Of a stretch of 35,488 bases of DNA, positions 1 to 35,488 are shown piece by piece. Location: NCBI GenBank assembly GCA_011364975.1, contig RDOE01000034.1:1-35488 (forward strand), given 5' to 3'. A model generated the notes under the pieces. The model did no database searches. It saw only the letters and a program-made list of their open reading frames with translations, and was not told where the DNA came from. Origin of the DNA: Promethearchaeota archaeon (GTDB lineage: Archaea; Asgardarchaeota; Lokiarchaeia; Sigyniarchaeales; SOKP01). Numbering within the stretch: position 1 is the stretch's first letter; every line of letters starts with the position of its first letter. Position numbers and translations under genes: made by a program.

Positions 1-46
1 CTAATATTTTCTTTAGTTCTTTAAAAATTTCATCAAGATTTTTCAT
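1..46 (-). CDS. 5' end of a gene running off the left edge (MKNLDEIFKELKKIL...), product unknown
   Basis: ATG at 46..44 on the minus strand, open frame to the window edge, amphipathic helix-like peptide, AT-rich promoter-like DNA upstream. Only 15 codons are visible. Confidence 0.5.
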   Translation of the reverse strand, partial: MKNLDEIFKELKKIL

Positions 47-211
47 AATCTTAACTATCTTAAAAAATAATTTAATTCTTAAGATTATAAATTAAAAAAG
101 AGTTTAAGGCGAATATCTGTTGATTCAAAATGTTGTTATAAGCCTTAATTGGGTTATAGATTAGAAATCCAATAAGAGTTGTAAAGAGGGATACTGAAAA
201 ATATAAGTATG

Positions 212-715
212 TTATGAATTGATAACTGAAATTTCAATCTCACAGTAAGGATCTCCCAAAGGGATTTTCTTCTTATGTTTTAAAATGAATTCTTTTTCTG
301 GGAAAGCTCCCTTTAACAAACCCTTAATACTTGCTAATGTGACTTTGTGACAAGGAATAGCCTCCCGAGACCATACTTTCTGTACCATTTTCCAAACTTC
401 ACATTCTAAAACTCGGTGAATCATTTTATTCTCATTAATTACCTCTATTTCTGAATGCATATTCATGAGTATATGTTGGATTTTCATTAGTTTTGGCAAT
501 GTTTTAGAGAAATCACCTTTTAAATCCGTTATCGAAGCGATTTTCTTTCCCAACCTTTCAGAAAACATCTCCCATGCTTTTATATCAAGTTCTGTCGCAG
601 ATTCCAAACCGAATTTTTCTACTGAAGCCATGAACCACGCACCATCCAACCTGAGAAATGCATATCTCATCAATTCTAGTAAATCTTCTAATTCCAATTC
701 TATATTTTCTTTCAT
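212..715 (-). CDS. DUF6125-like / V4R-fold small protein
   Basis: N-terminal LDGAWF..VEKFG.E.A..LD..AW pattern plus three spaced Cys (CEVW, PCHK, YCEI), as in DUF6125/V4R/ATC-hydrolase-like proteins. Confidence 0.65.
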   Translation of the reverse strand: MKENIELELEDLLELMRYAFLRLDGAWFMASVEKFGLESATELDIKAWEMFSERLGKKIASITDLKGDFSKTLPKLMKIQHILMNMHSEIEVINENKMIHRVLECEVWKMVQKVWSREAIPCHKVTLASIKGLLKGAFPEKEFILKHKKKIPLGDPYCEIEISVINS

Positions 716-887
716 TTTTTTACTATTTCATGTTGTTTTTACTTATATTAAATTAGGGAATTTAATATAAATTAGAAATCAAATAATAAAATTATTATTG
801 ATTAATAATCTAGGTGTCCTGAATAATCTGAACGGATGCCTTGAATTAAAAATTAATACAATTATCAATTTAATATGGGTTTATACG

Positions 888-1826
888 ATGAATAACGATC
901 TTTGGTTTGGTTATCATGTTCCCTCTGAAGGTCTTAATTTCGAAAGTATGAAAAAAATCTGTTTGACAGCTGAAGATATTGGTCTTGACTTATTTACAAC
1001 AACAGATCATTTCATGAATATGATGAATCCTTCGGGTAAGGAAAACCATCCTCTGGAATGTTGGAGCTTACTAGCGGGTCTTGCAGCGGTCACAAAGAAG
1101 ATCCGATTAGGACCATTAGTATCGTGTTATGGTTATAGAGCACCAGCATTACTAGCAAAAATAGCAACTAGTGTTGATATTATAAGTAATGGAAGATTAG
1201 TAATGGGCCTTGGTGCAGGATGGCATCAAGCTGAATTTAATGGGTTTTACGGGAGGTTTCCTACAGCGAAGGAAAGAATACAAGGTTTTGAAGACACATT
1301 AGCTATTGTACATTCTATGTTACATAATGAGCATACTACTTATAAAGGGAAGGTTTTTTCGGTTGAAAATACTTTAAATAGCCCGTTTCCGGTTCAGAAA
1401 GAAATACCGATGATGACGGGAGTTTTTGGCAATTTAACTATTAAAATTGCTTCGTGTTATGCTGATATTATTCATTGTGTTTTTGATCCTTCATTAGATA
1501 CCTTAGAGGATCGGAGACGTCTAATATCTGAACGATGTAAAGAGTTAGGGAGAGATCCTAACGAGATTCGAATTGCTGCAGGATATACACTATGGCTTAA
1601 TCCAACAAAGGAAGATATTTCAAGACGTGCGATGATGTTAAAAATGAGAGGTAATAAACCATTAAAAGAAATAAAAAAGTTTGTTGAAAGTTCTCCATCA
1701 ACACCAGATGCTCACATTGAGGCAATGCAAGAGTTAATCAATAGGGGATTAAAGGTATTTACTTTTATGGGATCTATTGACAACTTGAAAATATTTGGAG
1801 ACCAAATTCTCCCAAAATTAAGATAA
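888..1826 (+). CDS. LLM-class (luciferase-like) flavin/F420-dependent oxidoreductase
   Basis: TDHF, ECWSLLAGLAAVTKKIRLGPLVSC, RAPALLAKIATSVDIISNGRL.MGLGAGW motifs. The start is moved from the track's 798 to the ATG at 888, where the family-like sequence (FGYHVP) begins. Confidence 0.9.
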   Translation: MNNDLWFGYHVPSEGLNFESMKKICLTAEDIGLDLFTTTDHFMNMMNPSGKENHPLECWSLLAGLAAVTKKIRLGPLVSCYGYRAPALLAKIATSVDIISNGRLVMGLGAGWHQAEFNGFYGRFPTAKERIQGFEDTLAIVHSMLHNEHTTYKGKVFSVENTLNSPFPVQKEIPMMTGVFGNLTIKIASCYADIIHCVFDPSLDTLEDRRRLISERCKELGRDPNEIRIAAGYTLWLNPTKEDISRRAMMLKMRGNKPLKEIKKFVESSPSTPDAHIEAMQELINRGLKVFTFMGSIDNLKIFGDQILPKLR

Positions 1827-2117
1827 TTAAATTCAGTGGCTATTTCATAGCTGCGAAAGCACTTATGTCATCTCATAATTCATTTAGGAACTTAGAAATT
1901 TATAACCCACTTCATTATTATGTGAATCTTTCATTATAGGTAAAGGTAATAAAAAGAAATAACGTTTCTATGCCAAGTACCTAATTACCTTTATTAACTT
2001 CTTAGTGGGTAGAATTAAAGGTTGTTTTAAATCTAAAAAAGGGGCAGTAAGAGGTGAATATCCCGCTGATTTGATAAACCTTTATAAGCATTATTATCTT
2101 AATTTTGATAATAAATT

Positions 2118-3251
2118 ATGATAATAAACAAACCATATAAGATCGGAAATATTGAAGTCAAGAATAGACTGATCCGTTCAGCTACATTTGAAGCTATGGC
2201 AACAGATGAAGGATATGTTACTCCCCAACATCTAAATCTTTATAAAAACTTAGCTGAAGGAGGGATTGGATTAATTATTACAGGATTCGCATATGTGCAT
2301 CCCAACGGACAATCTGCTCATCGTCAACTTGCGATTTATGATGATAAGTTTATTAAAGGAATTAAGCAGATAGCGGATGTAGTCCATGGTGTAGGAAATG
2401 GATGCAAAGTAGTGTTACAAATCGCGCATTGTGGACGTCAAACAGGAGCAATTGAAGAAACAATTGCTCCTTCTGCAGTTTTCGAAACTTATACGGAAAA
2501 GATGCCCCGAGAAATGACTCATAACGAGATCGAAGAAATTATTGAGGCATTCGGTCTAGCTATAAGAAGGGGAAAGGATGCAGGATTTGACGGTGTGCAA
2601 ATTCACGGAGCACATGGGTGGTTGATTAGTTCATTCTTATCTCCCTATACTAACAAAAGAAGCGATGAGTTTGGAGGATCAACTGAGAATAGAACGCGAA
2701 TCTTGGTAGACATCTATAATAGGGCAGTCGAGTTGGCTGGAAGAGATTTTCCCATACTCCTTAAAATGAATGGTACGGATTTCTTACCGAGTGGTTTACA
2801 AATCGAAGAGGCTAAAATAATAGCCAAGCGGTTAGCTGATATAGGATTTGCCTCATTTGAAGTCAGCGGAGGCATGTGGGAAATCATAACGCTTCCACCC
2901 AAAGATTTTGATTGGAGACCTACATTTATACCTGAAAGTAGATTAAACGTGGGAATCGAACACGATCCAGCATATAACTTGCCGTTCGCAAAAGAAATAA
3001 GCCAAGCTGTTGATGTACCCGTTATCCTTATCGGGGGGATAAATTCAAATCTCCTTGCCGAAGAAATTATAAATGAAGGGTCAATCGATTTCATCTCACT
3101 TTGTAGACCACTTATTCGTGAGCCCGATTTACCGAATAAATGGTTTGCGAGTGAGCAAAAAATCGGAGTTAGGTGCATTTATTGCAATGAATGTCTTGGC
3201 ACACTCTCTGAAGGGAAGGGGGTTTACTGTGTGCAAGATGAAAAAGTCTAA
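2118..3251 (+). CDS. NADH:flavin oxidoreductase (Old Yellow Enzyme family)
   Basis: KNRLIRSAT, GGIGLIITG, QIAHCGR, AGFDGVQIHGAHGWLISSFLSPYTNKRSDEFGGS, CRPLIREPDLP; C-terminal CIYCNEC Cys cluster. Confidence 0.93.
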   Translation: MIINKPYKIGNIEVKNRLIRSATFEAMATDEGYVTPQHLNLYKNLAEGGIGLIITGFAYVHPNGQSAHRQLAIYDDKFIKGIKQIADVVHGVGNGCKVVLQIAHCGRQTGAIEETIAPSAVFETYTEKMPREMTHNEIEEIIEAFGLAIRRGKDAGFDGVQIHGAHGWLISSFLSPYTNKRSDEFGGSTENRTRILVDIYNRAVELAGRDFPILLKMNGTDFLPSGLQIEEAKIIAKRLADIGFASFEVSGGMWEIITLPPKDFDWRPTFIPESRLNVGIEHDPAYNLPFAKEISQAVDVPVILIGGINSNLLAEEIINEGSIDFISLCRPLIREPDLPNKWFASEQKIGVRCIYCNECLGTLSEGKGVYCVQDEKV

Positions 3252-3367
3252 ATAAATACTCAAATAATCTAATTCTCTATCTTTCACAATCCTCTTTTTA
3301 ATATTATAAGTCTAAGAGGATTAAGAATAAATTAGAAAACAAATAAAAAAAGATTATTTAATAAAAT

Positions 3368-4636
3368 CTAGGTACCCTCAAGATACCCGTGAATGTAATT
3401 ATATTGCTCATCTGTTAATTTATCTATTTTAATACCCATAGATTCAAGTTTTAAGTATCCTACTTGATCATCTATCTCAGTAGGAATCTCTATTATGCCT
3501 TTTTTAAGCGATTTTTTGTTTTTTACAATATACTCTGACATTAGTGATTGAAGAGCAAAAGACATATCCATAACCTCACTGGGGTGGCCCTCAGATAAAA
3601 CAAGATTAGCTAACCGCCCTTTAGCAAGCAGATAAACTTTTTTACCGTCGGGAAATGTTAGTTCTTCCACATTAGAACGGATTGGTTTTATTTGTTTTGC
3701 ATATTCATATAACTGTTTCGTTGGGATTTCTATATCGAAATGCCCAAGATTTCCGAGAATTACTCCTTCTTTTAACATATCAAACATTTCTTTTGTTGGA
3801 GGAATTACGTGTTTGCAACCCGTTGCAGTTAAAATTATATCAGCGATCGGTAATGCATTGACTATAGGCATAACTTGATATCCTGCGAATTTAGCTTGAA
3901 GTGCTTTAATTGGATCAACTTCAGTGACAATTACATTTGCCCCTAAACCACGTGCTCTCAAGGCCATTCCGCTACTGCAATGACCGAATCCTGCAACGAT
4001 TACATTTTTGCCTGCAAAGAGAACATGCATCCCATAAATAGCTGAAACTATACCTTGTCCAGTACCCAACTCGTTATCGAATTGATTCTTACATCGAGCA
4101 TCATTAACTGGAAATAAGGGTACTTTCAAAAACCCTTGCTTATCCATAGCTTTGAATCTTTTAACTCCAGTTGTAGTTTCTTCTTGACAAGCAATAATTA
4201 CACCTGAGTTAATAAGTTCTGCATATTCTTGGTGAGCGGTCACAATCATATCTGCACCATCGTCTATTAAGATGTTTGGCTTTGCATCAAGACATTGTCT
4301 AATACACCAATAAAATTCCTCATCAGTATTACCATGCCAAGCAAATACATTTATTCCTTCCGTTATCAAGGCGGCTGCTACATCATCTTGGGTTGATAAT
4401 GGATTACTACCACAAAGATATACTTCTGCTCCACCAGCTTTAAGTGTTCTTGCCAGGTTCCCCGTTTCCTTTGTCACATGGAGACATCCTGCAATGATAA
4501 TTCCCTTCAATGGTTTTTCTTTTTCAAACCTTTCTCGAATCACTTTAGCTGTGACTGGCATTTTACTCTCAGCAATATATAAGGCTTCTTTTCCTTTTTC
4601 AGCGAGTTTCTCATCTGCGATTTTAAAATTAACCAA
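3368..4636 (-). CDS. ahcY: S-adenosyl-L-homocysteine hydrolase (adenosylhomocysteinase)
   Basis: CLHVTKET, GSNPLSTQDDVAAAL, DDGAD, EETTTGV, KNQFDN, TEVDPIKALQA, GHFDIEI, GRLANL, GHPSEVMDMSF motifs; TTG start preceded by GTGA. Confidence 0.97.
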   Translation of the reverse strand: MVNFKIADEKLAEKGKEALYIAESKMPVTAKVIRERFEKEKPLKGIIIAGCLHVTKETGNLARTLKAGGAEVYLCGSNPLSTQDDVAAALITEGINVFAWHGNTDEEFYWCIRQCLDAKPNILIDDGADMIVTAHQEYAELINSGVIIACQEETTTGVKRFKAMDKQGFLKVPLFPVNDARCKNQFDNELGTGQGIVSAIYGMHVLFAGKNVIVAGFGHCSSGMALRARGLGANVIVTEVDPIKALQAKFAGYQVMPIVNALPIADIILTATGCKHVIPPTKEMFDMLKEGVILGNLGHFDIEIPTKQLYEYAKQIKPIRSNVEELTFPDGKKVYLLAKGRLANLVLSEGHPSEVMDMSFALQSLMSEYIVKNKKSLKKGIIEIPTEIDDQVGYLKLESMGIKIDKLTDEQYNYIHGYLEGT

Positions 4637-4757
4637 TTATGATCACATTTATGTAAATTTATTTAGTAAGATTATTTAATTTTGATTAGATTATAAAGGT
4701 ATTTTTAAGCAATTGTGTAATAATATTATTATATATTACATAAATGATTAATATAAT

Positions 4758-5729
4758 ATGGTTATTAGGTTGAATGAAGTATTAAACAATTTAAATTTAG
4801 AGCATAAGTTAATCAAAGATTTAAATTTAAGTTCAAAACCAAATTTCTCTATTATTGCAAAGACCTTAGGTATATCAAGAAAGACTTTTTTAAGTTTATT
4901 TAAGGAGATAAGGAACAAAAAATTGATTAATAATTTCTCAATTAATATTAATCCCAACATTCAACCAAACTTAAAATATGTTTTTTTGGAAATTAAAACA
5001 AATCCTAAAGAACCTCAAATAGTAAATGAATTATTGAAGATTCCACAATTAACCATGCTTGATGGAATTTTTGGCGAATATTCTTTAATGGCTTTATTTA
5101 TATTTAAGACTTCTGAAGAGTATTATACAGTTCTTAATAACCTTGATCAGGTAATGGCGTTATCTTATTTTAAAAAATATCAACTTCTTGAAACTATAAA
5201 AACCTTTAAAATAAATGGAGTCGAATTATCGAACAAACCTGTATCAAAATCATTACAGCTTGACGAAATCGATTATGTAATTCTTAAAATTTTAAACCAA
5301 GAACAAGGGTATAAATTACTATCTACCTATGAGATAAAAAACATACTAAAGAACAAATATAAAATAATAATCTCTCAACCTACCGTTTCACTTCGAATAA
5401 AGGCCCTTAGATCAAATAACATTATTCTAAATTATGCTATAAACTTTAATCCTAAAAAAATTGGCTTCTTCGGAAAGTTTATAATAAAAATAAAACCAGC
5501 AGATACATCAAAATATGATGACCTTGCGTTAGAATTAGAAAAAAGAGAGGAAATAACACATTTATTTAGAATTGGGGAAGAATACGGTTTATTAGCGATC
5601 ATAAGAGTTAAAAAAATTGAAGATTACAGATTTTTCATAATGAGTCTATATGAATCAAGAGAAATTGAAGACACATATACCAATTTTGTTCTGGATGAAC
5701 ATATTATTTTTACAAATTTTTTATATTAA
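4758..5729 (+). CDS. Tandem (double) Lrp/AsnC-family transcriptional regulator
   Basis: Two wHTH+RAM units: IIAKTLGISRKT...GIFGEYSL and LDEIDYVILKIL...ISQPTVSLRIKAL...RIGEEYGLL. Divergent from ahcY. Confidence 0.85.
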   Translation: MVIRLNEVLNNLNLEHKLIKDLNLSSKPNFSIIAKTLGISRKTFLSLFKEIRNKKLINNFSININPNIQPNLKYVFLEIKTNPKEPQIVNELLKIPQLTMLDGIFGEYSLMALFIFKTSEEYYTVLNNLDQVMALSYFKKYQLLETIKTFKINGVELSNKPVSKSLQLDEIDYVILKILNQEQGYKLLSTYEIKNILKNKYKIIISQPTVSLRIKALRSNNIILNYAINFNPKKIGFFGKFIIKIKPADTSKYDDLALELEKREEITHLFRIGEEYGLLAIIRVKKIEDYRFFIMSLYESREIEDTYTNFVLDEHIIFTNFLY

Positions 5730-5818
5730 TTTTGTTTTAATTGCTAAAAAACTAATCCAATATTCTCCTTCTGTTTATATTTACTCATGAATAACTTTAT
5801 TTTAATTCGAAAAAATTG

Positions 5819-5830
5819 TTTTATATATAA
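5819..5830 (+). promoter_or_regulatory. Probable archaeal TATA box with A-rich BRE upstream of the exonuclease gene
   Basis: TTTTATATATAA preceded by GAAAAAA, ending ~23 nt before the ATG at 5854, the spacing expected for a leaderless transcript. The AT-rich background weakens this. Confidence 0.45.
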
Positions 5831-5853
5831 ATCTGATCTAAATCAGGGTAGTC

Positions 5854-6394
5854 ATGAAAGAAAACATTGTCTTTAAAGACCTTTTTGAGTTTATTGATGA
5901 TGAGAGATCACATAAAATAGCGGTTTTAGATATCGAGACTACTGGATTAAAGCCAGATAATGGACTTATTGTTGAGATCGGAATTGTTGAGCTTGATTTA
6001 AAGACGGGCGCTACGAAAATTCTTTTTGAATCAATAATAAAGGAAGCAGGGTTTGAATCCTGATTTAGTTGAATTAAAAGAAAAGGTTCAAGAGATTCTT
6101 AATAGGTATCACTTAACTGCTTATAATAAACCTTTTGATTTCAGCTTTTTAGAGTCTAGGGGATTTCTAATAAAAAAACAATTACCTGATATAATGGAAG
6201 CCGCAAAGAATGTTTGTAAGATTGTGAAATTTAATGGTGAATATAAAAATCCGAATTTTCAAGAAGCTTGGGAGTATTTTTTCCCAGAAAGTAATTATAT
6301 TGAAAAACATAGGGCGGTAGATGACGCTTTACACGAGGCCATCGTACTATACGAAATGTATCAGAAGGGTAATTTTAAAGCCAACTTTTATTAA
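5854..6394 (+). pseudogene. DEDDh (DnaQ-like) 3'-5' exonuclease split over two overlapping frames (5854..6063 and 6053..6394)
   Basis: ExoI DIETTG lies in ORF1; ExoII YNKPFD and ExoIII HRAVDD lie in ORF2, which is in the +1 frame. The ExoI-ExoII spacing is ~20 aa shorter than in E. coli DnaQ. Confidence 0.8.
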
Positions 6395-6521
6395 ATCAAT
6401 AATTGATTAGTTTTACTTTTTCTCTTCTTTAGGATTTTAACTTAAAATAAATTAAATAATATTTAGAAATTCAAAAAGAAATAATTTAATTATTTTGGGA
6501 AAATACCTTTAATTGTAAATT

Positions 6522-8600
6522 ATGAGTTATTTCTATGAAGTTTTATCTAAACAAGCAGGTTATTCACGAATAGGACGTATGATTTTATCAAAAGAACCTA
6601 AGTTATACATTAGTACTCCTGAAATTGTTATCCCCATGAAAAGAACATTAATGAATCATCTTGGATTTCTTGAAGAAGTTCAAGAACATAAAATTTTTCT
6701 CATTACTAAAGAAATCTATCTAAAAATTGGTTTCTTAAGAGAAAAATTTAGAGGAACTGGCTTTCTTTTCACACATTATGGTACGATTACCAAATTTAAT
6801 GAAATCTTAGAAAGAAATATTGAGAAAATTTCACAAAATCATGTTATATGTTTAATTCCCTTTAATGTGCCAAATACAATAATAGGTAAAGATTTTGCAG
6901 TAAATGAGATTAATAATTATTTAAAACGGGTAAAAGAAATTTTTTCCAAGCATTCAAATATATTATTTGGTTTATCCATCCGAATATTCGATTATCCTGA
7001 ATTAATTGAACTTTATAGTTCATTTCTTAAGGAACATTCAAATATAAAAATCTTAAATCTGCTTGATTTGTTTGATAATTTTGTAAAATATAGAAAAATC
7101 TTGGACACAATTGTAAAGATAAAATCTAACTTGGATAACAATTCTGTACTCATGGCTTCTGGGAAAATAGTTCCAAGTCAATATCCTTTTCTTATTTATT
7201 TAGGAATTGATTTAATTAATGCAAGTTACATGCTCTATTTATCTTCAGAAAATTTCTATGATACTACTGAATACTTGCTTCCCATTTATAAAGTAAATGA
7301 TTTTCCTTGCTCTTGTTTTGCCTGTAAGAGTGACCTCAAAAAAATTAAACAAGAAAAATATTCTGGTGAGAAATTAGAATTATTATGTTTACACAACATA
7401 ATATCTGCAAAAAATTTTGTAAATAAGGTTAAACAATATCTTAGAACAGAGGATTTTCGAAATTTTCTTGAGAAAGCAGTTTTAAATGACTTAAATCTCA
7501 TTTCAGCACTAAAAATCTTAGATCGTAATTATTACAATATTTTGAAATATGAAACACCCATTACTCAACAGAACAAAATAATAAAGTGTATTGGAGTTTC
7601 ATCATATCATCGTCCTGACTTTAGAGAATTTAGAGAGAGATTGATTAACACTTTTACTCCTGAATCTTGGACAAGATTAATAATAATATATCCCTGTTCC
7701 TCAAAAAAACCTTATTCTGAATCAAAGTCTCATAAAGCGTTTCAGAAAGTAATGCGAAAATTTCCAGAGTTTCCAGATTTCCAAGAAATAATACTTACTT
7801 CTCCACTTGGTGCTATTCCAAGGCAATTTGAGAATGTTTATCCAGTTAGTTCTTATGATATATCTGTAACAGGTTTTTGGGATACAGAAGAGGTAAATAT
7901 CACTGCGAATATGCTCCTAAAAATCTTACAAAAATATAATACCGAAATTCCTATTATTTGTCACTTGAAAGGAAAGGGTTATCAAAGGGTAATAAAAAAG
8001 GTTAGTAAATCATTAGATCATGATATATATTTTACAGAAGCTAAAGAAGGTCTAATTACCAAAGATAGTTTGAATAGCTTATACAATAAGATAAAAGAAT
8101 TAAAGGATAAATATCATCCAAAAGAGAGCTTGTCTGCGAATGACCCAAACCATAAAACATGGAATCGAAAATTAATAAAAATCTTAGATTATCAATTTGG
8201 TGCAGGAACGGGAATGATGCTAATTAATAATAATATCAAAATTAAAAAAGATAATAAAGGTAATAAATTAGAAATTTCAGATAGCAGGAGTAAAGAGGTT
8301 ATAGGACATTTTTATTTTGATTCTGGTCAAATAAAACTTACTTTGGACGGCGCGAAAAGATTATTTCCTCTTTCGAAAATCGAAAAACAACTTGTCTTTG
8401 ATGGGGATGTTATTAAAGGAAGTACTCTTTTTCGTCCAGGTATTATTGAATATTCTACCGATCTTAAGCCAAAAGATATAGTATTAATATTGAATAAAAA
8501 AAAAGAAAATGTAATAGGTTTAGGGCAATTGATAATAGGTAAAAATAATATTAAAAATTCAAATTCGGGTAAAGTAGCTGAAATCTATGAAAAATTATGA
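6522..8600 (+). CDS. arcS: Archaeosine synthase alpha subunit (ArcS/TgtA2): degenerate TGT barrel, ArcS catalytic domain and PUA domain
   Basis: SRIGR..TP start, TGT zinc site CSCFAC...H, ArcS motif PCSSKKPYSESKSH, TSPLGAIPR, YDISVTG.W, DYQFG, C-terminal PUA (GSTLFRPGI). Confidence 0.9.
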   Translation: MSYFYEVLSKQAGYSRIGRMILSKEPKLYISTPEIVIPMKRTLMNHLGFLEEVQEHKIFLITKEIYLKIGFLREKFRGTGFLFTHYGTITKFNEILERNIEKISQNHVICLIPFNVPNTIIGKDFAVNEINNYLKRVKEIFSKHSNILFGLSIRIFDYPELIELYSSFLKEHSNIKILNLLDLFDNFVKYRKILDTIVKIKSNLDNNSVLMASGKIVPSQYPFLIYLGIDLINASYMLYLSSENFYDTTEYLLPIYKVNDFPCSCFACKSDLKKIKQEKYSGEKLELLCLHNIISAKNFVNKVKQYLRTEDFRNFLEKAVLNDLNLISALKILDRNYYNILKYETPITQQNKIIKCIGVSSYHRPDFREFRERLINTFTPESWTRLIIIYPCSSKKPYSESKSHKAFQKVMRKFPEFPDFQEIILTSPLGAIPRQFENVYPVSSYDISVTGFWDTEEVNITANMLLKILQKYNTEIPIICHLKGKGYQRVIKKVSKSLDHDIYFTEAKEGLITKDSLNSLYNKIKELKDKYHPKESLSANDPNHKTWNRKLIKILDYQFGAGTGMMLINNNIKIKKDNKGNKLEISDSRSKEVIGHFYFDSGQIKLTLDGAKRLFPLSKIEKQLVFDGDVIKGSTLFRPGIIEYSTDLKPKDIVLILNKKKENVIGLGQLIIGKNNIKNSNSGKVAEIYEKL

Positions 8601-9690
8601 AAAAGTAAAATCATTAAAGGATCGGATAAAATTACTTCGCTCAAACACTATCCAGAAGATATTAAAGTCAAATCCTAAAAAAATAGACCACCCTATTAGT
8701 TTTTGGATAAAAGAAGACCGTTTGAGGAACGAGAAAGGAAAAGAGTTTACAATAATTTTAAGAACAAGAGGTTGTAGCTGGGCCTTAGGAGATAATGGAG
8801 GCTGTTCAATGTGTGGATATCTTCAAGATTCTTATATGAATAAGGTTGAGGATAAATATATAATCCAACAATTTGATTATGCTTTTCAAAAAAAGATTGA
8901 AGAAATTTCAAACTCTAAGGAAAATTTTTCGATAAAATTGTATAATTCTGGAAGCTTTTTGGATGATGATGAAATTTCCGAGGAAGCCCGTTATAAAATC
9001 TTTAAAAAGATTGCTGAAGTACCAAATATTACTGAAATTGTAATTGAATCTCGAGTGGAATACATTGAAGAGTTTAAAATAAAGCAATTAACCCGAATTT
9101 TAAAAGAGAAGTATCTTGAGATTGCAATTGGTTTAGAATCTACTGATGATTATATTAGAAATAATTATATTAACAAAGGATTAGTTTTTCAAGATTTTAT
9201 TAATTCAATAAAATTATTGAAATCATGTAATGTTGGCATAAGAGTTTATCTTCTATTAAAACCTCCTTTTTTAAATGAACAGGCAGCAATTGATGATTGT
9301 ATAAAGTCAATCAACGAGCTGATAGATTTAAAAGTTAATACTATCTCTATAAATCCGGTGAATATTCAGAAAGATTCCTTAGTTGAATATTTATGGCGTC
9401 AAAATAGATATAGACCGCCATGGTTTTATTCATTATTTAAAGTTTTAAGGGAAATATTGAAGACACATTCAAATCTAAATTCAATAAGATTGATTTCTGA
9501 TCCTTCTGGAGCAGGCACTAAACGAGGAATACACAATTGCTTAAAAAAAGAATGCAACAACCTAATGATAAATGTTCTTAAAGATTTTGTTTTAAATCAG
9601 GATGCCAAACTCATTTTAGATAAAGAAAATTATAGCCAATGTGACTGTTTAATCAAATATCGCCTTCAAAAAGACCATATCTTAATATAA
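8587..9690 (+). CDS. raSEA: Archaeosine biosynthesis radical SAM protein RaSEA
   Basis: LRTRGC-X9-CSMCGY cluster motif, YNSGSFLDDDE, ESRVEY, EIAIGLES, INKG, YLLLKPPFL, YRPPW, RGIHNC; overlaps arcS by 14 nt. Confidence 0.92.
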   Translation: MKNYEKVKSLKDRIKLLRSNTIQKILKSNPKKIDHPISFWIKEDRLRNEKGKEFTIILRTRGCSWALGDNGGCSMCGYLQDSYMNKVEDKYIIQQFDYAFQKKIEEISNSKENFSIKLYNSGSFLDDDEISEEARYKIFKKIAEVPNITEIVIESRVEYIEEFKIKQLTRILKEKYLEIAIGLESTDDYIRNNYINKGLVFQDFINSIKLLKSCNVGIRVYLLLKPPFLNEQAAIDDCIKSINELIDLKVNTISINPVNIQKDSLVEYLWRQNRYRPPWFYSLFKVLREILKTHSNLNSIRLISDPSGAGTKRGIHNCLKKECNNLMINVLKDFVLNQDAKLILDKENYSQCDCLIKYRLQKDHILI

Positions 9691-9814
9691 GATTAAAGTT
9701 AGATTCACTTCTAAGTTTTTTTTCTTTAATGTAAATCAAAGTTAAAGAAAAACAATATTTAAATATAAGGGTACAATGTTCTATTTTATATTTTATAAAT
9801 TTTAGGGTCGTTTA

Positions 9815-10066
9815 TTGCAAAAATATATTAAGCTTAATCTATTTTATATTGGAACTTCAAAGAAACATCTTATTTTTCGAGCAAAGAAATTAAATAAGAA
9901 TTTAGCATTTAATATAATCCATAAACGTGTATTCACAGAGCAATATGAAGAGATTGGGTATATTAAAGAAATCTTTGGTCCGGTAAATTTGCCCTTTGTA
10001 TCGATAAAATTAACACCTAATCAAACTTTTGACCCGAATTCTAAAATTTATGCTAAATTGCGTTAA
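9815..10066 (+). CDS. gar1: H/ACA RNP subunit Gar1/Naf1
   Basis: IGYIKEIFGPVNLPFVSIK matches the Gar1 IG.V.DIFGPV..PY signature; lies directly upstream of tfb, as commonly seen in archaea. Confidence 0.85.
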   Translation: MQKYIKLNLFYIGTSKKHLIFRAKKLNKNLAFNIIHKRVFTEQYEEIGYIKEIFGPVNLPFVSIKLTPNQTFDPNSKIYAKLR

Positions 10067-10090
10067 ATTAAATTAATAGTTTATAATTAG

Positions 10091-11062
10091 GTGAAAAATA
10101 TTTCAAGTAAATATCCAGTAAATGCTGTATTTGAAGAAAAACTTAATTCTCAGGGAACTAATTGTATAGAATGTGGAAATAACTTAATTGAATGTGAACA
10201 TAGAGGATTAATAGTATGTGAACAATGTGGACTAGTTCACGCAGAAAAGCATATTGATCACGGTCCCGAATGGAGAGCGTTCAATGCTGATCAGAAAAAG
10301 AAGAGAACAAGGACAGGAGCACCTATGACATATATGATCCACGATAAAGGATTAAGTACTATGATTGATTGGAAAAATAGAGACATTTTTGGTAAAGAAA
10401 TTTCTGCAAAAATTCGAGGGCAGATCTATCGATTAAGAAAATGGCAAAGTCGAATTAGAGTTTCAGATGCCACAGAGCGAAATCTTACCTTTGCATTAAG
10501 TGAATTGGACAGAATGGCATCGAATTTAGATTTACAAAAAAGTCTTCGCGAATGTGCCGCCAAAATATATAGAGACGCTGTTGAAGCTCATCTTATCCGT
10601 GGTCGCAGCATTGAGGGTGTGTCCGCCGCCTCACTTTATGCTGCTTGTAGAATGTATAAGGTTCCAAGAACTTTGAATGAAATTGCTGAAGTTGCTAGAG
10701 TTGATAAGAAAGAGATTGGAAGGAGTTTCAGATTTATCTCAAATGAGCTATATTTGAGTTTAAATCCAACAAAACCATTAGATTTCTTGTCAAGATTCGT
10801 TTCAGAGTTAGAGTTGAGTTCAGAATGTCATAAATCAGCAAAAAAGATTATTAAAATTGCTGAATCAAAAGGACTAACTTCAGGTAGAGGACCAACAGGT
10901 GTATGCGCTGCAGCAATATATGCTGCAAGTATTTTAACAAAAGAAAGACGAACACAAAGAAAGATTGCGCAAATATCTCAAGTCACCGAAGTAACTGTGA
11001 GAAACCGGTTTAGTGAATTAATCGAGAATTTAGATTTAGGAATAAATCTCAAGAAGAAATAA
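10091..11062 (+). CDS. tfb: Transcription initiation factor IIB (TFB)
   Basis: Zn ribbon CIECG...CEQCG, B-reader GPEWRAF, RTGAP, HDKGLST, two cyclin repeats ([21 protein letters not shown]). The start may be ATT at 10100 rather than GTG at 10091. Confidence 0.97.
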
Positions 11063-11188
11063 TATTTCTTATTCTTTATTATTAAATTTCATCATTTTTT
11101 GCGATAATATCACGATAATATATTGTTTAATTTTTACATTTTTTCATTAGTTTTCTAAGAGCAATTTATTTTTGGTAGGTCTTTTTAT

Positions 11189-11551
11189 ATGAAACAAGAA
11201 AATGATAAGTTAATAAACCAGACTGAAGTAAATTATTTCTTATTTCGAATAAAAAAAAATTTTCCGAATTTTGTTGCTGGAGTCATTACTGATAGAAATG
11301 GTTTTCCAATTGGCTCTGAAATATCAAAGCGATTATGGATACACGAAAATAGATTAGCTTTATGGGCGGTTTCAAAAAGTAAGGAGAATAAGGATTTAAT
11401 TAATGATCCAAACCTAATCCAATTAAAGTTTGATATTGATAAAGCAAAAAGATATAAATTATTCATATTACTCGAAAGGAATGGAAATGGTAGTATTAAA
11501 AATGGGATGAAACCACTCAAAGAAATTATAAAAACACAAGAATTATTTTGA
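11189..11551 (+). CDS. Divergent Roadblock/LC7-like small protein
   Basis: Helix followed by PNFVAGVITDRNGFPIGS, a beta-hairpin typical of Roadblock folds; the rest is divergent. Confidence 0.55.
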   Translation: MKQENDKLINQTEVNYFLFRIKKNFPNFVAGVITDRNGFPIGSEISKRLWIHENRLALWAVSKSKENKDLINDPNLIQLKFDIDKAKRYKLFILLERNGNGSIKNGMKPLKEIIKTQELF

Positions 11552-11655
11552 TGTATGCCCCTTTTCTTTAACCGTCTTGTTTTTATGTGAAATAAATTTT
11601 TAAAGATTAAATTTCATTTGTATAGTATATTAATAACGGAAATACTAGAGTGTGC

Positions 11656-11663
11656 TTTATATA
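11656..11663 (+). promoter_or_regulatory. Probable TATA box for the Roadblock gene at 11717
   Basis: TTTATATA ~54 nt upstream of the GTG start; SD-like AGGTTGA 5 nt before the GTG. Confidence 0.4.
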
Positions 11664-11716
11664 ACTCTAAATAAATTCTAAAATGATTTAGCTAATTCGA
11701 AAAAAGGTTGAAATAA

Positions 11717-12178
11717 GTGAATTATTCTGAAGATGAACGTCAACTTAAGTTAATCTTAAAGGAGATAATTAATAGTACGGCAGGATTAAAATACGCAATA
11801 ATCATAGACGATACTGGAATAACAGTAATGAGTGAGTCAAAATTTAAATTTGATGATACCTCCGTTGAGAAAATAGGGGCTATAGGAGGTGCTGTATTTA
11901 CCGCAGGAGATGAACAAGGATATATTCTCGGTTATGGTAATATTACGCTCCAAATTACAGAATACGACAAAGGAATGTTATTTTCTATTAAAATAGGGAA
12001 AGGGGTTTTATGCATCGCTACCGACAAAAAGGTACAAATTGGATATATTACAGCGATTATGAAACGTTATGCTAAAAATCTCTCTTCCATACTAAATAGA
12101 TATTTAAAAACCGATCAGGGAGAAATCAATAAAGAATTAAAAGAACTATTTAATTCAGATTCTATAAGTCTTTTATAG
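11717..12178 (+). CDS. Roadblock/LC7 (LAMTOR2/MglB-like) domain protein
   Basis: GLKYAIIIDDTGITV, helix EKIGAIGGAVFTAG..G..LG.G, strands QITEYDKGMLFSIKIG-GVLCIAT, and a closing helix IGYI...: the canonical Roadblock layout. Confidence 0.88.
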   Translation: MNYSEDERQLKLILKEIINSTAGLKYAIIIDDTGITVMSESKFKFDDTSVEKIGAIGGAVFTAGDEQGYILGYGNITLQITEYDKGMLFSIKIGKGVLCIATDKKVQIGYITAIMKRYAKNLSSILNRYLKTDQGEINKELKELFNSDSISLL

Positions 12179-12675
12179 AAAATATCAGCATATATTGTAG
12201 CCTGAAAACACTAACCTTTTTTGTCATTTTAAGGTAATACCTTTAAAATCGAAAAAATTCTCTCGTGTTAGGCAATAATTTCTATGCCTTTTTGGGAACA
12301 TAATCATGTCTTCTGCGTGGGTACTGACTCAAACTTCATCGTTAGGGTGTTTACCCTTACTAGGTTAAGAGCCCATTTTATCAGAATATATTGACTATTT
12401 AAATTCAGGATGTAAGCATTTTTTTGCGCATATACTCATGTATTCATATATGTCCTCGAGAAATGCCTTTATTCCTTCATTATTTTCCCAATAGAATTAA
12501 AGAATTACTAGGTTATTAATTTTATTTGGTGAACTACAAAAGCAATATATATAAGAGATTTAATTAACTATTAATGCCTCTGCAACTGAAAAAGCTGCTT
12601 TAATAGGATATTTATTTAGAAATGTTATGAACTAATAGTTAAAAAGTTAAAGATAAAAGAAAAAAAAAATTTTTA

Positions 12676-13416
12676 TTATTTATTTCCATATTTTTTGAAT
12701 AATATAATCCCAAGAAGCACAATAACTACACTTACAATGGAGATAAAGGCAAAATCAATTAAAATATTAGAAGCCATAAGAGAACTTCCACCAAATATTG
12801 ATTTTAACGCATCAGTTGCATAATAGCTTGGGAGTATCATTGCTATCGGACGTGTGGTGCTTGTGATTGGAATAAATGTCCCAAAAAACATTTGGGGTAA
12901 GATGAAGATAAATGATAAACCAGTTGCTACACCGGAACTTTTTGATATGGTTGCGGTAATTAATCCTAACCCAACAGAGCTAAGCGAGAAAATTGCCATT
13001 AGTAGAATTGCTAAAAGTATACCAAAAATATTGGTATTTACACTGAATCCAAAAAACTGGGCTAAAATGAAAACAATCAATACTTGCAGCATCGAAATTA
13101 TCATGTTTGCAATAATTTGACTTCCCATAAATTCAGAAGCCTTCATTGGAGTAATAGCTAATCTCCTTAATAATCCTTGTTCTCTTGCATCGGAAAATGC
13201 TTGTGCTACGATCATTATAATGAAAATGCACGCATAAGCAAATAGGCCAGGTGCCATTGTATTAAATGACATTCCTAATTCTGGATCGCTAAAGGCAAAT
13301 CCAAAAATTATTGTTAAAACGGCTGGAAAGAGAAACATTAAGAACACATAAGCAGGTTCTCTAATTATCTTCTTTAATTCCATTTTCAATAAAGCAAAAA
13401 GTTTTTGTATATCCAT
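12676..13416 (-). CDS. ABC-2 type transporter permease
   Basis: ELKKIIRE, about six TM segments, REQGLLRRLAITP, FFGTFIP..ILPSYYA; adjacent to the ATPase gene. Confidence 0.92.
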   Translation of the reverse strand: MDIQKLFALLKMELKKIIREPAYVFLMFLFPAVLTIIFGFAFSDPELGMSFNTMAPGLFAYACIFIIMIVAQAFSDAREQGLLRRLAITPMKASEFMGSQIIANMIISMLQVLIVFILAQFFGFSVNTNIFGILLAILLMAIFSLSSVGLGLITATISKSSGVATGLSFIFILPQMFFGTFIPITSTTRPIAMILPSYYATDALKSIFGGSSLMASNILIDFAFISIVSVVIVLLGIILFKKYGNK

Positions 13417-14241
13417 TTACATCCCCTCCATGATTCTTCTTCCTGTAATTTTCATAAATACACCTTCTAAATTATCTGATTCATATTTCTTCATCAAATC
13501 TTTTGGTGAACCAATATCTAATAATTCACCATAATCGATAATAGCGACTCTATCGCAAAGAGCTTGAGCCTCTTCAATATAATGAGTAGTCAATAAAACA
13601 GTTCTTCGTTCATTTTTAAAGTTACCAATGAATTCCCACGTCCTTCTTCGAGCACGGGGATCCATTCCAACTGTTGGTTCATCCAAGAAAGTTATCTTGG
13701 GACTGTTTATAATTGAAATTATTAAATTCAATTGACTTAGCATTCCACCACTATATCCTTTTGTTTTACGCTTACTTGCATTAGAAAAATCTAATTTGCT
13801 AATAAGTTCATCAGCTCTCTTTTTTAAATCTTCTTTAGGCATTGAATAAAGACTTCCAAATAGTTCTATATTTTCTCTACCAGTTAAAAATTTGAATACT
13901 GCATGCTCTTGTGGACACACGCCTATCAATTCTTTTACATCTGAAAGATTTTCACGAATATCGTAGCCGTAGATAGATGCAGTTCCATCCGTAGGTTTAA
14001 TTAACCCTATTAACATATTAATTGTGGTGGTTTTTCCAGCACCATTTGGGCCTAATAATCCGAAAATCTCTCCGGATTTAATGTTAAATGAGATTCCATC
14101 AACTGCTTTCACGTCTTCAAAGCCTTTCTTTCCCTTGAAATATTTTTTTAAACCCCTTACTTCAATAGCTAATTCATCATCAGGATTAATAATATTTTCT
14201 GGTTTTTGATATTGTTTTAATTTTGATTTTGTTTCAGCCAT
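13417..14241 (-). CDS. ABC exporter ATP-binding protein (DrrA-like)
   Basis: Walker A GPNGAGKTT, signature YSGGM, Walker B FLDEPT, H-loop TTHY. Confidence 0.95.
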   Translation of the reverse strand: MAETKSKLKQYQKPENIINPDDELAIEVRGLKKYFKGKKGFEDVKAVDGISFNIKSGEIFGLLGPNGAGKTTTINMLIGLIKPTDGTASIYGYDIRENLSDVKELIGVCPQEHAVFKFLTGRENIELFGSLYSMPKEDLKKRADELISKLDFSNASKRKTKGYSGGMLSQLNLIISIINSPKITFLDEPTVGMDPRARRRTWEFIGNFKNERRTVLLTTHYIEEAQALCDRVAIIDYGELLDIGSPKDLMKKYESDNLEGVFMKITGRRIMEGM

Positions 14242-14575
14242 AATAATTCACTTTTTTGTTTTAATTATTTTTATTTTTAAGTTTATATAAGACATTCTTA
14301 GTCCAATTTTTAATGTTGAAATAGGTAATATCGTTTATATTTTTAACCATAACCATCCTTCAGAATAAATGGTAAAAATTAATAAGGAAATAGGCATTTT
14401 TTATCCCACTTGGATGATAAAATTTACATAAATTTAGATTTTAATCTTAAAGCTAGAATATAAAATGGATTCAAGGTGGTAAATAGGATTTTTATAGGTT
14501 TTTTTTTTAATGAAAAATTTAAAATTAATACCTAAAATTCACCTTAAAGTATTAAAATTGTCCACTTCCTATACT

Positions 14576-15526
14576 TCAGTTTGATCTGATTTCTCTAACT
14601 TTACCTTCTAGATAGAAATTTATCCATGTAGGAAAATTCTCTCCTTCTAGCAACACCAGCACCTTAATAGATTCAAAAATAGTGTCTATTAATAATTGAT
14701 TTTCAATCTCTTGAAGTTGTTTCATAGATTGGAACCATACACATAATAGTTTCATATTAGGTAAATTGCTAAACTCCCATAAGAAGACAAAATTAGCCCC
14801 AAATTTTTTTCGCAAATTTTCTGTTAAGTTTAAATCTACGGGGTTTAATAGAGGATCTAGGTTTAATATAATAAAAGATAAGGTTTCTCCAGTTTTATCG
14901 GGATACCAATCAATTGTGAATATTATAAGATTTTTTTCAATTAACATATCTAAATGTCTTCTGATTGTTTTAACATTTAACCCTAATTCACCCGCAATAT
15001 CTACAACTGTCTTACGTGAGTTATCTTTTAATGAATTGATAATTAAATAATCTAAACTATCAACTTTAGTCCTTTCAATGTCGGTTAGAGTGGTTGACTG
15101 TTCTTGTTTTTCTAAACCAACAATAAGATCATCAATTTCTCCGATACTGCGAACAAAAGAAACTAAAGAGTCTAATTCATTCAAATTTCGTATATAGGCA
15201 TGGATGAAAAAGATATTACCACTTGCTCGCGCTACATTGTATATAAATTCATTTTCTCCTAGTTTACTAATCAAATCTTTAACGTTTGAACTCTTAGGTG
15301 TTCCAAACATAATCACATTTACAACATTAGAAAAAAAGTAAATCGATAATCGAGTTTTAAAATTTTGAATTACACCTAACTCTACTAAAGATTTTACTCT
15401 CTTATGGATGGAATTAACACTCATACTAAACATCTTAGATAGATCCTTAAATGAGATTCTTGAATTGCCCATCAAGATCATAGAAAGAGTGAAATCTATA
15501 TCATCCATAGTTAATTCAAATTTCAA
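14576..15526 (-). CDS. Tandem (double) Lrp/AsnC-family transcriptional regulator
   Basis: MDDIDF...NSRISFKDLSK..SVNSIHKRVKSL and DSLDYLIINSLKDNSRKTVVDIAGELGLNVKTIRRHL wHTH units, each followed by a RAM-like domain. Confidence 0.87.
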   Translation of the reverse strand: MKFELTMDDIDFTLSMILMGNSRISFKDLSKMFSMSVNSIHKRVKSLVELGVIQNFKTRLSIYFFSNVVNVIMFGTPKSSNVKDLISKLGENEFIYNVARASGNIFFIHAYIRNLNELDSLVSFVRSIGEIDDLIVGLEKQEQSTTLTDIERTKVDSLDYLIINSLKDNSRKTVVDIAGELGLNVKTIRRHLDMLIEKNLIIFTIDWYPDKTGETLSFIILNLDPLLNPVDLNLTENLRKKFGANFVFLWEFSNLPNMKLLCVWFQSMKQLQEIENQLLIDTIFESIKVLVLLEGENFPTWINFYLEGKVREIRSN

Positions 15527-15620
15527 GAATATTGAAGAATTATTATTATATTATATCTAAGTTTTTATTATAAAGTTATTGTGATAAATAAAATTAATAA
15601 CTAAAATCTAAGTCTTTTTC

Positions 15621-16223
15621 ATGCATTTAGTCTTTTTTGTTAAATCTGCAACTGTGGACATTGAAAAGTTTAATATTAAAGATATAACAGGCTCTTCCGG
15701 GAGATTAGATGTGATATCTAGGTGTATCCTATCTGCGCTTATTGGTGAAGAGGGTTTGGAAAATAATGTTCAAATCTGGATTTTTTTAGATAAATATGGA
15801 ACCTTTATTTTTGATTCTAATGGTTTTGATAAAAATACTTTTCCCGTTTCGGAAATAAAACTTTCAAATTATTTTGTTAATTTAATTTTAGATAAAAAGG
15901 AGAATAGAAGAATAGAAGATAATCCCCTCAATACCGTAAAGTATATTCAATCGAATTTCTTTGAAGAAGTAAAAAGATTTAAGAAAAAATGGTATAAGAT
16001 AGTAGTGTTAACTGAAAACGGGATTCATTTCGAGGAAATCTTCTTGAATATTCTTAAGGATGATAATTTACTGTTTATTGTTGGAGATCAAACAGGAGAG
16101 ATAGTAAACAATATTGAATTACAAGATCAAAGTGTTATAAATATGAGCTTAGGAAAGAAATCATATTTAGCTTCTTCTGTTATCCGTCTTATCAAACTTA
16201 ATTTAAACTTATTAATATCATAA
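15621..16223 (+). CDS. trmY: tRNA (pseudouridine54-N1)-methyltransferase, SPOUT family
   Basis: DITGSSGRLDVISRCILSAL, SE motif, L.E.G, FIVGDQTG, SLGKKSYLAS SPOUT knot motifs. Confidence 0.85.
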   Translation: MHLVFFVKSATVDIEKFNIKDITGSSGRLDVISRCILSALIGEEGLENNVQIWIFLDKYGTFIFDSNGFDKNTFPVSEIKLSNYFVNLILDKKENRRIEDNPLNTVKYIQSNFFEEVKRFKKKWYKIVVLTENGIHFEEIFLNILKDDNLLFIVGDQTGEIVNNIELQDQSVINMSLGKKSYLASSVIRLIKLNLNLLIS

Positions 16224-16286
16224 ATTTTTTATTAAAAAAAAGTGTTTAATTCATATCATCGCTAGAAAAGGTTAAGAGCTTAAAAT

Positions 16287-16976
16287 TTGAGTAATAACAA
16301 AAACTATTTAACTAAAAGAGAAAATCAGAGAAGAATCTTAAATAGATTCATAGATCGTCCCGTAAAATATCTGGTTAAGCATAAAATCAGTCCTGATACG
16401 TTATCTTACATAGGCTTTTTATTTTCACTAGCAACAGCGATTTGTATTACTTTCGATGGATTACATTTTCCATTTGTTATAGCTTGGATTACTCCACTTT
16501 TATTATTTTGGGCAGGAGCCTTGGATGTATTTGATGGGGAAGTTGCTCGTAGAACCAACGCAAACTCAATGGTAGGTGCTTTCTTAGATTCTAATTTAGA
16601 CAGACTTTCTGATGCAATCTTGATCATCTCGTTAATATTGGGAAACTATATTAATTATCTTTTAGGATCAATAATTTTATTCCTAGTAATTATGATTTCA
16701 TATATTAGAGCTAAAGCAGAAAACCAAGGGATTGATATGAGGGGAGTTGGCATGATGGAGCGTGGAGAACGTCTTATTATCTTGTGGTTCGGATTTATTG
16801 CAGAAATTGAGCTCTATTTTTTTACAAATCTTATTTTTGGGACACCCTTTAAATGGTTTTTTCCCATCTTCATTTCAATCTTCACTTTACTATTAGCCTT
16901 AACAGTAATACAAAGATTGGTTTTTTCCTTTAGAGCATTACGTAAATTAGATAATCAAAATAAGAGCTTGTATTAA
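16287..16976 (+). CDS. CDP-alcohol phosphatidyltransferase (archaetidylinositol-phosphate synthase-like)
   Basis: ISPDTLS, DVFDGEVARR...GAFLDSNLDRLSD family motif, SYIRAKAE, G.MERGER. Confidence 0.92.
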   Translation: MSNNKNYLTKRENQRRILNRFIDRPVKYLVKHKISPDTLSYIGFLFSLATAICITFDGLHFPFVIAWITPLLLFWAGALDVFDGEVARRTNANSMVGAFLDSNLDRLSDAILIISLILGNYINYLLGSIILFLVIMISYIRAKAENQGIDMRGVGMMERGERLIILWFGFIAEIELYFFTNLIFGTPFKWFFPIFISIFTLLLALTVIQRLVFSFRALRKLDNQNKSLY

Positions 16977-17094
16977 TTTATAAGAATTTTTTAGAATTTA
17001 TTGATTTAAAGCGATAAAGAATAAATTTTTTAAGGTTTGTACAATTCAAAGATCTATAATTTAGATAATATAACTTAAATTAAGGCTGATTTTC

Positions 17095-17367
17095 ATTCCA
17101 AAAAAAAGGAGAAGCGGTGGAAAAAGCGGTTCAAGTAAGGGACAATATAGAACTGTTCAATGCACCAACTGTGGACGATTTGTTCCACGAAGCAAAGCAA
17201 AAGCTGTAACAAGAAGAGTATCTTTAGTTGATGGGAGAATGTTTGCGGAACTAAAAAAAGCAGGTACTATTATTCAAACTCCAAGCAAAACGGCTTATTA
17301 TTGCATTAGCTGTGCTGTGCATAGCCATCAAATATCCCAGCGTGATAAAAACCTTAGAAAGGAATAA
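17095..17367 (+). CDS. rps26e: 30S/40S ribosomal protein eS26 (missed by the ORF track; non-canonical ATT start)
   Basis: Manual translation: (I/M)PKKRRSGGKSGSSKGQYRTVQCTNCGRFVPRSKAKAVTRRVSLVDGRMFAELKKAGTIIQTPSKTAYYCISCAVHSHQISQRDKNLRKE*, 90 aa. It has the eS26 Zn ligands CxxC...YCISCAVH and the PKKR N-terminus. Confidence 0.95.
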   Translation: MPKKRRSGGKSGSSKGQYRTVQCTNCGRFVPRSKAKAVTRRVSLVDGRMFAELKKAGTIIQTPSKTAYYCISCAVHSHQISQRDKNLRKE

Positions 17368-17368
17368 C

Positions 17369-19369
17369 CTATAAGTTTAAGGTTTTAAAGAAAGAAGGAA
17401 GTGAATAGATAACTTCACAATCGTTTTTTGAGCTTACTTCGATCATTGCTCTTATTAAGTAAGTATCCCTAAGTTGTTCACTTGGATTGTAAATTTTAAC
17501 TTTAGATGAGGGTTTCAACTTTAATGTGTAATTCTCTGCAATTCCCGTCATGTTTTCATCAGAAGTTAATCTAATGCCTAATAAACCGAGTTCATAATGC
17601 GATACAATAAAAAGATATTCATTTTCTTTCTTTTGGTTTACTTTTTCAAAATGAACAACTTCCAAATAGTCATTCTGTAATTCTTTTGGAAGTTTAATAA
17701 AGGGAATTATCTTTTTTTTACCAGATATGTATGGAAAAGGTGTATAAAACAAAATATTGAAACTAGAGATTTTCTTGATTTGTTCATTATATTTCTCAAC
17801 ATCCTTGACTGAATAAGCTTTATCTAATAATACATCTAATTTATCTACAATTAAATCTTCAGCACTGTAGCCATTTAAAACGGTTGCTATATACGCACGT
17901 TTTAATTTTTCAATTAAAATATCACTCCGAATTTGTAATTTGTAATCAATACTGATTTCTAAAGCCTCATTATAGAGATTTGCGGCTAATTGAGAATGAC
18001 CTAATGCTAAAAAATAATCACCAAGTTCACTAAAGACAATTATTGCATCCAAAAAATTCTCTTCAAAATCAATACCAGATACTTCTTCCATAATAGAGAT
18101 CGCTGCATCTCTATCTTTTCCTTCAATATACAATGCGATTGATTTACCAATCATAGATTTTAATTTAAGATTCTGATCATGGTATATCTCAGCTAATTCT
18201 TCAGTAAAATTATAAGACATTATAGCATTCTCATATAATCCATGGAACAGAAGAATTAAAGCTTTCACATAATTTAATGTTAGACAAGTTTGATGATTAT
18301 GGATTATCGTGGAAAAAAGTGCAGCACGTTCTAATGAATTTATAGCAGAGCTTATTCTTCCAAGAGAAACTAAGATAAAGGCTCGGAGAAATTCCATCTT
18401 AGAAATCTCACTACAGATTAGCTGTTCTATTATTTCATAATCTTTACCATTTTTTAATTGTCCTGCTGCTACCTGTAATAGGGAAATTAGAAATCCGTTT
18501 CCCTTCTTTAGATACTTCGCTGCTTCTTGGGACTCATTTTTTATAATAGCATCACGAGATCTTTTCACATATTCTCTTGATATTTTTAGATTTTCCAAAA
18601 AGTTAATTGTATCAGAAATTAAATCCATTTCACTTGAAGGAATTGGATGATTTTCAATATATTTTTCTGCAACCGCAATCTCCTTTTCATATTTACTTAC
18701 TCCTATTTGAAATTTAACCTCGCCCGATCTTTTATCAATATAATGGGCATCTTGAGTTAATATTGAGCTCTCTGTTACTGAAACGGCCCTTTCTATTAAC
18801 CATGTTATTTTTTCTTCAGCAGGATACATTTTAGACCTTTCAATCATATAAGAAAGGGTATAATTCAGGGAACGTTTCCATATATTTTTAAAGTAAGACC
18901 TCATTTGTTTATTGGATATTGTCCTCTGAATTTTTAGCAAGAAGCTAGAAAGTGAGAGATTATTAAGTTTATTTCTAAATACTAAGTTTGAATTTTTTAC
19001 TAGTTTAAAATCATCAGAAACTAGATGTACCTCTCGATTTTCAGTGTTATCGATTAACTCTTTCGCTAATGACAATAATGACAAATCAGGATCTTGCGCT
19101 GGAAAACGTATTCCGTAGTAATTTAACTCTTCTTTAATCTCTAATATCTGAGAAGGTTCTATTTGTTTAATAACAATAAATTCTTTAAATTTATCCCTAA
19201 ACAAAGCTGGAGCTTTAATTTCATTGAAAACCATATCACTAATATAATATTCAAATCCTAAATCTTTTGCTGCGACATTTAAATTTTCTAAAATATTTTT
19301 AGCTTTAATAGAATTCATACAAATGAAAAAATTAGCATCAAAAATTATTTTCTCCTTAATCTTAGACAT
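17369..19369 (-). CDS. PIN-domain protein with long TPR-like helical region and C-terminal beta domain
   Basis: N-terminal IIFDANFFI..SDMVFNEI..QDPDLSLLSLA..LVSDDFKL PIN motif; TPR-like segments (LGRISSAINSLERA, LYENAIMSYNFT, LGDYFLALGHSQLAANLYNEALEI). Confidence 0.7.
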   Translation of the reverse strand: MSKIKEKIIFDANFFICMNSIKAKNILENLNVAAKDLGFEYYISDMVFNEIKAPALFRDKFKEFIVIKQIEPSQILEIKEELNYYGIRFPAQDPDLSLLSLAKELIDNTENREVHLVSDDFKLVKNSNLVFRNKLNNLSLSSFLLKIQRTISNKQMRSYFKNIWKRSLNYTLSYMIERSKMYPAEEKITWLIERAVSVTESSILTQDAHYIDKRSGEVKFQIGVSKYEKEIAVAEKYIENHPIPSSEMDLISDTINFLENLKISREYVKRSRDAIIKNESQEAAKYLKKGNGFLISLLQVAAGQLKNGKDYEIIEQLICSEISKMEFLRAFILVSLGRISSAINSLERAALFSTIIHNHQTCLTLNYVKALILLFHGLYENAIMSYNFTEELAEIYHDQNLKLKSMIGKSIALYIEGKDRDAAISIMEEVSGIDFEENFLDAIIVFSELGDYFLALGHSQLAANLYNEALEISIDYKLQIRSDILIEKLKRAYIATVLNGYSAEDLIVDKLDVLLDKAYSVKDVEKYNEQIKKISSFNILFYTPFPYISGKKKIIPFIKLPKELQNDYLEVVHFEKVNQKKENEYLFIVSHYELGLLGIRLTSDENMTGIAENYTLKLKPSSKVKIYNPSEQLRDTYLIRAMIEVSSKNDCEVIYSLPSFFKTLNL

Positions 19370-19468
19370 CTCTAGTCGAGAATTTTTCAGTTTTTCCTAA
19401 AGTTAATTAAATTATAAATTAATTATATTAAATCCTTAGTATTATATACAAATTTAAAAAATCTTAAA

Positions 19469-19972
19469 ATGAAAATCATTAATTTAATAGGTTTCTCAGG
19501 GAGCGGTAAGACTAGTTTTATAATTAATGCAATAAAGCTATTAAGGACAAATCTAAATTATGAAATTGCTTGTATTAAAAATGTTCACCAGCACAAGATT
19601 GATGAGGAAGGAAAAGATTCATTTGAGTTTACAAAAGCCGGAGCTAGGTATTCAGTAATAAAGAACCAATTCAATGAGCATGCGTTTTATATTAAAAGTA
19701 AGCTTGATGTTAAAACAATCATAGAATGGATCAAAAAGGGTCCTTCAAGAGTCGATCTGATATTCTTAGAAGGTTTTAGAGATATAGATTATCCCACAGT
19801 TTTATGTGTAAGGGATTATAAAGAAATTGAACATCAATTATCAGATAAAGTTAAAATGATTTCATGGATTCTTCCTTCAAAGGATCAGTCCCCAAAGGAA
19901 TATAATGGAATACCTTTGATGGATATAAGCAAAAATTTTAATGATTTCCTTAAAATTTTTGAAATCATTTAA
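19469..19972 (+). CDS. mobB: Molybdopterin-guanine dinucleotide biosynthesis protein B
   Basis: Walker A GFSGSGKTS, IK..H..IDEEGKDS..F..AGA, DLIFLEGF. Confidence 0.9.
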   Translation: MKIINLIGFSGSGKTSFIINAIKLLRTNLNYEIACIKNVHQHKIDEEGKDSFEFTKAGARYSVIKNQFNEHAFYIKSKLDVKTIIEWIKKGPSRVDLIFLEGFRDIDYPTVLCVRDYKEIEHQLSDKVKMISWILPSKDQSPKEYNGIPLMDISKNFNDFLKIFEII

Positions 19973-19999
19973 AGCTCACCTTAATAGGAATAAATAACA

Positions 20000-21919
20000 T
20001 TATTTTTCCCAAAATGGTGCGATTTCTTTGCATACAAATTTAATCTCCTTAATAAGTTGTTTATCTGAGACGCCCTCTAGTATATGTGAGCTCAATTGTT
20101 CATAAATCTCGATATTATTTTTACAATCTTTAATAAGATTACGTATATCAATTATAAATTTATTTATTGGGACAATAATCTCATCTAAAATCCATTCTTC
20201 AAAAATTCGCTGATCAGAATAAGATTGAAAATTATAGGTAATTACGAAACGGACAATATCGGAATATCTATAGAATGAGCTCGTAGGTAAGTCTACTTTA
20301 TATTGTTTTAAGTCGCTTATCAACTCTTCTTTATTTAAAGTGATGATATAATCTGGCCATAAATCATCCGAGAGATTTAAATCTTGAAAAATAAATAATT
20401 CTAATACTCTTAATGCGATGTTTTTACCAATATATCTGCTTCTTGGGTCAATAAAATTCTTAGAAGCTTGATCAGGTCGTTTTCTGAGAAAAATTTTATC
20501 TATCAGAATATATAACATCCGACAAATATGATCTACTATTGTTTTAAATGTTAAAAGTTCATTATCAGGATCTCTAGATAACTTATTGTTTTCACGTTCA
20601 ATTAATCTATTAAGATTAATATTAAGGCTTCTAAGAAATGTTTTGAAAAAATTATAATTGATTTGAGCGATATCCTTTTTGAAAATAAGGTTAAAAAAGA
20701 TATCTGGATTTTCAATATTAGTTAAGATGGAAAAATAATTTAAGAATTTTTGAATCTCCTTGATACTATTAGCATCAATCGGATGATCTAAAACCTCATT
20801 TAGCTTATTCAGTTTACTTTGAAACTTTTCGGGCAAAAACAATAAATCTCCTACTTCTAATGCCTCTAAACTTCCAGATCCAAAATAATATTTTGTGTGA
20901 AGTAAAAATAGATTCAATTGAGCTTTTTCAGAAGGAAGATTATTTGCTTGAAAAGTAGAATATAAAGTTGATTTTCTATCAAGGAAGTCAAATAATTTTA
21001 AAAGTGAGTTACGCTTATCATCAGAATAATTAAGATTTTTTAAAAATTCATCTCTTACAATATCAAATTTAGAAAAAACTGAATCTTCCACTCGAGAACA
21101 CACGAAATTCATGAAGTCTAGAAGAGGGGAGAAATTTTCAAGTAAATTACATTTTTTATAAAAGTAATATAATAAGTCAACCAACCTGTCCTTTGCTAAG
21201 GGATATGCTTGATTTGCGATCTCATAAAGTTTTTCCCTCCCTTTTAATAATCTTTCAAAATAATCTTCTGGAATCTCTTTTATATGTCTTAGAAAGTAAT
21301 ATAAAAACATTAAGTAATAATTTTCAAATACATCATCATTACTATTCTTGATAACAATTAAAAAGTGAAAATTATTTTTTGCTTGTCCATTCTTAATGAC
21401 TGCTCCATCCAACACAATTAAGAACTTTTCTCCTAAAATTTTCCTTAATATTACTCCCAATATTGAAATTATTAGATAGAAGTAACCAAAAGGAGTAGTA
21501 ATTCCATTCCCACCAGCAAAATCGTTAAATTTACTTGCAAAGTGATCGAAAGAACTTTATTCTTTAGAATATAATAAATAAGTATATTCCAAAAACAAAT
21601 TTTCTTCAGATACTTTTTCTTTTAAATTTAGTTGTAAAGATTTCTTATCTAATCCACAAAACAAATCTAAATATGTTTTAAAATATTTATGAAAAAATTG
21701 ATAGAAAAAGGTTGAATAAGTTTTTTTAATAATTCTATCTAGATTCTTTTGTTTAAAATCTTCCCAATCTCGTTTAATATCTTCTCTAAATTGAATATAT
21801 TCTAGTTCTTTTTCTTGTAAAATTTCATAAAACATACTGGAATTCATTTTTAAGGTTAAATTGTTTCCCTTAACATTCTCTCCAATAGATTTCAGTATTG
21901 CTTCTAATTTTTCTACCAA
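20000..21919 (-). pseudogene. Single ~639-codon hypothetical gene interrupted by one in-frame TAA at 21557..21559
   Basis: Track ORFs 21557..21919 and 20000..21460 share a frame, and the 32 codons between them are open and protein-like (YSKE*SSFDHFASKFNDFAGGNGITTPFGYFYLIISILGVILRK). Confidence 0.8.
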
Positions 21920-22097
21920 GGTTTCTCAAATTTGAATTTAGTAATTTTTATACTATCGATTTTTAAAAAACCAACCCTTTAAAGCAACTCCCAATATAAG
22001 ATAGAATAAAATTTCAAAAATAAAAATATTAGCAAAACAAAAAAATTTATGCAAATTTTTCTGATTTGTAAAAATGTGATTTATATTTGAATTAATC

Positions 22098-23135
22098 TTA
22101 GAAAATTTTTGTAATCTCATCTCTCTCAGAATATTTTAGTAACTTAATTTTACCTTGTTTACTTTTTATCTTTAAGCCTTCCTTATTCGATTTAAATTCT
22201 CCTACTTTCTCTGCATATATTTCATTTTTTTTGAGAAATTCAATTAATTCATTAGTAAATTCCTGTTCAATTGCAATCAATAAAGAACCTGAAGATATTG
22301 TATTTAAAGGGTCTAAATTGAAGACTTTACTCAATTCCATTGGCTCTGGGAGAATTTTAATATTTTTTTCATCAATTAAAACTCCTGTTTCTGAAGCTAA
22401 AGCCATCTCTGCTATTCCAGTAGCAAAACCTCCCTCTGTAGGATCATGCATTGCTTTTATGACAAAATTCTTATTTGCTAAAACTGCTTCTTTATAAATG
22501 CTAATACCAGGTTTGAAGAGATAATCTTTACATTTATCAATAAATTCGTCTGAATATCCTTTTTTTCTTAAGAATTCTCCTTTTTCCCGGCCTATTATTG
22601 AAACCCCTTCAATAAATAAACCCTTTGTTAAAATTATATCATTTCCGGGTTCTGCTCCTGAAGTTAATACTAATTTTTCCTTTTCAACTTCTCCTAGGAG
22701 AGAACCAACAATTATAGGGCGATCAAGGTTGGAAGTAACCTCTGTATGTCCTCCTATTACAGTGATATGCATTTGTTCACAAGTATCGTGAATATCCCTA
22801 AATATCGTCTCGATTAATTCTGCGTTTGTTTTTTTTTCTGGTAATAATATGGTTGATTGAAACCATTTTGGAGATGCTCCTGTACAAACTATATCATTAA
22901 CATTTATGTTTACAACATAATATCCGATAGCATCTGTTGCGAATGTAATAGGATCTGTCTTAGCTACAAGATACTTATCCCCAATGTCTATTACTGCAGC
23001 ATCTTCTCCCAGTTTAGAACCCATAATCACTCTATTATCGTCAATCTCAGTATTTGATACAAAATTTTTCAACAATTTAAGTAGAACTTGATGTTTCAAT
23101 TTCCCTATTTGAAATTTATTCTGAGATCCGCTCAT
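22098..23135 (-). CDS. AIR-synthase (PurM/HypE/ThiL superfamily) related protein
   Basis: GKL start, GEDAAVI, TDPITF, NVNDIVCTGA, GGHTEVT, MHDPTEGG, ISSGSLLI. Confidence 0.88.
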   Translation of the reverse strand: MSGSQNKFQIGKLKHQVLLKLLKNFVSNTEIDDNRVIMGSKLGEDAAVIDIGDKYLVAKTDPITFATDAIGYYVVNINVNDIVCTGASPKWFQSTILLPEKKTNAELIETIFRDIHDTCEQMHITVIGGHTEVTSNLDRPIIVGSLLGEVEKEKLVLTSGAEPGNDIILTKGLFIEGVSIIGREKGEFLRKKGYSDEFIDKCKDYLFKPGISIYKEAVLANKNFVIKAMHDPTEGGFATGIAEMALASETGVLIDEKNIKILPEPMELSKVFNLDPLNTISSGSLLIAIEQEFTNELIEFLKKNEIYAEKVGEFKSNKEGLKIKSKQGKIKLLKYSERDEITKIF

Positions 23136-23361
23136 TTGCTTGTCAATATATTTAGAGCTATAAATTATTTAAATTTTGAATAATTTTAGAAATAAGTTTT
23201 TTTGAACTTTCTTTAGGTTTATGATTGCTATTGACTAGTAATAATGCTGTTATTAAATTATAACTTTTATTTCCTAAGCTAAATAAATTTATATGGTTTG
23301 AACCTTCTAATTATGTATAGAATAACTAAATAAAATAGAAAAATCACATTTACTAAACGAG

Positions 23362-23889
23362 TTGAGATCATTGGGCTTCGGTAAGGCGTTTGGTTTTAGT
23401 TTACTTGCTTATATTGGCCTTAATTTTCTGTTTATTGTGATTGTTGAGACACTAAGTGGAGATTTGAATCTACTATTTAGCGATATAAGCTCTAATCCTT
23501 TGATTATTCTGCTTATATTCTTTGGTACTACTGCAAATATGCCGGGAAATGTATTTTTATCTATGTATGCACAAATTGCTACAGGAGCAATTGATTATAA
23601 TCTCATTGAAACAATTGGATTTTTTGTAACTCCATTAGTAGCAGCTCTTGTTGCTGGGAGAGTAGGTGAGAATAAAGGAGGAAGCTTCGGTGGCTTTTTT
23701 CTAACCAGTATTCTTGGTTCTTTGGCTTTAGGTATTTTAGCATATGTGAGCCCCGAAACATTAATATATTTTTCAATACCAGTTATCGACCCTACAGCTA
23801 CTCTGATAATGCTACTCATTGCAGGAGCTGTGAATGGTGTCTTTTATGGAGCTTTTAGTCTCATGTTCACAAAAACAGAGTACTATTAA
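23362..23889 (+). CDS. Small Gly-rich multi-pass membrane protein, unknown function
   Basis: About five hydrophobic segments with GxxxG-like motifs; no recognised family. Confidence 0.7.
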   Translation: MRSLGFGKAFGFSLLAYIGLNFLFIVIVETLSGDLNLLFSDISSNPLIILLIFFGTTANMPGNVFLSMYAQIATGAIDYNLIETIGFFVTPLVAALVAGRVGENKGGSFGGFFLTSILGSLALGILAYVSPETLIYFSIPVIDPTATLIMLLIAGAVNGVFYGAFSLMFTKTEYY

Positions 23890-23924
23890 GAATTTTAGGT
23901 CAATTCTTATTAGAATTCATTTTT

Positions 23925-24953
23925 TTACTTTTCTTTTTTTTCTTTATATGGTTTATGAGCAATAATAGAATGTATTCCTAATAGTAAGGTACAAAATAAA
24001 AAGATTACAAACAATCCAGTTGCTTGTAGGATTTTAAGTTCATCTAATATCGTTCTGGGAAGAATTTTTGAAATCTGAACATAGATTCGCATAAGGATTA
24101 AGAATAAAGCGATTGTATCAACCTTAAAAATTTTCAATTTCTCTGTGATATAATCTACTCGTGAATATACGGTTCCGATCATATAAAAGAATAAAACCAC
24201 ATCAAAAATAAAAGATATAATGATATAGGTAAGATCACCGGATTCAGTGCTATAGAAAGCCCCAAATATCGAATCAAGTAAAATATAGAGCACATAACAA
24301 AATGTAAGTAAGAAAAACAATGTAATATAAGCAGAAAATTTTTTGGTTACAATTAATTTTAATATAACAATAATCATTAATAACAAATACACCCAAAACA
24401 ATATCTGTATAATTAGAATTACAGTACTGAATAAAATTGTAAGTGTTTGGCTAAAAAAGATTAATGTAATTCGCATTATCCACCATAACAAAAATCCAAA
24501 TACAATAAATTCTATACTACGGGTAATAATACGAGATTTTTCTTTCTTATATAAGAAATCATCTACTTTAGTGGTAGAATCCATGCAGATTTTGAATGCA
24601 AAAAAAGCAGTAAAGATTTGATTAGCGATTAAGGTGATAAGAAAAAAGATATCTGACGTTGGGAAATATATGGAATTCATAAGAAGACTTGCTAAAATTA
24701 GCCCAATTATGAGCAAAATCACGAAAAAGTAAGTTTTAACTTGATTTATCGGCTTTATAAAGGATATAATAAGCAATACTAAGACGAAAAGTAATAAACC
24801 ACCACCAAAAATAAAAATAGAAAGTCCTAACCAAGTTATCCTAAAAAATGTGTTTAATAATATTAAACCCCATATCAAAATAAAAGAACTTACTATAAAT
24901 ATGTAAACCGGTTCTTTAAAGATACCTTTCAAACCAGTTATGAATCTCATCAT
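23925..24953 (-). CDS. Polytopic membrane protein, unknown function
   Basis: About 9-10 hydrophobic segments with short charged loops and a Lys-rich C-terminus. Confidence 0.75.
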   Translation of the reverse strand: MMRFITGLKGIFKEPVYIFIVSSFILIWGLILLNTFFRITWLGLSIFIFGGGLLLFVLVLLIISFIKPINQVKTYFFVILLIIGLILASLLMNSIYFPTSDIFFLITLIANQIFTAFFAFKICMDSTTKVDDFLYKKEKSRIITRSIEFIVFGFLLWWIMRITLIFFSQTLTILFSTVILIIQILFWVYLLLMIIVILKLIVTKKFSAYITLFFLLTFCYVLYILLDSIFGAFYSTESGDLTYIIISFIFDVVLFFYMIGTVYSRVDYITEKLKIFKVDTIALFLILMRIYVQISKILPRTILDELKILQATGLFVIFLFCTLLLGIHSIIAHKPYKEKKEK

Positions 24954-25255
24954 TTATCCCCTACTAAATTTAATTTCCTAAATAAGATATTTTATTCTAC
25001 TTATTTTAATTATCGCTTTCTGCGCTATTTTAGATTTATGAATTAAATTATTAACCCTTTAATATTGAATTCAGTCTTTATTTAATATATGAAAAACAAT
25101 ACTATAATTAAAATTTGAAAAAGTAGCTCTGCCAACTCTCAAAAATGTATAATTTATCAAATTCTTTGGTGTTATCCGACAAAAATTTAATACTCTTCTT
25201 AAAACTTTATTACATTGCAAAAGATCATAATCAAATAAATTAGGAGACAAAATCT

Positions 25256-25540
25256 ATGAGTTCAGGAAAAGTTCAGCAGAGTTTTTTTGTCGATGTTCCT
25301 AAGATTACTATCCCTCATTTCAATTTTAGTATTCTAGATTCCAATTTTCCAAACAAAACCATCTTCACTGAAATTGAGAATATCACTGTCTTAAATGTTT
25401 CATATCAAAAAGCAGTTGAGATCCACCAAATCCTCTTAAATAACAATAATTTATCAAATAGTGAAAAACTTGATTTTTGCAATGTAGGAAGGTATTTTAT
25501 GAAACAATACTTAAAGGATGTAATTAAAAAGCTAGAATAA
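25256..25540 (+). CDS. Hypothetical protein (94 aa)
   Basis: ATG preceded by AGGAGA; fills the gap up to the convergent acyl-CoA synthetase stop; no motif recognised. Confidence 0.6.
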   Translation: MSSGKVQQSFFVDVPKITIPHFNFSILDSNFPNKTIFTEIENITVLNVSYQKAVEIHQILLNNNNLSNSEKLDFCNVGRYFMKQYLKDVIKKLE

Positions 25541-25541
25541 G

Positions 25542-26993
25542 TTAAGATCTTTCCTGTAAATAACTAGTTCTCCTTAAATGTTCAGTATAATCAAAGTAAA
25601 GAGAAATACTTCGTGCAGCGTCTCGAGTTGAAAGATAATAAAGTACCCTCTTTTTATGTAAAGTCTTTTTTATTATTGAAAATCTTTGAGCAACTTCTTC
25701 AGAATCTGCGATACTTGGCATGATAAGAGCATAGGGTTTTTCACTCTGTTCTAATACATCTAACATTTTATTAATAATATGTTTATATAGAAAATGGCCC
25801 CATAATGGAATAACAATAAAGTCAATATTGTGATCGTTAGCAATTATATTAATACATTCAATGAAAATGTCAACAATAAATCCAAAGGCACCAAGATCAA
25901 TAGGATTGCTTATGTTCACGTTTTCTTGGGGTAAAATATAGCTCATTTTCTCTTGAGATTCTTTTGTAAGCTCGGGGATTCTAAGGTTATGTGAACTAAA
26001 TAAATCGGTACTATTAACCGCATTACCTCCTCCTGGAGTGATGATTCCTATATTTCTTCTTTTCGGAATATATTTTGGATAAAGGATTTCGAAAGTTTTC
26101 ATAGCATTCCAAAATTCCTCATTATCCTTCACAATTACTGCTCCAGTTTGTGCTGCCATAGCATACCATAATCGCAAATTAGATGCAATTGCACCCGTGT
26201 GAGAAAAAGCTGCCCGTTTTCCATCTTCCGTATAACCACCCTTCCAAATAATTACTGGTTTTTCTTTCGTTGTCCTTTTAAGTTCTAGAAAAAATTCATG
26301 ACCTGTTCCTGAGCCAAAACTTTCCAAATAAGCCGCAATTACTTCTGTTTTCTCATCATTTCGATAATGTCGTAAAAAATCAATACAATTGAGGTCCGTT
26401 TGATTGCCAAATGACACACCATACCGATAACGAATATCTCGCTTATAACCAATGTCCATTATCTGATTTAAATGACCACCTGACTGAGACATAAATGATA
26501 CAGTACCTGGTATAGACTTAGTATTACTAAAGCTAAAAGCCATCCCATATTCAGAGTTAAATGGTCCCAAACAGTTTGGACCAATTACCCTAGTTCCAGA
26601 ATTATGATTAATTAGTTCCTTTATTTGCCTCTCGTAATGCAAACCCTCGGTATTTCCTAACTCTGAAAACCCCGATGAGAAAATAATCACCCATGGAATT
26701 TTACGCTCCATACATTCTTTTAATACAATTGGTACTAATTTTGCTTTTACAGAAATATATGCTGTATCTACCGGAAATGGAACTTCCAAAACAGAAGAAT
26801 AGCACTTCCAATCAAGAACTGTTTTATATTTCGGATTAATGGGGTAAAATGTATCCGCCCATTTTGAATCCTTAAATGCTTCTAGATACAGCATAGAACC
26901 TAACGCCGATTTCTCGCTTGCCCCGATAAAAGCGATATGCTTTGGAGAAAAAAGTGTATCAAATTGAGTGAAATTATAGAGTTTAGATGTCAT
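25542..26993 (-). CDS. NDP-forming acyl-CoA synthetase, alpha (CoA-binding) subunit
   Basis: LFSPKHIAFIGAS, YPINPK, SSGFSE, GPNCLG, SQSGG, SFGNQTDL, YLESF, KGG, AAFSHTGAIA (phospho-His), NPIDL. Confidence 0.9.
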   Translation of the reverse strand: MTSKLYNFTQFDTLFSPKHIAFIGASEKSALGSMLYLEAFKDSKWADTFYPINPKYKTVLDWKCYSSVLEVPFPVDTAYISVKAKLVPIVLKECMERKIPWVIIFSSGFSELGNTEGLHYERQIKELINHNSGTRVIGPNCLGPFNSEYGMAFSFSNTKSIPGTVSFMSQSGGHLNQIMDIGYKRDIRYRYGVSFGNQTDLNCIDFLRHYRNDEKTEVIAAYLESFGSGTGHEFFLELKRTTKEKPVIIWKGGYTEDGKRAAFSHTGAIASNLRLWYAMAAQTGAVIVKDNEEFWNAMKTFEILYPKYIPKRRNIGIITPGGGNAVNSTDLFSSHNLRIPELTKESQEKMSYILPQENVNISNPIDLGAFGFIVDIFIECINIIANDHNIDFIVIPLWGHFLYKHIINKMLDVLEQSEKPYALIMPSIADSEEVAQRFSIIKKTLHKKRVLYYLSTRDAARSISLYFDYTEHLRRTSYLQERS

Positions 26994-27125
26994 CTAGTGT
27001 GAAAACTTTAGAAAAATTATATTTTTTATGTATTTTTTAATATGACCAAATTATTCTTATCTAATTAAGGAAAGTTTGTATAAAAAAAAATAATCTAAAA
27101 AGCCAGAAATTTAAAAAAATTCCCT

Positions 27126-30100
27126 TTATTCTCTTACTTTCTCGTTTATCGAATCGATGACTTTCCTTATGATCTCTGCGGGTTCATTATTTTTTTCTTT
27201 TAGAATCTTAACTTCTTTAAGGATTTTTAAATATAACTCTTGGTTTTCTGATTGTATAATCTTCCTAAGCTCGTCTTCAGCAGCATCCTTTAAACTAGCT
27301 AACTGGTAAAGGCATTCCGCACATAATTTCCCCTTTTCTAAAGACACACCACATCGTTTACATAATCCAAGCTTTCCAAAAAACAAATCTGGATATTGGG
27401 GTTTAAAATTCTGATCGAATAATTTATGGTTAAACCAGCGCTTATCCTTCTCGCCCCAAATAAGATTAGTTAAAGGATTATATTCTTCTAAGAATTTCAG
27501 GTTGCCGTAAATTGAGTTAAGCAACGGTTTGCCATCCACCAAATCGTTTAAAATAATATAATGATCAATTTCCATATATTTAAATATTAAATCAAACAGT
27601 CTTTCAAACTCATCAAGCGAGCAATCTGGTAAATGAAGGATAATCAAAAACCCATTTTCAAATCTAATTACATCTTCAAATCCATGGATGTAGAATTCCC
27701 CTTCAATTTCATGAATAAATGCTACATTAAAAAAACTAAATATCTTTATCAATTTGTCATTATACTCTAACCTTATATTTGGTATGATTATTTGCACTTT
27801 CTCAATTAGGTTTAAATTCTCTAAAGATATATAAGGCATTATTAATTCATCTTTAAGTAGGTTTTTAACAAATTCCGCTCTTTTTAAAGGGATAGTACCC
27901 CATATTGATTTAATGTCTATTGGCTTTGTACTATATATCTGTGTTAATTGCTGATATTCTTCAGAAACTTGACCTTTAAAATCCGAAATAGGTAAACTTC
28001 CAACATTAATTACCCTAGTACCCGGAATCTGAACGTTATATTTTGGATCAAATAACACTTTCTGAAAATATACTCTAAATCGGTTTGGATCTAAATCCCA
28101 TCCTTCTGAGGTTATATTAAAATTAAAATGAAGAACTTGATAAATTTTCTTAGTAAAAAATAAACAATACTCTCTAATTACTTTTTTTGATTTAGTTAAC
28201 CAATTTAAGTATGAAATAAGTCCAGGATCTCTAAATGGATATATGTAATTTATTAAGAATGAATTTGAATAATCAATCTGGGCAATATATTTTATTGAAC
28301 AGAAAGTATTTCCAAGAAGAAGTCTGAAATCTATTTTATCTAACTCAGAAGGGTACATGTATAATGAAAACATACTGTAACCAAATTTTTGAAAGAGAGG
28401 TATAAAATAAATATTCTTGATAAAATTTTTAAAAAAATATTGAGACTTTTTCTCCTTATAATCCGCTAAATTAATAATGTTATTCTCCAATTCTAAAAAG
28501 AAGATATAAATATTATTTAATTCACTATTATTCAAATCTATATTTTGTTTTTGAATCCTCTTTTCCACTTCTAAGAAAAGATCGTCAAAACTTGAATCCT
28601 CTAACCATAGAGTATATTTTTTATTAAATTCTAGCATATTAGGGGGTTCTAACTGCTCCCCTATAACATTTTTGATATATTTTAGATAATTTTCAAACAA
28701 ATCTTTGGAATAATAAAAATCTTGTTTTTCAAGATCGTAAAAATCTTTTCTAGAAAATGAATCCATCAAACCAGTCCAAAAATATCTTTTTACTAACAAA
28801 AGATCCTTCTTAAATAAATTATACAAAATTGAGATTAATTTGTTCTTTTCTTTGATATTTAAATTAGGAATTTCTATAATAAAGTAAAATTTGTCCTTAT
28901 TAAGATTTAAGTCTTTAATCCGAGCAGAAGCTAGTAATGGAAAGCGAAATTTGATTTTATCACAAATTGTTTTCATTCTTTCTATATTCTTAAAAATCAC
29001 TAATAATGAATAGCTTATATATGGTCTGAGTATAGTTCCAATTAAATTAGGAATTATCACTGAAGAATTAGAAAATTTATCTAATCTGTCTTCAATTACT
29101 TTGTTTGTAATTTGGTAAGTTCTTATACTTTCATAGTATTTATTTAATTTATGCTCTTTATTTGAGTAAATTTTCTCTATTAATGATTTATCTTCTACTA
29201 ATGATTTTATATCTCTTATATTAAATATTTTTAAATCACTACAAGATTGAAAAATGTTAAAAAAATGCTGAATTTTCTCAATATTATTTCTAAATTCTTT
29301 TTTTGAGCTGAAGAATAACGAAATATTAGAATTCAAGAATGCTTCATCGAATATTTTAAGATTATATATGATATTATCTTCTATTTTATTTGAAAATCCG
29401 TGGTTCTTGATAAAGTCTCGAAATTGATACTCATTCTTAATGTTTGGATGTTTATTTAACACTTTTTCAATCAATTTAAGAGCGGTAAAATAATAATTCA
29501 ATTTCTCTTTTACCATAAAAAAGCTAGTGTTTTGATTTATTTCTAGGAAATCGATAATTTCATCCGGGAGATTTTTATTATTTAGTATTTTCAGATTCGT
29601 TCTTAAATTTGAAATAAGATTTCTTTGACTGTATATTTCATTAAGAAGGTCAGATTTTAAAACATTTAATGAATCCAATCTTCTTTCAAACCCAAACCCA
29701 GTAATCGAAAAATATCTAATCCGATCTATTAATAACCAATCCAAAAGTGATAATGATGAAATAGTTTGTTTATCTCCATATTCCATATATAGTTCGATTT
29801 CATAATTTTTATCATAATCATTTAAAAATGGTGATATTAAACAATGGTTTCTATATTTTTTTCGATGATAGTTCAAATTCATAAAATAGTAAAAATTTTC
29901 TATGTTAAAAAGGAAATATTTGATAATATAACCATCTTGTTTTAAATTATATATAGTCTTTTTTAAATCCTCTAAATATATGTGAGGTATCACAAAATAG
30001 CAGTAGAGTTCATAACCAAAATGTGTTCTAGAGTCTCTTGGAGAGACTAAAAAAGGTAGTTGATTTATTATTTTTTGGATATCATAATTTCTCAATTTAG

Positions 30101-30983
30101 GATTAAATATAAAAAGGGTAAATATGTTTTTAATACCGAGAGAAATCCAATTGATTTTGTATGCGGGACTAATTTCAGTGAAATCTTTTATCCATTGCAT
30201 GCTTTCTGAAAACTTTCTCAAGCTTAGAGATGATTTAATTGTGCCATTTTGAATAAATTCTTTAAAATAAGACTTATAATCTAAAAAAGCCCTATATTTT
30301 TTAACTTTAGAAAAAATAAAAACCGCAATCCTTATTGCCTCGATTATTTCATCTTCAAAGAGATAATTATTACTTTTTAGATGATAATCTAGATAGAATT
30401 TGTCATAAAATTCCTCAATTGAAAATGTTAATATTTCTTCTCCATATCTTCTGACATATTTAAGGAAATAATGAAATGGACTTTGAAATTCTTCAGTACT
30501 ACCTCTTCTTAAAAACTTATCTAATCGATCAAAACTCGTAGATAAAAAATCATAATTAATGATTTTATTTCTCATTAATTTCTTCCAATCTATCATACTA
30601 GAATGTCTCTCTAAATCAATCTCCACTTTTTGACGAATGAAGTTACTAACAATATCGCTGTTCCTTATCTTTTTAGATATAAAACAATTATAGGCTTCTC
30701 TCACTAAAATCATAGGTATGAATTTTTCAAAATCCTTCAACAATAAGATCATTAGGGTAAATCCATCATAAAATCTATGAACTCCTATATTATTTATATA
30801 AGTATCTTCTATTCTGATTGTTTCTTTTTGCTCTTCAAATACAAATTTTACATTTTCTTCAATAATGTCCAATTTATAAATAAAGCTTATTTCTTGGATT
30901 AATTCATTAAAAATCTGGTTAATTTTTGGAATTATTAAGTCTGTAGGGGTTTCCAGTAATAACTTTAAGGTTTTTATTATCAT
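27126..30983 (-). CDS. Giant (1285 aa) hypothetical protein with repeated Lrp/AsnC-like modules and a C-terminal Zn ribbon
   Basis: Long intact ORF; repeated wing-then-hydrophobic beta/alpha patterns (PAYKINWISLGI, YFIPLFQKFGY, LIMPYISLENLNL); C-terminal CKRC-X9-CAEC. The domain call is by eye. Confidence 0.6.
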   Translation of the reverse strand: MIIKTLKLLLETPTDLIIPKINQIFNELIQEISFIYKLDIIEENVKFVFEEQKETIRIEDTYINNIGVHRFYDGFTLMILLLKDFEKFIPMILVREAYNCFISKKIRNSDIVSNFIRQKVEIDLERHSSMIDWKKLMRNKIINYDFLSTSFDRLDKFLRRGSTEEFQSPFHYFLKYVRRYGEEILTFSIEEFYDKFYLDYHLKSNNYLFEDEIIEAIRIAVFIFSKVKKYRAFLDYKSYFKEFIQNGTIKSSLSLRKFSESMQWIKDFTEISPAYKINWISLGIKNIFTLFIFNPKLRNYDIQKIINQLPFLVSPRDSRTHFGYELYCYFVIPHIYLEDLKKTIYNLKQDGYIIKYFLFNIENFYYFMNLNYHRKKYRNHCLISPFLNDYDKNYEIELYMEYGDKQTISSLSLLDWLLIDRIRYFSITGFGFERRLDSLNVLKSDLLNEIYSQRNLISNLRTNLKILNNKNLPDEIIDFLEINQNTSFFMVKEKLNYYFTALKLIEKVLNKHPNIKNEYQFRDFIKNHGFSNKIEDNIIYNLKIFDEAFLNSNISLFFSSKKEFRNNIEKIQHFFNIFQSCSDLKIFNIRDIKSLVEDKSLIEKIYSNKEHKLNKYYESIRTYQITNKVIEDRLDKFSNSSVIIPNLIGTILRPYISYSLLVIFKNIERMKTICDKIKFRFPLLASARIKDLNLNKDKFYFIIEIPNLNIKEKNKLISILYNLFKKDLLLVKRYFWTGLMDSFSRKDFYDLEKQDFYYSKDLFENYLKYIKNVIGEQLEPPNMLEFNKKYTLWLEDSSFDDLFLEVEKRIQKQNIDLNNSELNNIYIFFLELENNIINLADYKEKKSQYFFKNFIKNIYFIPLFQKFGYSMFSLYMYPSELDKIDFRLLLGNTFCSIKYIAQIDYSNSFLINYIYPFRDPGLISYLNWLTKSKKVIREYCLFFTKKIYQVLHFNFNITSEGWDLDPNRFRVYFQKVLFDPKYNVQIPGTRVINVGSLPISDFKGQVSEEYQQLTQIYSTKPIDIKSIWGTIPLKRAEFVKNLLKDELIMPYISLENLNLIEKVQIIIPNIRLEYNDKLIKIFSFFNVAFIHEIEGEFYIHGFEDVIRFENGFLIILHLPDCSLDEFERLFDLIFKYMEIDHYIILNDLVDGKPLLNSIYGNLKFLEEYNPLTNLIWGEKDKRWFNHKLFDQNFKPQYPDLFFGKLGLCKRCGVSLEKGKLCAECLYQLASLKDAAEDELRKIIQSENQELYLKILKEVKILKEKNNEPAEIIRKVIDSINEKVRE

Positions 30984-31364
30984 CTAAACAATTACTAATG
31001 TTCTAAAATATTATTCATATTAATAAATAGAGATTTCATAATAAAATTTTATAGGTTATAACCAGTATTAAATCTTTATAGGTTTTAGATTCTTTGGTAT
31101 TAAATTTGAAAATACATTAAATAGATTAAATTATACTCAGAGTAATTCAGAAAGAGAAAAATATAAGCTTAGAGCAGACGTTCAGTCTGCACTAGCTGAA
31201 TTAAAGGGGAATAACATCTGCACTTCCAGGCATTATAATCACTTCAACCATTTGTCCCTTATTAATTACAAATTATGCTTTTAAACTCCGAAGACTTTTT
31301 TTATTGTTATTTATAAGATTCTGTTTCAAATTTATGGTATCATATCAAATTATACTTTTTCAAA

Positions 31365-32732
31365 GTGTATGAGTTTATGGAAACAACGTCAATCAAAATA
31401 AAGGAACAGGTATTAATCGGAGATATAAACTTTCGAATTAAGGTTTTTTTAATTTCATTTTTTATGATATATTTTGGAACCTCAGTGATTGATGCCTACT
31501 TTTTGATTTATCTCCCTTTACTTTATTTCAGTATTTTGGAGATTAGTGTAAACTTGCTCACTATCATTCAATATGGAATCTATAGTACATTACTGTTTCT
31601 ACCCATCAGTGGATTAATTTTTGATAAATATATTCGAAGAGGACATTTGACATTAGTTTCTCTTATCTGCATTTTAATCGCGATTAGCTTTTTCTGCTTT
31701 TCTTTTTACAGTGGAAATTTAGTAATATACATTTTGTTCTCAATCATATATTTCATTTCCCAGGCTTTACTTCGAGGATGTATGAGTAATTTTTATTTTA
31801 AAGCTCTGTCAAAAATGCCAGAAAAAAAATTTCAGAACAGCTTTTTAGTAGTTGCGAATTCAAGTTCAATTACCGCATATTTATTTATAGTGATTATATT
31901 CAATATAGTAATCAGAAATTTCTATGATTTGTCAGAATGGAATCGTTTTCTTATAATTGGGAGCATAATTGTTCTAACTATTATGCTCGGGCCGATATTT
32001 TTAAAATTTACAAATCTTAAAGAATTTTTTAATAATAGAGCATTCGATAAAGAAATAAGAAAAGCTCAAAAAGAGAATTTAAACCATTTAAAAACAGCAT
32101 CATTTAATAAAAAAATCTTTATTCCTATGTTATTAATATACTTAACGGGATTCTTATCATCGAGCGACCAGTTATATTCATACACATTCTCATCATGGAT
32201 TCTTATAGAATTTGGTGATAATAATTTCAAGATATTTACGACATTATACTCAACATTTCAAATATTAATTTTAATTGGGTATCTTGTCTTTCAGAGGTTA
32301 TTAAATAATAAACTGAAAAGTCTTGAAACAAAATTCATCTCGTTTTACGAAAGGGAAAAAATTTATAATACATTTCGGAAGCAAATCTTAATTTTAAGCA
32401 CTCTAAGCTTTTGTATATTATATTTAACATTCACTACAGTAGACTTTTTTCCGTTTATAGTCTGTTATGCTATATTTAACTTTCTAGCAGGAATCTATAA
32501 TATATCTTTAACAAATTTTAATATAGATTTTTCTCAAAGGCTAAAAAATAAAGCATTTTTTTATCTATTAACTGGAACATCCATTTCTTTAGCTCAATTT
32601 ATTTTTAAACCGCTTGGTATTTTATTAACAAAAACCTTAAAAGTTGAGGGTTTAATGATGATTACATGCGCCCTCACGCTGATATCAATTATTCCACTCT
32701 TATATTCCAAATTACCTACTCAACAAAGTTAA
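31365..32732 (+). CDS. MFS-type transporter (divergent)
   Basis: About 12 TM segments in two bundles separated by a charged loop; motif-A-like PISGLIFDKYIRRG. Confidence 0.75.
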   Translation: MYEFMETTSIKIKEQVLIGDINFRIKVFLISFFMIYFGTSVIDAYFLIYLPLLYFSILEISVNLLTIIQYGIYSTLLFLPISGLIFDKYIRRGHLTLVSLICILIAISFFCFSFYSGNLVIYILFSIIYFISQALLRGCMSNFYFKALSKMPEKKFQNSFLVVANSSSITAYLFIVIIFNIVIRNFYDLSEWNRFLIIGSIIVLTIMLGPIFLKFTNLKEFFNNRAFDKEIRKAQKENLNHLKTASFNKKIFIPMLLIYLTGFLSSSDQLYSYTFSSWILIEFGDNNFKIFTTLYSTFQILILIGYLVFQRLLNNKLKSLETKFISFYEREKIYNTFRKQILILSTLSFCILYLTFTTVDFFPFIVCYAIFNFLAGIYNISLTNFNIDFSQRLKNKAFFYLLTGTSISLAQFIFKPLGILLTKTLKVEGLMMITCALTLISIIPLLYSKLPTQQS

Positions 32733-32861
32733 TAAATCTAAATCTTAGTATTCCTTGTACTTTTTAAAGAAAGGATTAGATTATTGACCATATTAATTCA
32801 AAATTAATAAATTGCTAAAATTTTATTTTTCATTATAAGGGAAATTATCTTTGTGATAAGG

Positions 32862-33362
32862 ATGTTAAAAAGATTAATAATTTTTATTGACCATGCGAAT
32901 TTTTTCCATAATTTGGAAAAACATCACATTAGAATTAATTATGCAAAGTTTAAAGAATTTTTAAGTAATAAATTTCATTTAGTGGGAGCTTTTATATACA
33001 TGGGGTTCCCTCCAGAACTGTATCCTAAAAAAAGGAGATTTATTAAGTATCTTGATGCCCAAGGATTTGTGATTCAATCTAAAGAGATAAAAGTCTCTCC
33101 TAATGGGAAAAAAGCCCAGAAAGGTGTAGATATTTATATTTATCGAGACATTGTGGAGTTGGCTGAAGAAGATTCATATGATAAAGCAATTCTTGTCTCG
33201 GGAGATTCCGATTTTGTTGATATTATTAAAAGGCTTCAGGAGTTGAAGAAAGATTATGAGATTTGGGGCTTTCGAGAGTCAATTTCAAATCAGTTAATCA
33301 GAATTGCTGGCGATTTTAAAGTTCATTATATTGAGGACATATTACCCGAAATTAAAATATGA
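32862..33362 (+). CDS. NYN domain (LabA/DUF88, PIN-like) ribonuclease
   Basis: IFIDHANFF, QKGVDI, ILVSGDSDFV acidic catalytic motifs. ATG at 32862 is preferred to the GTG at 32853. Confidence 0.9.
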   Translation: MLKRLIIFIDHANFFHNLEKHHIRINYAKFKEFLSNKFHLVGAFIYMGFPPELYPKKRRFIKYLDAQGFVIQSKEIKVSPNGKKAQKGVDIYIYRDIVELAEEDSYDKAILVSGDSDFVDIIKRLQELKKDYEIWGFRESISNQLIRIAGDFKVHYIEDILPEIKI

Positions 33363-33420
33363 AATTAAAGGGCTTTAAATACTTAGACGCAGATAGATTA
33401 GTACTGTGTATCTCCCCTTA

Positions 33421-33518
33421 CCCCAAAAAGAGAGGATTGAGGGCTACTTAACATTCAATTCGAAAAAATAAACACTTTTTCTCTAAACAACTTCTCTTTC
33501 CTCTCACTTTTTTTGGGG
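33421..33518. repeat. Imperfect inverted repeat closing a multi-stem structure
   Basis: CCCCAAAAA (33421-33429) pairs with TTTTTGGGG (33510-33518), and GAGAGGA (33430-33436) pairs with TCCTCTC (33499-33505). Confidence 0.6.
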
Positions 33519-33693
33519 AATCTTAAAGTAAAATTTAAGAGTTGTAATTTTCTTTATTTCCGTTTATTTCATAAGTTTTAAGGAGAAAATAAATATGACT
33601 TAATTCAAAAAACCAAATTTTTAATTTAAAATAAAATTAGACTACACATACTTATTGAATAAGAGTTCAAATTAATTATTAGGAGATTATGAA

Positions 33694-35148
33694 ATGGCAA
33701 GACCGAGTCCGTTAGAGATATATACGTTGCTCGATAAAAGCAATTGCAAGGACTGCGGAAGAGACACCTGTATGGCATTTGCAACAGATATCCTTGAACG
33801 TAAGGTTAAAGTGCAAGACTGTACCCATCTAATGCAGGAGCCCAAACAAGCTAAAAATCGTGAAAAATTGATAACACTTGTTACTCCACCACAAAGACCG
33901 GTAACTATAGGAGTTGGAGAAAGAACTTGTGTAATTGGTGGAGAAGAGATTCTTATGCGCCATCAATTGACATTTTACAACGAAACTGCGATTTTTATTG
34001 AAATTGCAGATGATGATCCCGATTTGGAGGAAACTGCTAAATATTTAACCGATCTGAAGGTTGAACGAATTGGTGATGTACTTCAAGTAAATGGAATAGC
34101 TTTAAGATGTGTTTCAGGTGAAATGGAACAGTTCAAGTTAGCTGCAAAGAAGTTGAGTGAAGCATCGAGCTTACCTATTATGTTAACTTGCTTGAATCCT
34201 GAGATTTTACTTTCCGCCGCGGAAGAGATCAAGACTAAAAAACCGTTACTCTACGCATTAACTAAAGAGAATTGGGAACAGATTGGTAAGTTCGCCGTAG
34301 AGAATTCTTTACCCGTAGTAGCAGTTTCGAGCAATCTGGATGAATTAATGTCTCTTAGCGCCACATTGCAAAAACTTGGAGTGAAAGAATTAGTATTAGA
34401 TGCAGGAACCTTTTTTGGTCCCGGTAAACTCGCGGTTACATATGATAACATAATGCAATTACGTACAGCTGCAATCGATAAAGAGAATAAGAATGCAGGT
34501 TGGCCTGTAATGGGAGTACCAGCTGCATATTGGAGTCAAACTAAAATTGGAGATGATAAAGAACTATGGCTAGCCCAATACCAAGAATTAATAATGGGGG
34601 CTATCATGGAATCAATTGATACGAACTTAATTGTATTACATACCGGTCAAAAGAAAGAAGAAATATGGGCGCTATTAGCATTAATGACTTTACGACAGAG
34701 TGTTTTTAGTGATCCTCGAGTATATCCTGCAGTTGATCCGGGATTATATGAGATTGGAGAACCAAATGACATGTCGCCTGTATTTGTAACTAGCAATTAC
34801 AGATTAACGAAGATTCCCGTCGAAATAGATATTAAAGGAGCCAATCTTAACGCTTATTTATTGGTTGTAGACAGTGAGGGTATCGGAATTGAGAGCGCTG
34901 TCGCTGGTGGGCAATTTAATGCAGGAGCCATCGCTGAAGCTGTAAAAGAATTCAAAGTCTTTGACAAAGTTAAGCATAGAATTCTTATAATTCCAGGAAT
35001 GGCTGCAAGATTAAGTGGAGCATTAGAAGATGAGGCAGATGCATTTGTTGTTGTCGGTCCACGAGATAGTTCTGGTATTGGCAAATATGTTAAGGAACAA
35101 TGGAAACCAGAAGAATTTATGAAGCAATATGAAGATATGAAAGAATAA
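33694..35148 (+). CDS. cdhE: Acetyl-CoA decarbonylase/synthase gamma subunit (corrinoid Fe-S protein large subunit)
   Basis: N-terminal Fe-S motif NCKDCGRDTCMAFA..C, IGGEEILMRH, LRQSVFSDP, SPVFVTSNYRLT, AVAGGQF, KHRILIIPGMAARLSG, VGPRDSSGI; AGGAGA SD upstream. Confidence 0.95.
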   Translation: MARPSPLEIYTLLDKSNCKDCGRDTCMAFATDILERKVKVQDCTHLMQEPKQAKNREKLITLVTPPQRPVTIGVGERTCVIGGEEILMRHQLTFYNETAIFIEIADDDPDLEETAKYLTDLKVERIGDVLQVNGIALRCVSGEMEQFKLAAKKLSEASSLPIMLTCLNPEILLSAAEEIKTKKPLLYALTKENWEQIGKFAVENSLPVVAVSSNLDELMSLSATLQKLGVKELVLDAGTFFGPGKLAVTYDNIMQLRTAAIDKENKNAGWPVMGVPAAYWSQTKIGDDKELWLAQYQELIMGAIMESIDTNLIVLHTGQKKEEIWALLALMTLRQSVFSDPRVYPAVDPGLYEIGEPNDMSPVFVTSNYRLTKIPVEIDIKGANLNAYLLVVDSEGIGIESAVAGGQFNAGAIAEAVKEFKVFDKVKHRILIIPGMAARLSGALEDEADAFVVVGPRDSSGIGKYVKEQWKPEEFMKQYEDMKE

Positions 35149-35154
35149 GCAAAC

Positions 35155-35183
35155 CTCTCTTTTTTTACTTTTTTTATTTTTTT
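35155..35183 (+). terminator. Oligo-T archaeal terminator after cdhE
   Basis: CTCTCTTTTTTTACTTTTTTTATTTTTTT immediately after the stop codon. Confidence 0.65.
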
Positions 35184-35323
35184 AGATGAGTTCAGTTTTA
35201 CTTGAAGAGACCTAAAACATAAATAACAAATATGATAATTTCCAAATTTAAATGTGAAACCATTTTCTTATTTAAATCATGTCTTTAACATCGAGATAAA
35301 AAGACGATGAAATATAAAAGGAT

Positions 35324-35351
35324 AAAAAAAAAAAGGAAAAAAGGTAAAAAA
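35324..35351 (-). terminator. Oligo-T terminator for the minus-strand gene at the right edge
   Basis: Long A tracts on the plus strand (T tracts on minus) 20-50 nt downstream of the stop at 35373. Confidence 0.5.
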
Positions 35352-35372
35352 CTTTGAAAGTTAGATATAAAT

Positions 35373-35488
35373 TTATCTTTTAATTATTGTTCTCTTTTTA
35401 GATGTTGTTTTCAATAAGTAGATGATAATAATCGCGGAAACGCTTCCAATTACGAATAGATTTGGACCAGGTATTCTTCCATTTGTTG
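35373..35488 (-). CDS. 3' end of a surface protein with a Loki-CTERM/PGF-CTERM-like sorting signal
   Basis: Manual translation ...TNGRIPGPNLFVIGSVSAIIIIYLLKTTSKKRTIIKR*: IPG motif, then a TM helix, then a basic tail. Confidence 0.65.
   Translation of the reverse strand, partial: TNGRIPGPNLFVIGSVSAIIIIYLLKTTSKKRTIIKR

Follow-up and report, generated by a model that had tools for sequence, protein, structure and literature searches.

The available parts of the literature describe several systems that bear on the locus reported here. The bacterial gene infC, which encodes IF3, starts at AUU and is translationally autoregulated (PMC4705826, citing Butler et al. 1987). The same source describes bacterial IF3 and eukaryotic eIF1 as autoregulating through a start that each disfavours, and reports that aIF1 makes archaeal 30S complexes reject AUU in vitro (PMC4705826). 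The ribosomal protein eS26 of Saccharolobus solfataricus lies in the mRNA exit channel, where it wraps the 3′ end of 16S rRNA; it is reported to be loosely bound and incompatible with a Shine-Dalgarno (SD) duplex, and excess eS26 abolishes the toeprint, and initiation, on an SD-leadered mRNA (PMC11698992). In Flavobacterium johnsoniae, bS21 (encoded by rpsU) is described as sequestering the anti-SD tail and as being autoregulated via the SD of its own mRNA (PMC9976891).

The window, by which we mean the whole stretch of 35,488 nucleotides that was analysed (a Promethearchaeota archaeon, assembly GCA_011364975.1, contig RDOE01000034.1, positions 1 to 35,488), contains a functional single-copy eS26 gene (Table 1). 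The protein shows every mark of the family, namely a profile match over the whole domain, the zinc ribbon together with PKKR, and a single copy under purifying selection. Residues 1-89 align to profile positions 1-93 of 108 in Pfam Ribosomal_S26e with an E value of 1.1e-16 and a score of 61.7 bits, where the cut-off is 27, and this is the only match in the whole assembly (G000; 3.74 Mb, 200 contigs, 99% complete). The zinc-binding cysteines C23, C26, C70 and C73 are invariant in an alignment of 12 diverse orthologues from four families, the window's protein included, as are K3, K4 and R5 of the basic N terminus, (M)PKKR. Across 927 pairs among 59 ATT-type genes, median dN/dS is 0.063; the median dS of 1.74 shows saturation at synonymous sites. 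The gene stands alone, 118 nt after a same-strand gene for a CDP-alcohol phosphatidyltransferase, and a convergent gene for a TPR protein ends 2 nt past its stop. If the AT-rich stretch upstream is used as a TATA region, the leader would be only ~10-12 nt long; columns −41 to −33 upstream of the start are only weakly conserved among 56 relatives, and a search of RNA sequencing runs found none that contains the stretch. RNA structure around the start (17075-17144) has a minimum free energy of −10.7 kcal/mol and a z-score of −1.05, with 28 of 200 shuffles folding equally well, which leaves a structured element at this site unsupported.

Table 1. Features of the eS26 locus in the window, and three further genes or gene pairs with an ATT start reading elsewhere in the same assembly (G000).
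Feature	Position	Strand	Remarks
AT-rich stretch (ctataatttag / gataatataac)	17053..17074	+	Possible archaeal TATA region (predicted)
In-frame TAA closing the frame upstream of eS26	17071..17073	+	Read from the sequence
Conserved eS26 leader, AGGCTGATTTTC	17083..17094	+	Core GCTGA 17085-17089; T-rich spacer 17090-17094
eS26 coding sequence	17095..17367	+	90 codons plus TAA stop (17365-67); Pfam PF01283
ATT start codon	17095..17097	+	Aligned to Met of ATG-type orthologues; presumably decoded as Met by initiator tRNA
First in-frame canonical start, ATG, codon 49	17239..17241	+	Downstream of the first Cys pair; opens a 42-aa ORF, 17239-17367
aIF1 (SUI1) gene	G000:C38:7704-8033	-	Locus L388; first canonical start only at codon 110 of 113
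Proteasome alpha subunit gene	G000:C21:1745-2458	-	Locus L387; reads AAGGAGGctga TGG AAG ATT
Gtr1/RagA-type small GTPase genes (eukaryote-like family)	G000:C16:5155-6060; G000:C180:6220-7170	-	Loci L376, L377

The eS26 frame reads TAA (17071-73) CTT AAA TTA AGG CTG ATT TTC, then ATT (17095-97) CCA AAA AAA AGG and on to the terminal TAA (17365-67). Among the seven sense codons between the upstream TAA and the start of (M)PKKR, none is ATG, GTG or TTG. A near-cognate codon therefore occupies the Met position of the orthologues in a frame with no usable canonical start, and AUH initiation of this kind is included in NCBI table 11. An earlier note on this DNA had described exactly this arrangement, an intact 90-codon eS26 frame lacking ATG, GTG and TTG, with an SD-like AGGCTGA 5 nt before an ATT serving as start, and our analysis agrees with it: the motif is present at 17083-17089 and the frame is as written. 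Contigs from other assemblies bear out the base calls. Logan contigs from three runs in three studies (X12, X19, X9) cover 17089-17109, and in all of them 17095-17097 is ATT, not ATG. The X9 contig is near-identical to the window and may be its source. The X19 contig has 7 other differences in 601 bases and so represents a strain variant that retains ATT. Because contigs from three studies keep the codon, it is neither a sequencing error nor a private mutation.

The same codon recurs among relatives. Our genus-level sample comprised 42 genomes, 35 of which contain eS26, in 37 copies; one copy is cut by a contig end, leaving 36 that were assessable. At the position aligned to Met, 23 of these have ATT, 9 have ATG, 3 have TTG and 1 has CTG, so the proposed tabulation of the codon before PKKR, which could have returned ATG throughout, did not. 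Among the best 80 loci in a species-representative public collection (69-88% identical), 79 were assessable, and they carry ATT (59), ATG (12), TTG (3), ATC (2), ATA (2) and CTG (1); the 49 that are not identical to earlier loci carry ATT (38), ATG (6), ATC (2), ATA (2) and TTG (1). Where the start position holds ATT, ATA or ATC, it is ATT in 62 of 66 copies (ATA 2, ATC 2), and the internal Ile codons of ATT-type genes are ATT 154, ATA 87 and ATC 35, a contrast that is descriptive and carries no statistical test because the rows are related. The Pro codon that follows the start varies (CCA 31, CCT 17, CCG 7, CCC 6). On a gene tree built without the start codon, ATT falls in the majority of the basal lineages of the genus, with at least seven changes among ATT, ATG, TTG and CTG; the start codon is thus labile and ATG is tolerated for eS26. 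A sister pair in another family, L002 with ATT and L003 with ATG, points to an independent change. Together, these observations confirm that eS26 translation starts at ATT 17095, with Met presumably inserted at the AUU. Two genomes have two eS26 copies each, one with ATG and one with TTG (L023/L032 in G005, L041/L042 in G049), and since their contamination estimates are 8% and 6%, respectively, these may be mixed bins rather than paralogues.

To place the codon in the phylum, we used an even draw of 151 genomes, 143 of which have eS26; of the 135 loci retrieved outside the genus, 134 were assessable (L315 was not anchorable). In the 121 copies from outside the window's family (f1), the start is ATG in 49, TTG in 55 and GTG in 17, and no copy has ATT, ATA or ATC. 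Within f1, genus g12 has ATT three times and ATA once, g16 has ATT once and TTG once, and g13, g14 and g15 are canonical. Taken with L002, these counts make the ATT start of eS26 a trait of family f1 plus at least one isolated case elsewhere. Family f14 has TTG in all 18 of its eS26 copies. It may be that eS26 is generally kept on weak starts, as 72 of the 121 copies outside f1 have TTG or GTG; this share has a per-genome baseline in G000 only, where 30% of 1410 confident starts are non-ATG.

The sequence ahead of the start is conserved as well. GCTGA lies 2-8 nt upstream in all 26 assessable weak-start copies of the genus, mostly as GCTGATTTT, with one further copy cut 8 nt upstream, and in only 4 of the 9 ATG copies. 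Among 101 unique sequences, 56 of the 62 ATT-type copies have GCTGA within 16 nt of the start, with a spacing of 5 nt in 51. At positions −5 to −2, 48-56 of 56 copies have T, and the leader, including the T-run after GCTGA, is more conserved than third codon positions, although the set was picked by the GCTGA motif and only its flanking columns count. Read against the 16S tail GGAUCACCUCCU, the leader is an imperfect SD, made up of AGG, a bulged C and UGAU. Related families have GGTGA at the homologous place. In seven genomes of the genus, the 16S rRNA has an ordinary end, ...GGATCACCTCCT, which excludes an altered anti-SD in the genus; GCUGAU thus differs from the usual SD by a G-to-C mismatch. 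The 16S of G000 itself is partial and its own anti-SD is not readable; the assembly's sole 16S piece (G000:C78:11-790, minus strand; model positions 4-828) is cut at a contig end.

The pairing that this leader can offer is modest in most copies. The window's duplex has an energy of −7.0 kcal/mol (bulged), stronger than 88% of the 1410 confident starts. The 62 ATT leaders have a median of −4.4 kcal/mol (strongest −11.2), where the genome median is −3.4 and random 18-mers give −3.1, and most relatives carry AGCUGAU at ~−4.4 kcal/mol, near the genome background. Before the confident G000 starts, GCTGA was observed 6 times vs. 11.6 expected, so there is no enrichment. We therefore rejected GCTGA as a general ribosome-binding variant; a genome scan also turned up no further ATT gene with a convincing GCTGA lead, the proteasome case being preceded by GGAGG. 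Given its conservation, its lack of enrichment elsewhere and its modest pairing, the motif is peculiar to eS26, subject to selection and no better than a mediocre SD.

We then asked how far ATT starts extend in the genome. A coding-potential screen returned 2474 ORFs with at least 25 codons before a canonical start, was too unspecific, and was replaced by an SD-association test in G000. This test takes frames that look coding, considers the codons that precede the first canonical start by 10 codons or more, and scores an SD word 3-10 nt upstream of each. Such a word precedes 38 of 452 ATT, 26 of 336 ATA and 246 of 6529 codons of all kinds (AAT, TTT and TTA: 1.6-3.0%), making ATT and ATA the codons most often SD-preceded in G000. 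Thirteen candidates were scanned against Pfam, and in all 13 the domain begins upstream of the first canonical start. They include two Gtr1/RagA-type GTPases, a ParA/MinD-type ATPase, a succinyl-CoA-synthetase-like ATP-grasp protein, GcvT, DJ-1/PfpI, CinA, a proteasome alpha subunit and aIF1. Both GTPases keep their P-loop (residues 8-15) only with an ATT (or adjacent ATC/ATA) start, their first canonical starts lying 31 and 16 codons downstream. The first ATG of the proteasome subunit falls within the conserved N-terminal signature, and Pfam Proteasome_A_N would cover residues 9-31 if the gene is ATT-started; a second proteasome alpha subunit (C131) begins with a normal ATG. No non-canonical start was found among the TFB-like genes examined in G000, whose starts are canonical and lie close to the beginning of the frame.

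The aIF1 gene merits separate mention. In G000, its start region reads GGTTGTGA, AAT AAG AGT, then ATT AAA GAC, and the same order of GGTTGTGA, three codons and ATT AAA GA is found in 15 of 17 assessable genus loci (survey of L156-L179, with the matches G007:C27, G005:C22 and G002:C84 left out). The remaining two loci are second copies that have diverged, and another locus is cut. The aIF1 gene retains ATT even in genomes whose eS26 has ATG or TTG. At two loci of another genus (L167, L174), aIF1 apparently starts at ATA. Two control ribosomal proteins behave differently: eL37 has no ATT among 30 genus copies (ATG 24, GTG 6), and eL44 has ATG in 21, TTG in 3 and ATT in 2 of 26 assessable copies, with 4 of its 30 loci motif-less and uncounted. 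The two ATT copies of eL44 are L371 (G016) and L372 (G057), where the 30 in-frame codons upstream include no canonical start; G057 has both an ATT-started eL44 and a CTG-started eS26. From the SD association, the 13 candidates and the controls, it follows that the lineage tolerates ATT and ATA starts and that, of the genes examined here, eS26 and aIF1 are the two that keep ATT deeply. Judging from the genomes, AUU and AUA serve as starts for dozens of ordinary genes in family f1 of these Loki-type Asgard archaea (Promethearchaeota). The suggestion in the earlier note of a feedback device gains no support as one specific to eS26, given that ATT and ATA starts are genome-wide, that aIF1 is also ATT-started, and that the eS26 start has changed at least seven times.

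The reading that we favour, with a probability of roughly 0.6, is that eS26 is AUU-started behind a leader of moderate pairing, GCUGAUUUU, and that this weak start keeps its synthesis low and dependent on aIF1. The AUU codon itself would hold synthesis down, and eS26 output would then depend on how strictly near-cognate starts are rejected, that is, on aIF1 activity, and probably also on a free anti-SD tail. If eS26 acts as it does in Saccharolobus, where the protein wraps the anti-SD tail and excludes the SD duplex, a surplus of it would reduce initiation on its own mRNA, which is SD-assisted and AUU-started.

Compared with infC, eS26 shares a conserved AUU on a gene of the initiation machinery and an SD-like element, and its output should likewise rise as near-cognate discrimination falls. 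However, IF3 itself discriminates, and its true counterpart in the genus is aIF1, which is also ATT-started; moreover, ATT and ATA starts occur here in dozens of genes rather than in one or two. Conservation of AUU among orthologues, as for infC, is found in the genus and the nearest loci, yet it gives way to 0 of 121 copies outside the family and at least seven switches of start codon. Arguably, aIF1 is the closer analogue of infC and the more interesting gene of the two. The comparison with eukaryotic eIF1 is similar, as aIF1 of the genus fits the logic of a proofreading factor made from a start that it disfavours; in the account given in PMC4705826, however, eIF1 relies on a poor Kozak context around AUG and on scanning, whereas the aIF1 of this genus has a non-AUG start behind a short, prokaryote-type leader.

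The likeness to bS21 lies in the protein, a small, loosely held constituent of the platform that occludes the 16S 3′ tail, as eS26 does in Saccharolobus (PMC9976891, PMC11698992). If the mRNA of such a protein carries an SD element, ribosomes without the protein would translate that mRNA better, by analogy with bS21. Still, the SD of rpsU is exceptionally strong (below −13 kcal/mol; PMC9976891), compared to −7.0 for the window's eS26 leader and a median of −4.4 for its relatives, and the weak element of the eS26 mRNA is instead the start codon. Because the leader lacks an exceptionally strong SD, we do not class eS26 as a bS21-type system. The Saccharolobus work, in which eS26 is treated as a quasi-initiation factor, concerns the same protein family and the same exit-channel site at the rRNA 3′ end, a position that would make eS26 dosage a plausible regulator of SD-dependent initiation. 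As far as the available part of that study goes, it deals with the action of the protein and not with the start of its gene, and in a crenarchaeon rather than an Asgard archaeon (PMC11698992).

A serious rival to this reading is that initiation in the lineage is simply lax, with ATT, ATA and ATC as ordinary, somewhat weak starts to which eS26 drifted without regulatory meaning. Much of the data would agree with a weak start that is plainly tolerated: the genome-wide excess of ATT and ATA behind SD motifs, the unrelated genes in which such a start is needed (13 of 13), the ATT starts in genes unlinked to initiation, the sporadic ATT starts of eL44 (2 of 26 copies), and the repeated start-codon changes in the genus, where ATG copies look fully functional. 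However, drift does not readily account for an ATT that has been kept despite a dS of 1.74, without scattering over ATA and ATC in the way that internal Ile codons do, or for a gene-specific leader that is invariant in every assessable weak-start copy of the genus. In addition, ATT is retained with much greater consistency in eS26 and aIF1 than in the control ribosomal proteins, and the 72 of 121 copies with TTG or GTG outside the family, to be read beside the one baseline of 30% in G000, are not what pure tolerance would lead one to expect. We regard drift as less likely than the favoured reading.

Initiation further upstream is improbable. Translation from the CTG at 17086 or the first ATT at 17089 would give M-I-F-I-PKKR or M-F-I-PKKR; both codons are in frame in the window, TAG CTG ATT TTT ATT is in frame in many relatives, and the NCBI proteins P0012 and P0030 begin MIFIPKK. 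Yet five of the 23 ATT copies of the genus (L013, L018, L021, L039 and L043) have the upstream CTG (and ATT) in another frame. In the first four of these, the motif is shifted so that its TGA becomes an in-frame stop two codons before the ATT, and in L045 (G057) a CTG at the Met position directly follows an in-frame TAA, behind a GCTGA leader. The Met-aligned codon is thus the sole candidate common to all copies. The CTG at 17086 also lies inside the SD-like motif, with nothing upstream of it to pair.

We give still less credence to a leader that acts through mimicry, in which GCUGAU would be a candidate eS26 binding site resembling the 16S segment GGCUGGAU just before the anti-SD and would permit direct repression, as in classic ribosomal-protein operons. 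The leader, (A/G)GCUGAU, does resemble the 16S 3′ end GCGGCUGGAUCACCUCCU of the seven genus genomes, its C is invariant even though it weakens anti-SD pairing, and eS26 of Saccharolobus wraps the single-stranded 16S 3′ end (PMC11698992). However, the likeness, which may be fortuitous, amounts to 6-7 nt with a deletion, the eS26-held nucleotides given in the available part of the study (G1486-C1493; PMC11698992) are not mappable onto the motif, and the fold z-score of −1.05 indicates no significant local structure. Finally, a sequencing or assembly error, private mutation or decaying pseudogene is hardly conceivable, as its one point is the missing canonical start and it is refuted by the three studies' contigs, the conservation of ATT among genus copies (23 of 36) and nearest loci (59 of 79), and a dN/dS of 0.063 in the sole eS26, four cysteines intact, of a 99% complete genome.

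Returning to the favoured reading of a weak, aIF1-dependent start, it could be extended to a bolder form that we consider doubtful, in which eS26 and aIF1 form a paired homeostat of start-site selection in the family, both AUU-started behind invariant, imperfect leaders (GCUGAUUUU for eS26; GGUUGUGA plus 9 nt for aIF1). If this were true, aIF1 would set the acceptance of AUU, and eS26 on the anti-SD tail would set the docking of SD-assisted mRNAs, its own included. The dozens of other AUU and AUA genes would then be a regulon, and the leader of eS26 would serve as a dedicated sensor and would not be an SD that has degraded.

Asgard archaea have eukaryote-type initiation factors together with prokaryote-type mRNAs. 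The first canonical start of eS26 in the window is the ATG at 17239, so a finder limited to ATG, GTG and TTG can call only the 42-aa fragment. Gene finders of this type lose or truncate eS26, aIF1, the proteasome subunit, the RagA-like GTPases and dozens more in these genomes, and the missed ATT and ATA starts affect counts of eukaryote-like proteins and marker-based estimates of completeness. The gene had been called unannotated in this genome, and indeed its four forms (the 42-aa ORF and the 90-, 92- and 93-aa forms as written in the DNA, not M-initial) are absent from a collection of 15 billion proteins, in which the best homologue is 91% identical. The wider claim, that such genes would be missed or truncated in Asgard annotations, stands for this genome and for several JGI, ENA and Logan calls, among them several 62-aa truncations and one 121-aa extension. 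In NCBI records, many relatives are named S26e, some of them called from the ATT, although inconsistently and with starts at four different places. Some of these records are 90 aa long and begin MPKKR where the DNA has ATT (P0005 and P0010, presumed to be L065 and L071), and others start at the upstream CTG, ATT or ATA (P0012, P0003, P0011, P0059).

The literature that we searched yielded no paper on an ATT-started eS26 or aIF1. The nearest precedent is the Asgard tubulin AtubA, for which a "rare ATT start codon" has been proposed (PMC13394414). As here, the deposited protein of an Asgard gene was too short, and taking an upstream ATT, plausibly spaced from a ribosome-binding site, as the start restored it; the available part of that paper gives this as a methods remark on a single gene, with no survey, ribosomal or initiation genes, or conservation analysis (PMC13394414). 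Elsewhere in the window, a TTG-called ORF of 316 aa on the minus strand (14576-15526) has two winged-helix/AsnC-type HTH domains (residues 6-46 and 155-200), the arrangement of a duplicated Lrp/AsnC-like regulator.
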